64,000 nt of DNA from a virus (IMGVR_UViG_3300043418_000226); one strand, 5' to 3'. Numbered from the stretch's first letter, positions 1 through 64,000 are shown. The notes: a model not told the origin generated them from the sequence alone. Translations and numbers: made by a program.

Positions 1-245
1 TGAGAACCAATAAAGATTTTACACAAGTGATTGTAATAAGGTCAAATACGGTTAGGGATAAGAATAAAATGGTTAGAACACGATTCCAACCAAAGAACAG
101 TAATGAAGTTGAAAATTGGTTATCTTTTAGACGTGAAGACGTTGAAACATACACATTAATCGACGGAACTTTTGTTTTAGAGCAAGTAGAAAAAACTAAC
201 ATATTAAAAAAATTATGTCGCAGACTAACCCATTTATTAAAGTAA
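1..245 (+). CDS. hypothetical protein, probably starting at or just before the window edge
   Basis: The frame of ORF 27..245 is open back to position 3 (xTG AGA ACC...); it overlaps the start of the next gene. Confidence 0.5.
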   Translation, partial: RTNKDFTQVIVIRSNTVRDKNKMVRTRFQPKNSNEVENWLSFRREDVETYTLIDGTFVLEQVEKTNILKKLCRRLTHLLK

Positions 246-2557
246 CGTGGCAAGACGTTCCTGAAAATTTTACACCTGAGAAAATCAGAAGAGTAAAGTC
301 ATACTTTCAAGAAAAATATAAATCTAAGAATGTACAAGTGATAACAAAAACATTATCACAAGTGCAAGACACGAGATTAAAATCATTGGAAGTATCGGAC
401 AATATCCTTGACCAAGAATACCAAAAAACATTAATGAAAGATTTCATCAAAGAAAATGAAATTAACATTAAGTGGGAACTTGTTGATAGATTAGACAGTA
501 AAGTAAATGCTCAGATTGACAAACTTAACGAAAATAAAGTTCGTTATAATAAGTGGTCAATTAAAAAAATTAGTTTCTCAAATTTTCTATCATTCGGTGA
601 AGATAACGTTATTGACTTCACTAATTTAGACGGTATTACCGTTGTTGAATCCACACCCAAAAACTTTGGAGGTAAATCAACATCAACGGTGGATCTTCTA
701 ATGTTCCTATTTTTCAATTCAACAACCAAAACTAAGACTAACTCTGAAATCTTTAACAGATTTACGGATAAAGATGAGGTTAGTGTTACTGGTGAGATTA
801 CAATTGACGGAGACGATTATGTAATTGAAAGAAAAACATTAAGAAAGAAATCAAAATCTGGTGACTATACTGTAACCAATAAATTGGAATTCTATAAAAA
901 GAAAGACGACGGTACAATTGAGAACTTATCCGGTGAACAAAGAAGAGAAACCGAAGCGTTTATCGCATCGGCAATTGGAACCCAAGAAGATTTCTTATCT
1001 ACCATATTAACCACCGGTTATAATTTGGAGGAATTAATCGAATCTAAACCAACCGCGCGTGGACAAATTTTAACAAAGTTTTTAGGTTTAGAAAGTTTAA
1101 AAGCCAAGGAAGAAACCGCAAAAGAAATTTACAATGATTGGAGTAGAAAACTAATCTCCAACACTTATAATACTTCTCAATTAACTTTAGATAACGAAAA
1201 ATACACAACAAGCATTAACGATTCAAATGAGACAATAAAAGAGTTGAACGTTGCATTATCGGATTTTGAAAAAGAATTGAAAAGATTGGAATCAAGAAGG
1301 GATGAAGTTTTATCCTCACGTAATAATGACGTTGATAAAGAATTAATCAATACCAATCCTACATTACTTGAAAGAGAAATTGCCGATTTAGAAAAACTAA
1401 AATTAGCAAGTAAAGTTCAGTCTAATGAGATTAAAGTTGTTGAACCTTCAAAATATTACGACGAAGAAGACCATGGACAACTTAAGACGGAAATGGGAGA
1501 ACATTCCGCAAATATATCTGCATCTAAATTTGTCATCAAAGAAAAAGAAAAATTAATTACTCAATTAGTGGAAGGGGTAAACTGCCCAACATGTCATAGA
1601 CCGTTAGACCAAGTTGACCACACTGATGAAATAAATTCTTTGAAGAAAGAGGTTGAAAATTTACAAACGGAAATCGATAAGGACGAAATCACTTTAGGTA
1701 AATTAAAAACAAAATCTGATGAATTCGATACCTTGAAAACAGAATTTGACGTTTACGAAAGAAACAAACTTCGTAAAGAAAGATACGAATTAGAGGTTGA
1801 ACAAAAACAATTAGATATTAATATTAAACAACTACGTTTAGATAGATACGAAGATAATAAAAAGAAACTTGAAGAAAATCAGAAGATTGATGCTGAGGTA
1901 ATGGCGTTGAGAACTAAGTTAGAAACCGTAAATGGTGACATTAGACAATCAACCACCAACATTGAAAAACATGTAGGGAACATTGCAAACATGAAAGAGA
2001 AGATTTCTATCAATGAAGATTTAATGAAGAAAATTAAATCGGAAGAAGAATTATTGGCCGTGTTTAAAATCTACCTTACAATTTACGGTAAAAATGGTAT
2101 CTCTAAAGTTATTCTTAAAAATATGGTTCCACTGATTAATCAGGAATTATATCGTTTATTAGTTGATAGTTGTCACTTTATTTTAGAGATGAATATTAAC
2201 GATAGAAACGAAGTTGAGTTCGTAATGATTGATACGGAAACGAGAGTAATAAAACCTTTAAATTCAGGTTCAGGTTACGAAAGAACGATATCGTCATTGG
2301 CACTTAGAAGTGTATTGACCAAGATTTCATCTTTACCAAAACCAAACATTGTTGTAATGGATGAGGTGTTTGGTAAAATTGCCGATGAAAATTTAGAAAT
2401 GGTTGGTGAATTTTTCAAAAAAATTAAGAATTACTTCGAACATATCTTCGTTATATCACATAATTCTTTAATACGTAACTGGTCGGATAACCTTTTTATG
2501 GTTAAAAAAGAAGAAAATGTATCATCTATCGATTATATTACCACAAAAATTTCTTAG
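215..2557 (+). CDS. sbcC: SbcC/Rad50/T4 gp46-like SMC-family recombination ATPase
   Basis: NFLSFG, Walker A-like NFGGKST, long coiled coil with CPTC zinc hook, signature-like SGYE, Walker B VVMDE, H-loop ISHN. Confidence 0.9.
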   Translation: MSQTNPFIKVTWQDVPENFTPEKIRRVKSYFQEKYKSKNVQVITKTLSQVQDTRLKSLEVSDNILDQEYQKTLMKDFIKENEINIKWELVDRLDSKVNAQIDKLNENKVRYNKWSIKKISFSNFLSFGEDNVIDFTNLDGITVVESTPKNFGGKSTSTVDLLMFLFFNSTTKTKTNSEIFNRFTDKDEVSVTGEITIDGDDYVIERKTLRKKSKSGDYTVTNKLEFYKKKDDGTIENLSGEQRRETEAFIASAIGTQEDFLSTILTTGYNLEELIESKPTARGQILTKFLGLESLKAKEETAKEIYNDWSRKLISNTYNTSQLTLDNEKYTTSINDSNETIKELNVALSDFEKELKRLESRRDEVLSSRNNDVDKELINTNPTLLEREIADLEKLKLASKVQSNEIKVVEPSKYYDEEDHGQLKTEMGEHSANISASKFVIKEKEKLITQLVEGVNCPTCHRPLDQVDHTDEINSLKKEVENLQTEIDKDEITLGKLKTKSDEFDTLKTEFDVYERNKLRKERYELEVEQKQLDINIKQLRLDRYEDNKKKLEENQKIDAEVMALRTKLETVNGDIRQSTTNIEKHVGNIANMKEKISINEDLMKKIKSEEELLAVFKIYLTIYGKNGISKVILKNMVPLINQELYRLLVDSCHFILEMNINDRNEVEFVMIDTETRVIKPLNSGSGYERTISSLALRSVLTKISSLPKPNIVVMDEVFGKIADENLEMVGEFFKKIKNYFEHIFVISHNSLIRNWSDNLFMVKKEENVSSIDYITTKIS

Positions 2558-2573
2558 TTTAAAAATAATCACA

Positions 2574-2581
2574 TATATTTG
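2574..2581 (+). promoter_or_regulatory. Bacteroidota-type -7 promoter element (TAnnTTTG) upstream of clpP
   Basis: TATATTTG lies 20 nt before the clpP ATG and matches the Bacteroidota primary-sigma consensus. Confidence 0.45.
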
Positions 2582-2601
2582 TACCATAAAATAAATTAAT
2601 T

Positions 2602-3273
2602 ATGACACCAAACGATTACAAAGGTTTCGGTCTTTTTGCTAAAGACCATGGTATTAGTTCGTTGAACTTAGATTACCACATGAAAAAAATTGAAAGTAGT
2701 ATGACACCATATGTTCTTGAAGAAAGACAAATGAATGTCACACAAATTGATGTGTTCTCTCGTTTAATGCTTGAAAGGATTATTTGGGTTGCCGGCGAAG
2801 TCAATGACCACATGTCTACCGTTGTTCAAGCTCAATTAATGTTCTTGGATAGTTTAGATAACAATGACATCACGATGCATATCGATAGTCCGGGCGGTTC
2901 AGTTAAGTCAGGACTTTCAATGGTTGATGTTATGGATTACATTAAATCAGATATTAGAACAATTAACACGGGTATGGCGGCATCGATGGGGTCTGTACTG
3001 TTAGGTGCGGGAACCAAAGGTAAACGAGGGTCTTTAAGATTCTCACGTACCATGTTACACCAATCAAGCGGTGGATTTAGAGGTAACATCCAAGACGCCA
3101 AAATCGACATGATTGAATGGGAGAAATTAAATAACACATTATTTGAACTTTTGGGTGATTATTGTGGTAAAACTGCGGAAACAGTTAAAAATGACGCATC
3201 GAGAGATTTATGGTTATCGTCAGACGACGCATTGGCGTATGGTATCATTGACGAAATAGTTAAGAAAAAATAA
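2602..3273 (+). CDS. clpP: ATP-dependent Clp protease proteolytic subunit
   Basis: DVFSRLMLERII, IDSPGGSV, GMAASMG (catalytic Ser), MLHQ (His), RDLWLS, YGIIDEI. Confidence 0.95.
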   Translation: MTPNDYKGFGLFAKDHGISSLNLDYHMKKIESSMTPYVLEERQMNVTQIDVFSRLMLERIIWVAGEVNDHMSTVVQAQLMFLDSLDNNDITMHIDSPGGSVKSGLSMVDVMDYIKSDIRTINTGMAASMGSVLLGAGTKGKRGSLRFSRTMLHQSSGGFRGNIQDAKIDMIEWEKLNNTLFELLGDYCGKTAETVKNDASRDLWLSSDDALAYGIIDEIVKKK

Positions 3274-3321
3274 GATTTGGTTGATTCTTGTTTGTCTTTA
3301 TATTTATAATAAAAACTAAAT

Positions 3322-3657
3322 ATGAAAACAAACAAGACTACAATCCTATTAGTTTTGATTGCTTGTTTAGCGGCGTATATTATTTTTCAGAACCAAGGTA
3401 TTAAAACTGACGTGGAAGGATATAATGCAAAAATCGATTCAATTCAACACGAAGTTGATTCGGTTTACACCGTAAACAAAGAAATAGACAATCAAATCGA
3501 AAAAGTTGATAATCGTATTATTAACGTCGATAAAGACGTTGAAAATGTGACTAAAAACATAACTATTATTAAAAACAGCACAGATGAAAAAGTTAATACT
3601 ATTACCACTATTGGTAATGTTGAGCTTGAGCAGTTATTCTCAAACAGATACAACTAA
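3322..3657 (+). CDS. N-terminal TM plus coiled-coil protein (inner-membrane spanin-like)
   Basis: Hydrophobic N-terminus followed by a heptad-like coiled coil; overlaps the next ORF. Confidence 0.55.
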   Translation: MKTNKTTILLVLIACLAAYIIFQNQGIKTDVEGYNAKIDSIQHEVDSVYTVNKEIDNQIEKVDNRIINVDKDVENVTKNITIIKNSTDEKVNTITTIGNVELEQLFSNRYN

Positions 3658-4000
3658 ACAGGACACAACTAAGGTAATATTACCAACAAGGGTGGCTAGA
3701 TTAGCTTTCCAAGATTTACTTCGTTATGACGGCACAAAATTGGAGATTGTTGAGTTGAATAAAGTTATTGGATTAAAAGACCAACAAATTACTTTATACA
3801 AAGAAAAAGACACTCTTAAAACCCAAAAAATTGGTAATTTAGAGTTAATCATTACAAAAAAAGACCAACAATTTGATTTAGAAAGAGAGAAATCGGAAAG
3901 TTTATTAAAAGAACTTAAATCTCAAAGAATGAAAACATTTCTTTATAAAATTGGTTCATTCGTTGCGGTGATATCGACATCTTTATTATTATTAAAGTAA
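3584..4000 (+). CDS. secreted coiled-coil protein with C-terminal hydrophobic anchor (possible spanin partner)
   Basis: Signal peptide MKKLILLPLLVMLSLSSYS|Q, coiled coil, hydrophobic C-terminus. Confidence 0.55.
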   Translation: MKKLILLPLLVMLSLSSYSQTDTTKQDTTKVILPTRVARLAFQDLLRYDGTKLEIVELNKVIGLKDQQITLYKEKDTLKTQKIGNLELIITKKDQQFDLEREKSESLLKELKSQRMKTFLYKIGSFVAVISTSLLLLK

Positions 4001-4636
4001 ATGAAAAAATATCTTGATATTCGTAATGTCGTTATATTAATATTATTGGTAATTGCCCTTTTGGAGTTTGTTAACCCAAAAGGGTTAATACCAAACAGAA
4101 CAGTATACGTTCCAAAAATTGACTCAATACCATATGCCGTACATGATACCATTCCGGTTGATAGTTTAGTAGAAGTTGAAGTTCCGATAGAAGTTGAGGT
4201 CCCTTATGAAGTTAAAGTACCCACATATATTGCTGTTGACACAAATAACATTTTGAAAATGTATTATGTTAAAATACCATATAAAGATGTTTTAACGTTA
4301 CCTAATAACCTCGGGACAGTTTCAATAACTGATACAATATCACAAAATAAGGTTACCAATAGAAAATTTGTTAGTAACATCAAACAAAAAATAGTTAGAG
4401 ACACAATATATCAAAAAGAACCATTTAAAACACAATTTTTTTATGGATTTGATGGTGGATTTAATAAAGATAACGTCGTTTCCCATCTTGGATTGGGTAT
4501 GATTCTTAAAACAAAAGACGACAAGTTATTCCATTTAGGTATCGGTGTTGCAAATAGATTAATTGACAACACAAATGGAACATTTATTCCATATCTTAAT
4601 GGAGGTGTTTATTGGAAAATTGGAAAAAAGAAATAG
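4001..4636 (+). CDS. membrane-anchored protein with C-terminal amphipathic beta-strands
   Basis: N-terminal TM, VEVEVP repeats, terminal YLNGGVYWKI strand. Confidence 0.6.
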   Translation: MKKYLDIRNVVILILLVIALLEFVNPKGLIPNRTVYVPKIDSIPYAVHDTIPVDSLVEVEVPIEVEVPYEVKVPTYIAVDTNNILKMYYVKIPYKDVLTLPNNLGTVSITDTISQNKVTNRKFVSNIKQKIVRDTIYQKEPFKTQFFYGFDGGFNKDNVVSHLGLGMILKTKDDKLFHLGIGVANRLIDNTNGTFIPYLNGGVYWKIGKKK

Positions 4637-4662
4637 TTTTAACCCTTTACTAGCGTTCTAGT

Positions 4663-5106
4663 ATGAAAACATTTATATTATTTTTATTCGGTATGTTTGA
4701 AGACCATGAAGACATTGAGTTCTTCTGTACTGAAATATTAGGTGATACCCCATCTATCAATAAGGTTAGGTACGTGATTGAAAATTCACAAAACGTAATT
4801 GTAATTTTCGATTCCGAAGAAGACCATAAAACCCTATCAACTGAACTTTTTTCAGTATTATCAGATGACAATATCAAGTTTTACTTTATATTCGATCGAG
4901 ATAGTTTAGTAACCGCACACCTACCAAAGGAAGTGAGAGATTTTATTTTTAAACCAGCAACTAAAGATAAAATTCTAAGTATTGAATATCAAAAAACAGA
5001 CAATCCAATATTGGATTTAGACCAACTTTTAGAAAAAATCAAAAAAAAGGGAATAGATAGTCTTACCCCCGAAGAAAAAAACTTCTTAGATAATTTTGAT
5101 TATTAA
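4663..5106 (+). CDS. hypothetical protein with DUF6576-like C-terminal motif
   Basis: Ends in LDQLLEKIKKKGIDSLTPEEKNFL. Confidence 0.6.
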   Translation: MKTFILFLFGMFEDHEDIEFFCTEILGDTPSINKVRYVIENSQNVIVIFDSEEDHKTLSTELFSVLSDDNIKFYFIFDRDSLVTAHLPKEVRDFIFKPATKDKILSIEYQKTDNPILDLDQLLEKIKKKGIDSLTPEEKNFLDNFDY

Positions 5107-5163
5107 GAATATTTTACTTATCTTTACCAAACAAGTCCGATTATATAATATATAAATTACACC

Positions 5164-5976
5164 ATGAAGAAATCCGTTATTATTAACACCGAGGAAATTA
5201 ACCAATACATTAAGGATATTCGTAAGATTCCGGTGATTACACACGAGAGACAAGAGGAAATTTTTATTCTATTAAAGAATAAAAAAATCACCAAAGAGGA
5301 AAAGAAAAAACTATTCGACGAATTAGTGGTTGGTAACTTAAGATTTGTTATTTCGGTTGCTAAAATGTACCAAAATCAAGGTATGGACTTACTTGATTTA
5401 GTATCCGAAGGAAATATTGGACTTATGAAAGCGGCGGAAAGATTTGACCCATCGAGTGGTTTTAAATTCATATCATATGCGGTGTGGTGGGTAAAACAAT
5501 CGATGATTGCTTCATTAAATGAAAATGCAAGAACGATACGTATCCCATCTAATTTGGTTCAAGAGTTACAAAAACAAAGGAAAACAGAGGTTAGTCCCGA
5601 GGATAATTTTTATCTAACTCAAAGTAACGATGAAAGTAATGTGAATAATTTACCGTACTGTGTCGGTTTATATAAACAAATCAATGAGGATGGGGACCAA
5701 TTAATTGATTTAATACCAAATAAAAATGCGGATAACCCCGAAGACATCTTCAACACACCAGAAGAAATAAAAAAGAAAGTGAATTCAATGTTAAGTATCT
5801 TAGATGACAGAGAAAAAGTTATCATTGAAAGATATTATGGATTGTCGGGTGTTGAATCAAACCTTGACGATTTAGGTGAGGAATTTGGTTGTACAAAAGA
5901 AAGAATAAGACAACTTAGAGATAAAGCAATAAAGAAATTAAGAAACGAAAGTTTCGGATTACTAAATTACCTATAA
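5164..5976 (+). CDS. RNA polymerase sigma-70 family factor (short RpoD/SigA-like)
   Basis: Region 2 NLRFVISVAK..DLVSEGNIGLMKAAERFD..GFKFISYAVWW; region 4 HTH LGEEFGCTKERIRQL. Confidence 0.93.
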   Translation: MKKSVIINTEEINQYIKDIRKIPVITHERQEEIFILLKNKKITKEEKKKLFDELVVGNLRFVISVAKMYQNQGMDLLDLVSEGNIGLMKAAERFDPSSGFKFISYAVWWVKQSMIASLNENARTIRIPSNLVQELQKQRKTEVSPEDNFYLTQSNDESNVNNLPYCVGLYKQINEDGDQLIDLIPNKNADNPEDIFNTPEEIKKKVNSMLSILDDREKVIIERYYGLSGVESNLDDLGEEFGCTKERIRQLRDKAIKKLRNESFGLLNYL

Positions 5977-5988
5977 AACAAAAAAATT

Positions 5989-6270
5989 ATGAAAAAATTT
6001 ATTCAAACTAACTTTACTAATATTGTGTTGACAATTGCGGTACTTGGACTTTTAAAAAGTTGTGGGGATGGGAGAGAATTAACTAAAATCAGAAAAGAAA
6101 TTACTGAATTGAAGGATTCAACCTACAGTAAAAAACAACTTGACATTAGATTACAAGTAGAGGGTTTAAAATCTGAAAAAAGAATGATACAATCTTCAGA
6201 TAGAAAAATTCTTGACGTTAATAGACAAACTCAGATTGACGAAGAAATTAAAAGATTAGAATCAAAATAA
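5989..6270 (+). CDS. small membrane/lipoprotein-like coiled-coil protein
   Basis: Hydrophobic N-terminus ending LLKSC, then a coiled coil. Confidence 0.6.
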   Translation: MKKFIQTNFTNIVLTIAVLGLLKSCGDGRELTKIRKEITELKDSTYSKKQLDIRLQVEGLKSEKRMIQSSDRKILDVNRQTQIDEEIKRLESK

Positions 6271-6277
6271 AATATAG

Positions 6278-7288
6278 ATGAAACATTGGATTAATAAAAA
6301 TTACAAAACACTAATTGTGGCTGCGTTCTTGATTCCTATCATGACCGTTGCTGTAGTGTCGATTTCTCACGTTACTAAATGGTATGGTATATCGAATCCC
6401 ATGTCATGGTCGATTTATTTATCGGTAGGTATTGAAATTGCCGCATTGTCGGCATTAGCGGCAATATCTGCAAACATGGGTAAGAAAGTTTATTTTCCAT
6501 TTGCGGTTGTAACTATAGTACAATTTATTGGTAATATTTTCTTTGCCTATTCATATATTGACATTAACGCAAAATCATTTAAAGATTGGGTTGAATTAGT
6601 TTCTCCGATATTGGAAATTTTTGGAGTTGACCCTACCGACCCTATCGGACATAAAAGATTCTTAGCGTTTTTTGCTGGAGGTATGTTACCAATCATTTCA
6701 TTATCTTTCTTACATATGTTAGTAAAATTTACTGAAGAAGATAGAAAAAGTGAAATCATACATGACATCGATGACAAACTAAACAATAAAGTAGAAGCTT
6801 CTGAAATCATTAGTGAAGTTTCTCGTTTAAGATTATCCGATGAGGATTTAGAAATACTGTCCAAACATTTGGAAAACCCATTACCACCTAATGAGCATTT
6901 AAAAACTGCAGCTAAAAAGTATCAAGAAAAAAATAAATCAGAAGAAATAATCACACCAACACCACAAGTAATCGAGGATACTGTAAGTGAAGAAATCTAT
7001 CCAAGTTTATCTGATGAGGAGATTATGGAAATGAATCAACAGGAATATGAAAGAACTCTTGAAGTACCTGAAGATGAATTTGATGGATTTTTACCTGAAC
7101 CATTTGCAACACCCGAAGAGGTGGAAAAATACAACATTGATGAAATTGCAAAAGTTGAATCAACTGAAAACGATGAACCTATTTATCAATCTGAAACAAA
7201 AGAAATTGATGAAATTATCAATGTTGTTGACACAGCAATAGATGAGAACGAACCAACTAAAGAAGAGGAGGAAGAAAAAAAAAAGTAG
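6278..7288 (+). CDS. multi-pass membrane protein with acidic C-terminal tail; may extend to 7575 by -1 frameshift
   Basis: About four hydrophobic segments in the first 150 aa; ends at an A10 run (A_AAA_AAG TAG). Confidence 0.75.
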   Translation: MKHWINKNYKTLIVAAFLIPIMTVAVVSISHVTKWYGISNPMSWSIYLSVGIEIAALSALAAISANMGKKVYFPFAVVTIVQFIGNIFFAYSYIDINAKSFKDWVELVSPILEIFGVDPTDPIGHKRFLAFFAGGMLPIISLSFLHMLVKFTEEDRKSEIIHDIDDKLNNKVEASEIISEVSRLRLSDEDLEILSKHLENPLPPNEHLKTAAKKYQEKNKSEEIITPTPQVIEDTVSEEIYPSLSDEEIMEMNQQEYERTLEVPEDEFDGFLPEPFATPEEVEKYNIDEIAKVESTENDEPIYQSETKEIDEIINVVDTAIDENEPTKEEEEEKKK

Positions 7289-7365
7289 AAGACGAATATA
7301 ATTTTTCTAATGTAGGTACACATGTTCCGGTTTTTTATAAATTTGGTCCTGGTGTACCTACAGTC

Positions 7366-7575
7366 ATGCCTGACCCCACCCCATCTCCCGAAGTTGACGA
7401 TTTATATTGGGAAAAAGATGATGTTAACCCAAATCATTTAATTTATGATTTAGAAAACGACAAAACAATTATCCCACAGTCAGAAGACGAAATGACCATA
7501 ACACCGACAAATAATTTCGGTCCACAAATTAAAGTGAGAAATGTTAGCGATACACAATATAGAAACAATCGATAG
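7366..7575 (+). CDS. acidic ORF, probably the frameshifted C-terminal extension of 6278..7288
   Basis: Its frame is the -1 frame of the upstream gene and is open from 7261; composition is similarly acidic and Pro-rich. Confidence 0.5.
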   Translation: MPDPTPSPEVDDLYWEKDDVNPNHLIYDLENDKTIIPQSEDEMTITPTNNFGPQIKVRNVSDTQYRNNR

Positions 7576-8158
7576 TCAGAAGTTAAACGTTAGTAAGAGA
7601 AAAACTAAAAAAACTCAAATATTACTTTTTGATACTCAAAGAAGGGTAGATGATTATGTGAACAAAATAAAACACCGTAGAAACGGTAATTATGATGATG
7701 TTCCCCATTTCATAGTTAGTAAATTAGGTATGGTTTATCAATTGTTCGATACAAACCACAACTCAAATACGTTTAATGACCCCAAAATTGACAATAGAAT
7801 GATTAAAATTGCAATTGAGAACTTAGGGTGGTTAAATAAGAATACTATCACTGGTGTCCTTAATAATTGGATTGGTGACCCATATAGGTCTGAACCACAC
7901 ATAAAAAATTGGAGAGGTTATTATTTTTGGGACAAATACAATGAAGATCAACTAAATGTATTGTCTAAATTATGTGATAAACTCTGTACGGACCATAATA
8001 TATTCAAACAAACGGTCCCATCTCAAGGATATATTGAAAAGATATCAAATTTCAAGGGGATTGTATGTAAATCCAACTTTTCAAGTATTTATACAGATAT
8101 AAACCCTTCATTCAATTTTAGGGTATTCTTTAATAATCAAAATGAAAGCGAAAACTGA
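7541..8158 (+). CDS. N-acetylmuramoyl-L-alanine amidase (Amidase_2)-like protein with degenerate Zn ligands
   Basis: PHFIVSKLGMVYQL, IAIENLG, YNEDQLNVL, DINPSF; the expected His ligands appear replaced. Confidence 0.7.
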   Translation: MLAIHNIETIDSQKLNVSKRKTKKTQILLFDTQRRVDDYVNKIKHRRNGNYDDVPHFIVSKLGMVYQLFDTNHNSNTFNDPKIDNRMIKIAIENLGWLNKNTITGVLNNWIGDPYRSEPHIKNWRGYYFWDKYNEDQLNVLSKLCDKLCTDHNIFKQTVPSQGYIEKISNFKGIVCKSNFSSIYTDINPSFNFRVFFNNQNESEN

Positions 8159-8660
8159 CTACGACGTAACCAAAAACATGTTAAAAACCATTAGAACTTT
8201 AACAGAGTCTAAATTATCTAATAAAACAATCACCGAACAATCGGAACCGATTACACCATTAATTGATAAAACCGATGAAGAAGAAAACGATAACATCACA
8301 GTAATCAACGATGTTGATGTTAAGTTAGTTTCAAAAGATGAAGCCGACATGATATTATCTGATCAACAAAAAGCTGGTATATCACAAATGATTGACGGGT
8401 TTAGACAACAGGTATCACAAATTGTAGACTTCCGTCCTGGATTCACATTAACACAAGGCCAAATTAGATTAGATGGGTCAATTACTGACTTAGATATTGA
8501 TTTTGTGTTTATTGCGGGTGAAGAGAGTGGGGTTTATATTAATGCTGACATGTTAAAATTAGAACAAGACACAGCTACTATGTTGGAAAAGTTAGCTAAA
8601 TTCGAGGAAACTTATAAAACAGCAATGGAACCATTGATAACATATAGAACAAACAACTAA
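8142..8660 (+). CDS. hypothetical protein (possible virion head protein)
   Basis: ORF track; upstream TATTTATA; LTES/ITEQ motifs. Confidence 0.65.
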   Translation: MKAKTDYDVTKNMLKTIRTLTESKLSNKTITEQSEPITPLIDKTDEEENDNITVINDVDVKLVSKDEADMILSDQQKAGISQMIDGFRQQVSQIVDFRPGFTLTQGQIRLDGSITDLDIDFVFIAGEESGVYINADMLKLEQDTATMLEKLAKFEETYKTAMEPLITYRTNN

Positions 8661-8662
8661 TA

Positions 8663-8902
8663 ATGGCACTAACTGACCAAGATAAAAGAGAAATTGAAAG
8701 AATCACCAAAAAAGAAATTAAAGACTTTATGGATTCTACCCAAGCACATAGAATTGTTGTTAAAACAATTCAGGATGAGTTAGGCACAAGAAAAATTGAC
8801 GATAAAATCGTCGACTTATCAACTAAAGTTGTGGTTGAATTATTTAAAACCCTTTGGCAAAGGAAGTCATTTTGGGAAAGTTCTTTAAAATCGGTTAAAT
8901 AA
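8663..8902 (+). CDS. hypothetical protein
   Basis: Tightly packed 79-aa ORF with TAATG coupling to the next gene. Confidence 0.65.
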   Translation: MALTDQDKREIERITKKEIKDFMDSTQAHRIVVKTIQDELGTRKIDDKIVDLSTKVVVELFKTLWQRKSFWESSLKSVK

Positions 8903-9861
8903 TGGAAAATTTTAGACCAAATATTGAAGATGAAATTGATGAAATACAAAGAACCTCACAAGATTTAAGTAGAGACGAGGGTATTAATGTGTCAGTATCG
9001 GATATTGTGGAAGCCTTTAACGAATCGGAAGAAGAAACGTTAAAACATTCGATTTGGTCCAAATTAGAAAATACCGAATCAAATAAAATAAAAAAAGGAG
9101 ATATTGAGGCGGTTAATAAAATAGCCGAAATGTATCATAAAACTAATCCTAAAATTTTAGTTAGGTCAATAAAAAGTGGGGATTATGATAGACCTTTAAT
9201 ATTAAATTTAAATAATAGATATATTTTAGTTGCCGGTAATACAAGATTATGTACATCGGCGGCACTTGGAGTGTTACCTAAAGTTTTTATTGGTAAAATT
9301 GTTAATATGACAAAGAAAGATTTAGAAGAAATGGTTATGAAAAATAACACATCATGTTGTAAAGGTAAGGAAACTGAAACCACTGAGCAAACCACAGCTG
9401 GGGATGCAGGCTCATTTGAGGGACCAGTATTCAGTGACGTTATTAAAAGACCAATTTCAAAAATACATAACTCAACGATTAAGGAAGAAGAAGAGGTAGA
9501 TGAAGCAACTGACGCAAGTTCGTCGGGTTCATTCGATGTACCTTTATTTGGTAAAACCACAAAAGGAGGTCGTAGAGACCCGTTAAAAATTGATGGTCCG
9601 AGTAGTATATCACAAAGTAGAGCGGTTAAAGATAAAAAATTCCCAAAATGGGGAGGACCAAAAGGTGTTTACATTAAAGTAAAAGAAAAATGTAAAAAAT
9701 TCCCATATTGTAATCAAGGAGATATAAATGCAATTGAATTACTTGAAATAGAGGGTTTAAAAGAAACAATTATCGAATCATCTAAAAAATATGGTATACC
9801 ATATAAAGAAATCGAAAAAATTGTATTAAATGATATAAAAGAGATATTTATTGAGATATGA
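8902..9861 (+). CDS. hypothetical protein with ParB/Srx-like N-terminal motif and low-complexity C-terminal half
   Basis: RPLIL...YILVAGNTRL resembles the ParB GxxR box; duplicated GSF(E/D)xP(V/L)F motif. Confidence 0.6.
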   Translation: MENFRPNIEDEIDEIQRTSQDLSRDEGINVSVSDIVEAFNESEEETLKHSIWSKLENTESNKIKKGDIEAVNKIAEMYHKTNPKILVRSIKSGDYDRPLILNLNNRYILVAGNTRLCTSAALGVLPKVFIGKIVNMTKKDLEEMVMKNNTSCCKGKETETTEQTTAGDAGSFEGPVFSDVIKRPISKIHNSTIKEEEEVDEATDASSSGSFDVPLFGKTTKGGRRDPLKIDGPSSISQSRAVKDKKFPKWGGPKGVYIKVKEKCKKFPYCNQGDINAIELLEIEGLKETIIESSKKYGIPYKEIEKIVLNDIKEIFIEI

Positions 9862-11171
9862 AAGTAAGTGAATTAAACACAATTATTGAAAATACCCTTT
9901 TTAACGAGATTAAGAAGGCAATTCTTAATGAATCTGAAATGGATACTAACGAAACTTACCATGTAACCTGTGAAGGTGAACCGGTAGTGACATGTAAAAC
10001 TGAAGAGGAGGCACAGGAACATGTTGATTTATTAAAAAAAGACCACCCAGGTAAACAATTTATCATTGAAAAAGTAAAATACGAATCACACAATGATATG
10101 TTAGATAAATTGGATGAAATGGGAGAACAATTAGAAGAAAAAGAAAATACAAATATGGAAAATACAAACCCTAAATTTAAATCTCTTGCTGAAGCACTTC
10201 TTCATGCAAAAAATAATGGACATAAAAAGGTTAAGATAAACGGAGAACGTTACGACGTTGACGAATGTTGGAACCAAATGGAAGAAGAAGAACTTTCAGG
10301 TAATCAAGATAAAATCGATGCTAACCATGATGGTAAAATTACCGCAAAAGATTTCGATATTCTTCGTGGTGAGAAAGAACAAAATGAAGAGGAAGAATGT
10401 CAAGAATGTGGTAGTCAAATGGAAGAAGATTTTGATTTCGGTGCGGATGTTAGAAACCTTAAAGTTTCCCCAAACAAAGAAGCCGAAGTTTCCGAAGAAA
10501 AAGAGACATGTCAAGAATGTGGTGGTACCATGAGTGAAGGTAATTGTGATGAATGTGGTAAAAAACTACAGGAATCTAAAAAAAGAACTGTACGTATGAA
10601 TAAACAAGAGTTAGCCGATTACGTTTCTAAATTAGTTAGTGAATCAGTTCCGGGTTTAGATATTACAAAAAGAGCTAACATTGAAAGCGGGAAAGAGAAT
10701 AAAGAAAATTTAAATAATATTGATAAGAAAATAAAAGATTATTTATCTTTTGATGGTAATAGTAATCCTGAGTTCCCTGAACAAAACAACAAAGGTGAAA
10801 AGGCGGTTGTTAATAACACGGACGAAGAAGATATCTTCGTTGCTGACAATAGAGGAAGAGGTTTAGAGAATTTAGAATATGACCATGAACCATCTAAAGC
10901 TTTCAAAGATAGATTAAAATTAGCCATTAACGGTGATGCGAGTATGGGTAACAGTCAAGAGTGGGCTAACGTTGTTCCAACAGAAAACGGTAAAAAACTT
11001 GAGAAAGAGATTGAAAGAAAATCAATAGAAAAGAAAGAAGAACCACGTTATAAAAAAGAACCACAACCAATTAAAGAAGTTAACGAATCTAAAATTAACT
11101 TAGGTAGTGTGGTAAATGAAGAAATCGAAAAGATGAGAAAATTAACATCATACGATAAGAAAACTCAATAA
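9858..11171 (+). CDS. acidic protein with CxxC ribbons and EF-hand-like loop (possible internal head protein)
   Basis: CQECG twice, CDECG, DANHDGKITAKD, and repeated LNES/LQES/VSES/VNES. Confidence 0.7.
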   Translation: MKVSELNTIIENTLFNEIKKAILNESEMDTNETYHVTCEGEPVVTCKTEEEAQEHVDLLKKDHPGKQFIIEKVKYESHNDMLDKLDEMGEQLEEKENTNMENTNPKFKSLAEALLHAKNNGHKKVKINGERYDVDECWNQMEEEELSGNQDKIDANHDGKITAKDFDILRGEKEQNEEEECQECGSQMEEDFDFGADVRNLKVSPNKEAEVSEEKETCQECGGTMSEGNCDECGKKLQESKKRTVRMNKQELADYVSKLVSESVPGLDITKRANIESGKENKENLNNIDKKIKDYLSFDGNSNPEFPEQNNKGEKAVVNNTDEEDIFVADNRGRGLENLEYDHEPSKAFKDRLKLAINGDASMGNSQEWANVVPTENGKKLEKEIERKSIEKKEEPRYKKEPQPIKEVNESKINLGSVVNEEIEKMRKLTSYDKKTQ

Positions 11172-11221
11172 TATCTTTTTTTTAATTCTTTTTATTCTTA
11201 TATTCTTAATAATAAACGGAT

Positions 11222-11677
11222 ATGGAAAATAAAGAAGGTAGTTTAGAGTTTGTTTCATTAGAAAATTACAAACAACAAATCGATATTTGGTATCGAGCAT
11301 ATAATATAAGTCGTGAAAGAATTGAACTTTTTCACGACTTTCTTGCTTCATTATATGAACTAGTTGACCAAACCTACTTAGGTCCCGAACTATTCGATAT
11401 TGAAGAAAATCAAAAAAATCATTTTACTTGGTGTTGGGATAAAACAATCGACAATTTCTCAAAAGAAAAAATCCACTTTAAAGAGAGAGGTAATCACTAT
11501 GAATACCTTTGGAACTTCTTTCTCGAGGCATATTATTATAATCAATTAGATGGTGTTAAAGTAAGAATTCAAGAGTACTTTATAATACTGTTCGATTTCA
11601 ATTACCGTAAAACAAGATCTGAACTTGATATGTTAACTGAAATATATAAAATATTCGAACAAAACTTGAAAAAGTAA
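11222..11677 (+). CDS. hypothetical protein
   Basis: 151-aa ORF in a co-oriented gene run. Confidence 0.7.
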   Translation: MENKEGSLEFVSLENYKQQIDIWYRAYNISRERIELFHDFLASLYELVDQTYLGPELFDIEENQKNHFTWCWDKTIDNFSKEKIHFKERGNHYEYLWNFFLEAYYYNQLDGVKVRIQEYFIILFDFNYRKTRSELDMLTEIYKIFEQNLKK

Positions 11678-11694
11678 AAAAAAATCCCTATATT
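11666..11694 (+). promoter_or_regulatory. sigma70-like promoter TTGAAA-N17-TATATT
   Basis: Read directly; 20 nt upstream of the ATG at 11715. Confidence 0.55.
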
Positions 11695-11714
11695 GATATT
11701 AAAAACTGAATATT

Positions 11715-11894
11715 ATGGAAACCTTACAACAAATAAAGGACCTAGTAGAAAAGATGTCGGTAGACACTCAAAAAGTGTACGTGAAAGGAAATCATAGTGC
11801 ATCTATCAGAGCTAGGAAATATGCACAAGAAATAAAACAACTAATTGCATCATATCGCAAAGAGATATTAACAGAAATTAAAAAACATGATTGA
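11715..11894 (+). CDS. histone H1-like (Hc1-type) small basic protein, 59 aa; not in ORF track
   Basis: Manual translation METLQQIKDLVEKMSVDTQKVYVKGNHSASIRARKYAQEIKQLIASYRKEILTEIKKHD; KGNxSAxxRARK motif. Confidence 0.75.
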   Translation: METLQQIKDLVEKMSVDTQKVYVKGNHSASIRARKYAQEIKQLIASYRKEILTEIKKHD

Positions 11895-12066
11895 GCAAAT
11901 TAAATTATATCTTTTTATTTTGAGTATTGTTTACTCATTAAGGTTTATTGTTGAATTTTCATTAAAGTTTTTTCAAGAATCACCGGAACCAATAAAGATT
12001 GATAACATAAATCGAGTGTTCCTATACCTAACAATATCCTACATCATAACCTATTTTTTAATTTAA
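11887..12066 (+). CDS. small two-TM membrane protein, 59 aa; not in ORF track
   Basis: Manual translation MIEQIKLYLFILSIVYSLRFIVEFSLKFFQESPEPIKIDNINRVFLYLTISYIITYFLI; fills the gap between its neighbours. Confidence 0.6.
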   Translation: MIEQIKLYLFILSIVYSLRFIVEFSLKFFQESPEPIKIDNINRVFLYLTISYIITYFLI

Positions 12067-12072
12067 AATTAC

Positions 12073-12546
12073 ATGTTTGAAAATATACGAGCACTAAGAC
12101 CACACTTCCATTCATTGAGGGAAATTGAAGGTAATATAAGTCTTGACATTAAACTTCCACTAAGTTGGAGATACGAAGATATTGTTAAACCGTATCGTTC
12201 ATTAAAAATGAAAGTACAAGATAAAAACGAGAAGTATACTTTACTATCGTTAGTTGCTAACGGTACACAGGAGGGATATGACGTTTCATTTGCATGTGCA
12301 TTGGAAATCATTACCATCAACAAGGAAGAAGAAGAAAAACAAAAACTTTTCCAATTAAAAGTTAAAGAATTACAAGAATTATTCAAGAAAGAATCTTTGA
12401 ATAAATTAAAAGACATAAATCTACTGGAAGACTATGGACAAGAGATTACAGCAAGCGATGGAACTCCTGAAGAAGGAAATGGAGAAGGACCAATCGGAGA
12501 TTCAGAATCAGAAACTGAAGATGATAGAGGAACTGAAGAAGATTGA
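12073..12546 (+). CDS. hypothetical protein
   Basis: 157-aa ORF with coiled coil and acidic tail. Confidence 0.65.
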   Translation: MFENIRALRPHFHSLREIEGNISLDIKLPLSWRYEDIVKPYRSLKMKVQDKNEKYTLLSLVANGTQEGYDVSFACALEIITINKEEEEKQKLFQLKVKELQELFKKESLNKLKDINLLEDYGQEITASDGTPEEGNGEGPIGDSESETEDDRGTEED

Positions 12547-12637
12547 TAAAAATGAAATGTTTAAAACAAAAGAAAAAGTTAAGGTATCTATAGTAGATAA
12601 AATATTAACAATATTAGGATATGGAAAAAAAAGGTGA
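12434..12637 (+). CDS. hypothetical coiled-coil protein
   Basis: 67-aa ORF overlapping both neighbours. Confidence 0.5.
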   Translation: MDKRLQQAMELLKKEMEKDQSEIQNQKLKMIEELKKIDKNEMFKTKEKVKVSIVDKILTILGYGKKR

Positions 12638-12854
12638 ATTATTAAATCAAATCGCAATCATATCTGATTTATTAGAAAAAATAAATGCCGATACCAAATC
12701 AACGACCATTGTCATCGAGTTATCGAAACTTGAATTTGAAAGGGTATTTGAAACCATTCAAAAAAAATATGGTAGGAGAATGGAAAAACCAACAAATAGT
12801 TTTTCTATCACAATGGGTCTGGTAGATGTTATTTTTAATACGAGTAGTGTCTAA
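12621..12854 (+). CDS. hypothetical protein
   Basis: 77-aa ORF. Confidence 0.55.
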   Translation: MEKKGELLNQIAIISDLLEKINADTKSTTIVIELSKLEFERVFETIQKKYGRRMEKPTNSFSITMGLVDVIFNTSSV

Positions 12855-13479
12855 CCAATTCGGTTCTTTTAAATCCTCTCGCCTCTAACATATCATACAA
12901 TACGTGCCTTTGTTGGGTGGACACGTCCTTTATGTAAATAAAGTTACCCCTTTTTCTGTCCAACAAGTCACCTCTTACAATTTCTAATAGTCTTTGAGCG
13001 TCTGACAAATTCTTATTACCAAAAACCATAATATTATCCTCAACTTGGACAAATAATTTGTTATTTAAGGTGAAAATTTGGGCAATTTCTTTTATTTTAA
13101 GAATGTGTTCCATCATTTCATGATAACGTATTCTTTTTTTAGTGTTAAAATCATATATTAACTCTTCTTGCCAATACGGAATAATTTCCTTAATCCTAAA
13201 TTTATCACCTTCAATCTTAGCCTGTTGATTTCTACCTAAACTATCTTTAACATAAACCACCGAATCCTTATTCCATCTGGTTATTGGAAATATTAACGAT
13301 AATTCAAAAACCAATTCTTGTTTTCTTTTACCCCCCTGTAATTTGACAAACGGAGGTTTTTTTTGGGTTTTAAATTCGCGCCAATATTCATATACAGTAG
13401 TTCTCTGCATACATTTGTACAATACCTTTGTTCTTTTCTTATTACAAAAAAGAACTATAAAATATTTTCCACCTTTCAT
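12835..13479 (-). CDS. hypothetical basic protein
   Basis: 214-aa ORF with ATGA overlap with the upstream small gene. Confidence 0.7.
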   Translation of the reverse strand: MKGGKYFIVLFCNKKRTKVLYKCMQRTTVYEYWREFKTQKKPPFVKLQGGKRKQELVFELSLIFPITRWNKDSVVYVKDSLGRNQQAKIEGDKFRIKEIIPYWQEELIYDFNTKKRIRYHEMMEHILKIKEIAQIFTLNNKLFVQVEDNIMVFGNKNLSDAQRLLEIVRGDLLDRKRGNFIYIKDVSTQQRHVLYDMLEARGFKRTELVRHYSY

Positions 13480-13631
13480 ATAAATTTACTTATGAGAGTA
13501 TAAAGTCCATATGCCCCAAGGACAAACCAAACCCCAATCACCCAAATAACAATTTTTTGTGTTGTTTGAACGGTATCAACTAAATCTTCTTTGATTCCGT
13601 TATTTTTCTGTTTACAAGTTTTACATGCCAT
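13476..13631 (-). CDS. small CxxC plus TM protein, 51 aa; not in ORF track
   Basis: Manual translation MACKTCKQKNNGIKEDLVDTVQTTQKIVIWVIGVWFVLGAYGLYTLISKFI; promoter immediately upstream. Confidence 0.65.
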   Translation of the reverse strand: MACKTCKQKNNGIKEDLVDTVQTTQKIVIWVIGVWFVLGAYGLYTLISKFI

Positions 13632-13636
13632 ATTAA

Positions 13637-13681
13637 AATATATACTATTAATTTGTTTTTGTCAAATTTTTAAGTTATATT
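13637..13681. promoter_or_regulatory. overlapping divergent promoters
   Basis: Minus strand TTGACA(13665-13660)-N17-TATATT(13642-13637); plus strand TTGTTT(13653)-N17-TATATT(13676-13681). Confidence 0.65.
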
Positions 13682-13706
13682 TCTTAAAGAACATAAAAAC
13701 GAACAT

Positions 13707-14549
13707 ATGATTAGTTACATTGGCGGTAAAGCACGTATTGGTAAATGGATAGTTCCATTTATCCCAAATGACATCGAAACTTACGTAGAGGGATTCTCTG
13801 GTATGTTTTGGGTATTCTTTAACATGGACTTAGAAAAGTTCCCAAACCTTAAAACAGTAGTATACAACGACTACAACAGATTAAACGCTAATTTAATGAA
13901 ATGGGCAAAACAATACGATATACTTCATGATGAGTTATCAAAATACCCATGTCAACAATTAAATGTTGTGGATACCCCACCCGAATATTCAGTAATGTTT
14001 AAGGAATATCAAAAAGAAGTTTTTAATCCCGATTTGGTAATTACCGAAGAAAATAGTTTAGACGTTGCGGCGAAGTATGTCTATGTGTTAACTCAAGTTT
14101 TTTCAGGTTCTAAACCAGAAACCGCAGCGTACACCGATTATAAAGGAAAGTATCGTTGTAAAGTTCTTATCTTTATGGATAAATTAAAAAATCCAAAATA
14201 TAGAGAACATTTTGATAAATTAACTTTTGTTGAAAACATGGATTTTGCTGACGTAGTTAAAAAATATGATTCACCAAAAACATATTTCTATATGGACCCA
14301 CCATATTGGAAAACTGAGAATTATTACTCAAATCATGATTTTGATGTTAATGACCATACAAGATTAGCTGATTGTATTAAAAACATCGAAGGTAAATTTA
14401 GTTTATCTTATTATGATTTTCCTAAATTATCTGAATGGTTTCCAAAAGATGAATACAAATGGGAACAGAAAGATTTTGCAAAGGCCGCGGCCGCGAGAAA
14501 AGATGGTAAACAGAACTTGGGTACCGAACTTCTAATTATGAACTATTAA
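13707..14549 (+). CDS. DNA adenine methyltransferase (Dam/D12 class)
   Basis: ISYIGGK, YVEGFSG, VYNDYN, catalytic DPPY, terminal ELLIMNY. Confidence 0.9.
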   Translation: MISYIGGKARIGKWIVPFIPNDIETYVEGFSGMFWVFFNMDLEKFPNLKTVVYNDYNRLNANLMKWAKQYDILHDELSKYPCQQLNVVDTPPEYSVMFKEYQKEVFNPDLVITEENSLDVAAKYVYVLTQVFSGSKPETAAYTDYKGKYRCKVLIFMDKLKNPKYREHFDKLTFVENMDFADVVKKYDSPKTYFYMDPPYWKTENYYSNHDFDVNDHTRLADCIKNIEGKFSLSYYDFPKLSEWFPKDEYKWEQKDFAKAAAARKDGKQNLGTELLIMNY

Positions 14550-14559
14550 TAAAAGTACA

Positions 14560-14895
14560 ATGAATTTTATTCCCGAAGTTTTAATTTATATTCAAACTGT
14601 TAAGACCTATTTCAAAAATAGCGAGGATGCTCGAGAATATTTTATTGGAAATTCAAGTGAAGAAGTTTTCTTCCAACATCTTGGTGAAATATCACAAAAA
14701 AATTTTGAAACGAAAGGTGAAGTGATGCTCGACAAAGAACAATTCGAATTATTAAGAAGAACCATCGCAGTCATTACCATTGTACAACAAGAGTTTGTCG
14801 ATGAAGATGAAATAACAAAAGAAGACAAATCATATAATCCGGAGGAGAATATATTCATCGATATGCGAGGTTATGGAAAAATTTGCCTTAACTAA
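14560..14895 (+). CDS. hypothetical protein
   Basis: 111-aa ORF. Confidence 0.65.
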   Translation: MNFIPEVLIYIQTVKTYFKNSEDAREYFIGNSSEEVFFQHLGEISQKNFETKGEVMLDKEQFELLRRTIAVITIVQQEFVDEDEITKEDKSYNPEENIFIDMRGYGKICLN

Positions 14896-14931
14896 CTTTA
14901 TTATATTAACAAATTAATCTATTATTACAAA

Positions 14932-15999
14932 ATGGAGACAAAATTACCAAAAGTATACCCAATGTACGATACCGTTTACGGTAATGAAGTACCCACAGAA
15001 CAATATTTTGTTGTATTGTTTGATGAACTACCATCTAAGTTCTCAACCGCATTAAATTACCACCCAACCATAATTGATTATTTTAAATCAAATGGATTTG
15101 TTGAGGAAGTTAACATATACCAATCGAATAGACGATTGGATATGTCATCACAATTAATGTTGGTTAATAAAGAAAAACAAATAATTGTTAGAACCAGTGG
15201 GAACGTCATTAAAGATAAAGACAATTTATTACATATTGATTTTACATATAACGTATTAAATGGTGAATTAAGTTCACAAATTGATTTAGAAAAAATCAAA
15301 GAGTTTGAAAGAACTAAGAAAAAATCAAACATTAATTTAGTTAAACTTGAACATGGTCATATGGACACCGAAGAATTTGATTTGTATATTCCTGAAATGG
15401 ATTTACTTTTAAATTATGGTGAAACATTTTTTAAAATTCATGAAACCATCGTAAAGAGATTAAATTCACCAAGTGATAAAGGAATTATTCTACTCCACGG
15501 TGACCCGGGTACAGGTAAAACATCCTACATCAAATATCTCACGAGTTTAATCCAAGACAAAGATATTTTATTTGTTCCACCATCTATGGCGGAAATGTTA
15601 TCCGAACCTTCAATTATTCCATTTTTAATGGAACATAAAAATTCAATTCTCATCATCGAAGATGCTGAGAGAGTTATTTCAGATAGAGAAGGTAATGGGT
15701 CATCTGCGGGTGTTTCAAATATTCTTAACATAACTGACGGAATTTTGGGAGATTGTTTAGGAATTCAAGTTATTGCGACTTTCAACATGAAAAGAGAAAA
15801 AATTGACCAAGCACTTCTTCGTAAAGGAAGGTTAATTGCCGAACATAAATTTGAAAAATTAAATGTTGACGAAACAAATAAATTATTAAAACATTTAGAA
15901 AAAAATCAAGAAGTTAATGAAGGAATGCCATTAGCAGATATCTATAATATAGATGTTGAATTAATCAAAACACCAAATAAAAGTAAATTAGGATTTTAA
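14932..15999 (+). CDS. AAA+ ATPase
   Basis: GIILLHGDPGTGKT, LIIEDAE, ILNITDG, IDQALLRKGRL, terminal KLGF. Confidence 0.9.
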   Translation: METKLPKVYPMYDTVYGNEVPTEQYFVVLFDELPSKFSTALNYHPTIIDYFKSNGFVEEVNIYQSNRRLDMSSQLMLVNKEKQIIVRTSGNVIKDKDNLLHIDFTYNVLNGELSSQIDLEKIKEFERTKKKSNINLVKLEHGHMDTEEFDLYIPEMDLLLNYGETFFKIHETIVKRLNSPSDKGIILLHGDPGTGKTSYIKYLTSLIQDKDILFVPPSMAEMLSEPSIIPFLMEHKNSILIIEDAERVISDREGNGSSAGVSNILNITDGILGDCLGIQVIATFNMKREKIDQALLRKGRLIAEHKFEKLNVDETNKLLKHLEKNQEVNEGMPLADIYNIDVELIKTPNKSKLGF

Positions 16000-16014
16000 T
16001 AAAAAACAAAAAAT

Positions 16015-16320
16015 ATGGAAAACGTAACAGCAGAAAGAGTAAAAGAACTACAATTAGAAGGAAAAAAATTATTAGTGGACTTTTGGGCCCCTTGGTGTGG
16101 ACCTTGTAAAACATTAATACCAAGATTAGAGAGTTTTGAGGGTGATTACCCAAATGTGTCTTTTCTAAAGGTTAATGTTGATGAAAATAGTGACTATGCT
16201 GTTGAATTGGGTGTACGTGCAGTACCTACGGTAATTATTTTTGACGGTGAAACTGTTGTGAACCGAACGTCAGGTGTAAACGCCGATAATTTCTATAAAG
16301 AAATTCTCTCAAACATCTAA
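16015..16320 (+). CDS. trxA: thioredoxin
   Basis: VDFWAPWCGPCK and VRAVPT. Confidence 0.93.
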   Translation: MENVTAERVKELQLEGKKLLVDFWAPWCGPCKTLIPRLESFEGDYPNVSFLKVNVDENSDYAVELGVRAVPTVIIFDGETVVNRTSGVNADNFYKEILSNI

Positions 16321-16324
16321 ACCA

Positions 16325-16597
16325 ATGTCGAATAAAATAATTATTTTTACATTAAACGGATGTGGACACTGTGTACAGTTGAAAGAAAGTTTAACAAAGG
16401 ATAACATCGAATTCACTGAGGTTGAAATAAACTCAAATAAGAAAGTTTGGGACCAAGTTGTATCACAAACAGGTCATAATTCACTACCGACTGTCTTTAT
16501 TAGTCTAAAAGATAGGGACGATGGACCTGTTTTTGTTCCTGGAAGGGACTATAAAGACAAAGATGAAATTATTAATATCATCAAAACTTACATATAA
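16325..16597 (+). CDS. glutaredoxin-like protein
   Basis: CGHC and SLPTVFI. Confidence 0.85.
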   Translation: MSNKIIIFTLNGCGHCVQLKESLTKDNIEFTEVEINSNKKVWDQVVSQTGHNSLPTVFISLKDRDDGPVFVPGRDYKDKDEIINIIKTYI

Positions 16598-16600
16598 TTT

Positions 16601-16630
16601 AAAAAAGGGATAATTTTAATCCCTTTTTTT
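16601..16630 (+). terminator. intrinsic terminator
   Basis: AAAAAAGGGAT-loop-ATCCCTTTTTTT directly after the glutaredoxin stop. Confidence 0.8.
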
Positions 16631-16652
16631 ATGCCAAGAAGTATAATAAAAG

Positions 16653-16659
16653 TATTTAT
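16653..16659 (+). promoter_or_regulatory. TATTTAT candidate late-promoter motif
   Basis: Recurs upstream of structural-type genes: also at 3301, 8086, 9845, 17424, 20150, 44256, 49065 and 63460-63453 on the minus strand. Confidence 0.5.
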
Positions 16660-16679
16660 GTAAAAGACTTTACTTTTAC

Positions 16680-17411
16680 ATGGCATTACAAAGAATAAAT
16701 TGGTTACAAATTGACACAGAAGTAATCCCTTCAGGGTCAATTATTAATTTAGGTTCCGAATCAGGTTCTCTGAATTCAATCTATGCCAATAGTTTATACA
16801 TATCAGGACAAACCTTAAACGATGCGATAGAAATTACCGGTTCTAACTTAACAGTAAAAGGTAACTTAACTGTTAAGGGGACAACAACGTCAGTTGAGTC
16901 TAACACAATTGACATTGGTACTAATTTAGTTGAATTAAACGGTCATGGGGAAATATACGCAGGTATATCGGTAAGAGACTCCACAAATCCAAATTTAATT
17001 TCGGGTTCATTACTATGGGATGGAATTAATAATAATTGGATTGCGGGTGCATCTGAACACGAGGAACCAATTGTGTTATTATCACAATTATTACAATTAT
17101 CAAGTTCCATCAGTCAATTAGTTAACGATACCAATATATGGAAACAAATTGGGTCACACTATTATTCAAATAACGATTTAGAATTAACGGGGTCATTAAC
17201 AATAAAAGGAGACTTAATTGTTGAAGGAGGAACCACAATGGTACAAACATCAGATACTAAAGACACTTTAACGGTATCTGGAGCGATGTCGTTAGTTAAT
17301 AATGCCATTAATAATCATTCAGTTTCATCATCCTTATATATCCAAAATTTAGGGTCATTATCAGGAGGAAATGGTAATTCGGTGATAGATTGTGGTGATG
17401 GGTTTTTCTAA
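16680..17411 (+). CDS. short fibre/virion structural protein
   Basis: LTVKGNLTVKGTTT...GSLLWD module shared with 20220..23885; terminal IDCGDGFF. Confidence 0.7.
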   Translation: MALQRINWLQIDTEVIPSGSIINLGSESGSLNSIYANSLYISGQTLNDAIEITGSNLTVKGNLTVKGTTTSVESNTIDIGTNLVELNGHGEIYAGISVRDSTNPNLISGSLLWDGINNNWIAGASEHEEPIVLLSQLLQLSSSISQLVNDTNIWKQIGSHYYSNNDLELTGSLTIKGDLIVEGGTTMVQTSDTKDTLTVSGAMSLVNNAINNHSVSSSLYIQNLGSLSGGNGNSVIDCGDGFF

Positions 17412-17453
17412 TAAAAAATAAACTATTTATATAAAAACAAATAAAAACAAAAA

Positions 17454-20084
17454 ATGGCACAAATTATTAAACACAGAAGAGGGTCGATCGCCTCTTTAAA
17501 AGGTACGACGGCTAGAAATGGTGAATTAATCATTGCTTCTGGGTCTATAAGTAACTTAAACGGTCCTTTTGTATTCATCGGTTCACCCAACTCAACAGAC
17601 GAAGGTGTGGCAGGTGCGTTCAATTCAATCTCTAAAATTTATCAAGGAACCGCAGCACCTACTCTCCAAGTTGGAACCTATGGTTCAATGTTAGACGGTA
17701 CACCGTTTTATGCGACCGGTAACAAATCGTTATATGTGTTAAATAATGACGGAGCTGGTGGTAATAATAAAATGGACTTAACTGGTAACCTTGAAGGTAA
17801 AACTGTTAGTGGTATGACAATTAATACCTTAACAAGTACTAACGTTAACGCAACCACAATTTCAGGTTCTTTTGTTGGAGATGCTGCAGGTCTCTATAAC
17901 ATACCTGCCGGAAATGTTACTGGATTATCTTTAAGTCAAATAGGTAATGGTACTGCAACTGCTTCGATTAGTCAAACAAATGGATTTAGAGTTAATACTG
18001 ACACTATAATTACTGGTTCATTAACTGTTACAGGGGCAATTGTTTCTGCAACTACACCGTTAGTTTCAGGTTCAAGTCAAATTGTACTTTCATCAACAAC
18101 AGGTTATAGTACATATAGTTCATCAGTTGCAACTGCTATCACAGGTTTAAGTTCTTCAGTTACAACTACAGTTAATAGTTTAAGTGCATCAATTGCAACT
18201 ACGGATGCTGCTCAAAATGTCAGATTAGGTTCATTAGAAACTGCCACCGGTAGTTTAAGTGCATCAATTGCAACTACGGATGCTGCACAGAGTGTTAAAA
18301 TAGGTTTATTAGAAACTGCAACAGGTTCACTTAACTCATTTACAAGTTCTATTAACACTACAATCAAGTCTAAACTTAATACAGATGGTGTAGTTTCAGG
18401 AAGTTCTCAAATTGATATTACATCAACTACGGGGTATTCAACATTCAGTTCATCACTTGCATCCACAGACGCTGCACAGAGTGTTAAAATAGGTTTATTG
18501 GAAACCGCAACAGGTAGTTTAAATTCATTTACAAGTTCTATTAATACAACCATTAAAAGTAAATTAAACACAGATGGTGTAATTTCAGGTTCATCTCAAG
18601 TCGACGTGACCTCAACAACAGGTTATTCAACATTTAGTTCCTCAATTGCAACTACAGATGCTGCTCAAAATGTTAGATTAGGTTTGTTAGAAACCGCAAG
18701 TGGTAGTATTAGAAGTGATTTTAATACCTATACCGGTTCTAATGACACTACAAATACTACACAAAATAGTAGATTAGGTTCATTAGAAACCGCAACAGGT
18801 TCACTTAATTCATTTACAAGTTCTATTAACACTACAATCAAGTCTAAACTTAATACAGACGGAGTAATTTCAGGTTCATCTCAAGTTGATATAACCGGAA
18901 CAACAAATTATACAACGTTTAGTTCATCTATATCTTCAAGTATTGGAAGTTTAAGTTCGTCAGTTGCGGTTGTTAACTTGGCACAAACTAATAAAATAAC
19001 ATCATTAGAAACTGCAACAGGTTCACTTAACTCATTTACAAGTTCTATTAACACTACAATCAAGTCTAAACTTGACACTGAAACAGTTGTTTCAGGTTCA
19101 GTACAAGTTATTTTAACAGGTACAACAGGTTATGGCACATATAGTTCATCAGTTGCAACTGCAATTACAGGTTTAAGTTCTTCAGTATCAGCAAGTATCA
19201 ATACTTTAAGTGGTTCGGTGGCAACTGCTTTAAATGGTTTAAGTACAACGACAACCAATTTAAGTTCTTCAATCACCACTACTGTTAATAGTTTAAGTTC
19301 TTCTGTATCTTCAAGTATTGGAAGTTTAAGTTCATCAATTGCAACAACTGACTTAGCACAGAATGGTAGATTAACATCAATTGAAAGTAAAACAGGTAGT
19401 TACGCCACAACAGGGTCAAATGTATTTGTTGGTGACCAAACTTTTACGGGTAGTTTATCAATTAGTCAAAACGTCACAATTGCGGGTAGTTTGGAAATTT
19501 TAGGTGAGGCATCGTATGTACACATATCAGCATCTGTCGTTGAACTTGACGATAATATCATCAGATTAAACGCATATTCACCATTCCAAAGATATGCTGG
19601 ATTTGAAGTTATTGACTCAGGTTCATCTGCAACATCTGCATCTTTAGTTTGGGATTCATTAAACGATTATTGGATGTCAGTTGGTTCTAACGGACAATCA
19701 AGTAAAATGATTGGAATCACGGCGGGAACATATGGTACAGAAGCAAGTTTAACCACTAATAAAATATCAAAAGGAACTGGAGCAAATACAGTTGGGGACA
19801 GTTTATTAAGTGACGATGGTACAACGTTAACATATAACACTAATAAATTCACTGTAGCATCTTCTAACGGAGCAACTTTAATCGCAGGTAACGTTACCGT
19901 TAGTTCGGCGGGTGGAACTGATGGTGGTACAAAAACATCAGCAGTTACATTTAGAAACTCATCTAACGTTTTAGGTTACGTTTCAACAACTGAAACAACA
20001 GATGTACTTGATAGTGTATTAGGATATAAATCATCAGGCGGTGGTTTAGTATTCTCAAGTGTTATTGATGGTGGAAGTTTCTAA
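17454..20084 (+). CDS. Ser/Thr-rich repetitive fibre protein
   Basis: MAQIIKHRRG N-terminus, LETATGSLNSFTSSINTTIKSKL repeats, terminal IDGGSF. Confidence 0.8.
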   Translation: MAQIIKHRRGSIASLKGTTARNGELIIASGSISNLNGPFVFIGSPNSTDEGVAGAFNSISKIYQGTAAPTLQVGTYGSMLDGTPFYATGNKSLYVLNNDGAGGNNKMDLTGNLEGKTVSGMTINTLTSTNVNATTISGSFVGDAAGLYNIPAGNVTGLSLSQIGNGTATASISQTNGFRVNTDTIITGSLTVTGAIVSATTPLVSGSSQIVLSSTTGYSTYSSSVATAITGLSSSVTTTVNSLSASIATTDAAQNVRLGSLETATGSLSASIATTDAAQSVKIGLLETATGSLNSFTSSINTTIKSKLNTDGVVSGSSQIDITSTTGYSTFSSSLASTDAAQSVKIGLLETATGSLNSFTSSINTTIKSKLNTDGVISGSSQVDVTSTTGYSTFSSSIATTDAAQNVRLGLLETASGSIRSDFNTYTGSNDTTNTTQNSRLGSLETATGSLNSFTSSINTTIKSKLNTDGVISGSSQVDITGTTNYTTFSSSISSSIGSLSSSVAVVNLAQTNKITSLETATGSLNSFTSSINTTIKSKLDTETVVSGSVQVILTGTTGYGTYSSSVATAITGLSSSVSASINTLSGSVATALNGLSTTTTNLSSSITTTVNSLSSSVSSSIGSLSSSIATTDLAQNGRLTSIESKTGSYATTGSNVFVGDQTFTGSLSISQNVTIAGSLEILGEASYVHISASVVELDDNIIRLNAYSPFQRYAGFEVIDSGSSATSASLVWDSLNDYWMSVGSNGQSSKMIGITAGTYGTEASLTTNKISKGTGANTVGDSLLSDDGTTLTYNTNKFTVASSNGATLIAGNVTVSSAGGTDGGTKTSAVTFRNSSNVLGYVSTTETTDVLDSVLGYKSSGGGLVFSSVIDGGSF
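18063..19370 (+). repeat. intragenic repeats of fibre modules
   Basis: A 69-nt block is identical at 18309-18377 and 19005-19073, has 2 mismatches at 18783-18851, and has a diverged copy near 18498. Confidence 0.85.
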
Positions 20085-20108
20085 AATTGAAAAATAACAT
20101 ATAATTTT

Positions 20109-20136
20109 AAAAGGAGGGTTTAACCCTCCTTTTTTA
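20109..20136 (+). terminator. intrinsic terminator
   Basis: AAAAGGAGGGTT-T-AACCCTCCTTTTTT. Confidence 0.85.
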
Positions 20137-20219
20137 TTTAATTTTTATGTATTTATATGTAGACCTAAATAGGTTATTAACCGTGATATATATCACAAGA
20201 CATTGAGAGAACCATACAT

Positions 20220-23200
20220 ATGGCACAGATAGTAAAACTACGTAGAAGTACGGTGCAGGGTCAAAAACCTGTAAATTCTAATATACAATTAGGTGAATTA
20301 GCAATAAACACCACAGACGGTAAAGTTTTCTTTGCAAAATCAGGGTCTCTCGGACCATCTGTTGAAGAATTAATCTCAACAAATACAATTAACACCGGAT
20401 CAATATCAATTACCGGTATTATTAGTGCAAGTGCCGTGCAGGGGGATGGGTCAAATATAATTAATCTTCCATTATCTGCGGTAACTAATTTAACTACAAT
20501 TTCAGGTTCAATTAATACAAGGTTAGGTTTATTAGAAATATCGAGCGGAAGTATTAGAACCGATTTTAATACATTTACGTCAAGTAATAACACAACAAAT
20601 ACCACCCAAAACAGTAGACTAACTTCTATCGAATCTGTAACAGGTAGTTTTGCCATTACTAATGGTAGTAATACATTCCAAGGAAACCAAACTGCAACGG
20701 GAAATTTAATTGCTAATGTTAATTTAATATCGGCAAATAGTTCAGGTGACGAAGGTGGTGAAATTTTATTATATAAACCACAAACTAACTCAACAATTGC
20801 GGGTACGGGAGTAACCATAGACATATATCAAAATAAATTAAGATTTTTTGAACAAGGAGGTAACGCAAGAGGTGCATATATTGATATAACAACGTTATCT
20901 AACAGTGTTGGAACGAATTTATTAGGTGGTGGAGTGGCATCTTCTGTCGATTATTCTAACATAACAAATAAACCAACATTAATATCCGGTTCATCACAAA
21001 TCACATTTAGTGGTTTAAGTGGAATACCTTCAGGTATTGTTTCAGGTTCGAGTCAAGTACTAAACGGTACGACAATTCATTCGGGTTCATTCTTTAACGG
21101 AATTTCAGTTGTTTCAGGTTCAGGTCAAATTGATATTACGTCAACAACAAACTATTCAACATTTAGTTCATCTATTGCAACCACGGACTTAAATCAAAGT
21201 AACAAGATTTCATCATTAGAAACTGCAAGTGGAAGTATCAGAACTGATTTTAACTCATTTACTTCGTCTAACAATACGATTGAATCCACTCAAAATGGTA
21301 GATTAACATCTATTGAAGGAGTTACGGGGTCAATTGGATTATTAAACACATATACGGGAAGCGCCAACGGTAGGTTAACGTCAATTGAAACTGCAACAAG
21401 TAGTTTAAATACATTTACCTCATCTATTAACACCACGATTAAATCTAAACTTAACACAGATGGTGTTATTTCAGGTTCGAGTCAAGTTTTAAATGGTTCA
21501 GGTGTATGGAGTGGGTCAGCTCAATTACCTACTGGGGTTATCTCAGGTAGTTCTCAACTACCAACAGGTACAGTATCGGGTAGTTCACAAGTCGACATAA
21601 CCGCTACTACAAACTATTCAACATTCAGTTCATCACTTGCATCCGTGGATGCCGCACAGAGTGTTAAAATTTCATCATTAGAAACGGCAAGTGGAAGTAT
21701 TAGAACGGATTTTAATACTTACACCTCTTCAGTAAATACTTCATTATCCTCAATGAATGGTGCAATTGAATTCACTGGCTCAGCGTTAACAGTTAAAGGT
21801 AATCTATTAGTTAAAGGTACAACAACCTCAATTAATTCCACAACAATGGACATTGGTGACAATATCATTCAATTAAACGGAACGGGAGCAACGAATGCAG
21901 GTATAGTAGTTAGAGATTCAACTTCACCTAACTTTGTTTCAGGATCATTGTTGTGGGATACAACAAATGACCAATGGATTGCAGGTCCCCTTGGTACAGA
22001 ACAAAAAATAGTTTTAATTGGGGATTTAAGTTCATTAAACACTTATACCGGAAGTGCTAACGGTAGATTAACAAATTTAGAAACAGCCACAAGTAGTTTA
22101 AATACGTTCACAAGTTCAATAAACACCACCATCAAAACTAAAATGAATACCGATGGAGTAATATCTGGTAGTTCACAAGTATTGAGTGGTACGGGAATTT
22201 GGTCAGGATCGGCTCAACTTCCAAGTGGAACGGTTTCGGGTTCGGGACAAATTGCCTTCGGAGGAATCACTGGTGTTCCGGTTGGTTTAGTGTCAGGTAG
22301 TTCACAAGTATTATCAGGGACCGGAATATGGAGTGGATCGGCACAATTACCTTCAGGGATTGTATCGGGTTCATCACAAGTGACATACGGCTCATTAACG
22401 GCAATTCCTTCGGGAATAGTTAGTGGGTCTTCACAAATTGCATTCGGTTCGATAACAGGTGTACCATCGGGAATAGTTAGTGGTTCATCACAAATTACTT
22501 TAGCAAGTACAACAGGTTTTGGAACGTATATTAACCAGGCGGTTTTAACGTCATCGGCTCCTTCATTTGCAGGTGCCACATTTACCGCAGCGGGAAGTGC
22601 AACTTCGGGTACCATAAATTTACAATCAACTGATTCGTTTATTAGACTATATACCACAGGTGGTACTGCAGATAAACAAAAATGGGACATTAGATCAATC
22701 AGTGCCGCGTCAAGTGAATCTTTTGAAATTAGAACAATAAATGACGCAAATACCGTATTCAGTACTAAGTTCGTTATTAACAATAGTGGAACAATTAAGT
22801 TACCTTATTATTCAACGGATGGGTTTGTTAAATTCAGTTCAAGTAATGGAACCTTAGTTGTTGACACAACCACATATCTTAGTAGTATAACAAGTACTAA
22901 CGTCACAACGGCGTTAGGGTTTACACCATACAACGCAACTAACCCGTCGGGTTATATAACATCTGCAGGTACTGCAGCTAACGTTAGTGGAACAGTTGCA
23001 GTTGCCAATGGAGGAACGGGTGGTACAACAGCGGCAAGTGCTAGAACGAACTTAGGTTTGGTAATTGGTACTGATGTTTTGGCATATAGAACATTTGGAA
23101 CTGCAGCCTCAAATAATACGGGTGATTTTGCATTGTACAATGCAACACATTATGTTGGGACGACGGCAATTGCCGCAAACAGAACTTCAGCTTCACAAAC

Positions 23201-23885
23201 GTTAACAGGAGTATCGATTGACGGTAATGCGGCAACGTCAACACAAGTAACACAAACATTAACAGGGACGAACTCGGCGAATTTACTATATGCCGCAATT
23301 GCGGATAATGACTTTGCAAGAATCCGTGTCGGCGGGGATGCGACAAATGCTGGTTGGTTGGAGTTAGCAACTGCGGATGATGGTACAGAACCAATTTATG
23401 TTAGACAATATACTGGAACATTTGTAACCGCAACAAGAACCGCAACATTATTAGACGGTAGTGGTAACACATCATTTCCGGGAACGGTAAGTGGAGCTAG
23501 ATTATCTTCTTCGGATGGAACCAATGCAATATCAATCGGACAATGGGATGGAACGTACAATAGAATTGAAAGTTCCAATAGACCTCTTTTCCTAACATCA
23601 TATACCACCGCAATTCATTTTGGTATGAGTGGTGGAATAAATTACACAATGAATAGTTCCGGTTTGATACCATCGGCAAATAACACCTATAACTTAGGTT
23701 CCGCAACGTATGGTTGGGCAAACGTTTATACGAATGACTTACATTTAAGTAACATGAATAAACCTGAAGGAAACGATATCGACGGAACAAGTGGTACATG
23801 GACAATTCAGGAGGGAGCTGAGAATCTATATATCATAAACAATAGAAACGGTAAGAAGTTTAAAATTAATTTAGAAGAAATTTAA
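20220..23885 (+). CDS. long tail-fibre-like protein
   Basis: N-terminal KLRRS..LGELAINTTDGKVF (Mtd_N/hyaluronidase-like), SGSSQ repeats, C-terminal WANVYTNDLHLSN..WTIQEG fibre-tip domain. Confidence 0.8.
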   Translation: MAQIVKLRRSTVQGQKPVNSNIQLGELAINTTDGKVFFAKSGSLGPSVEELISTNTINTGSISITGIISASAVQGDGSNIINLPLSAVTNLTTISGSINTRLGLLEISSGSIRTDFNTFTSSNNTTNTTQNSRLTSIESVTGSFAITNGSNTFQGNQTATGNLIANVNLISANSSGDEGGEILLYKPQTNSTIAGTGVTIDIYQNKLRFFEQGGNARGAYIDITTLSNSVGTNLLGGGVASSVDYSNITNKPTLISGSSQITFSGLSGIPSGIVSGSSQVLNGTTIHSGSFFNGISVVSGSGQIDITSTTNYSTFSSSIATTDLNQSNKISSLETASGSIRTDFNSFTSSNNTIESTQNGRLTSIEGVTGSIGLLNTYTGSANGRLTSIETATSSLNTFTSSINTTIKSKLNTDGVISGSSQVLNGSGVWSGSAQLPTGVISGSSQLPTGTVSGSSQVDITATTNYSTFSSSLASVDAAQSVKISSLETASGSIRTDFNTYTSSVNTSLSSMNGAIEFTGSALTVKGNLLVKGTTTSINSTTMDIGDNIIQLNGTGATNAGIVVRDSTSPNFVSGSLLWDTTNDQWIAGPLGTEQKIVLIGDLSSLNTYTGSANGRLTNLETATSSLNTFTSSINTTIKTKMNTDGVISGSSQVLSGTGIWSGSAQLPSGTVSGSGQIAFGGITGVPVGLVSGSSQVLSGTGIWSGSAQLPSGIVSGSSQVTYGSLTAIPSGIVSGSSQIAFGSITGVPSGIVSGSSQITLASTTGFGTYINQAVLTSSAPSFAGATFTAAGSATSGTINLQSTDSFIRLYTTGGTADKQKWDIRSISAASSESFEIRTINDANTVFSTKFVINNSGTIKLPYYSTDGFVKFSSSNGTLVVDTTTYLSSITSTNVTTALGFTPYNATNPSGYITSAGTAANVSGTVAVANGGTGGTTAASARTNLGLVIGTDVLAYRTFGTAASNNTGDFALYNATHYVGTTAIAANRTSASQTLTGVSIDGNAATSTQVTQTLTGTNSANLLYAAIADNDFARIRVGGDATNAGWLELATADDGTEPIYVRQYTGTFVTATRTATLLDGSGNTSFPGTVSGARLSSSDGTNAISIGQWDGTYNRIESSNRPLFLTSYTTAIHFGMSGGINYTMNSSGLIPSANNTYNLGSATYGWANVYTNDLHLSNMNKPEGNDIDGTSGTWTIQEGAENLYIINNRNGKKFKINLEEI

Positions 23886-23922
23886 TATAGATTTTTACAA
23901 TAAAAAACATTATAATAAAAAT

Positions 23923-24654
23923 ATGCCATTATACATTAAAAATAATCAAGTTATTAGTTCGAATGATATCACCAGTGGTGGAACTTCTATAGGAAAAGTT
24001 AATCGCGATGGGTTAATTTTACATTTAGATGCGGGTCATTCGGATTCATATTCTGGTAGTGGTAGTACTTGGTATGATTTAAGTGGTACGGGTAATAATG
24101 TTACCATAACGGGCCCTACATGGACAACTATCGGCGGAGTAACATCGTTTAATTTTAACGGTAATGGACAATACGTTAGTAAAACGGGACTTTCATTGTT
24201 CCCAACGACTCAATTAACATATGAAGTTTGGTTATACCCTGCCGCTAGTGACACACAGGCCGATGATAGAGGATGTGTAATTCAGACTGGTGGTGGAAAT
24301 GCGGCATATATGAGTTTTAATAAAACGAATAGGTATATGTCAAATTATTGGTATAATCACTTACCCGAAGGTTATCACGAATCTAATGGGCCGTCTGCTA
24401 GAAGTGCGTGGCACCATTGGTGTGCGGTTTGGGATAATAAAAGTGTACATCAATGGGTTGACGGAACATATAATGTTGTGAAAAACGTATACGGAACATC
24501 AACTGCCAATACGAATTTATGGATTGGGAATGAAGGCGGGGGTTCTAGACAATTTTCGGGAGCCATCGCGGTTGTAAGAATTTATAATAGAGGATTAAAC
24601 GGTTATGAGGTTTACGAAAACTTTCGAGCTCAAAGAGGACGTTTTGGAATATAA
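23923..24654 (+). CDS. LamG/concanavalin A-like virion protein
   Basis: GLILHLDAG, WYDLSG, WHHWCAVWD, VRIYNRGL, terminal RFGI. Confidence 0.8.
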   Translation: MPLYIKNNQVISSNDITSGGTSIGKVNRDGLILHLDAGHSDSYSGSGSTWYDLSGTGNNVTITGPTWTTIGGVTSFNFNGNGQYVSKTGLSLFPTTQLTYEVWLYPAASDTQADDRGCVIQTGGGNAAYMSFNKTNRYMSNYWYNHLPEGYHESNGPSARSAWHHWCAVWDNKSVHQWVDGTYNVVKNVYGTSTANTNLWIGNEGGGSRQFSGAIAVVRIYNRGLNGYEVYENFRAQRGRFGI

Positions 24655-24662
24655 ATAAAATT

Positions 24663-25466
24663 ATGGGAATAAAAATAGGTAGTAATACATTATCGGGAAT
24701 TAACTTTAATACGTTAGGTGAAAACATTGTACCAAATGTCGTCACTGACGGTTTAGTGTTATGGTTAGATGCTGGTAACGGAGCTTCATTCGGTAATGCA
24801 GACACATACTATGATTGTGGATACGGATGTCAATATTACTCAACAAATCCCGGTTGTACAAATTGTAATACCCAATGGAAAGACATGTCCGGATATGGGA
24901 ACGATGCAACATTATACAATGGAGCATACGTTAGTTACGACACAAATAGTGGTGGAGGTTCAGTATATTTCGATGGGGTCAACGACAACGCTAGACAATC
25001 GAATACCACATTTAATAGGGTAAATGGTGATGAAATGACGGTTTCTGTTTGGATGAGACCAGGTAGAAATGGGGGGCAATATCAAGATATCATTGTTAAT
25101 CGTTCGGATAGTTTGTATAATTGGATGTTATACCAACACACAACGGATGGGTCAATACAATTACATGGTTCAGCACAAAATAAATCATCATATATTCCAA
25201 CATTAAATGTTTGGATAAACGTATCGGCAACGGTAACATCTGGAGGTGTTTACACTTTATATGTTAACGGAGTTGTTCAACAAACAGTGAGTGGCTATAC
25301 ATATGCAGGAATGTCCCCAAGTTTATTATGTATCGGTTGTTTTGGAACGACAATTTATGAACCATATTTAGGTTACGTCTCTTCCGCAATGATTTATAAT
25401 AGATCCTTAAGTGCAAATGAAATTTTACAAAATTTTAATAACGGAAGAATTAGATTTGGAATATAA
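24663..25466 (+). CDS. LamG/concanavalin A-like virion protein with Cys/Tyr-rich loop
   Basis: GLVLWLDAG, WKDMSG, LYVNG, MIYNRSLS, terminal RFGI. Confidence 0.8.
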   Translation: MGIKIGSNTLSGINFNTLGENIVPNVVTDGLVLWLDAGNGASFGNADTYYDCGYGCQYYSTNPGCTNCNTQWKDMSGYGNDATLYNGAYVSYDTNSGGGSVYFDGVNDNARQSNTTFNRVNGDEMTVSVWMRPGRNGGQYQDIIVNRSDSLYNWMLYQHTTDGSIQLHGSAQNKSSYIPTLNVWINVSATVTSGGVYTLYVNGVVQQTVSGYTYAGMSPSLLCIGCFGTTIYEPYLGYVSSAMIYNRSLSANEILQNFNNGRIRFGI

Positions 25467-25469
25467 TAT

Positions 25470-27113
25470 ATGTCAGTAATTTTTAAAAAAACAAATATGT
25501 TACCCGTCGAACAATGGACAATTGGTTCAGACGGTGTTGGTGATTTTAATGCAAATGGTAGTGCGGGTGAAAATGCGAGAATATTAGGTACCGACCCATT
25601 TGGTAATAGTGCTATCGTTTGGCAATCACAACCAAATGGAAACGGTAATGACGACGGTGGTTGGAATTGTAATTCGTTTACTATAGATGAAAAAAAATTA
25701 TATCGTTTTTCCGTATGGGTTAAAAGAGTATCATCAACGACTAATGGTACTTCTTATTTTGGGTTAAATGCAAGTGCAAATCCCGTGGGGATATCGGGAG
25801 GTTCACAAATGGGTAACCCATATTGGGATTGTCGAAATATTGGTTCATTTACACAAGACGTATGGTATCTGTTGGTGGGTCACGTATTTCCATCTGATTA
25901 TACCGGCGGACTTACAGTACATCCAGACACCGCAATATATACAACATCGGGGTATAACACGGGTATTGGTTTTTGTAATATTGGTAGTGATTTAAAATGG
26001 TATCCTGGAACCACTTACGCAAATCACCGAGCATATCATTATTATTGTAATGATAATACTTCTAGAATACAATGGTATGAACCAAGAATGGACCTATGTG
26101 ACGGTTCAGAACCAAAAATAAGTGACTTACTTGCAAATAGTAGAAACATATTAAGTTCAAGTTCAGTAACCGTTGAAGGTGCCTCAATTAAAAATCAAAA
26201 AATTATTGCAAGTGGGGGTATCATTACAGATTTTGGTGAATGGAGAGTACATAGATTTAATAGTAGTGGTACATTTACTTTAACGTCTTCAGTTGGAACA
26301 TCGTTACCTGTCGATTACCTAATCGTTGCCGGTGGCGGTGGTGGTGGAATGGACATGGGCGGCGGAGGTGGCGGCGGAGGAGTTTTAAATGGTAAAACTA
26401 TTTTAACACCGGCATCGTACACAATCACCGTAGGTGGTGGAGGTACAGGTGCACCTGCAGCAGGAACGAACGGACAAAATACCAATCACCAATATAATAT
26501 ATCGGCAACTCAAGGAGGTAACTCATCTTTTAATGGACTAACAGCCGTTGGTGGTGGGTACGGTGCAAGTTCATATTATGGTTACACTCCAAACTATGGA
26601 TACCCTGGTAGTGGTGGTAGTGGTGGAGGACCTAGCGGATATAGTGATGGTAGTACCCGAAGTGGAGGTACAGGAACTTCAGGTCAAGGAAATAATGGCG
26701 GAGGTGGTGGTGGTCAATACTACTCAGGTGGTGGCGGTGGAGCCGGTTCCGTTGGTACAAGTTCAACAAATAGACCTGATGGAGGTTCGGGAAAATTAGT
26801 ACCAATATTAGGACGACCATTCTATTGGGGCGGTGGTGGAGGTGGAGCATCGTATTCATTAGGTACTGGCGGTTATGGTGGTACCGGTGGCGGTGGTGGC
26901 GGTGCTGTCGGTGTAACAACAGGTGGACAAAATGGAGTTGCTTGGGGAGGTAACGGCGGTGGTGGATCACCAAACTCACAAACTAACACGCCAGGTGGAG
27001 ATGGAGGAACGAACACCGGTGGAGGAGGTGGTGGAGGTTCTCACTATAATGCAAATAATAAAGGAGGTAACGGTGGAAGTGGTATCGTTATCATTAGATA
27101 TAAAATAAAATAA
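25470..27113 (+). CDS. adhesin-like protein with C-terminal glycine-rich domain
   Basis: VHRFNSSGTF, YLIVAGGGGGG, many poly-Gly runs, GGSGIVIIRY end. Confidence 0.8.
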   Translation: MSVIFKKTNMLPVEQWTIGSDGVGDFNANGSAGENARILGTDPFGNSAIVWQSQPNGNGNDDGGWNCNSFTIDEKKLYRFSVWVKRVSSTTNGTSYFGLNASANPVGISGGSQMGNPYWDCRNIGSFTQDVWYLLVGHVFPSDYTGGLTVHPDTAIYTTSGYNTGIGFCNIGSDLKWYPGTTYANHRAYHYYCNDNTSRIQWYEPRMDLCDGSEPKISDLLANSRNILSSSSVTVEGASIKNQKIIASGGIITDFGEWRVHRFNSSGTFTLTSSVGTSLPVDYLIVAGGGGGGMDMGGGGGGGGVLNGKTILTPASYTITVGGGGTGAPAAGTNGQNTNHQYNISATQGGNSSFNGLTAVGGGYGASSYYGYTPNYGYPGSGGSGGGPSGYSDGSTRSGGTGTSGQGNNGGGGGGQYYSGGGGGAGSVGTSSTNRPDGGSGKLVPILGRPFYWGGGGGGASYSLGTGGYGGTGGGGGGAVGVTTGGQNGVAWGGNGGGGSPNSQTNTPGGDGGTNTGGGGGGGSHYNANNKGGNGGSGIVIIRYKIK

Positions 27114-27116
27114 AAC

Positions 27117-27482
27117 ATGGCACATTTTGCACAGATAGACGATAATAACATTGTGACACAAGTATTAGTGGTACCCGATGAACAACAATATAGAGGTCAG
27201 GATTATTTATCAAACGATTTAATGTTAGGTGGAAGATGGGTTCAAACTTCCTATAATGGTAACATGAGAGGAATGTTTGCGGGAATTGGTTATAGTTACA
27301 ATCAAGATTTAAATACTTTCATATCCCCAAAACCATTCCCATCTTGGATATTAAATAATAATTTAGGTATATGGGAATCGCCAATTGAAAAACCAAACGA
27401 CGAAGAAGGAAAAGTATGGATATGGGATGAAGAAAATCAACAATGGAATCAAGAAGATTTACCAACACCAATCATTTCGTAA
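27117..27482 (+). CDS. partner of the glycine-rich protein (possible fibre assembly factor)
   Basis: MAHFAQID, WVQTSYN, FAGIGY, PKPFPSW, WDEENQQW. Confidence 0.65.
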   Translation: MAHFAQIDDNNIVTQVLVVPDEQQYRGQDYLSNDLMLGGRWVQTSYNGNMRGMFAGIGYSYNQDLNTFISPKPFPSWILNNNLGIWESPIEKPNDEEGKVWIWDEENQQWNQEDLPTPIIS

Positions 27483-27510
27483 TTCAATTTTTTTTTCGTA
27501 TCATTGTACA

Positions 27511-28251
27511 ATGAATAACATTGGATTTGGTATATTTTGTTTTGGTGAAAACTATTATTATCGGGGTACTTTTGAAAAAATTGATAAGATTTTGGAAGAA
27601 GGTTACCCCGTTTATATATTAACAGAATCATCCGAAATATTCGAAGAGAAATATACCAACAAACAAATACAGTTAATACCGTATACTCGAGAAATTAAGT
27701 CTTACCACGATAAAATGATTCTCCCAAAACACATCCTTAAAAATCACGATATTAGTATTTTAATAGATGCCGACACACATATTACCGATTACACATTTTT
27801 AGAACAATTAAAAGAATATCCTTTTAAAAAGGGGATTACCTATGTCGATACTTTATTAAACCATTCCGCGAAACGTGAATTTATTAGGGAATTAATTAAT
27901 AACAACCAAGAATGGAAATTATATAACGAATCGGCCGAAAAAATATGTCCTTCTTATTCTAATTTTGAAACGATATGGGAATATTTCTTAGTTGTTAATA
28001 AGGAAGGTTTCGATAGTTTAAATTTTTATAAAATATACGAGAAATTACAACTTATAAAGGAGTACTCTGATTTAGAATACAATAAAAATGTTATTGGCGC
28101 CGGTGAAGGAATTACTATTCAGATTAGTTCCAATTTATCTAACACAACAATACAAAAAGACTTAAATTTATATGAAATAATTAAAGATAAGATGTTAAGT
28201 GTCAGTAGAAGACACACACCACATCATCTTTGGCCAAATTGGATGAAATAA
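27511..28251 (+). CDS. GT-A-fold glycosyltransferase-like protein (start moved from 27385)
   Basis: YHDK and LIDADT (DxD); the ATG at 27511 avoids a long overlap with the upstream gene. Confidence 0.6.
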   Translation: MNNIGFGIFCFGENYYYRGTFEKIDKILEEGYPVYILTESSEIFEEKYTNKQIQLIPYTREIKSYHDKMILPKHILKNHDISILIDADTHITDYTFLEQLKEYPFKKGITYVDTLLNHSAKREFIRELINNNQEWKLYNESAEKICPSYSNFETIWEYFLVVNKEGFDSLNFYKIYEKLQLIKEYSDLEYNKNVIGAGEGITIQISSNLSNTTIQKDLNLYEIIKDKMLSVSRRHTPHHLWPNWMK

Positions 28252-28979
28252 TGGTAAACGAAGAATACATAAAGAAATTTATTACAACAAATGATGGAGA
28301 ACCGGTTCCATATCGTTGGACACACGGTGCAACCGATTTACACGTAGGTGATGGAATTATGGTATATTCACTCATCCAACAACTAAGAGCTAAACAGTGT
28401 GTCTGTATTGGGTCCGGAGGTGGGTTTATACCACGTATCATAACACAAGCAAGAGTTGACCTTCACAAACAAGGAATTTTTGAGGGTGATAGTGACTTTA
28501 ATTGGGGTGACATCGGCGCAACTTATGTTGTTGATGCGTGTAACGGTGTTGGAGGACCTAATGATTTGGAAAATGAAGAATCGTTTTATAGAACACACTT
28601 TTTCCCACGTTTTATTAAATCAACATCCGAAGAGGCGTTCCATGATTTTTTTGTTCGTCAGGACATTAAAATTGATTTTCTTTTTATTGACGGTGACCAC
28701 TCATATGAAGGAGTAAAAAAAGATTTTGAACTATATTCAACTATATTATCAGATAATGGTATAATAGTTATACATGATACTGATGAAAAATACGAAGAAA
28801 CGTTAATTGTTTCTGAAGACGCAAAAAAAGACCACTACAGATTTGACGGACCATCTAAGTTTGTTAAAGAATTACAAAAAAACCCTAACTATAATTTGAT
28901 TAATTTGTTTAATTTTCGTATATTATCAACAAAACCAACCTCAAGTGGTTTAACGATAATAAACAAAAAACATGATTAA
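28230..28979 (+). CDS. class I SAM-dependent methyltransferase (Methyltransf_24-like)
   Basis: CIGSGGG, IDFLFIDGDHSYEGV, GIIVIHD. Confidence 0.85.
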   Translation: MAKLDEIMVNEEYIKKFITTNDGEPVPYRWTHGATDLHVGDGIMVYSLIQQLRAKQCVCIGSGGGFIPRIITQARVDLHKQGIFEGDSDFNWGDIGATYVVDACNGVGGPNDLENEESFYRTHFFPRFIKSTSEEAFHDFFVRQDIKIDFLFIDGDHSYEGVKKDFELYSTILSDNGIIVIHDTDEKYEETLIVSEDAKKDHYRFDGPSKFVKELQKNPNYNLINLFNFRILSTKPTSSGLTIINKKHD

Positions 28980-29829
28980 ATTAGTTACGGTTGTCGGTCA
29001 CGGGACCAATTTATTACCACACTTTATTAAACATTACTTACAATATGTTGATGAAATTTATATTGTGGCATATATTACCGACAACTCCCCAAATTTAAAG
29101 AATGAGATATTAAACGTAACTCACAATTACAAGAATGTGGTTATGTGTGACGTTGTAAGGGACCGTAGTTTTGATTGGAATAAAGTAACACAATTATATA
29201 ATCAAGTTAAATTAAAATATCCAAATGATTGGTGGGTTGTTGCGGATATTGACGAACTACAATTGTACCCAAACAATGATTTAAAATCTTTAATATCCGA
29301 ATGTGATAAAAATGGATGGGATTTAGTAAGAGGTGGGTTTATAGATAGGGTCGGAATAGATGGGGAATTTCCTGAAATAAAAGAAGATATTTCACTATTC
29401 GAACAATTCCCAAATGCCGGTTTTTTTAGATACCCATTAAGTAATGCGTGTCCAAATAAGGTATGTGTAATGAAAGGCTATGTAGAAATTACGTCGGGCC
29501 AACATTATGCTAAACTTAATGGTCAAACAACTTGGAGATGGCAGGGATGGAACCACCCACTAATTGCTCCACATAACTTATACTCGGTTCAGGTACACCA
29601 TTTTAAGTGGGATAAAACATGTATAGATAGAATTAAGTCTGTCGTGGACGTAAATGAAGAATATGCGTACTCAACTGAGTACGAAATTATGTATAAAAAT
29701 TTAAGAAAACATCGATATAAAATTGACATAAATAATCCCGAATTTCAATTTGAAAATGGTAAAAATGTGTCCACATTTGATGGATATAAAAATTGGAATA
29801 AATTAATAAATAAAATAGTATCAATATGA
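28972..29829 (+). CDS. glycosyltransferase (GT2/GT92-like)
   Basis: LPHFIKHY, WWVVADIDE, VHHFKW. Confidence 0.75.
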   Translation: MIKLVTVVGHGTNLLPHFIKHYLQYVDEIYIVAYITDNSPNLKNEILNVTHNYKNVVMCDVVRDRSFDWNKVTQLYNQVKLKYPNDWWVVADIDELQLYPNNDLKSLISECDKNGWDLVRGGFIDRVGIDGEFPEIKEDISLFEQFPNAGFFRYPLSNACPNKVCVMKGYVEITSGQHYAKLNGQTTWRWQGWNHPLIAPHNLYSVQVHHFKWDKTCIDRIKSVVDVNEEYAYSTEYEIMYKNLRKHRYKIDINNPEFQFENGKNVSTFDGYKNWNKLINKIVSI

Positions 29830-30020
29830 CAACAGAAGAAAAAGAAGCTTTAGAACTAAGAAAAGTGAAGGCGTTAGAAAAAATTGCGAACTCAGTAGAC
29901 GCATTAACAATATGGTTTGAGGAAGTAGATAAAACCGAATGGAGTGAAAGAATTCAATATTACCTTTCCGAATGGCATCGAACATCAATAAAATCAAAAG
30001 AGGAACCATTAAATGAATAA
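29826..30020 (+). CDS. hypothetical protein
   Basis: 64-aa ORF overlapping both neighbours. Confidence 0.55.
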   Translation: MTTEEKEALELRKVKALEKIANSVDALTIWFEEVDKTEWSERIQYYLSEWHRTSIKSKEEPLNE

Positions 30021-31428
30021 TAAACCTAAATTAGGTGTTATTGTACCCTATAGACATAGGGAACCACAATTACCTGAATTTATCGATAGAATAACGGAAC
30101 ACCTAAATAAACAAGATATCCCACATGAGATTATTATCGTTGAACAGGACGATGGGAAACAATTTAATCGTGGAATGTTATTAAACATAGGATTTAAACA
30201 ATCAAAACAAATGAGATGTGACTATGTGGTATTTCATGACGTTGATATGTTACCGTTAGATGTTGATTATTCATATTCAGAAGTACCCTTACATTTGGCA
30301 ACCAATTTTGAAGGGGAAAAAAAGGTAGTTTTTGACGAATATTTCGGAGGTGTTACAATGTTTCCATCTAAACTATTTGAAAAGATGGACGGATATTCAA
30401 ACAAATATTGGGGGTGGGGTTACGAAGACACTGACTTATTGTTTAGATGTAAACAATACGAAATACCACTTAATACACAGAAAATAAAAAACCAAGGAAG
30501 AAAAGGAAAGGCACTTAGATTTTATGGTAAGAATTCAAAAGTAATTTGTGATAACATAATTGATTTCAACTCAAATGCGACGTTCTTTATATCATTCAAT
30601 CCCGATGACGTGGAATTTAATCATTTGAAACCGTCCGACGAATTTACTGTGTTCAGTATACCGGGATACGACTTTGCAATTTGTTTTAACTCATTTTTAA
30701 GATATAATTTCTGTATGTTTGACAATAAAATGGAACCATTTTACGTTAATTCAAACATTAAAACAAACTATAAAACAAATATGGTTGTTACTCTTGATAG
30801 GTTAGATAACATTATTAAAGTATACCAAGATGGGGTTTTTATAGGTGAAACCAGTGGATTTAGAAAATTATATTTTTATAAAAAAGAACCTAAATTTTAT
30901 TTGGGAGTAGGAAAACCAGATAGGGAAGAAACTCAGAATTATTATAGAGGTACGATTGACTCGTTTGCATATTTTGATGACATCTTAAGCGAAAAAGAAA
31001 TATTCGAAATCTCATCAAATTCAACTAATTTATTGAGTAATAATTTTGGTAATTATAAATCGTCACGTTCATTAAAAACTTACTACGATGCCAATCATAT
31101 TAGTAACTATAAACTAATTGATTTATCGGGTAATCATAATGACGGTGTAATAAAAGATTGTGCAATTCAAAATGAAGAATACGACGAATATAAAGAAATA
31201 AAAATACCGTTTAGAAGAGTATCAAAATTCCAATCGTTACCACACGAAGAGAATGGATTTTTAGGTAATAAATGGAAAGACCAAGCAACAAGATGGAACC
31301 AATTAAGGTATCAGAATGAAGTTTACAAAAATAATTTAATCGATAATGACGGAATGTCAACATTGAAATTCACACTCCATGGTAAAACCAAAGAGGGGAA
31401 TGTAACAACACTTAACGTAGGTTTATGA
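30013..31428 (+). CDS. GT7 (beta-1,4-galactosyltransferase-like) with internal LamG-like domain
   Basis: IVPYRHR, FNRGMLLNIG, FHDVD, YFGGV, YWGWGYED; LamG-like VYQDG..FYLG..GTIDSF; C-terminal DGMSTLKF. Confidence 0.85.
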   Translation: MNNKPKLGVIVPYRHREPQLPEFIDRITEHLNKQDIPHEIIIVEQDDGKQFNRGMLLNIGFKQSKQMRCDYVVFHDVDMLPLDVDYSYSEVPLHLATNFEGEKKVVFDEYFGGVTMFPSKLFEKMDGYSNKYWGWGYEDTDLLFRCKQYEIPLNTQKIKNQGRKGKALRFYGKNSKVICDNIIDFNSNATFFISFNPDDVEFNHLKPSDEFTVFSIPGYDFAICFNSFLRYNFCMFDNKMEPFYVNSNIKTNYKTNMVVTLDRLDNIIKVYQDGVFIGETSGFRKLYFYKKEPKFYLGVGKPDREETQNYYRGTIDSFAYFDDILSEKEIFEISSNSTNLLSNNFGNYKSSRSLKTYYDANHISNYKLIDLSGNHNDGVIKDCAIQNEEYDEYKEIKIPFRRVSKFQSLPHEENGFLGNKWKDQATRWNQLRYQNEVYKNNLIDNDGMSTLKFTLHGKTKEGNVTTLNVGL

Positions 31429-32813
31429 GTCATAAATTAGGTATCTGCATACCGTATAGAAATAGAAAAGAACATATTGATAGATTAATTCCACATTTAT
31501 CGAAACATTTAGATAATCAAGGAATTGATTATAAATTCTATGTCGGACATCAAGTAGATGATAAGTTATTCAACAGGGGAATGATGAAGAATATTGCTGC
31601 ACAATATGCATTTAACGATGGATGTGACTACATTGCATGGCACGATGTGGATATGTTACCAAATTTAGAATGTGATTATTCATATCCTGAAGAAACCCCA
31701 TTACACATTGCGACTAAACTATCAAAATATAATTACGGATTAGGTTATGACCAATATTTTGGTGGGGTAGTTTTATTTACAAAAGAACAGGTAGAAAAAA
31801 CAAACGGTTATTCCAACGAATATTGGGATTGGGGACAGGAAGATGATGATTTATTTTGGAGAGCTTATTATGAAGGTTATACAACTGGTGAAGTATTCAA
31901 AACGTACGAAAATAAAACAGTGGCAAATTTTAATGGTAACGACTCAAGTTTAGTTATCCCAACCAATCGGGAAATATCGTCCTGTTTACACAATGACCAT
32001 ACTATATCAATTTTATTCAGTGCCGAGCAACAACCTGAAAAAGTACCAATATGGTTAGTGGGTGATCAAAATAAAAAATTCATTGAGTATCCATTAATAA
32101 GGAAAGATGGAAGTTGGACGTGGGGATTATCATTTAATAACTCAAGAGCGGTTTCAATGATTTTGTTTAATAGAAACAATGGATTTAATTATAATTTTGC
32201 CAAAAGGTCTGAAAATCTATGGACTTGGGTAACTCTTTCATACAAACAAGAAACAAAAGAGGTTTATTTTTATTTAAATGATGAATTAGTTTGTCAGATG
32301 AACGGCGTAAAGAATAAACAACCATTCCCAATAAATGATGAATTAAGAACTCATGATGCTGTTAAACCATTTCTAATCGGGTTTTGTAATCACATGAACA
32401 CCCATTATAAGGGTAAAATTGCCGAAATTAAACTACATGGTAAGTTTTTTGACGACATTAATAAGGTATTCGGTAGTAAGGATGAAGTGTTATTGGATAT
32501 TGATTTTACAAAAGATTTGGAAGGGGAGAATAAAAATGTTACCTTTACCCAGGAAACCATAGAAGTAATTGAAAACATCATTCCATTTAGGAAAGAAGGA
32601 CGTTTTGAATGTCTACCTCACATTGATGAGGGATTTATCGGTGGAAATTGGGCTAAGGGTGAAACTACAGCCAAGAATGAAAAAAGATTTGTTACTGAAA
32701 TGCAACAAAGAAAAATAGATTACAAAAACGATGGGATGAATACATTAAAGTACACTTTAGCTAGTACCGAAATGTATACTGATAATTGTATGTTCATAAA
32801 CGTAACAGTATAA
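31425..32813 (+). CDS. GT7 paralog with internal LamG-like domain
   Basis: IPYRNR, FNRGMMKN, WHDVD, YFGGV, WDWGQEDDDL; WTWVTLSY..FYLND..KGKIAEI; DGMNTLKY. Confidence 0.85.
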   Translation: MSHKLGICIPYRNRKEHIDRLIPHLSKHLDNQGIDYKFYVGHQVDDKLFNRGMMKNIAAQYAFNDGCDYIAWHDVDMLPNLECDYSYPEETPLHIATKLSKYNYGLGYDQYFGGVVLFTKEQVEKTNGYSNEYWDWGQEDDDLFWRAYYEGYTTGEVFKTYENKTVANFNGNDSSLVIPTNREISSCLHNDHTISILFSAEQQPEKVPIWLVGDQNKKFIEYPLIRKDGSWTWGLSFNNSRAVSMILFNRNNGFNYNFAKRSENLWTWVTLSYKQETKEVYFYLNDELVCQMNGVKNKQPFPINDELRTHDAVKPFLIGFCNHMNTHYKGKIAEIKLHGKFFDDINKVFGSKDEVLLDIDFTKDLEGENKNVTFTQETIEVIENIIPFRKEGRFECLPHIDEGFIGGNWAKGETTAKNEKRFVTEMQQRKIDYKNDGMNTLKYTLASTEMYTDNCMFINVTV

Positions 32814-32814
32814 T

Positions 32815-34200
32815 ATGAGTCGACTACAAGGAATAAAAAATGAATTAGATGGGGTTGGTTGTGGATTTTGTTTAGCAAAGTGGACACAAGTTACAATGCA
32901 TTTACATAACGGAATGACACATTCTTGTCACCACCCGTCACCACATAAAATACCCCTACAAGAAATAAAAGATAACCCAACAGCACTTCATAATACCAAT
33001 TTCAAAAAAGAAATTCGTAAGGAGATGTTGACCGGTAAAAAACCCGAAGAGTGTAACTATTGTTGGAATGTTGAAAAATCATCCGATTCATTTTCAGATA
33101 GGGTTTTTAAAAGTTCTGAATCGTGGTCACAACCCCATTTAGAAGAAATCAAAGGGTTAGATTGGAAAGCCAATTACAACCCAAAATATGTTGAAGTTAG
33201 TTTTTCAAATACATGTAATTTCAAATGTTCATATTGTAGTCCGATGTTCTCATCTAAATGGATGGAAGAAATCGAAAAACACGGGGCTTACCCCACATCA
33301 ACTAAATTCAACGATTTGAGTTGGGTAAAACAAACCAATCAATTACCGTATAAACATTCAGAAGAAAATCCTTATGTCGAATCTTTTTGGAAATGGTGGC
33401 CAAGTCTTTACAATGACTTACATACGTTTAGAATAACCGGTGGAGAACCATTACTATCTAAAGATACGTGGAAAATATTAGATTTCATTGAAACAACAGA
33501 AACACCTAATCGAAAATTAAACATTTCAATCAATTCAAATTTAGGTGTACCAAAAAATCTTATCGTTAGATTTGTTGAACAAGTTAAAAAGATTATCGAA
33601 AACGATAGGGTTTCCGAGTTCATCATATTCACATCTTGTGAATCATTTGGTAAACAAGCAGAGTATATTCGTAATGGTTTAGATTACGAATTATTCTTAG
33701 AAAACGTCGAATATATCTTATCAGAGTTACCAAAAGTTACAATCAACGTAATGGCAACGTTTAACGCTTTATCGGTGTTTGGTTATGGTGAATTGTTAGA
33801 TAAGATTTTTGAATTAAAACAAAAATACCGTAACGACGAAAGATATTGGGTGTCGGCAATACAAATTGACACATCGTACTTACGTTGGCCGCAACATCTT
33901 TCAGTTAAAATATTAGAAGATGAACATAAAGAATTAATCCTTGAAGCGGCAAAGAAAGCGTTTTATTATTCTACACCAGAATTTACGAGAGATAATTATG
34001 GGTTTTCAGATGTTGAGGTACAAAAACTAAAAAGATTATATGATTATGCCATTTCTGAAGATGATTTTAATGTAAAAACAAATAGAAAAGATTTTATTTC
34101 ATTTGTTGATGAACATGATAAAAGAAGAGGGACCGATTTCCTAAAAACATTCCCACAATTAGAAAATTTATACAACAATGTTAAGAATAACAGAAGGTAA
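32815..34200 (+). CDS. N-terminal twitch-domain radical SAM protein 1
   Basis: FCLAKW..SCHH..ECNYC; CNFKCSYC; ITGGEP; DKRRG. Confidence 0.9.
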   Translation: MSRLQGIKNELDGVGCGFCLAKWTQVTMHLHNGMTHSCHHPSPHKIPLQEIKDNPTALHNTNFKKEIRKEMLTGKKPEECNYCWNVEKSSDSFSDRVFKSSESWSQPHLEEIKGLDWKANYNPKYVEVSFSNTCNFKCSYCSPMFSSKWMEEIEKHGAYPTSTKFNDLSWVKQTNQLPYKHSEENPYVESFWKWWPSLYNDLHTFRITGGEPLLSKDTWKILDFIETTETPNRKLNISINSNLGVPKNLIVRFVEQVKKIIENDRVSEFIIFTSCESFGKQAEYIRNGLDYELFLENVEYILSELPKVTINVMATFNALSVFGYGELLDKIFELKQKYRNDERYWVSAIQIDTSYLRWPQHLSVKILEDEHKELILEAAKKAFYYSTPEFTRDNYGFSDVEVQKLKRLYDYAISEDDFNVKTNRKDFISFVDEHDKRRGTDFLKTFPQLENLYNNVKNNRR

Positions 34201-34759
34201 TCCATGGGTAATGTGGCCCGATAGTTTGGTTGAAAATTTCATACCTGACCCCGCTAATAAAATTTTAGATTACGACGGTAATTTTGATTTTAAGGTAACA
34301 TTTGAATTACCAAAATTAGTTAAACAAAAGTCAACATTGTTTTCTAAATTACCATCTTACTTTGGGGTCGACATTGAAGAGTACGGTTTAACACTTATAG
34401 TAACGGAAAACGATATACAATCAAAATATAGATTCGGGGAATATACGTGGAAAGTAGGTGAAATCTACGAGTTAACCATTCAAAAAAGAGACGGGACAAT
34501 ATTGTTATTAATTAATAATGTAACAATAATAAAACATTATATTGAAACAACGCTATGTTCGGACAGTGTCTCACATATAATCTTTGGGTCGGGTAATTTT
34601 CCTAAAAATAACTTCAACTTAAACTACATTGATGTAATTTTACACCAATTTGAAATAATAAAAGAAGGAACCGTAATGTCTTTACATAAATTTGAAACCT
34701 TTATCCATGGTAAAAGTTTTGATGAAACAGGTAATTGTAATTTCATTCATAAAATATAG
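34178..34759 (+). CDS. LamG-like beta-sandwich protein
   Basis: Beta-rich pattern WKVGEIYELTI..LLINN..IIFGSG; ends DETGNCN. Confidence 0.5.
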   Translation: MLRITEGNPWVMWPDSLVENFIPDPANKILDYDGNFDFKVTFELPKLVKQKSTLFSKLPSYFGVDIEEYGLTLIVTENDIQSKYRFGEYTWKVGEIYELTIQKRDGTILLLINNVTIIKHYIETTLCSDSVSHIIFGSGNFPKNNFNLNYIDVILHQFEIIKEGTVMSLHKFETFIHGKSFDETGNCNFIHKI

Positions 34760-34813
34760 TGATTTTCTATGTTTAATAAGAATAAAAACGTATATTAAAA
34801 TAAATTAAAGACA

Positions 34814-36382
34814 ATGGGTATATTCGCAAAGAAAGAAAACGAAAGTTACGTTGGATACCGTGATAGGGCGGTTAATTCTATTTCACCATCATTTTGTGGT
34901 GCTAAGTGGTATAACGCAACAATATGGTTAGGTAATGGTACGACAGCAAGTTGTCATCACCCACCGGCACATAAAATCCCATTGGAAGAAGTTGCAATGA
35001 GTTACAAAGCAATTCACAACACTCAATACAAAAAACTAATTAGAAAACAAATGCTCGAAGGTGAAAGACCTAAAGAGTGTGAGTACTGTTGGAAAATTGA
35101 GGACATGGGTCCCGATAAAGTATCCGATAGAGTTTATAAATCGGTAATCTATACAGATGAGGAATTGGTCGAAGCCAAGACTAAATGCGGTTGGACTGAA
35201 GATGTTGATTTGAAGACATTGGAGATTGCCTTTGACCCTAATTGTAATTTTGCATGTTCATATTGTAATTCGTCATTTTCTACAACTTGGCAAAATGACA
35301 TCAAGAAAAATGGGCCGTACCAAAACTTAGTTAGTGATGGGGCAGCGGCATTTCAACACGATGGGTCACATTCAATGCCGTATGGTAAGAAAAATCAAGA
35401 TAATCCATATGTTGATGCATTTTGGAAATGGTGGGAAGGTGAACTACAATTTAGTCTTAGGGAGTTAAGAGTAACCGGTGGTGAACCCACAATGTCACAA
35501 GATTTTTGGAAACTAATGAAATGGTGGGAGAATAATAAAGATTGTGAAGTAGATTTTGCCGTTAATTCAAATTTAGGTCAAAAAGATGAGTTATTTGAAG
35601 AACTATTGAAAGCTTCACATAACATTAAGAGTTTTCACCTTTATACAAGTTGTGAAGCGGTTGGTTCACAGGCCGAGTATATTAGAGACGGATTGAAATG
35701 GGAAAAATGGGTTAGTAATGTTGAAAGAATGTTAAAGGAAGGAAATGTCAAGTCAATTAATTGTATGATGACAATTAATGCACTTTCATTGTTCTCAATT
35801 ACCGAATTCATGGATGAAATGTTAAGAATTAAACGACAATATAAAACGTCTTCACCTAACTGTTCGTTTAATATTCTCCGTTTCCCATCATTTCAATCAA
35901 TTGTAACTTTACCAAAAGATATTAGAGAAGAACGTGCAAATCACATTGAGGAATGGATTAATAAAAATTACGATGGAGGGGCGAATTTCTTCTTAGATTG
36001 GGAAAGAGATGGAATGTTGAGATTAGTGTCTTATATTCGAGAAGTAAACACAGGACATAGCCATACCTCTTCATTGGAAACAAGAGAAAGAGATTGGAAA
36101 TCATTCTACACTCAATATGACATTAGAAGAAATAAGAATTTTGTTGAGACTTTCCCAATGTTAAAAGAATGGTGGGACTCGATTCCTGAAACTAATATCA
36201 CACCACTTAAACAAGTTGTTGATGGTGATGATGCTAAATCAAATCGTTACGTTAGTGATGTAATGGAAACAGCTAAGAAAGAAGGGTGGGTTTTAAATCC
36301 ACAATGGGCGAATCCTGGTGCACAAGATTACATAGAAACGGACCAACAAGATGATATGTTAAAATACATTAATGAAAAGTAA
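34814..36382 (+). CDS. N-terminal twitch-domain radical SAM protein 2
   Basis: FCGAKW..SCHH..ECEYC; CNFACSYC; VTGGEP; DIRRN. Confidence 0.9.
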   Translation: MGIFAKKENESYVGYRDRAVNSISPSFCGAKWYNATIWLGNGTTASCHHPPAHKIPLEEVAMSYKAIHNTQYKKLIRKQMLEGERPKECEYCWKIEDMGPDKVSDRVYKSVIYTDEELVEAKTKCGWTEDVDLKTLEIAFDPNCNFACSYCNSSFSTTWQNDIKKNGPYQNLVSDGAAAFQHDGSHSMPYGKKNQDNPYVDAFWKWWEGELQFSLRELRVTGGEPTMSQDFWKLMKWWENNKDCEVDFAVNSNLGQKDELFEELLKASHNIKSFHLYTSCEAVGSQAEYIRDGLKWEKWVSNVERMLKEGNVKSINCMMTINALSLFSITEFMDEMLRIKRQYKTSSPNCSFNILRFPSFQSIVTLPKDIREERANHIEEWINKNYDGGANFFLDWERDGMLRLVSYIREVNTGHSHTSSLETRERDWKSFYTQYDIRRNKNFVETFPMLKEWWDSIPETNITPLKQVVDGDDAKSNRYVSDVMETAKKEGWVLNPQWANPGAQDYIETDQQDDMLKYINEK

Positions 36383-37617
36383 TGTCACAAGAAAATATAA
36401 ATAAATTTCCTATTAACACAGATACTTCATGTCAATTCAAATGGACATGGAGTACTTTGTTTTTATCGGTAGGCACATCTTCGAGTTGTCATAGATGTAA
36501 AGGATGGGACGTGTCGGAATATATGCACGATTTTCACAATCACCCCGGTAAGATTAAAGACCGTGAGAAAATGTTAAATGGAGAGTGGCCAGGTAATGGG
36601 TGTGAATATTGTAAAAAGGTTGAAGATGTTGGTGGAGTAAGTGAACGACAATCATACGTTAACGAAAGTCTATTGTCACCAAAAGAACTATCAACAAACC
36701 CAACTCAAACAAATGTTACTCCAAGAATATTAGAGGTTTACTTCACAAACGTGTGTAACCAAAAGTGTGTATACTGTTCACCGTTTTTTAGTTCGTTACT
36801 ACAAAATGAGATTGATAAGTTTGGACCAATTGAAGTTGGTTACAGTTATGATGGGTTCAAACCAAGAGGAGATTACGAGAGAATAAAAAGTGAGTTTTGG
36901 GTTTGGATGGATAAAAATTCAACAGACCTATTTCAATTCCAAATTTTAGGTGGTGAACCAATGTATCAACCAGAGTTCGAAGAATGTTTAACTTTTTTTG
37001 AGGAACGAACACATCCGAACTTGAATTGGAAAATCTTTAGTAATCTCAAACACGACACCAATAAATTTAAAGAAAAAATTACTCGTATATCAAACTTAAT
37101 CGAATCGGGTAAATTAAAATCTTTTGAGATTGTGTGTAGTATGGATTGTTGGGGACCTGAAGCGGAATTTAGTAGGTATGGTATGTCTTTAGTGGAGTGG
37201 GAAAGAAATTTTAATGTCCTATTAAACTCGGAACAAGTAAACATTTCAGTTCACTCAACTATCACACCAATTACATTACCAACCATGTGGGAGTTCTATG
37301 GAAAAATAGTAGAATGGAACAAAATAAAGAGAGTTGATTTCGGTTGGAACACAGTTAAAGAACCAATATTCATGAATCCTGAAATTATCGGGTCACACGC
37401 AACTGAATACTTGGATAAATTACTAAACGTGGTTCCAAGTAGTGATAATAGAAAGGTTTACTTGGAAGGAATTAGAGAACAAATAATAAATCATGACGTG
37501 GATTACGTTAGACTTAAAAGATTGTGTGTGTACTTGGATAAAATCGACCAAAGAAGAGGTACCGATTGGAAACAACTATACCCATGGTTAAATAACATAC
37601 TTAAAAATGAAAATTAA
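36382..37617 (+). CDS. N-terminal twitch-domain radical SAM protein 3
   Basis: SCQFKW..SCHRC..GCEYC; CNQKCVYC; LGGEP; DQRRG. Confidence 0.9.
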   Translation: MSQENINKFPINTDTSCQFKWTWSTLFLSVGTSSSCHRCKGWDVSEYMHDFHNHPGKIKDREKMLNGEWPGNGCEYCKKVEDVGGVSERQSYVNESLLSPKELSTNPTQTNVTPRILEVYFTNVCNQKCVYCSPFFSSLLQNEIDKFGPIEVGYSYDGFKPRGDYERIKSEFWVWMDKNSTDLFQFQILGGEPMYQPEFEECLTFFEERTHPNLNWKIFSNLKHDTNKFKEKITRISNLIESGKLKSFEIVCSMDCWGPEAEFSRYGMSLVEWERNFNVLLNSEQVNISVHSTITPITLPTMWEFYGKIVEWNKIKRVDFGWNTVKEPIFMNPEIIGSHATEYLDKLLNVVPSSDNRKVYLEGIREQIINHDVDYVRLKRLCVYLDKIDQRRGTDWKQLYPWLNNILKNEN

Positions 37618-38950
37618 ACCATCTGAAGGTAATAAAACATTCTGTATGGCACCTTGGACACATACATATCTGTCACCACAAAGTGAAAGACGTATGTGTT
37701 GTGCCAGTAGAGAGAAAGCAACTTGGGCTACACAATATATTGATTCTGAAAGTGCTGACAAAGGTTCTAATTACAATCCCGCAACTTTAGAAGAACATTG
37801 GAATAGTCCGTACATGATGGACATTCGTAAACGATTAATGGCAGGAGAAGAAATCTCTCAATGTGATGTTTGTAACCAAAAATTACTGAATATTCACATC
37901 TATAGAGATTATTTCACTAAAACATTATTCCCACATAAGATTGATGAGGTTTTTGAAAAAACAAATGATGAGGGGTACACTGAAATGAAACCAATATCGT
38001 TTGACTATAGAATCTCGAACCTATGTAATTTCAAATGTAGAATGTGTGGTGACCAATTATCATCTAGTTGGGAAGCGGAGAGAAGAACAATGGGACATTA
38101 CGATGGTACCGGTGATTTTTGGGCACTTAAACAAAACAAATCAACCATTGAAAATTTCCAAAAAGAGGTTGCCGAAAAAGAATTATGGGAAGCGGTTTAT
38201 GACGGTAGAATTGAAGAGATTTATTGGGTCGGTGGTGAACCTCTAATGTGGGACATTCATTGGGATATTATGAAATACTTAGTTGATACTGGTAAATCTA
38301 AAAACGTTATTGTGAGGTATAATACCAACCTAAGTAGAGTTAGATACAAAAACCACTACTTATTTGATTATTTACCCCACTTTAAGAGTGTACAAATTTG
38401 TGCAAGTATCGATGGTGTTGGTGACATTGTTGAATACGTTAGACATGGTGTAAAATGGAACGATTGGTTACAAAACTTTAAAGAGGGTATATTCCTAAAC
38501 AAACAATATGGTGAATATGGAATAGCATTCGATTTAACTGTAACGTCACCTGGTCTTTTCTCGATGAAGGATATGATTGATATTACATTAGGGATGGATG
38601 TACACACATTAATTAAAACAACTTTCTCATTTGATAGTAGTATTGTTATGTCACCAATGATGATACCAAGACACATATTGAACCCAATACTTGATGATAT
38701 TATTGATTATGCCAAATCAAAAAACAATCGAAAGATTGATAATTACGTTACGTGTTTTGAGGATATAAAAAGTAAACAAACATTCCAAGAACAATATCCC
38801 GATTGGGAGAAAGGATTAATTGAAGGTAAGAAGAGATTAATGATGGTTGACCTTCACAGAAGTAATGTTGGTAAAATCGAAGAGATATTCTCAAGGAATT
38901 CCGAATTATTAGAATGGTGGAACGGTATTAAAGTAAATAATTTATTATGA
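37607..38950 (+). CDS. N-terminal twitch-domain radical SAM protein 4
   Basis: FCMAPW..MCC..QCDVC; CNFKCRMC; VGGEP. Confidence 0.9.
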   Translation: MKIKPSEGNKTFCMAPWTHTYLSPQSERRMCCASREKATWATQYIDSESADKGSNYNPATLEEHWNSPYMMDIRKRLMAGEEISQCDVCNQKLLNIHIYRDYFTKTLFPHKIDEVFEKTNDEGYTEMKPISFDYRISNLCNFKCRMCGDQLSSSWEAERRTMGHYDGTGDFWALKQNKSTIENFQKEVAEKELWEAVYDGRIEEIYWVGGEPLMWDIHWDIMKYLVDTGKSKNVIVRYNTNLSRVRYKNHYLFDYLPHFKSVQICASIDGVGDIVEYVRHGVKWNDWLQNFKEGIFLNKQYGEYGIAFDLTVTSPGLFSMKDMIDITLGMDVHTLIKTTFSFDSSIVMSPMMIPRHILNPILDDIIDYAKSKNNRKIDNYVTCFEDIKSKQTFQEQYPDWEKGLIEGKKRLMMVDLHRSNVGKIEEIFSRNSELLEWWNGIKVNNLL

Positions 38951-40158
38951 TAGAACAAGAATTTGATGATAAAGCATTTTGTATATTACCATTTATACAT
39001 CTTGCCACACACCCCATAGGAACAGTAACACCTTGTTGTGTAACCGATATGGAAAATGATATGAGTACATCAAAAAAGAATGGACTTAATATGTTCTTAA
39101 ATAAAGATTCATTATCAGATATTACTAATTCGGATGGTTTTAAAACTGTCAGAAAAAAAATGTTAAACGGAGAATTTCCATTAGAATGTAAAACTTGTTA
39201 TTTCTGTGAAAAGAATAACATATACAGTAAAAGAATGGAAAGTAATTTAAAGTTTAAACATTTGATTGATGGTGCAATTAAAAATACTAACAAAGATGGT
39301 GAACTTAAAAAATTAAATTACAAATATATTGAATTAAGGTTAGGTACCGTATGTAATTTGAAATGTATAACTTGTAATCCATTTAGTAGTAATAGGTGGA
39401 ATGAGGATGTTAGCGCATTTAAAGAAACTGAGTTCGAAAAAAGTTATTTTAAATGTGATATTAGGACTGAATGGTTTAGAGACATCAAATTTTACGACGA
39501 GTTATTGACTCAATGTGATGAATTGGAAGAAGTTTGGATTAACGGTGGTGAACCTACATTAATTAAAGAGCATGGGTACTTTTTAGAAAAACTAATTGAA
39601 AGTGGTAAATCCAAAGATATTAATCTACATTATAGTCTTAATATGACTGACGTTCCAGATAAATTTATTGAAATATGGAAGAAGTTTAAACACGTAAGAA
39701 TTCATTTATCTATCGATGATTTAAATGAAAGGAATGACTATATTCGGTACGGATCAAAGTGGAATAACATAATGGATAATTTTAATAAAATAATTGAATA
39801 TAAGGATGTCTTTAGAATCGAGGTTTGCCAAACGGTGAGTGCATATAATGTCTTCAATATTGACAACTTTAAAAAGATGTGTTTAGATTATGACGTAATT
39901 GTTGCACATAACTACGTTAACCACCCTGGATTCCAACACGTATCCGTTATACCTTCTGAAATGAAAAATGAGATATTGAATAACATAAAATATCTTAGAG
40001 ATGATGAGAAAAATCGACTTATAACAGAGTTAACGAAACAAAGTAATCCCGAAGATTTGGATAAATTTATAAAGTTTACCTATATATTAGATAATAAGAG
40101 AGGTGTAAAAATAACAGATATTTTACACGAATGGAAAAAATACATTAACTATGAGTAA
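38947..40158 (+). CDS. N-terminal twitch-domain radical SAM protein 5
   Basis: FCILPF..PCC..ECKTC; CNLKCITC; NGGEP; DNKRG. Confidence 0.9.
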   Translation: MIEQEFDDKAFCILPFIHLATHPIGTVTPCCVTDMENDMSTSKKNGLNMFLNKDSLSDITNSDGFKTVRKKMLNGEFPLECKTCYFCEKNNIYSKRMESNLKFKHLIDGAIKNTNKDGELKKLNYKYIELRLGTVCNLKCITCNPFSSNRWNEDVSAFKETEFEKSYFKCDIRTEWFRDIKFYDELLTQCDELEEVWINGGEPTLIKEHGYFLEKLIESGKSKDINLHYSLNMTDVPDKFIEIWKKFKHVRIHLSIDDLNERNDYIRYGSKWNNIMDNFNKIIEYKDVFRIEVCQTVSAYNVFNIDNFKKMCLDYDVIVAHNYVNHPGFQHVSVIPSEMKNEILNNIKYLRDDEKNRLITELTKQSNPEDLDKFIKFTYILDNKRGVKITDILHEWKKYINYE

Positions 40159-40921
40159 GTTATGGGTATTCGGTGATTCATGTTCATCGAGTTTAACGGA
40201 ATTAAGACATAATCATATGATTGAGGATTTTGTCCAAAAATTCAATGATGGGAAAGATTATGACATTTGGTACGAAATAGTTGGCAAAGAATTGGGAATA
40301 GATGTTGAGACATTTGGAAAATCTGGATCTTGTAACTATGCCATATTTGAAAGAATATGCCAAAATTTTGATATAATTAATGAGAATGATATCGTGATAA
40401 TCAATTGGACAGTTGTGGAAAGATTTAGAGTGGCTATGGGTAATAGAATTACCGATTATGTTACAATATTGGCAACATACATGACTGAAGAACACGGGAA
40501 GTGGATCTATGATTCAACAAAAAAAATGTTAGATAAGGCGGATGTTACAATAGAAAGTGCCATAGAAATAGGGTTCAATCGTTACAAATTTAACCCATTG
40601 TTCCAAAATGAAATTAACTCTTGGTCGTACTTAATTTATTCTTTTTTTAAAAGTAAAAATATAAAGGTTGTTTTTTGGGGGTTAACACTTACCCAACCAT
40701 ATTATTTTATGGAGGCTTATCAACCTATTATGGAAAAAAAAGGTCTTATTCATCATGAAACAAACGGTGAGATTAAAGATTGGCACTTCGGTGTTAGTGG
40801 GAATAAACTATTTGCGGATTATGTAATTGAGAAAATAAAATCTGAAAATTTTGATTTATTAAAAGACCATTTTTTTATTACATCACCACATCCACATCCA
40901 ATAAAAAAAAGAAATATATAA
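40151..40921 (+). CDS. SGNH/GDSL-like hydrolase or acyltransferase
   Basis: LWVFGDS, GSCN, DWHFGVSGN. Confidence 0.7.
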   Translation: MSKLWVFGDSCSSSLTELRHNHMIEDFVQKFNDGKDYDIWYEIVGKELGIDVETFGKSGSCNYAIFERICQNFDIINENDIVIINWTVVERFRVAMGNRITDYVTILATYMTEEHGKWIYDSTKKMLDKADVTIESAIEIGFNRYKFNPLFQNEINSWSYLIYSFFKSKNIKVVFWGLTLTQPYYFMEAYQPIMEKKGLIHHETNGEIKDWHFGVSGNKLFADYVIEKIKSENFDLLKDHFFITSPHPHPIKKRNI

Positions 40922-40924
40922 TAA

Positions 40925-42079
40925 ATGAGTAAAATTTTTTGTTCTGCACCATTCGTACATCTCCATATAGATAAAAATGGGGATGTATTACCATGCTGTG
41001 GCGCTCAGGATAGAATTAATACATTGTTTGGAAATATTAATAATGAATCAATTGAAGAAATATATGATGGTGAGGTTATTAAAAAATTTAGAAGTAATTT
41101 ACTAAATGACATTCCGTCCTTGGCTTGTGAAGGTTGTTATCAAATAGAAAAAAATGGAGGAGAATCCTACCGTAAATGGTTTAACAAAACATATCCGGTT
41201 AATACTAACGAAATCAACATAAAGTATATTGATATTCGATTCTCTAATTTTTGTAACTTTAAATGTAGAATGTGTGATGGTGAATCGTCTAGTTCGTTAA
41301 AAAGTGAAGAAATAAAGTTAAATAACGTAACTTATACGAGTCCAATAATTGAAATCGATAAAAATAAAGTCTTTGATTTTTTCATAACTAACATGGATAA
41401 TGTTGATAAGATATATTTTGCCGGTGGAGAACCATTAATCATGGACGACCACTATAAATTATTGGAATTGTTAATTCAAAACGATAAAACAAACGTCACA
41501 CTTTCATATAACACAAATCTATCGACATTACAATACAAAGGTAAAGGTGTTGTAGATATGTGGAACAAATTTAAGAATGTGGAAATCTATGCAAGTTTAG
41601 ATGGAATACATGAAATTGGGGAATACATACGGGACGGATTAAATTACAAAAAATTTGAAAATAATTTCTTTATAATAAGAAATAATTGTCCCGATGTGAG
41701 AGTGAGTATTAACATCTGTGTTAACATATTTAACATATTCCATTTATTTAAAATGTTACCATATGTCTATGAACAAAAAATATTAGACCCGAATAATTTT
41801 ACAATTAACATACTAACAACACCATACTATCAGAACATTACTGTTTTACCAAATGACCTAAAAAATAAATGGGCCGATGAATTCAAACTATTTAAGGACA
41901 TTTATTTAAGTGCCGATTACCGTAACATTATTCACCAATTAGAGATAATTATGAACCATCTCCAATTGAAAGATGAGTCAGAACATCTCAATCAATTTTA
42001 TGATGAGGTAAAAAAATACGACATAATAAGGAATCGAGACTTTTTTAAGTTGTACGATAATCTAATCCCAATAAAATAA
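40925..42079 (+). CDS. N-terminal twitch-domain radical SAM protein 6
   Basis: FCSAPF..PCC..ACEGC; CNFKCRMC; AGGEP; DIIRN. Confidence 0.9.
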   Translation: MSKIFCSAPFVHLHIDKNGDVLPCCGAQDRINTLFGNINNESIEEIYDGEVIKKFRSNLLNDIPSLACEGCYQIEKNGGESYRKWFNKTYPVNTNEINIKYIDIRFSNFCNFKCRMCDGESSSSLKSEEIKLNNVTYTSPIIEIDKNKVFDFFITNMDNVDKIYFAGGEPLIMDDHYKLLELLIQNDKTNVTLSYNTNLSTLQYKGKGVVDMWNKFKNVEIYASLDGIHEIGEYIRDGLNYKKFENNFFIIRNNCPDVRVSINICVNIFNIFHLFKMLPYVYEQKILDPNNFTINILTTPYYQNITVLPNDLKNKWADEFKLFKDIYLSADYRNIIHQLEIIMNHLQLKDESEHLNQFYDEVKKYDIIRNRDFFKLYDNLIPIK

Positions 42080-43056
42080 TGGATTTTATACAAACATATT
42101 ACCCATATGAAATCATTACGGATACTAAGGAGAAATTGAAAACCGTATTAAAGTTTTCCCTACTATCTTCCTATTTAGGTAAAGAACATTACCCAAAAAC
42201 AATATTATATACCAATAGTGGTATGGTTAATATCTTTAAAAAGTATATTCCATTTTATGACATTATTAACACTGAAGTTTTAGATAATAATCAACACAAT
42301 TTTAAACAAAATCCCGAATACTATGCAATACCGAAACTATACACTTACAGTAATAGTAACTTACCATTTATTCATGTGGATTTAGACACGTTTATTTTTG
42401 ATAAACCAAATAAAATACAAGATGAAAGTGACGATGCTCACAATGGTGTATTTGTTGGTCATTTTGATTTTTATTTCAGTAAGGAATTGCATTTAAATGA
42501 GTTGAAGGGGTATGAGGAATATTACAAACCCATTTTAGACAATGTTAAATCAAATAACATTTGGACATCTGACATATTAAATGAGATATCACTTAATAGA
42601 ACAATAAATGCAAATATTTTCGGTGGATATAATCATCAATTAATTTTACATACATATAAAAAAATTGTAAATAATTTTGAGGAAAATCAAGACTTCTATA
42701 AAACACAAAAATACGTAAGTTTATTTTTGGAGCAAATGATGTTTTATCCGGTATCTAAAATTATTAATAGTTGCAATGTTATTAACCAACTTTCACAGGA
42801 AGGAATTTACTTTAATCATAAAATTGAATCTGAAACAATCATATTACATAACCATAATAGAAAAATTGATAACGTTATTTTTAAAAGAAATGATAATGAA
42901 GGAATTAAAAATTATTTAATTAAAAATGAATTCGGAGGAGTTTTCCACTATGGAAATTATAAAGACACTGAACTTTATAAAGATGCAATTTTTGAATACA
43001 TTGAAAGACATGAAATATTAGGACAGTTATATAAAAAAATAGAAAATGAACTCTAA
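42079..43056 (+). CDS. DUF6734-like GT-A-fold protein
   Basis: YAIPKLYTY, PFIHVDLD, NANIFGG, FLEQ. Confidence 0.6.
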   Translation: MDFIQTYYPYEIITDTKEKLKTVLKFSLLSSYLGKEHYPKTILYTNSGMVNIFKKYIPFYDIINTEVLDNNQHNFKQNPEYYAIPKLYTYSNSNLPFIHVDLDTFIFDKPNKIQDESDDAHNGVFVGHFDFYFSKELHLNELKGYEEYYKPILDNVKSNNIWTSDILNEISLNRTINANIFGGYNHQLILHTYKKIVNNFEENQDFYKTQKYVSLFLEQMMFYPVSKIINSCNVINQLSQEGIYFNHKIESETIILHNHNRKIDNVIFKRNDNEGIKNYLIKNEFGGVFHYGNYKDTELYKDAIFEYIERHEILGQLYKKIENEL

Positions 43057-44245
43057 CATTAATAAAGACACATTTTGCGTATTGGCACATAGAGGTTTAC
43101 ACATAGATAATAAGATGAATGTAAAACCATGTTGTGTTTTTACTAATTTTGATGAACCGGTTATATATGGTCAAGACAAAACCATATTGGAATCCATTAA
43201 CACAAATCAATTTAAAGATTTAAGGGATAAATTAAATAAAGGAGAATACCATAAAGGATGTTCAAATTGTTTTAATGGTAGAACAAACTACAGGACCGAC
43301 ATTAACCAATTATTTGAAACTCAAAGTGATATATTGGATGAATACACTAAATTTTTAAACTTGGAAACTAGTGAGGTTAATTATATTGATATGAGAATTT
43401 CAAATAAATGTAATTTTAAGTGTATTATGTGTTGTGATATGTATTCTTCGGCATGGGAGGTTGACCTTAAGAAAATTTATTCGGGATATTCATCAGTAAG
43501 TAACGTCGAATTAAGTAAAAATTGGCAAAATCATTTTAAAGAAATTACAAAAAAAATAAAATTTATTTATTTTTCAGGTGGAGAACCATTTATTATGGAT
43601 GAAACGTTTGAATTAATAGATTTACTCGGTGAGGATTCAAAAGAAACGTCAATTTTTGTTAATACGAATTTATCAACATTAACATATAAAGATAGATTTG
43701 TATTAGATTATTTTAAGAACTTTAAAAGAGTGATTTTTCACATATCATGTGATGGATTTGGAGATATCGGGGAATATATTCGTTTTGGATTTAAAACCGA
43801 TAAAATTAAGAACAATATTACTAAATTGATAAAATTTATAGGTGAACATAAACATATTGATTATGATATTACTTATTCAATTTCGATTATAAACGTGGAT
43901 AATTTATTTGAATTTTTGGATACATTAAAAACTGAATTAAAAATAGACGATTCAAAAGTTAATTTTCAAATGGTGGGGTCACCGTATAATTTAAGTGTGG
44001 CATCTCTAAATTTGACAGAAAAAAATCGAATAACTGAGGAAATATCAAATAAGATGTTAAATTATAGTAATGAAACCATCGGTAGACTAAAAAGATTTCT
44101 CCAAACGGTCAATACCACAACGAGTGTCGATTTTTTCGATGATAACTTGGACCCACATCTCATTAAGAAGGTAGATAACCTAAGAGGTAACGACATTGGT
44201 AAGTTTGTATCAATTGACAATTTAAAACATTTAAGGATAAATTAA
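43046..44245 (+). CDS. N-terminal twitch-domain radical SAM protein 7
   Basis: FCVLAH..PCC..GCSNC; CNFKCIMC; SGGEP; DNLRG. Confidence 0.9.
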   Translation: MNSNINKDTFCVLAHRGLHIDNKMNVKPCCVFTNFDEPVIYGQDKTILESINTNQFKDLRDKLNKGEYHKGCSNCFNGRTNYRTDINQLFETQSDILDEYTKFLNLETSEVNYIDMRISNKCNFKCIMCCDMYSSAWEVDLKKIYSGYSSVSNVELSKNWQNHFKEITKKIKFIYFSGGEPFIMDETFELIDLLGEDSKETSIFVNTNLSTLTYKDRFVLDYFKNFKRVIFHISCDGFGDIGEYIRFGFKTDKIKNNITKLIKFIGEHKHIDYDITYSISIINVDNLFEFLDTLKTELKIDDSKVNFQMVGSPYNLSVASLNLTEKNRITEEISNKMLNYSNETIGRLKRFLQTVNTTTSVDFFDDNLDPHLIKKVDNLRGNDIGKFVSIDNLKHLRIN

Positions 44246-44279
44246 GATAAAACAATATTTATATAAAAACAAAAAAAAC

Positions 44280-44486
44280 ATGATATATCAAATCAACGGT
44301 CTAAAACACACTGAAGCAGGTGTTGACGAATTGGAATTATTAAGTAACACTTTCGTAACTAAAGAAGAAGCTTTCCAATACGTGAAGGATAATTTAAAGT
44401 TAACCACATTAAGTGACGACAAAGATGTTATCGTATTGGATAATGGTATAGAAGAATATCATTATTTTGAAATAATTACAATCTAA
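44280..44486 (+). CDS. small acidic hypothetical protein
   Basis: 68-aa ORF with its own TATTTATA motif and A-rich leader. Confidence 0.65.
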   Translation: MIYQINGLKHTEAGVDELELLSNTFVTKEEAFQYVKDNLKLTTLSDDKDVIVLDNGIEEYHYFEIITI

Positions 44487-44539
44487 TAGTAATTTTACAT
44501 TTTTTATTCGTATATTTAGTATATAGGTATATGTTATAA

Positions 44540-46216
44540 ATGCGTAAAAAAAATTACATTATTGGGATATCGGCGTACTATCACGACTCATCGGCATGTT
44601 TATTCATCGACGGTGAGTTGGTGTTCGCTTGTGAAGAGGAAAAATTTACAGGTATCAAACATGATAAATCCTTCCCATCTAAAACAATTGATTATATCTT
44701 TAAAAGATATAAAATATCTAAAAAAGATATTGAAACAGTTTGTTACTACGAAGATCCACAATTAAAATTGAAACGGGTTTTAAAAAACATTAAACCACAA
44801 TTATTTAAGAGCCCAATTTATTCTATTAAATCGTATTTTAATATTAAGAATAACATTAAAGATTTAAATAAAAAACTGTCTTTAGTTTCAAACAATACAC
44901 ACTATTCTACACACCACGAATCGCACATTTATTATTCATTTTATAGTTCTAAATTTGAGAATGCGGTGTGCTTATCAGTTGATGGTGTTGGGGAACTTGA
45001 AACACTTTCGATTGGTATTGCCGACTCTACCGGTATTAACTACGTACCACATACTAACTATCCACACTCGTTAGGTCTTTTTTATTCGGCAATGACATCA
45101 TTCTTAGGATTTAAACCTAATGAAGGTGAATATAAAATGATGGGACTTGCATCATACGGAGACCCAAACAAATACATTGAAAAGGTTAGAAAATTAATCA
45201 TATATAAAAACTCAAAATTAGAGTGTAATTTAGATTACTTTACATGGAATACGTCTAATAAAATCATGTTCAACGATAATTTAATCGATTTATTGAATAT
45301 GTTACCGAGACTATCCGAAGAAATTATTGAACAATGTCATATGGATTTGGCAGCTGCAGTACAAAAAAAATATGAGGAGATTTTGTTTGACATATTAAAT
45401 TCTTTACAAATTATAACGGATAAAACAAATTTATGTTTAAGTGGCGGTTGTGCTTATAATGGAACCGCCAACGGTAAAATAATTGAAAATACCCAATTTA
45501 AACATATATGGGTTCCACCGGCACCATCAGACGCAGGTTCCGCGATAGGCAGTTGTGTTCATTACATGGTTAAAAATAAAAATTTTAAAGGTAAAATTAA
45601 TAGAAACCCATACATTGGACCCCAATATGGTTATAACGATATTCAATCGGCAATAAAAAATACTCGACATATTAAATTTAAATCGGAAGACACGATAAAA
45701 AGATATATTGCCAAAAAAATAAATGAAGGTAAAGTAGTCGGGTGGTTTCAAGGACACTGTGAGTTTGGTTCAAGAGCTTTGGGTAATCGTTCAATATTGG
45801 CAAATCCTACTCTTGACGGAATGAAAGATAAAATAAACCAAGTAATTAAAAAAAGAGAAGGGTTTAGACCGTTTGCTCCGATGGTCATAAAGGAAAAACA
45901 AAACAATTATTTTGAAATGGTAGATGACATTCCTTATATGAATCAAGTGGTTAAAGTTAAAGAAGAATATATAGACATATTAAAAGCGGTGACCCATGTG
46001 GATGGAAGTGCCAGAGTCCAAACAGTCTATAAAAATACTGAAATGGGTAGATTATTGCTTGAATTTGAAAAAATTAGCGGTTACCCCATCCTACTTAACA
46101 CATCATTTAATATAAAAGATAAAACAATGGTACTAACACCAAAAAACGCCGTTGAAACTTTTTTCGATACTGAAATTGATATATTAGTGATTGAAAATTA
46201 CATAATATTTAAATAA
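44540..46216 (+). CDS. carbamoyltransferase (NodU/CmcH family)
   Basis: YHDSSAC, HHESH, DGVGE, EYKMMGLASYG, SGGCAYN, GSRALGNRS, FRPFAP, HVDGSAR, LNTSFN. Confidence 0.95.
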   Translation: MRKKNYIIGISAYYHDSSACLFIDGELVFACEEEKFTGIKHDKSFPSKTIDYIFKRYKISKKDIETVCYYEDPQLKLKRVLKNIKPQLFKSPIYSIKSYFNIKNNIKDLNKKLSLVSNNTHYSTHHESHIYYSFYSSKFENAVCLSVDGVGELETLSIGIADSTGINYVPHTNYPHSLGLFYSAMTSFLGFKPNEGEYKMMGLASYGDPNKYIEKVRKLIIYKNSKLECNLDYFTWNTSNKIMFNDNLIDLLNMLPRLSEEIIEQCHMDLAAAVQKKYEEILFDILNSLQIITDKTNLCLSGGCAYNGTANGKIIENTQFKHIWVPPAPSDAGSAIGSCVHYMVKNKNFKGKINRNPYIGPQYGYNDIQSAIKNTRHIKFKSEDTIKRYIAKKINEGKVVGWFQGHCEFGSRALGNRSILANPTLDGMKDKINQVIKKREGFRPFAPMVIKEKQNNYFEMVDDIPYMNQVVKVKEEYIDILKAVTHVDGSARVQTVYKNTEMGRLLLEFEKISGYPILLNTSFNIKDKTMVLTPKNAVETFFDTEIDILVIENYIIFK

Positions 46217-46224
46217 AACTTAAT

Positions 46225-46341
46225 ATGAAAAAATTAATAAATTGGATTTTTAGTAAGATATCCGATTATAAACGCAAAAAACGTATGAAAAGAAAAATTA
46301 TTGAACTTAAAAAAAGAGACCCATTCACCTACAATCATTAA
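46225..46341 (+). CDS. 38-aa basic peptide ending DPFTYNH; not in ORF track
   Basis: Manual translation MKKLINWIFSKISDYKRKKRMKRKIIELKKRDPFTYNH, directly after the carbamoyltransferase. Confidence 0.6.
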   Translation: MKKLINWIFSKISDYKRKKRMKRKIIELKKRDPFTYNH

Positions 46342-46342
46342 T

Positions 46343-46371
46343 TTGACTTTTTAAATAATTTTTAGTATATT
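46343..46371 (+). promoter_or_regulatory. promoter TTGACT-N17-TATATT, probably giving a leaderless cysC mRNA
   Basis: The ATG at 46378 is 6 nt after the -10 box. Confidence 0.65.
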
Positions 46372-46377
46372 ATTACT

Positions 46378-46821
46378 ATGATTATATGGTTAACTGGTCA
46401 ACCCGGTTCGGGAAAAACTACATTGGCAAAATGGTTAGAATCTTCATATCCAAATAAAGGGGTTATTGTCGATGGAGATGATATTAGAGAAATTTTTAAT
46501 AACAAAGATTACTCAGAAGTTGGTAGACGTGAAAATATTGATTTAGCACAAAAAATATCAAAATTTATTCATAATAAGGGTAATGTGGCAATTGTCTCGT
46601 TAGTTTCACCGTATAAAAACCAAAGAGACGAATTTAAATTAGAAATGGGTAAAGACTTAATTGAAGTTTACGTCCATACAACCGATATTAGAGGTAGGGA
46701 AAACTTCCATGTCAAAAATTATCAACCTCCCACCGAATTCTTCATTGATATTGACACCACCAATAGACCTGAATTTGAAACGGTTCAAGAACTTAAATTA
46801 AAATTAAAATTATATGAGTAA
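46378..46821 (+). CDS. cysC: adenylyl-sulfate (APS) kinase
   Basis: IIWLTGQPGSGKTT, VDGDDIR, VSLVSPY, EVYV, YQPP. Confidence 0.85.
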   Translation: MIIWLTGQPGSGKTTLAKWLESSYPNKGVIVDGDDIREIFNNKDYSEVGRRENIDLAQKISKFIHNKGNVAIVSLVSPYKNQRDEFKLEMGKDLIEVYVHTTDIRGRENFHVKNYQPPTEFFIDIDTTNRPEFETVQELKLKLKLYE

Positions 46822-47194
46822 AAAATATGCAATGTACGTGGGTAGGTGGCAAAATTTTCACGCTGGTCATGAATGGTTAATTAATCAACAATTAGAAAAT
46901 GGAAAAAATGTTTGGGTTGCAATTAGAGACGTTGACGTGGATGAAAATAATCCCAAAACCGCACATCAAGTTATGATTGATTTAATGAACGAACCATTTT
47001 TTACTCGAAATTGGGATAGGGTACTCGTCTCAATTATTCCCGATATTGAAAGTATTAATTATGGTAGAGGCGTGGGGTATGATGTAATTTATCATGAACC
47101 ACCAATGGATATTGCATCAATAAGTGGTACGGCGATAAGAACGGGACACATGACAGCGGACGGTAAAATTACCTACGACGAAAATAAAGGATAA
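46814..47194 (+). CDS. HxGH nucleotidyltransferase (cytidylyltransferase-like)
   Basis: GRWQNFHAGH, YGRGVGY, ISGTAIR. Confidence 0.8.
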   Translation: MSKKYAMYVGRWQNFHAGHEWLINQQLENGKNVWVAIRDVDVDENNPKTAHQVMIDLMNEPFFTRNWDRVLVSIIPDIESINYGRGVGYDVIYHEPPMDIASISGTAIRTGHMTADGKITYDENKG

Positions 47195-47418
47195 TGATGG
47201 TACAAAAAAAACGACACATTGCTAAAACAATTTCATATCGAATAGTTAGTACTATGATTGGATTTTTATTAATGTGGTGGATAAGTGGTTCAGTAAAAGT
47301 CGGTACCGCGTTCGGTGTTGCTGAGTTAGTTTACAAACCAATACAGTATTACATACATGAAAGAATTTGGTATAAGTGGATTAAGTTTGGATTAAATAAA
47401 AATGATAAAGGTAACTAA
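47194..47418 (+). CDS. DUF2061-like small membrane protein
   Basis: KTISYRIVST...YYIHERIW. Confidence 0.75.
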   Translation: MMVQKKRHIAKTISYRIVSTMIGFLLMWWISGSVKVGTAFGVAELVYKPIQYYIHERIWYKWIKFGLNKNDKGN

Positions 47419-47863
47419 CAAATTTTTAACGGATAATCAAACACAAAGTCTCATATCATTGTGGGATAATAATTTATGTTTCGAAGTTAAGGATGAAATA
47501 TATAGATTTAAAGGTATCGATTTATTACCCATATTACATCAGTTAGATTTACCAAATTTTTTAAAAATGAGGCAAATTTATAATGCATTTAGATTACAAT
47601 TAGTTGACGAAACTATAGAACAGGTTGATTATTTTCACTCACATACTGACCCATATTCTTTTGTTATATTTTTAAATCATAATTTTACTGGTGGAGAATT
47701 AACATTCGATAACGGGACGAAAATACAACCAACCGCCGGTAATATGATATATTTTAGCGGAAATGAAAAACATCGTGTAGAAAAAACAAAGGGTAAAAGA
47801 TTCACATTAATCTCATTTCTTAATCAGGATTTATACTCTGAAGTTAAAAAAACAATAATATGA
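47402..47863 (+). CDS. 2OG-Fe(II) oxygenase
   Basis: HTD, FLNHNFTGGEL, KHRV, RFTL. Confidence 0.8.
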   Translation: MIKVTNKFLTDNQTQSLISLWDNNLCFEVKDEIYRFKGIDLLPILHQLDLPNFLKMRQIYNAFRLQLVDETIEQVDYFHSHTDPYSFVIFLNHNFTGGELTFDNGTKIQPTAGNMIYFSGNEKHRVEKTKGKRFTLISFLNQDLYSEVKKTII

Positions 47864-48336
47864 TTGTAATATTTGAAAACTTTTTAAAAGATGGTGAAAC
47901 TAATCAACTTGTTTCATTATGGAATGAAACTGAAAGAAACTATTCAAATGTAGGTGCACATTTTTATTTTAATAACCTTATTCCAATAAAAGATAATATT
48001 GAAATAAAAGATTATTTTTTTAAAGACCACATTTTTGAAGCGTTAAGATTACAAAAATATGACGATACAATAATTCAAAATATTAGTTACCACCGCCACT
48101 ATAATCCATATAATTTAGTAATTTATTTGAATGACAATTTTCATGGGGGAACTTTGGAATTCACAAATGGAGTAACCGTAACACCAAAAAAGGGAATGTT
48201 AGTTTACTTTAATGAAAATGAAATGCATAGAGTTAACGACCACCAAGGAGTTAGATGGTCGTTAGTTGCATCATCTAAAAAAGATTTTCTAAATAAAATA
48301 ATCTCATCTCAACCATCTGTATATAAATATATATGA
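47860..48336 (+). CDS. 2OG-Fe(II) oxygenase paralog
   Basis: YHRH, YLNDNFHGGTL, MHRV, RWSL. Confidence 0.75.
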   Translation: MIVIFENFLKDGETNQLVSLWNETERNYSNVGAHFYFNNLIPIKDNIEIKDYFFKDHIFEALRLQKYDDTIIQNISYHRHYNPYNLVIYLNDNFHGGTLEFTNGVTVTPKKGMLVYFNENEMHRVNDHQGVRWSLVASSKKDFLNKIISSQPSVYKYI

Positions 48337-49064
48337 AATTAATATGGACGTTAAATTTTAATATCGAATCTAACGATGTTATTAGGGAAAATCGAAAAAT
48401 ATTGATTAATTTTTATGTTAAATCTATAACAACTGCCAAACAATTGGGGTACGTTACAATAATATACACAAACGAATCAAATAGACATGTATTCGATTCT
48501 TTAGTCGATGAATTTATACCGTTGGAATCTTATTGTGACTCAATACTATTTGATAGTTTTAAAATAAAGGTATTGGAAGAGAGAACTGATGATTTTTACC
48601 TAATTGATGGTGATTTAATTTTAAATTCTGTCTTACCTGTATTTGACGTGGACGTTACTTTTGATTCATATGAAATTAGTCATTGGAAAATGGCATATGG
48701 GGATTCAATTAATGAATTAATGGGGTTAGGTATAAATGAAATTTTTCCCGATTTCAGTTCAAAAACAATTAAAATACTTGGTTGCGGATTATTACGCATA
48801 CCTAACCTAAAAAATAGGTTAGATTATGTTGATAATTGGAAAAAATTCAGTATCTTTATTAATAACAATATTACACAAATAAAAAACAATCCGACCGCAG
48901 TTGGTGCTCAATATTTATTAACGATGTTAATTAAGAATAACGGGTTAAGTGTTAAACCATTATCTGAGGTTTTAGGTCAACAAAACGAGTTTTATAAACA
49001 TTATATTGGACAATCTAAATATAACATCAACGACTCGAACGGTCACTCTAAAAAATTATTTTGA
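48333..49064 (+). CDS. GT-A-fold / DUF6734-like protein
   Basis: FKIKVL, YLIDGD, GCGLL, AQYLL, YKHYIG. Confidence 0.55.
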   Translation: MKLIWTLNFNIESNDVIRENRKILINFYVKSITTAKQLGYVTIIYTNESNRHVFDSLVDEFIPLESYCDSILFDSFKIKVLEERTDDFYLIDGDLILNSVLPVFDVDVTFDSYEISHWKMAYGDSINELMGLGINEIFPDFSSKTIKILGCGLLRIPNLKNRLDYVDNWKKFSIFINNNITQIKNNPTAVGAQYLLTMLIKNNGLSVKPLSEVLGQQNEFYKHYIGQSKYNINDSNGHSKKLF

Positions 49065-49107
49065 TATTTATCATAAGACATTAAAAGACAACAATTAAAA
49101 AAAACAT

Positions 49108-50973
49108 ATGAAAGGTACATTTTTTTCTTCCGATTTTATCAGGGATTCCAATGGAGAATTAAGATTATTGGAAATAAACACAGACACAACCACCGGGTAT
49201 AATTCAACATTAGCATACTTTGATTATAGTAATTTTATTAACATTTTAAGTGAGAATAACATTACTGATGTTTGTATCATATATAAAATGGCATTACAAG
49301 GTAAGGTTGTTGATCATTTATGTGGTGTTCTTGAAACATCAGCACCCTTTATTACCAATATTGAAAAAATTGTTGTTCCGGCGGATTCTATTTTCCCATC
49401 AAATCCTGAAGATTCGGACACCAAATTTATTTTAAGATTTGCATACGATGAAACCGCAATCTTGGACTCGGAATATGCTAAAGGAACTTTAAATTTATTA
49501 AAGTTATTTTCAGATAATAATGACAATGAATCTATTATAAATTATTATCATTCGTCCCCTATTAATGGTACGTATAATACATTATTGAATGATAATTTAA
49601 CAAATCCTAACAATATACCGGATGTGATTGTTAAACCCGTAGTAGTTGACCATAAGGCGTTCCCATTATATAAAATAGGTAAATCTAATCTAACACCAAC
49701 TGAAAGGTACGGTGAATTTATTTCGGACGTTGCAACAACAAATAACATAATACAACAATATCACATTTCCCAATCACAAATTGAACAGAACATTGTTACC
49801 TCAGTTAGAGTTTTTAAAATTGTTTACGGTCCTTACTTAGAATTGTGTGATGTAGCGGAATACGAGGCCGAGGCGGTGTTCAATCTACCAACGTCAATCG
49901 AGGTCGACGACACCAAAATTAGTAACCAACTTAGTTTAAAACATTACTATGAGTTTGCGACTAACTTTATTAAAAATGAAAAACACGGATTATTAGGTGA
50001 AGAAATGGTTGTTAGTTTAAGTGGAGATGAAATACCAATCTCAACAATGGTTGAGGGAGATTCATACCCATCTTACTTTGTTGAAGGTTCACCGAACACC
50101 GATGACGACGACATATTAAACCAATGGAGTTTTTCTGGCAGTGAGTTACCAAGCGGGTCATATCAAACAACGTCAGTTTTAATTCATTTATATGAGTGGC
50201 AACCATTTGCCAATGAAATCACTAAAATTTCATTCCCAAATGACGAATACATTAGAATTGGTGGAGCAAACAGATTATTGGCTTACGATTCAATAACGAA
50301 CTCAATTAAATACATACCATGTAATTTCTTGACAACAAATCATTCTATATTCGACTCAACTGGTAATTTAGTACCAATTGTTAACGTTGAATATGAAATT
50401 TTAGAAACAACTGAAACTTTCTATTCTCCGAATATGGAGGATGTCGATACATTCTTAATCGGTGGATCTAAAATCATTAGATTGGTTTCCCATAACCCAA
50501 TTAGGGGTGTATCATGTTTCATTGCAGGTACTACCGTAACGATGGGGGACGAGTCAATAAAAAATATTGAAGATGTTATTATTGGAGATGAGGTTATGTC
50601 ATTTAATGAGATAACTAAAGAAGTTGAAGTTAAAAAAGTGACAAATGTTAAAACACCACTACATAATGATTTGGTAACGTACACTTTAAGTGACGGAAGA
50701 ACAATCACAAGTACATTTGACCACCCATACTATGTAAACTCGACAGAATTGGCGTCATTCGACCCTAAATTAACAATTGAAAGATATGATTTGGGAAGAG
50801 AAATCCATGAGATTAAAATTGGAGATACAATTCAAAATTTAACCGATTTGACTTTAACAACTATAGTTGATATTAAGGGAAAAATCACAAATGAGACTCA
50901 AACATATATCATAACGGTTGAGGATAACCATAATTTCTATGCAAATGGAATCTTAGTTCATAATAAAGTATAA
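49108..50973 (+). CDS. ATP-grasp-like domain fused to two tandem Hint domains
   Basis: SDFIRDSNGELRLLEINTD, VIVKP, IIQQY; Hint-1 G294..VSHN463; linker PIRGVS; Hint-2 CFIAGT..TFDHP..HNFYANGILVHN-KV. Confidence 0.8.
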   Translation: MKGTFFSSDFIRDSNGELRLLEINTDTTTGYNSTLAYFDYSNFINILSENNITDVCIIYKMALQGKVVDHLCGVLETSAPFITNIEKIVVPADSIFPSNPEDSDTKFILRFAYDETAILDSEYAKGTLNLLKLFSDNNDNESIINYYHSSPINGTYNTLLNDNLTNPNNIPDVIVKPVVVDHKAFPLYKIGKSNLTPTERYGEFISDVATTNNIIQQYHISQSQIEQNIVTSVRVFKIVYGPYLELCDVAEYEAEAVFNLPTSIEVDDTKISNQLSLKHYYEFATNFIKNEKHGLLGEEMVVSLSGDEIPISTMVEGDSYPSYFVEGSPNTDDDDILNQWSFSGSELPSGSYQTTSVLIHLYEWQPFANEITKISFPNDEYIRIGGANRLLAYDSITNSIKYIPCNFLTTNHSIFDSTGNLVPIVNVEYEILETTETFYSPNMEDVDTFLIGGSKIIRLVSHNPIRGVSCFIAGTTVTMGDESIKNIEDVIIGDEVMSFNEITKEVEVKKVTNVKTPLHNDLVTYTLSDGRTITSTFDHPYYVNSTELASFDPKLTIERYDLGREIHEIKIGDTIQNLTDLTLTTIVDIKGKITNETQTYIITVEDNHNFYANGILVHNKV

Positions 50974-50976
50974 AAG

Positions 50977-51117
50977 ATGTCAGTAACAGTATATAAGTCG
51001 ATTAAAATCGAAGACGCTAAATTAAAAACAGTAACCCCCATAAATTCTACCGATAAGGCTAAAGTTAATTTAGTCGTTGGTAAGTTTATCCAATATCTAA
51101 AGGCCGCACATTCATAA
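50977..51117 (+). CDS. 46-aa basic protein coupled to the Hint gene; not in ORF track
   Basis: Manual translation MSVTVYKSIKIEDAKLKTVTPINSTDKAKVNLVVGKFIQYLKAAHS; starts 3 nt after the upstream stop and ends 4 nt before the next ATG. Confidence 0.7.
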   Translation: MSVTVYKSIKIEDAKLKTVTPINSTDKAKVNLVVGKFIQYLKAAHS

Positions 51118-51121
51118 TTGT

Positions 51122-51679
51122 ATGGTTTTATTTGAGAAAGTAATATTAACTGAGGATGATTGCGCAAATATTGTTAAATCCATCCATGAGTGGACCACTG
51201 CCGGTTTATACTCTCAAAAAGGAGATAGTTACGTTACTGTGGTTAATTCACATAAACGAAACACATTGGCTTCGTTTATTTCTCTCAAAAATCAAAGTAT
51301 TTTACATTCCAAAATTAACGGGGCACTTAATGAAATTGGGTATAAATTTATTACCGATAATATCGATGGTAATATATTAAAATACGAAAAAGATTGTTTT
51401 ATTTATAAACATCACGACTTACCAATTGAAGGAGTTAAACGAATTTTTTGTGTTATCGTCCAATTAAACGATTCCACAAAATACATCGGTGGAGATTTCA
51501 AATATTACCCCAACAACAATGAATTCAAGATGGGTAGAACTATTGGAAATTGTTTAATCTTTAAACCGGAGTTATTACACGAAGTCACATTAGTCGAACA
51601 AGGTGAAAGATATTCATTAGTTGTATGGGTTAACTACGAAGACATCGAAAAATTATCAACAAAACGAAGTTTAATATAA
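51122..51679 (+). CDS. 2OG-Fe(II) oxygenase (prolyl-hydroxylase/PKHD-like)
   Basis: LKYEKD..KHHD, VQLND..YIGGDF, LHEV, RYSLVVW. Confidence 0.85.
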   Translation: MVLFEKVILTEDDCANIVKSIHEWTTAGLYSQKGDSYVTVVNSHKRNTLASFISLKNQSILHSKINGALNEIGYKFITDNIDGNILKYEKDCFIYKHHDLPIEGVKRIFCVIVQLNDSTKYIGGDFKYYPNNNEFKMGRTIGNCLIFKPELLHEVTLVEQGERYSLVVWVNYEDIEKLSTKRSLI

Positions 51680-52270
51680 ATGAAAACCATTTTAATTGCC
51701 AATCCAAGAACTGGGTCAACATCAATTTCATTTTATGTTCAAGAATTAAAAGGAAATCGACAAGTTTTCATTGAACCATTTTACGAACATAGAGACATAT
51801 CATATAAAGAAGTTTTATCATACGATAATAGTTTCACTAAACAAATCTATAACCAATTACCAAAGGAGTATAACAATATGAAACGTGAAGACTTCTATGA
51901 AATGGTGTTTAAGGATTTTGATAAGGTCGTTTTTTTAGATAGAAGAAACATTACCAAACAATCCGAGAGTTATTCTTCAGCATTGGTTAGGGATGAGTGG
52001 TACGGTAAATACATGTACGACCCAAGTACGGCAAGTAAACATTTAGAGATAACACAAAGAATTTTATCCGAAATTAAACATGAAATGCAAATTCTGTCTA
52101 ACATTAAAAATATGACAATTCATTACTATGAAGACATATACTTTAATGAAGAATATATGGTTAATTTCTTAAAAGAAATCAATTGTGAATTTAATGAACC
52201 CCTATATAAAAAATACTTGGATAGGTCGAACACATATAGAAGTGGTAAAATAGATAAAACAATAATTTAA
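51680..52270 (+). CDS. sulfotransferase-like P-loop protein
   Basis: ILIANPRTGSTS (PAPS 5'-PSB-like), EPF, LDRRN..QSES, YYEDI. Confidence 0.7.
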   Translation: MKTILIANPRTGSTSISFYVQELKGNRQVFIEPFYEHRDISYKEVLSYDNSFTKQIYNQLPKEYNNMKREDFYEMVFKDFDKVVFLDRRNITKQSESYSSALVRDEWYGKYMYDPSTASKHLEITQRILSEIKHEMQILSNIKNMTIHYYEDIYFNEEYMVNFLKEINCEFNEPLYKKYLDRSNTYRSGKIDKTII

Positions 52271-52276
52271 ATGTAA

Positions 52277-52305
52277 TTGATATTTTAAATTATTTTTAAT
52301 ATATT
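52277..52305 (+). promoter_or_regulatory. promoter TTGATA-N17-TATATT
   Basis: Read directly upstream of 52323. Confidence 0.6.
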
Positions 52306-52322
52306 ATAGTAATATAAAAAAA

Positions 52323-52781
52323 ATGGAAAAGATAACGTTAAAATTAGGTGAAGTTCTACAATTAGAAAGTGAAATTAATGGGTTTAATAATCAAGAAACG
52401 GGCGAACAAGTCTATAAAGGATTTTTAAAACAAAACCTCTCAATCATTTTAAAATACGAATTAAGTGAATTGGGTGAAACTTTAAGTAAGGAAAGAAAAA
52501 AAGTTGAATTATTACGTGACGAGTTAATTCAAAAATATGGAGAACCATCTGATAAAGGTGGAATTGTTGTTAAAATGTACGATGAGGTTAAAGATGACGA
52601 AGGTCATACAATATCAATGAAGTTTAATGAAAAATATTTAGAATTCGATAAAGAGTACGGCACACTACTTGACCAAGAAAAGGAAATCGAATATCCTGAA
52701 ATAACAAAGGAAGATTTAAAAAAGGCGGGAGATACAAAAGACGATTATCAAATACTTTTCAAACTAATAAAGAAAAATTAA
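52323..52781 (+). CDS. hypothetical helical phage protein
   Basis: 152-aa ORF with its own promoter and terminator. Confidence 0.7.
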   Translation: MEKITLKLGEVLQLESEINGFNNQETGEQVYKGFLKQNLSIILKYELSELGETLSKERKKVELLRDELIQKYGEPSDKGGIVVKMYDEVKDDEGHTISMKFNEKYLEFDKEYGTLLDQEKEIEYPEITKEDLKKAGDTKDDYQILFKLIKKN

Positions 52782-52782
52782 T

Positions 52783-52818
52783 AATAAAAAAGACACTTAT
52801 TTAAGTGTCTTTTTTATT
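52783..52818. terminator. bidirectional terminator at convergent junction
   Basis: 17-bp perfect inverted repeat AATAAAAAAGACACTTA-TT-TAAGTGTCTTTTTTATT. Confidence 0.85.
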
Positions 52819-53903
52819 TCTATCTTCATGTTACCAATTTCATATTCACCTGGCTCATAATACGGTATTGATAATCTAATTTTATGTAGTGTGTAAATGT
52901 CGTCAGTTGTAAATGGACTAATCTCATATATTACCACGTCAACATCGTCAGTAAGGACAAATTTGGAACGTAAATCATATCGTGTATTCTTTTGTTCATT
53001 TTTAATATATTCGTCAGGAATCGTCCCTAAATCAATTTTATCAAAAAATGGCTCCATATCAAACAATCTGGTGTTGTTACGAGACACTAATCCCATTGAA
53101 AACGTATTGTAAGTGAACTTCTCATCTTCCCAATATCTCTGTTCTTGGAATGCCTTAAACGGGACACCCCATTTTCTAACAAAGTTTCTATTTGAAGAAA
53201 CTTCATATAACATTCTGTTCTTTTTATACTCATCACTGAATCTTGATGTTTGAGAAACAAAGTGATATGTGATGGCACATTCAGTCGTTTTAAGAACATA
53301 ACCTTTAAGTTTTGCTCTAACTAAAAAATCGTCATCTTCACAAAATGCGGGAACAAATGAAAATCCGTCAAATCCCCCGACATCATCAAACATTTTTTTA
53401 TAACCACTCATAAAGAAAACTGCACCATCATATAACTGACACTTATCTTTATTTTCTTCGACATACTGTTCAAATAGTGGTTGATTAAAATCGTGGAATG
53501 ATGAACCTAAATCTAATAATACTTTTCCGGGTCTTTTATGACCCTTAAAAACGGGAGGTTCAATTGTAGTATATGAAAGAACCATATTCTCTTCTAATAA
53601 GTTTTCAATGTTCTCTAAGAAATGTTTTCCAATGACCATATCATTATGGATTAGAACTAATTTCTCAGTATCAACCAATTTGATTCCGGCATTATAATTT
53701 TCAGAAAAGGTTAATCTATCATCGTCATGTATGTATGAAAGATTATCATCGTCTAAAGATTCTAACCATTCTTTGGTGCCATCGGATGATCCACCACTAC
53801 TAATAACAAGAGGGGCATCGGGATATACCAAACGAAGACGACTATAACAGTCTTTTGTTAAGTCTAATTTATTAAAAACTGCAAGTACAAAACTAATATT
53901 CAT
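52797..53903 (-). CDS. glycosyltransferase family 2
   Basis: SSDGT, LIHNDM, GGFD, FCEDDDF, YHFVS. Confidence 0.88.
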   Translation of the reverse strand: MNISFVLAVFNKLDLTKDCYSRLRLVYPDAPLVISSGGSSDGTKEWLESLDDDNLSYIHDDDRLTFSENYNAGIKLVDTEKLVLIHNDMVIGKHFLENIENLLEENMVLSYTTIEPPVFKGHKRPGKVLLDLGSSFHDFNQPLFEQYVEENKDKCQLYDGAVFFMSGYKKMFDDVGGFDGFSFVPAFCEDDDFLVRAKLKGYVLKTTECAITYHFVSQTSRFSDEYKKNRMLYEVSSNRNFVRKWGVPFKAFQEQRYWEDEKFTYNTFSMGLVSRNNTRLFDMEPFFDKIDLGTIPDEYIKNEQKNTRYDLRSKFVLTDDVDVVIYEISPFTTDDIYTLHKIRLSIPYYEPGEYEIGNMKIEIKKTLK

Positions 53904-53908
53904 ATTTT

Positions 53909-54673
53909 CTATTTGTAAATTTTTGAAAACAATGGAATGTTCTCAAGTATATTATCACATTTCATTACCTCGTAAGTTATTGTCTTATCATACCCCAATT
54001 TTTTAATAATGTCAGAAAAATCTAAATGAAATTCAGTCTCTTCAATTGTTCGTAATTTAGGTTCCGATACGTGTATGTGATTAATATAATCAAAATAAGT
54101 TATAAGTTCAATGTTTGGGTCTTCTTTCTCCAATAATGAGTTATGGGTATCAATCATCGTCCTAATGTTTTTAAGACCGTTAGAATCAATAAAATTAACA
54201 ATTTCAGAAACCGTATGAAAGAATTCACCCCCATACGAAGACGTGTTAGGTTCAATTAATACCTTGATTCCCGTATCGACCAACATTTCATCAACGGATT
54301 TAAAAATATGGGTTAAAGAATCTTTCCAATTACCATTCTTTTTTCTAAGACCCGGTGACCCAAATACTAAAATTTTAATACCTAATATTTTCGAATAGTC
54401 AATTAACTTTTGAAAATGGGAAATAATAACATCCACATCGTTGATGTCGTTACATTTAACATTATAAAATAAAGACTGTGCAGAATATGAAGTAATCCCA
54501 AAAGATTCAATATATTTTTTATACTCGATAATACTATCAGTTGTTAATTCTGACCAATCTTTTATTTTTGTAAACACTGTTTCAATTTGATTAATATTAT
54601 TCTCTTTTAGTGTTTTAAATGTAATTTCGGAATCTTGAAAATCCCAAGCAAAGTTACTTAATGCTAAGTTCAT
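53909..54673 (-). CDS. sugar phosphate isomerase/epimerase (TIM barrel)
   Basis: LALSNFAW, LVFGSP, IEPN, DTHN, HIHVSEP, ITYE. Confidence 0.85.
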   Translation of the reverse strand: MNLALSNFAWDFQDSEITFKTLKENNINQIETVFTKIKDWSELTTDSIIEYKKYIESFGITSYSAQSLFYNVKCNDINDVDVIISHFQKLIDYSKILGIKILVFGSPGLRKKNGNWKDSLTHIFKSVDEMLVDTGIKVLIEPNTSSYGGEFFHTVSEIVNFIDSNGLKNIRTMIDTHNSLLEKEDPNIELITYFDYINHIHVSEPKLRTIEETEFHLDFSDIIKKLGYDKTITYEVMKCDNILENIPLFSKIYK

Positions 54674-55415
54674 GTATTAAATTTTTAATCTCCTCTAAAA
54701 CAGATTCTTTAGATGAGATATACTCATTATGTTTGGTGGTATAATCGTACTTTACTTTAATGTCGGAATGGGAGACTTTATCCACATATTGAGGGAATAA
54801 TTTTACTATTTCCATTGTATCGATTGGTTCAGTGAATAGATTGAAAACCGTTTCATTTGGATAGAGAGTTGAATATTTTTCAACATCACTCATAAGGTTT
54901 TCCAAATTATACCATTGGAAACTTGAATTGCCGTTTATTTGTTCGACATTATTCCCATTAATTAAATCAAACAAAACGTTTTTCTTAATGTGTTTGTTGA
55001 ATAGTGCCGGTAATCTAAAAATTTTTAAATCATCAGTTTTAACCAATTCTCTAATCATTAATTCAAAAAGATAACGATTATTACCATAACTTAATTTACT
55101 TACGTTTGGTGAATAATCCTCATTTGATTTTAATGGAGAATCGTTATAAACATCGATAGTTGAAATAAGTGTGATTTTAGAGTAATGATTTCTAGCAATT
55201 CGATTTACCAATTGATTGATATTAGATAAATCATTTCCTAAGTTTTTATTTATCATCCATTTTGTTGCCGGTAAACAAGTTAAAAATAATTCATCTCCGT
55301 CTTTTGAATGTTCAAAAAAATTACCAATGTTAGTTGTGTTATATTTTTGGTCAAAATCAACTGTTTCACAAACTGTTTTACCAACTAACCCTGTGTTTCC
55401 TATTATAATTTTCAT
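54654..55415 (-). CDS. NAD-dependent epimerase/dehydratase-like protein
   Basis: IIGNTGLVG, ISTIDVY, YGNNR, RLPALF. Confidence 0.8.
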   Translation of the reverse strand: MKIIIGNTGLVGKTVCETVDFDQKYNTTNIGNFFEHSKDGDELFLTCLPATKWMINKNLGNDLSNINQLVNRIARNHYSKITLISTIDVYNDSPLKSNEDYSPNVSKLSYGNNRYLFELMIRELVKTDDLKIFRLPALFNKHIKKNVLFDLINGNNVEQINGNSSFQWYNLENLMSDVEKYSTLYPNETVFNLFTEPIDTMEIVKLFPQYVDKVSHSDIKVKYDYTTKHNEYISSKESVLEEIKNLIHELSIK

Positions 55416-56443
55416 CGTACTAATTTTAGTTTTACGTTTTTAGATTCGACTAACATGTAGTCTTTTAAATATTTTTGTAATAACCTTTCAGGGTATGAGC
55501 AATTAAAGTAATATAGAGAATCAAGATGTCCATCATAACCGTTAAGTTTATAACCATCATCAGTTTTTGTTAAGTTCTCAGTATGTATTTTTGCCGACTC
55601 TAAATTGGTTTCTTTGAAAGATACATTTAATTTATCATATTCATGATATAATGAACAATATTTTTTCATTGATTTCACACTGCCATAAGCAAATAAGTCA
55701 CATATTACGTTTGTATGTTCAAATACATGGACTTTTTTAAGTTTATGTTTATAATACATGTTATTACAAGCCCAACAAGAAGTGGCATAATCTATGTGTT
55801 CGTGATTGTTATCACTATTAGGTACGAATATGATATCATGGTTATTTATGTCATCAATAACCATAGGTGTCAAATTAAATTCATTTAAATCAGAATCAAA
55901 CCTAAATCTCATAACTAAATCGTAATCAGTTTTGGTTTTTTTAATATAATTCTCCAATAGATTGTACGTTTTATTTATGGAATATAATTGAGATTTAATA
56001 AATTTTTCGGGAGATGAAAAATTAAAATATCCTTTTACGTCATCTAAACCGTCAATGTAATCTTTATTATTTTCAATCTCGAACCCTTTAACGTTAGGTA
56101 ATTTATCTATTTCCTGTTGTACTAATTTTTCATTGACCACGGCGTCTAAATTAGTTTCCGTTCCCTTTAAACCCAAATTATCCCACGTATGAACAAAAAT
56201 GTCAATGTCGTATAGTTTAGAAATTCTGGACACACCCTCAAGAATTGAGTTTTTCCTAATGTGACCAGTTAATAATATTGCAATTTTTTTAACTTCAGAA
56301 ATTTTTATAATTCTTTCATTACAATTTGCAATTTCAATTTCGAATGGTTCGTATCTTTTATTTCTATGTAACACCCATTCATTTTCTTTAACACCTCTTC
56401 CCAGATATTTTTCAAATAAAAATTCTAATTCATCTCTTGTCAT
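55412..56443 (-). CDS. glycosyltransferase-like protein
   Basis: KIAILLTGHIR, FVHTWD, YDLVMRFRFD, DLFAYG, PERLL. Confidence 0.6.
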   Translation of the reverse strand: MTRDELEFLFEKYLGRGVKENEWVLHRNKRYEPFEIEIANCNERIIKISEVKKIAILLTGHIRKNSILEGVSRISKLYDIDIFVHTWDNLGLKGTETNLDAVVNEKLVQQEIDKLPNVKGFEIENNKDYIDGLDDVKGYFNFSSPEKFIKSQLYSINKTYNLLENYIKKTKTDYDLVMRFRFDSDLNEFNLTPMVIDDINNHDIIFVPNSDNNHEHIDYATSCWACNNMYYKHKLKKVHVFEHTNVICDLFAYGSVKSMKKYCSLYHEYDKLNVSFKETNLESAKIHTENLTKTDDGYKLNGYDGHLDSLYYFNCSYPERLLQKYLKDYMLVESKNVKLKLVR

Positions 56444-57426
56444 AAATTATAGTCTTGTTTTAACGTATTTTCTATAATGTATATTCCCTGTATTTTACCA
56501 GTGAAACAATTTATCACATTACCACTCTTTGTGATTACCGGATATCTCTCATCTGACTTACTCACTATTTTAGATTTAGTGGATAAAAAATATGAATCAT
56601 ATTTAAAGAATGTCAAGAATTCAGGAAAATAATGTTTTACTTTTTTCTCAATTAACTTAATTTTTTTATCGATTAGTTCCTGAGTAATGGTGCCCCTGTA
56701 TTCATTTAACTTATTAATTGTTTTGAATTTTCTCAACGGAGTATGTTCAACATCGGTTAACGTAAATTTACCTTTTTGATATGGATATATTGAAAAGAAT
56801 TCACCGTCAACCATTGTTAGTGCGTCAAATTCAGTTTCTTTTATTTTTTCATAAATTAACGATATTGTCAATTCAAAGAAACTATTTTGATTGTGTAAAT
56901 CTTTAATGTGATTATTGGTTGCATTTATAACCAAATCGTATTCTTTTGAAATCTTTTTAAGTTTATGAGGTGTAATTGTTTCATTCACCACGAGATTCTT
57001 TAATTCTTTATTAAAAAATTCATGTGCTAATTTAAAATTAATGTACCTCTCGTCAGTATTAAGACACCCCTCAACATCCACGAATGAAACGTCACTGTGT
57101 TCTTTATTATAATCCCTAAAAATTTCCACGTAAGTTCCAAAATCAATAATGGATTTAGAATATGGGACACAATAAAGATTATTTTTCACCTCTTCGGTCA
57201 TGAATCCGTAATCGTCCATAAATTGAGTAAACGTATTTTTACTCATTAGTCTTGTCTTATAATTTCGAGCGTAATGAAAACCACTATGTAATCTGTTTTG
57301 ATTATTAAATGATGTTTCTTTAAATAATTCGGTGTTTTTCTCGTAAATGACAACTTCGTGATTACCTTTTAACTTATTAGCCAAATGGCAACCTACCCAT
57401 CCCCCACCGATAATGGCAATTTTCAT
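56440..57426 (-). CDS. FAD-dependent oxidoreductase (start moved from 57462)
   Basis: MKIAIIGGGWVG, NQNRLHSGFHY, VINAT, GKI; TAATG coupling to the upstream gene. Confidence 0.85.
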   Translation of the reverse strand: MKIAIIGGGWVGCHLANKLKGNHEVVIYEKNTELFKETSFNNQNRLHSGFHYARNYKTRLMSKNTFTQFMDDYGFMTEEVKNNLYCVPYSKSIIDFGTYVEIFRDYNKEHSDVSFVDVEGCLNTDERYINFKLAHEFFNKELKNLVVNETITPHKLKKISKEYDLVINATNNHIKDLHNQNSFFELTISLIYEKIKETEFDALTMVDGEFFSIYPYQKGKFTLTDVEHTPLRKFKTINKLNEYRGTITQELIDKKIKLIEKKVKHYFPEFLTFFKYDSYFLSTKSKIVSKSDERYPVITKSGNVINCFTGKIQGIYIIENTLKQDYNL

Positions 57427-58088
57427 TAAATTGTTCTTTTTAAAATTTGGCTTTGACCCCAATTTGATTTATTTTTATATAGGTCCAATGATGGGTAATA
57501 TTCGGTTCTTCTTTGTGTGTCGGTATTAAACCAATTATCGTTATCCACTACTCTCCAATCATCATTATTATTATAAATAACGGGCATAGGATTTGTCATC
57601 CACATAATATAATCTTCATTTGGTACTCCCCAATTTTTCCAATAGGTCATTGACTCCTCAGAATAATCGGTGTTCTTAATTGAAACGATTTTATCTTTAA
57701 CACTCATTAAATAACTATATTTATATGTTCCCATCGTCATTGCCGGTTTAGACTTTAATGCCAATTTAACTGGTCTATCTTGTGGAATATTATAAAGTAA
57801 TTCTTTAAATTTAGGACCTAATTTACATGTGTCATGAATTAGAAACCAATATTCTGATGATAACTGTTTCTCTACAATTTCAATCAATGGACTATATTCA
57901 TATGAGTTATGGTCCAAGTAATGAAAGTGAATACCATCTTCTGTTTTTTCATAACGATATTGTTTAAATCCCGCATTGAAAACGTGTATATCGTTAGGGT
58001 CAATTCCTCTTTCTATTAATGAAGGAATCACAATCGGTAACGTCGATTTATAAAAATTTATATTTGTTGCAATTGCTATTTTTATCAT
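57426..58088 (-). CDS. glycosyltransferase-like hypothetical protein
   Basis: HNSYEY, WFLIHDTC, NED. Confidence 0.55.
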   Translation of the reverse strand: MIKIAIATNINFYKSTLPIVIPSLIERGIDPNDIHVFNAGFKQYRYEKTEDGIHFHYLDHNSYEYSPLIEIVEKQLSSEYWFLIHDTCKLGPKFKELLYNIPQDRPVKLALKSKPAMTMGTYKYSYLMSVKDKIVSIKNTDYSEESMTYWKNWGVPNEDYIMWMTNPMPVIYNNNDDWRVVDNDNWFNTDTQRRTEYYPSLDLYKNKSNWGQSQILKRTI

Positions 58089-58093
58089 ATTTT

Positions 58094-58657
58094 TTAATTA
58101 TGTATTGTTAAAATTTTATCTATTTTACATGTCCTTATATTATTGACCATCATACATTCACCCGCAAACAGACCATCACAGTGAGGATGTTCCACATAGT
58201 TAATGCCAACTTCTTTAGCGATAGTTGTTCTAACCGCAAACATACCCCAATCAATTTGACTTTGTCCAGGGTACCCTTCCAACACATTGTAATCGATATG
58301 GTTATGAATTGCACTGTATCTTATGAAATCATATAAATTACTTAATTTTAAAATTTCACCAACAGTGTTAGGTGTGTAATAATCTTGAATAGATGTCTGA
58401 ATAACGAATTCAGTATCAACTAAATTATCTAACGCATCTTTTCTGTTATAATGACCCCAAAAACCTTTAGGATGTTCCGAAGAAACTAACGTTATTCTGT
58501 CGTCATTAAATAAATTAACCACCCCCTCAATGAATTCATTTTTACCATCACAATAAACTATACATTTCCATCTTGTATCTTTTTGAAGTATTAAAGAAGT
58601 TAAAAATTGATATGACTCATATTTTTCTTGATGTGCGGTTGCAACGAATGTTATCAT
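58094..58657 (-). CDS. glycosyltransferase family 2-like protein
   Basis: VYCDG, WGHYNR, QDYY, IDWG, DG; paralog of the next gene. Confidence 0.7.
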   Translation of the reverse strand: MITFVATAHQEKYESYQFLTSLILQKDTRWKCIVYCDGKNEFIEGVVNLFNDDRITLVSSEHPKGFWGHYNRKDALDNLVDTEFVIQTSIQDYYTPNTVGEILKLSNLYDFIRYSAIHNHIDYNVLEGYPGQSQIDWGMFAVRTTIAKEVGINYVEHPHCDGLFAGECMMVNNIRTCKIDKILTIHN

Positions 58658-58660
58658 ATA

Positions 58661-59242
58661 TTAGTTGTGAACGTACAATGGTTTAGGTACATATTGTACT
58701 TTTCCGTCAGGAAATTTTTGAAGATAGGTTTCAACAAAAAGACCGTCGGCTTGTTCTACTTTAGGGTCCAACCTCATTTGATTTGCGTTTTTACGTCTAA
58801 CCATAAAGTTACCAATATCAATTGATCCCCACTTTGGTTGACATTTAATGTAGTGATATTGGTAATTCGTCCAATTATGAATCATATCACAATACACAAA
58901 ATGTGTTTTTGGTGTTACGGCATCTAAAAAATGGTCAACAAAAACCGGAGTATAATAGTTATCTTCTCCCGTCATAATTACCCAATCTTCTTTGGCGTGT
59001 TCCAACCCGTAATTCCTCGGGGTATGGCCCCAATCGTTATATCTTTCGGGAAGTATTGTAAATTTAATTCGTTCATCACCCTCAAAGTAATTCATTATTT
59101 TGTCTAATGTTCCTTCAGGTGGACAATCGGCAACAACGTGGATAAACCATTTGTCACTTCTTTGTGCCATGATTGAATTAATTGTACACATTAAGAAATC
59201 CGTTCTATTGTAAGTTGGGATTATAAATTCTATTTTACTCAT
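58661..59242 (-). CDS. glycosyltransferase family 2
   Basis: IIPTYNR, WGHTPRNYG, GEDNYY, IDIG. Confidence 0.85.
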   Translation of the reverse strand: MSKIEFIIPTYNRTDFLMCTINSIMAQRSDKWFIHVVADCPPEGTLDKIMNYFEGDERIKFTILPERYNDWGHTPRNYGLEHAKEDWVIMTGEDNYYTPVFVDHFLDAVTPKTHFVYCDMIHNWTNYQYHYIKCQPKWGSIDIGNFMVRRKNANQMRLDPKVEQADGLFVETYLQKFPDGKVQYVPKPLYVHN

Positions 59243-59862
59243 ATCTTATTATATAAATCGTTTTGTTTTTCTTGTTTTGTTATTGTTTTATGATGTTGAA
59301 TACAATATAACTCATTATCATTTGGTAGTGAAGAGAATTTTTGACCACCAATTATTCTTTCGTGAACTTTTCCATACCAAGTCATATTTTTTCTATAAAT
59401 TCTGCCCTGATAATCCGGATAGTTAATATGATTTTTTTCGTTTACAATCCATCCCCATTTATCTATATGTTCTTGAGTAATACCCTCAACAGTATTAATT
59501 CTTGGAACAAAAATTAAGTCCACATCGGGATTTAATTCTAAAATCTCATATAAATTCTCAATTATATATTCACTAATCATTTCATCCGCGTCAATTTGAA
59601 ATATATAATCACCCGAACAATACTCATTAAGTTTGTTCTTCCATTCGGCAAAGTTATTTTCAAAGTCAAGACCTCTCCATGTCTGCACGTTTGGTAATTT
59701 GTTGTAAGGTAATAAGAAATCTAACACATCCGGATTACCATTTTTCTCATCATAAAGAATTACTATCTCGTCCTTCGGTCTTTTGTTCTCCAATAAAAAC
59801 GGAACCAATCTCTTGATTTCCTCCATCTCGTTGCAAACTGTTATTGCGAAACTTATCTTCAT
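59239..59862 (-). CDS. glycosyltransferase family 2 (start probably 59862)
   Basis: ISFAITVCNE, FQIDADE, PDYQGRI, VHE. Confidence 0.85.
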   Translation of the reverse strand: MKISFAITVCNEMEEIKRLVPFLLENKRPKDEIVILYDEKNGNPDVLDFLLPYNKLPNVQTWRGLDFENNFAEWKNKLNEYCSGDYIFQIDADEMISEYIIENLYEILELNPDVDLIFVPRINTVEGITQEHIDKWGWIVNEKNHINYPDYQGRIYRKNMTWYGKVHERIIGGQKFSSLPNDNELYCIQHHKTITKQEKQNDLYNKI

Positions 59863-59953
59863 ATCTTTTTTTATTTTCATTTATTGTTAATTCTTCACAT
59901 TTCCAACACCATCCATCGGTTAGAACGTCCCACATATGTCTGTCACATTTCAT
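59750..59953 (-). CDS. small Cys/His protein (possible zinc finger)
   Basis: CDRH..CWKC; ATGA coupling, but a long overlap with the downstream GT2. Confidence 0.35.
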   Translation of the reverse strand: MKCDRHMWDVLTDGWCWKCEELTINENKKRYEDKFRNNSLQRDGGNQEIGSVFIGEQKTEGRDSNSL

Positions 59954-60159
59954 GCTCTCATCCCTTCATTTGCATCCCTAAATAATTGGGTTAATATTTC
60001 ATTATCAATCTCACGAACAATCTGATTAGATAATAGATTGGTTAATTCACTCTCAACGTCAATTCCGTGACTACTAAATAAATTATTTTCAATTGCTGGA
60101 GACCAATTCGCCACCATGGTCGGACCAACATATCCTGTTAAAAATTTGAAATTTCTCAT
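59950..60159 (-). CDS. mini-protein resembling the spine-helix segment of T4 gp23-type major capsid protein
   Basis: ANWSP..HGIDVESELTNLLSNQIVREIDNEIL. Confidence 0.65.
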   Translation of the reverse strand: MRNFKFLTGYVGPTMVANWSPAIENNLFSSHGIDVESELTNLLSNQIVREIDNEILTQLFRDANEGMRA

Positions 60160-60386
60160 TGTCTTTCTCTTGCGAATATTTTAAATGTCTTACCATTATG
60201 AGTAAACGTAATATCACCACCTGTAGATGGTTGAATTCTAAGACTTAATTCTTGACTACCATTTGCAAATGAAATGGGTTCCTCATTGTCAAACTGAAAA
60301 CAGAATTCATTATTTACGTGTCTATTGTTGTTTGTTAATGTTAAGGTGTTATTAACTTCCTTTTTACTAAAGAATTTAAAGTCCAT
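60156..60386 (-). CDS. hypothetical protein
   Basis: 76-aa ORF translationally coupled on both sides. Confidence 0.6.
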   Translation of the reverse strand: MDFKFFSKKEVNNTLTLTNNNRHVNNEFCFQFDNEEPISFANGSQELSLRIQPSTGGDITFTHNGKTFKIFARERQ

Positions 60387-61636
60387 TACTTTATTTTATT
60401 TAACTTTGGTAAAACCAATTTAGTTTCTTTAGGTACAGTTACGTACGGTTCAAGGATTGATTTAAATTTACTCTTCATCCCACCCATTGAAAAGTTTTGA
60501 CTATTCTCAATACGTAATTCTTCAGATTTTTCTAAAAAAGTATCGTAGTCTTTTTGAACTAATCTTAATACTTCGGCGAATTCATTATAGTTGGCGGTAA
60601 ACCATTTAGAACCTTTAATGACAAATGTATCAATGGCACTTTCATGAACTTCAGTCAATGTACCACCAACCATTATTGCCTTATCTAACGGTAAAAAATC
60701 TTTGTGTCCCGACCAATTAGATGCGATAATTGGTTTCCCCGTCATGGAGAATTCAAGAAGAGGTCTACCGAAACCCTCACCTTTGGTAATTGAAACCATT
60801 GATTTAATTTTAGGGTGATTATATAATTCATTCATTTCGGTATTGGATAAATCCCCAAACAATAAATAAACGGACGGAGAATCCTTAATTTCACCAACGA
60901 TAGATTCAATTTTAATTCTAAAATTTTCACGCTCTTTAATTGAGAATCCAGCCGATGATGTTTTTAGAATTAAAGCCGGTTTATTTTCCCGACCTTTAAA
61001 CGATTCAACAAAACTTTTCACTAACATACCAACATCTTTTCTATCTTGACCTAAATCACCCTTTAACCAATGACCAACAAATAGATAAGCAAAATCTTCT
61101 TTAATATCTAAATCAATTCCTTTATATTCATTGTTATAGATTGTTAAATCAACACCTTCAAATAAAACCTCAACAGGTTTTTCTATTTTAAATTGTTTGA
61201 TTAATTTACCGGTGTTATTTTCTAATTCGTTATAAACTGTTGACAATAAAACGTCTCTTGAAAATTTAGATGTGGTAATAATTAAATCCATTCGGTTACA
61301 TCCATCTACCCAATCTTTGGGCGCTGCCGTGGTTTCGATACCTGCGGTAATACCGATATTAAATTTTCCAACTCTTTGAAACTCATTCGGTACTGTAACT
61401 TGAATGTAGATGTCCGGTTGAACGGATAATTGAGTAATAATATTACCCTCAATCCATTTATGAAATAAATTATCATCTTCTAAAGCGGTTAATGGAGTAG
61501 AACCCCAATTACAACTATCAATTTTGATATCAAACATATCCATTTCGTACAGTGCTTGTAATAAATCTCTTGAGTGTGCACCATATCCACTTCTTGTTTT
61601 AACTGGTCCTCTAAATAATAAATTTGGTTTACTCAT
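60386..61636 (-). CDS. glycosyltransferase family 4 (GT-B)
   Basis: SGYG, FVGHW, RKDVG, GEGFGRPLLE, WSGHKDF. Confidence 0.9.
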   Translation of the reverse strand: MSKPNLLFRGPVKTRSGYGAHSRDLLQALYEMDMFDIKIDSCNWGSTPLTALEDDNLFHKWIEGNIITQLSVQPDIYIQVTVPNEFQRVGKFNIGITAGIETTAAPKDWVDGCNRMDLIITTSKFSRDVLLSTVYNELENNTGKLIKQFKIEKPVEVLFEGVDLTIYNNEYKGIDLDIKEDFAYLFVGHWLKGDLGQDRKDVGMLVKSFVESFKGRENKPALILKTSSAGFSIKERENFRIKIESIVGEIKDSPSVYLLFGDLSNTEMNELYNHPKIKSMVSITKGEGFGRPLLEFSMTGKPIIASNWSGHKDFLPLDKAIMVGGTLTEVHESAIDTFVIKGSKWFTANYNEFAEVLRLVQKDYDTFLEKSEELRIENSQNFSMGGMKSKFKSILEPYVTVPKETKLVLPKLNKIK

Positions 61637-61637
61637 A

Positions 61638-63002
61638 TTAAATTATTTTATATAAATCGAATTTTTTTCTTGGTGAAAAGTTTTCAAAAGCGGTGTCAAT
61701 ACCCTCAATCATTTTCTCACACATTATTTTATTTGATAGGTTTTTAATCATAAACTCCCTACCTTTTTTACCGTTCTCTTTTCTTTTTTTCTTAGGTAAT
61801 TTATACATTGACATAATAGCTTTGGCAACATCATCGTTGTTAACTCTATCATCAAAAATATACGGTGTTGGTACCGAACCGTTAAGATTAATTGCAGATG
61901 ACCAAACAGGAATTACCCAATCCCCTTCTTTTACCAAGTGCATTGATTTTTCTTTATGATGTAAAGAACCGATAGAAATGTAATCATCTTCAGTGAAATT
62001 AAAACCACATTGGTCCTGTAGACCACCGGTTACGTTTACAATGATTGGAGTACCTGACATTAAACTTTCTGCGGTCGTTAGACCAAACCCCTCGTTGTTT
62101 GCAATGTTAATTGCACAATCAACCATATTGTACAATTCGTTTAACATATTCTGTTCTAATTTTATGTTGGTAAATTTAACATCATAATCAGGACATAGGT
62201 CATTTTTAACGGCAATTAAATCCGTACCATTCTCATCAATTGGGGTTGTGTGCATTAACAAAAGACATTTTTTCGATTTTTCTTTTGGTAATTGGTCACA
62301 GAATAATTTAAACGAATAAATTACATCACTTGGTTGTTTCCTTCTTATGTTTCTATTATTATAGAACATAATAAAGTCATATTTTTTATCACCAATAATC
62401 GATTTAACCACATCTGAATTTACTGAGTCTAAAGGTTTAAAAACTTCAGGATTAATCCCATGAGGTACATAACTAATTTGCCAATCCTCTAAAGGTTTAA
62501 AAGTTGGTTTATCCGTTCTTTTACCTACACGATGTACAATTCCGTATGTTTGTTTTGAGATACAACCCAACCAATCACAACTTTCATAGTAATTTCTATT
62601 ATATTGTGGATCGGGTAAATCATCCCATATGTGGTAAAATAACAAAGGAACTTGTTGTCTAATTTCATGCTCATTGTCATATAACCATTGCCAATAATGT
62701 GGGTCGGTAAAATGAAGAATTGCATCTGGTTTCTCTTCTTTAATTAATTTTCTAAGAATTGTCATGTCACCATAACCATTATAAGGAATAATTTTTAAAT
62801 TGGCATCTTTCACACCGGTTCTTTCCCTAACGTCCTCGTTAACGTCAACTATACTACCCAATTCAGGATGGTTTAGAGATGCTCCCAATTGTACCCAATC
62901 ATATTTATGTATCGTTCCTAATACAAATTCTCTGGACATTGTTGCAATTCCCGATGTCATTCTTAAATCGTCGGATAAAAGTAATATTTTCTTTTTACTC
63001 AT
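61638..63002 (-). CDS. glycosyltransferase family 4 (GT-B)
   Basis: SGIA, YVPHG, NRNIRRK, NEGFGLTTAES, TGGLQDQ. Confidence 0.9.
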   Translation of the reverse strand: MSKKKILLLSDDLRMTSGIATMSREFVLGTIHKYDWVQLGASLNHPELGSIVDVNEDVRERTGVKDANLKIIPYNGYGDMTILRKLIKEEKPDAILHFTDPHYWQWLYDNEHEIRQQVPLLFYHIWDDLPDPQYNRNYYESCDWLGCISKQTYGIVHRVGKRTDKPTFKPLEDWQISYVPHGINPEVFKPLDSVNSDVVKSIIGDKKYDFIMFYNNRNIRRKQPSDVIYSFKLFCDQLPKEKSKKCLLLMHTTPIDENGTDLIAVKNDLCPDYDVKFTNIKLEQNMLNELYNMVDCAINIANNEGFGLTTAESLMSGTPIIVNVTGGLQDQCGFNFTEDDYISIGSLHHKEKSMHLVKEGDWVIPVWSSAINLNGSVPTPYIFDDRVNNDDVAKAIMSMYKLPKKKRKENGKKGREFMIKNLSNKIMCEKMIEGIDTAFENFSPRKKFDLYKII

Positions 63003-63003
63003 A

Positions 63004-63201
63004 TTAATATTTGGAACCGCTAACCGCTAAGTTCGTGTAATCATTTATCATCTTTTTAAAAGAATCGTCTTTGTTGTATAAGTCCAATGACCTGTTAACT
63101 AATTTTTGTAAATTAACATTATTGTTAATGGCGTTGACCTTAAATTTTTTGTAAACATCATCTAATACGTTTACACTTGTTAATTTAGTTTCTACTTTCA
63201 T
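63004..63201 (-). CDS. ribbon-helix-helix-like DNA-binding protein
   Basis: KLTSVNV strand followed by two helices (DDVYKKFK, LQKLVNRSLDLY); first gene of the operon. Confidence 0.6.
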   Translation of the reverse strand: MKVETKLTSVNVLDDVYKKFKVNAINNNVNLQKLVNRSLDLYNKDDSFKKMINDYTNLAVSGSKY

Positions 63202-63205
63202 AATT

Positions 63206-63265
63206 TATATACATACATACATTTGTATATATGTGTAATATAAAAAATAACGAGCAAAATGTCAA
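63206..63265 (-). promoter_or_regulatory. promoter TTGACA-N17-TATATT with downstream inverted-repeat operator candidate
   Basis: -35 at 63265-63260, -10 at 63242-63237; TATATACA-N10-TGTATATA at 63206-63231. Confidence 0.65.
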
Positions 63266-63284
63266 ATAATGCTCGTTATTTTTT
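63242..63284 (-). terminator. intrinsic terminator overlapping the promoter
   Basis: 15-bp inverted repeat AAAAAATAACGAGCA / TGCTCGTTATTTTTT with a 13-nt loop. Confidence 0.7.
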
Positions 63285-63289
63285 AACTC

Positions 63290-63436
63290 CTATTGGTTAT
63301 CCGTACCTTCGTGCTCAACAGTTGGAGGTGCCGGTTGAGTCGGTTGAGGGGTTGATGGTGTTTCATTTACAGTTATTGTTAATGGAACAGTTTGAACAGG
63401 TTGTTCTTGATTTCTTTTTTTGCAGCCACATGACAT
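63290..63436 (-). CDS. 48-aa protein with N-terminal CGC and Pro/Thr-rich tail; not in ORF track
   Basis: Manual translation MSCGCKKRNQEQPVQTVPLTITVNETPSTPQPTQPAPPTVEHEGTDNQ; TATTTATA upstream, terminator downstream. Confidence 0.65.
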   Translation of the reverse strand: MSCGCKKRNQEQPVQTVPLTITVNETPSTPQPTQPAPPTVEHEGTDNQ

Positions 63437-63462
63437 AATTTTAAGGTTTTTTTATAAATATT

Positions 63463-63491
63463 TTGGTTTATTGATTTTTATTTCTTATACT
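63463..63491 (+). promoter_or_regulatory. promoter TTGGTT-N17-TATACT
   Basis: Upstream of the ATG at 63527. Confidence 0.45.
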
Positions 63492-63526
63492 TTTTAAAAA
63501 CATACATAATTTAATTAAAAAAACAA

Positions 63527-64000
63527 ATGGAAAAAGACTTTAAACCCGTAAAAAGTGTATACGAAAGTAATTTCGACGCTATAACAAACATCATGGCGTT
63601 ATATAAAATCGAAAGGTTCGATTTAGATTGTACATATTCTAAGGGTAACTTTTGGAAGGACCTACCGTCACCGGTTAATAAATCAGACATTTATCCCGTA
63701 AATGAAACGGTTGTTAAGGCTAGTTCGGAAGACCTACCGTTTGATGATAATTCAATGAAAAGTATTATGTATGACCCACCTTTCGTTATTGCCGGTAAAT
63801 CTTATCGTGATAATAAAGAAGGTAGTTCAATCATCGCAAAACGATTCGAAGGTTATGAGTCATATCCTCAATTGAAAAACAATTACTTCAACACATTAAA
63901 AGAACTTTATCGTGTATGTGATAAGGGTGGATTTGTTGTGTTCAAGTGTCAAGATACGGTATCGGGCGGTAGAAATCACTTCTCTCACGTTATGGTAATG
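63527..64000 (+). CDS. amino-DNA methyltransferase (N6-adenine/N4-cytosine type), truncated by window end
   Basis: Manual translation: LDCTYSKGNFW, LPFDDNS, MYDPPF, ELYRVC..GFVVFKCQD. Confidence 0.8.
   Translation, partial: MEKDFKPVKSVYESNFDAITNIMALYKIERFDLDCTYSKGNFWKDLPSPVNKSDIYPVNETVVKASSEDLPFDDNSMKSIMYDPPFVIAGKSYRDNKEGSSIIAKRFEGYESYPQLKNNYFNTLKELYRVCDKGGFVVFKCQDTVSGGRNHFSHVMVM

What the first reader, a model, noticed from the sequence alone, without database searches (positions are those of the whole stretch)
59950..60159. Stand-alone mini-gene resembling the major capsid protein spine helix
Seen: the 69-aa ORF contains VANWSPAIENNLFSSHGIDVESELTNLLSNQIVREIDNEILTQL. From recall, this matches the conserved segment of T4 gp23-type capsid proteins (approximately A.(W/Y)(S/T).ELAQDL.A.HG.DAEAEL..LLS..I..EI.REI). 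It has its own start and stop and is translationally coupled inside a glycosyltransferase operon, so it does not look like debris. Inference: it could be a decoy for capsid-sensing immunity, a dominant-negative inhibitor of rival phage assembly, or an adaptor that links the glycosyltransferases to the capsid.
Basis: partly seen in the sequence, partly recalled or inferred. Interest (0 to 1): 0.7.

Follow-up and report, generated by a model that had tools for sequence, protein, structure and literature searches.

The report
Stand-alone capsid-protein mimic mini-gene
A giant uncultured lake phage keeps a 69-residue gene copied from the most conserved helix of its own capsid protein; hundreds of related phages carry such copies, they seem undescribed, and they probably imitate the capsid protein rather than build the capsid.

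Summary
The 69-aa ORF at 59950-60159 (-) matches Pfam Gp23 above its cut-off (E 1e-8). A profile of its family aligns to gp23-type major capsid proteins (MCPs) at E 1e-20. The matched part equals T4 gp23 residues 268-314: the E-loop-equivalent return strand, the short acidic P-domain helix and the spine helix.

It is a maintained gene. ATGA overlaps couple it to both neighbours, and dN/dS is 0.13 against an 80%-identical syntenic copy. At least 44 clusters of 63-111 aa relatives exist in AT-rich aquatic phage DNA; near-complete relatives are 311-336 kb.

- It carries the N-terminal FKF[F/L] tag that this scan already found on dozens of small proteins in these phages.
- It fills a variable slot between two GT4 genes and a GT2 gene. 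It is present in 59 of 80 relatives, so it is accessory.
- The same capsid module recurs in other small-protein forms and other gene neighbourhoods.

In T4 this region holds head-length mutations and makes contacts between capsomers.

Function is not shown. My best reading is a competitive mimic of that capsid epitope, most likely a decoy for a host capsid sensor (0.3). Rivals are a capsomer-edge cap (0.22) and a link to glycosylation (0.2). I found no description of this in the literature.

The parts
59950..60159 (-). Mini-gene, 69 aa. Layout: FKFL tag (res 4-7), remnant of the E-loop-equivalent return strand (about 13-20), short acidic helix (21-31), spine helix (35-68), C-terminal ...NEGMRA.
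   Evidence: Pfam Gp23 E 9.9e-9. hhalign E 1e-20. AF2 helices 21-31 and 35-68. dN/dS 0.13. Family alignment A1.
60156..60386 (-). Partner ORF, 76 aa. FKFF tag at the N-terminus, a small beta body, and FKIFAR near the C-terminus. Its stop overlaps the mini-gene start.
   Evidence: Conserved family A2, present in 70 of 80 related loci. AF2 model with three strands, pLDDT 65. No detectable relation to the MCP and no fold match.
59750..59953 (-). 67-aa ORF with C-x2-H...C-x2-C. Its ATG overlaps the mini-gene stop, and its 3' part overlaps the start of GT2 in another frame.
   Evidence: Homologous ORFs of 76 aa in L057 and 102 aa in L176. No Pfam hit. Status as a gene is uncertain.
59239..59880 (-). 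GT2 glycosyltransferase (206-213 aa), the conserved downstream edge of the small-gene slot.
   Evidence: Pfam Glycos_transf_2 E 1e-8. Follows the slot in the relatives whose slot was read out.
60386..61636 (-). GT4-like glycosyltransferase (416 aa), the conserved upstream edge of the slot.
   Evidence: Pfam Glycos_transf_1 E 4.7e-5, below the cut-off. At least 591 related stretches in IMG/VR contigs.
61638..63002 (-). GT4 glycosyltransferase (454 aa).
   Evidence: Pfam Glycos_transf_1 E 9.1e-8. Best solved relative is glycosyltransferase B736L, PDB 3oy2, E 7.4e-8.
63004..63201 (-). 65-aa first gene of the operon. It looks like a ribbon-helix-helix protein by eye only. A sigma-70-like site, TTGACA-17-TATATT, lies upstream at 63265-63237.
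   Evidence: Homologues head the operon in L107 and L221. Pfam gives nothing significant.

Best explanation
**What it is.** The gene encodes a small soluble mimic of one surface element of the phage's own gp23-type major capsid protein. That element is the return strand, the short acidic P-domain helix and the spine helix. The mimic carries the lineage's N-terminal FKF[F/L] tag.

**How it likely works.** It is not a building block of the shell. It works by competitive binding: it presents the conserved acidic turn (D34, E36, E38, D52) and the hydrophobic stripe (L39, L43, I47, I51, I55, L59) to a partner that normally reads this epitope on unassembled capsid protein. The most likely partner is a host defence sensor that detects capsid protein through a short motif. 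The mimic, made from a non-structural operon, would occupy that sensor as a decoy.

**Shown:** homology to the MCP segment, purifying selection, family size, the tag, the accessory slot, and recurrence of the module in other architectures.

**Inferred:** that it binds anything, the identity of the partner, and the timing of expression.
For: **Homology.**. The mini-protein of relative G011 is 51% identical to that genome's own MCP over 57 aa, E 8e-18.

**Which residues are kept and which are lost.**
- Kept in both families: L15, A17, W19, D34, E36, E38, L43, I47, I51, D52, I55, L59.
- Lost in the mini family although invariant or nearly so in MCPs: the alanines A354, A367, A371 and A379, plus R343, K344, E352 and Q355.
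- One face of the element is therefore kept and the tight intramolecular packing face is released.

**What this region does in T4.** T4 head-length mutations A268V, A275T, D285V and D287V/N lie in exactly this region. The short acidic helix makes charge contacts with neighbouring capsomers near the quasi-threefold axes (PMC9546572). By the alignment, T4 D285, D287 and E289 correspond to mini D34, E36 and E38.

**Accessory and fast-evolving.**
- Present in 59 of 80 related loci.
- Long branches next to near-invariant MCP segments.
- dN is higher than in most neighbouring genes.

**Signs of ongoing mimicry.**
- P0022 and P0031 group inside the lineage's MCP clade, which fits refreshed mimicry.
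- Relatives encode a second FKF-tagged protein that resembles the MCP N-arm motif: Pfam E 1e-3, hhalign E 1.5e-5.
- Gol is described as the most conserved region of gp23 and is what the Lit defence reads (PMC3014915).
- Lit and CapRel sense MCPs through short motifs (10.64898/2026.01.04.697583).

**Location.**
- The gene lies far from the MCP gene: in G011 the MCP is at 125 kb and the mini-gene at 303 kb.
- The MCP module also occurs next to a PARP-domain gene and in an unrelated 518-kb phage, with no GT nearby.
Against: - No binding, expression or phenotype data exist.
- No capsid sensor aimed at this segment is known. Lit reads a different gp23 region.
- A mimic of a trigger could set off an abortive-infection sensor rather than block it.
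- All 11 contexts reached through the FKF-tagged mini-protein itself lie in a glycosylation operon, usually translationally coupled. A decoy model does not explain this.
- The tag's lysine is replaced in 14 of 41 related copies, so what the tag does in this family is unclear.
- The lysine-free core is largely inherited from the MCP, which has 7 K in 3105 core residues.
- Expression timing could not be read: only a sigma-70-like site was found, and the MCP gene has no T4-type late promoter either.
Confidence: 0.3

Rival explanations
1. Capsomer-edge cap or assembly modulator. The mimic binds the surface on capsomers that normally receives the short acidic helix and P-domain of a neighbouring capsomer. 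In doing so it delays, steers or poisons lattice growth. The target could be the phage's own capsomers (fidelity or size control of a very large head) or those of a co-infecting gp23-type rival or satellite.
For: - The retained segment matches the T4 region where head-length mutations cluster and where inter-capsomer charge contacts are made.
- The conserved acidic residues are kept.
- Some relatives fuse the module to the N-arm 'VQP' motif, giving a mini P-domain (P0022, P0033, P0049).
- The third group of T4 length mutations lies in the N-terminal part of gp23, the part where the second FKF-tagged mimic aligns in this lineage's MCP.
Against: - It is missing from about a quarter of close relatives. 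One of them, G012, is a near-complete genome of similar size, 311 kb. It therefore cannot be needed for the phage's own head assembly.
- It evolves much faster than the MCP surface it would have to fit.
- A universal gp23 mimic would poison the phage's own assembly as well as a rival's.
Confidence: 0.22
2. Glycosylation-linked protein. One version is an adaptor that brings the operon's glycosyltransferases to capsid protein. The other is a small acceptor or decoration protein that is itself glycosylated, possibly at or near the tag, and then docks on the capsid.
For: - All 11 contexts found through the FKF-tagged mini-protein lie in a GT operon: window, L007, L012/L014, L016, L057, L059, L106, L107, L109, L221 and the P0022 contig.
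- It is translationally coupled to its neighbours.
- The differently built operon in L221 (orf65-like gene, then mini, then a GT2-like gene) keeps the link.
- The best solved relative of GT454 is glycosyltransferase B736L, PDB 3oy2. From my own recall, not checked here, B736L is from a chlorovirus, and chloroviruses glycosylate their own capsid protein.
- Virion glycosylation is known in mycobacteriophages (Freeman 2023, as cited in PMC12619734).
Against: - The GT operon exists without the mini-gene in 21 of 80 relatives. In five of those that could be read, GT416 abuts GT2 directly.
- The GT link may simply reflect descent from a single insertion into a hot spot for small genes.
- The MCP module also occurs without GTs.
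- There is no conserved sequon or Ser/Thr-rich acceptor tract. The conserved T40 and S44 are shared with the MCP helix.
- In an assembled lattice the site this element would bind is already occupied.
- Nothing shows that these GTs act on protein at all.
Confidence: 0.2
3. Generic FKF-tag client. The tag system determines the function, for example delivery, turnover or modification of tagged small proteins. The capsid-derived body would just be one of many interchangeable scaffolds with no capsid-related role.
For: - Only this ORF and orf76 carry the tag in the 64-kb window.
- Relative G011 has 22-27 tagged ORFs with unrelated bodies.
- Earlier scan notes report the same tag system in these phages.
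- L107 has three consecutive tagged ORFs in the slot.
Against: - The body keeps MCP-specific polar residues (D34, E36, E38, D52, T40, S44) across deep divergence.
- Two members look re-homogenised with the MCP.
- The same module is used without the tag in other phages.
Confidence: 0.13
4. Decaying remnant of a partial capsid-gene duplication, or a mis-called ORF.
For: It covers only about a tenth of an MCP.
Against: - dN/dS is 0.13 at dS 0.90.
- The frame is intact in at least 44 clusters at 50% identity and in 59 of 80 loci.
- It has its own conserved N- and C-terminal motifs, absent from MCPs.
- Start and stop overlap the neighbouring genes.
Confidence: 0.02

Closest known systems
T4 gp23 / Pfam PF07068 major capsid protein (HK97 fold), segment 268-314
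   Same: Clear sequence homology to the return strand, short acidic P-domain helix and spine helix. The same acidic turn and hydrophobic stripe are kept.
   Different: - Only about 50 of 520-590 residues are present. There is no A-domain, P-loop or N-arm.
- It has its own FKF tag and an ...INGG...RA tail.
- The MCP's invariant packing alanines are lost.
- It is encoded away from the head genes.
- It cannot form an HK97 fold alone.
Gol peptide of T4 gp23 with the Lit protease (and CapRel-type sensing of capsid motifs)
   Same: A short, highly conserved stretch of gp23 acts on its own as a ligand in a defence pathway (PMC3014915; 10.64898/2026.01.04.697583). This is the logic behind the decoy reading.
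   Different: - Gol is a different region in the first quarter of gp23, and it is part of the capsid protein, not a separate gene.
- No phage-encoded stand-alone capsid mimic is described in the papers I searched.
- In relatives it is the second FKF-tagged protein, not this one, that resembles the Gol-like N-arm.
Capsid-targeting sequence (CTS) of the T4 internal proteins
   Same: A short shared N-terminal peptide sits on many unrelated small phage proteins. Earlier scan notes name this as the nearest analogue of the FKF tag.
   Different: - From my own knowledge of T4, the CTS is about 10 residues and ends in L/I-x-E for the prohead protease.
- The FKF tag has no such site.
- This lineage's MCP itself has a T4-like ...LINE|A site, so FKF is a different label. 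What reads it is unknown.
Small accessory head proteins such as T4 Soc, and satellite capsid-size redirectors (P4 Sid, SaPI CpmB)
   Same: They are small, dispensable and patchily distributed, and they act at inter-capsomer contacts (my own knowledge of these systems).
   Different: None of them is derived from the capsid protein itself. No virion or binding data exist for this protein.

Membership tests
Pfam PF07068 Gp23 (as a domain match) | Score above the curated gathering cut-off | tested here: met
   35.5 bits against a cut-off of 24.4, E 9.9e-9.
Functional HK97-fold major capsid protein | Complete fold: N-arm, E-loop, P-domain sheet, A-domain; about 400-600 aa in gp23-type proteins | tested here: not met
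   It is 69 aa and only profile positions 152-198 of 376 are matched. The lineage's real MCP is 575-591 aa and lies elsewhere in the genome.
FKF[F/L]-tagged small-protein set of these phages (from earlier scan notes) | N-terminal M-x(0-5)-F-K-F-[F/L] | tested here: met
   The protein starts MRNFKFL. F4 is invariant and K5 and F6 are at least 90% conserved in A1. Only two ORFs in the window carry the tag. Variants FRFF, FTFF and FQFF occur in 14 of 41 related copies.
FKF[F/L]-tagged small-protein set of these phages (from earlier scan notes) | Body almost free of lysine | tested here: inconclusive
   There are 0 K in 62 residues behind the tag. The family mean is 1.3% K, against 9.3% in the operon's proteins. 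However, the homologous MCP core is itself nearly lysine-free, 7 K in 3105 residues. Only the flanks are informative, for example MCP K344 and K391, which are replaced.
Capsid decoration protein | Present in virions, bound to the assembled lattice | not testable with these tools
   No virion proteome exists for this uncultured lineage.
Anti-defence decoy | Binds a host sensor and relieves defence | not testable with these tools
   The host and its sensors are unknown. Support is contextual only.
RiPP or glycocin-type precursor peptide | Leader-core layout next to its maturase, plus an export or peptidase partner | tested here: not met
   An ...INGG motif is followed by a variable tail and a GT2 gene is adjacent. 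But the core has no Cys, the operon has no C39 peptidase or ABC exporter, and the most conserved part is the capsid-like helix rather than a core peptide.

The most novel reading that the evidence does not exclude
Large aquatic phages have turned pieces of their own capsid protein's P-domain (the spine-helix module and the Gol-like N-arm motif) into a family of free-standing mimic proteins. These are sometimes fused into a circularly permuted mini P-domain, often carry the FKF tag, and are refreshed from the capsid gene. Their job would be to blunt host immunity that recognises conserved capsid motifs. That would be the first phage-encoded protein decoys of a structural-protein trigger.
Probability: 0.25. 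Interest if true: 0.85.

Novelty: new variant of a known kind. Interest (0 to 1): 0.66.

Why it matters
Capsid proteins are now known to be major triggers of bacterial immunity. Even so, no phage counter-measure that imitates the capsid protein has been described. This is a widespread small-protein family under purifying selection, made from exactly the most conserved contact element of gp23. In T4, that element sets head length.

If it is a decoy, it opens a new class of anti-defence proteins and points to sensors that read this epitope. If it caps capsomers, it is a new kind of assembly regulator or inter-phage weapon. Either way, it gives the scan's unexplained FKF-tag system its first member whose body has a recognisable origin. 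That makes the tag system easier to study experimentally.

Tried and rejected
**The phage's own MCP.**
- The window's 319-kb contig is not held, so this phage's MCP could not be read. I used near-complete relatives G009-G012 instead.
- A 'longer' homologue search found nothing.

**Is orf76 another capsid piece?** No. hhalign probability is 0.1%. Its model has no fold match, with Z at most 2.5.

**Are other FKF-tagged proteins of G011 fragments of larger phage proteins?** Only the mini-protein hits one. Nine of ten scanned tagged proteins have no Pfam domain.

**Lysine purging as independent evidence.** Weakened, because the MCP core is itself almost lysine-free.

**Expression timing.** TATAAATA is not enriched in the window and is absent upstream of the relatives' MCP gene. 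Sigma-70-like sites are not enriched either.

**Other checks.**
- Lys-specific prohead protease idea: the lineage's MCP has a T4-like LINE|A site, so this is not supported.
- The Foldseek match of the mini model is only suggestive, E about 0.5.
- The tree of 53 columns is too poorly resolved to count origins firmly.
- Literature searches for capsid decoys, capsid fragments or capsid glycosylation in jumbo phages found no description of such genes. The 'moraphage' paper (PMC12619734) may or may not concern this lineage; I did not test that.

Full report
**1. The observation**

The ORF at 59950-60159 on the minus strand encodes 69 aa, including the quoted peptide. Its similarity to gp23 is well beyond chance:
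- It matches Pfam Gp23 above the curated cut-off: 35.5 against 24.4 bits, E 9.9e-9, residues 17-63 on profile positions 152-198.
- It matches PHROG 138, 'major head protein'.
- tblastn against 50,697 phage records returns only major capsid protein (MCP) genes.
- It aligns to T4 gp23 residues 268-314.
- A profile of 31 family members aligns to 65-69 MCPs at 99.3% probability, E 1e-20, over 51 columns. The same profile finds the MCPs of complete jumbo-phage genomes at E about 1e-20.
- AlphaFold2 gives a disordered N-terminus, a short helix (21-31) and a long helix (35-68), mean pLDDT 65. The eight best Foldseek rows are all T4 gp23 chains, rmsd 1.3-1.9 A over 39-40 columns, though E is about 0.5.

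In the terms of PMC9546572, the piece is the return strand of the E-loop-equivalent linker, the short acidic P-domain helix and the spine helix.

**2. It is a maintained gene**

- The stop of the upstream 76-aa ORF overlaps the start, and its own stop overlaps the next ATG. Both are ATGA overlaps.
- The window belongs to a metagenome contig of about 319 kb with 32% GC.
- A syntenic copy with 80% amino-acid identity gives dN/dS 0.13 at dS 0.90. The operon's enzymes range from 0.03 to 0.17.
- Across 238 more distant pairs the median dN/dS is 0.44. This is probably inflated by saturation, but it still indicates looser constraint than on the enzymes.
- An exhaustive HMMER search of 1.84 billion cluster representatives gives 137 hits. 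About 44 of them are end-to-end small proteins of 63-111 aa.
- The ESM Atlas holds clusters of 69, 82 and 88 aa with 147, 52 and 148 members, named only automatically.

**3. Anatomy of the family (A1)**

- **Tag.** An N-terminal M-x-x-F-K-F-F-x-G. F4 is invariant; K5, F6 and G9 are at least 90% conserved.
- **Hairpin.** A variable-length hairpin follows. Long members keep the whole E-loop-like hairpin: '...HVQRGERTLRAIWT...' against MCP '...TVTAGERALKAEYS...'. The copy in L057 has lost it altogether.
- **Conserved core.** W-[ST]-P-E...H-G-I-D-x-E-x-E-L-T-x-L-L-S-x-E-I-x-R-x-I-D-N-x-I.
- **Tail.** ...I-N-G-G..., often extended by Y-L-N-x-W-L-x-x-G-x-x-R-A. MCPs have no equivalent of this tail.

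Comparing the two families column by column shows what was kept and what was lost:
- Kept in both: L15, A17, W19, D34, E36, E38, L43, I47, I51, D52, I55, L59.
- Lost in the mini family: the MCP's invariant or near-invariant alanines (A354, A367, A371, A379) and R343, K344, E352, Q355.

One face of the element is therefore preserved, and the tight intramolecular packing face is released.

**4. The FKF tag**

Earlier notes of this scan report an FKF[F/L] tag on dozens of unrelated, lysine-poor small proteins in this genome and its relatives. What reads the tag is unknown. My checks gave the following:
- In the 64-kb window, only this ORF and the upstream 76-aa ORF carry the tag.
- Relative G011, fetched whole at 336 kb, has 22-27 tagged ORFs. 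Most sit in one array, and two sit in the GT operon.
- The mini-protein has no lysine behind the tag. The family mean is 1.3% K, against 9.3% in the operon's proteins.
- The homologous MCP core is itself almost lysine-free, 7 K in 3105 residues. This is therefore weak independent evidence of lysine purging.
- In 14 of 41 related copies the tag's lysine is replaced: FRFF, FTFF or FQFF.

**5. Genomic context**

In the window the order is: orf65, GT4 (454 aa), GT4-like (416 aa), orf76, mini-gene, a 67-aa Cys/His ORF, GT2, then more sugar-modifying genes. The operon ends at a bidirectional terminator at 52783-52818.

The space between GT416 and GT2 is a variable slot. Among 80 IMG/VR loci fetched through GT416:
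- 59 have the mini-gene and 70 have orf76.
- Fifteen have orf76 alone. Of the six with neither, five could be read.
- Three of those that were read out (L113, L136, L186) join GT416 directly to GT2.
- One (L176) fuses an orf76 N-terminal remnant to the mini-protein, giving two tags.
- L107 has three tagged ORFs in a row.

All 11 contexts reached through the FKF-tagged mini-protein itself lie in a GT operon. This includes the differently built L221: an orf65-like gene, then the mini-gene, then a GT2-like gene.

The gene is therefore accessory but tied to this operon, whether by function or by descent.

**6. Relation to the phage's own capsid protein**

- Near-complete relatives G009-G012 (311-336 kb) each encode one gp23-type MCP of 575-591 aa, far from the mini-gene. 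In G011 the MCP is at 125 kb and the mini-gene at 303 kb.
- G011's mini-protein is 51% identical to its own MCP over 57 aa, E 8e-18.
- The MCP segment is nearly invariant across the lineage, while the mini-proteins differ by 20-60%.
- On a poorly resolved tree, two members (P0022, P0031) fall inside the lineage's MCP clade. This suggests recapture or gene conversion from the capsid gene.

**7. The module is used more widely**

- Relatives G010 and G011 encode a second FKF-tagged protein of 155-157 aa. Its 'RR....IAQDLVPVQPL' stretch resembles the MCP N-arm motif. The Pfam Gp23 match is E 1e-3, below the cut-off; hhalign gives 80% probability, E 1.5e-5.
- P0022, P0033 and P0049 fuse the spine-helix module to that N-arm motif in permuted order and end with another FKFF. 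P0033 lies in the same GT slot.
- P0029-type proteins carry an unrelated N-terminal domain of about 90 aa followed by the module. P0029 lies downstream of a PARP-domain gene, with no GT on the 4.7-kb contig.
- An unrelated 518-kb phage has a 130-aa stand-alone copy, Pfam E 1e-15, with neither the tag nor GT neighbours.

**8. What the T4 literature says about this region**

- Head-length mutations A268V, A275T, D285V and D287V/N cluster here. They lie beside the short, negatively charged P-domain helix, which makes charge contacts with neighbouring capsomers near the quasi-threefold axes.
- A further group of length mutations lies in the N-terminal region, which contacts the scaffolding core (PMC9546572).
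- By the alignment, T4 D285, D287 and E289 correspond to the conserved D34, E36 and E38 of the mini-protein.
- Gol is a 29-residue stretch in the first quarter of gp23, described as its most conserved region. It is what the Lit defence uses (PMC3014915).
- Lit and CapRel detect capsid proteins through short motifs, whereas Avs7, Avs8 and Avs10 wrap the whole fold (10.64898/2026.01.04.697583).

**9. Interpretation**

The data show an exapted capsid fragment. It keeps one interaction face of the MCP, evolves fast, is dispensable, is encoded outside the head module and may be refreshed from the capsid gene. This profile fits a mimic that competes for a partner of that epitope. I rank the candidates as follows:
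- A host sensor of capsid protein, with the mini-protein acting as a decoy: 0.30.
- The complementary capsomer surface, with the mini-protein capping or modulating assembly of its own or a rival phage's head: 0.22.
- A role tied to the glycosylation operon, as adaptor or acceptor: 0.20.
- A generic client of the tag system: 0.13.
- Debris: 0.02.
- The remainder is left for unknowns.

The GT linkage is the main fact the decoy model leaves unexplained. The patchy distribution and the GT-free copies are the main facts against the GT model. No step of any mechanism is shown experimentally.

**10. Novelty**

Four full-text searches found no description of stand-alone capsid-fragment genes or of phage-encoded capsid decoys. 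The domain match itself is trivial, since databases already label these proteins 'Gp23 domain-containing'. The biology is undescribed: a tagged, conserved mini-protein family derived from the capsid contact element. The scan had already noted this same stretch from another window (e1-5694608), and it had found the tag system on other DNA.

Noticed in passing
window 60156-60386 (-): The 76-aa partner ORF has an FKFF tag at the N-terminus and FKIFAR near the C-terminus. It is a conserved family (EFCFQFDD.EP...FKIFARERQ) present in 70 of 80 related loci. The model is a small beta-sheet with no fold or family match. Some relatives have untagged, lysine-rich versions (L124, L142, L157).
   Followed up: partly
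window 59750-59953 (-): A 67-aa ORF (MKCDRH...WCWKCEE, C-x2-H...C-x2-C) starts on the mini-gene's stop (ATGA) and overlaps the GT2 start by about 110-130 nt in another frame. It is 76 aa in L057 and a free-standing 102 aa in L176. This could be a real overlapping gene or a truncated one.
   Followed up: partly
L204 12980-13453 (+) (G011); L202 1456-1923 (+) (G010): A second FKF-tagged protein of 155-157 aa with no lysine behind the tag. Its 'RR....IAQDLVPVQPL' stretch resembles the MCP N-arm, the Gol-like motif. Pfam Gp23 E 1e-3 (below the cut-off); hhalign E 1.5e-5.
   Followed up: partly
proteins P0022, P0033, P0049 (L226 6001-6387 for P0033): Longer slot occupants join the spine-helix module to the MCP N-arm 'DLISVQPL..P.G.LYYYD' motif in circularly permuted order. 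They end with a second FKFF, which looks like a mini P-domain.
   Followed up: partly
L222 8917-9309 (-) (518-kb phage G007); L223 2434-2832 (P0029): Stand-alone or fused copies of the same capsid module occur without the FKF tag and without GT neighbours. One is a 130-aa ORF in a megaphage. The others are 130-166-aa proteins with an unrelated N-terminal domain; one of them (P0029, L223) lies downstream of a PARP-domain gene.
   Followed up: partly
window 63004-63265 (-) and 52783-52818: The operon starts with a conserved 65-aa gene that looks like a ribbon-helix-helix regulator by eye; Pfam does not confirm this. Upstream is the best sigma-70-like site in the region, TTGACA-17-TATATT. The operon ends at a 16-bp bidirectional terminator.
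   Followed up: no
window 61638-63002 (-) and 59239-59880 (-): The best solved relative of GT454 is glycosyltransferase B736L (3oy2, E 7e-8). GT2 is weakly similar to GalT1 (5hea) and to a probable beta-1,3-N-acetylglucosaminyltransferase (6h1j). These are hints, no more, about which acceptor the operon glycosylates.
   Followed up: no
L176 4273-4608 (+): A natural fusion: an orf76 N-terminal remnant (MDFKFFIGKQYELEPTQLLSLRRN) is followed directly by a complete mini-protein that starts DFKFFHG. One protein therefore carries two tags.
   Followed up: no
family alignment A1, C-terminal columns: A conserved tail ...INGG..(D)YLN.WL..G..RA is found in about a third to 40% of members and shortened to ..G.RA in the rest. 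It has no counterpart in MCPs and remains unexplained.
   Followed up: no
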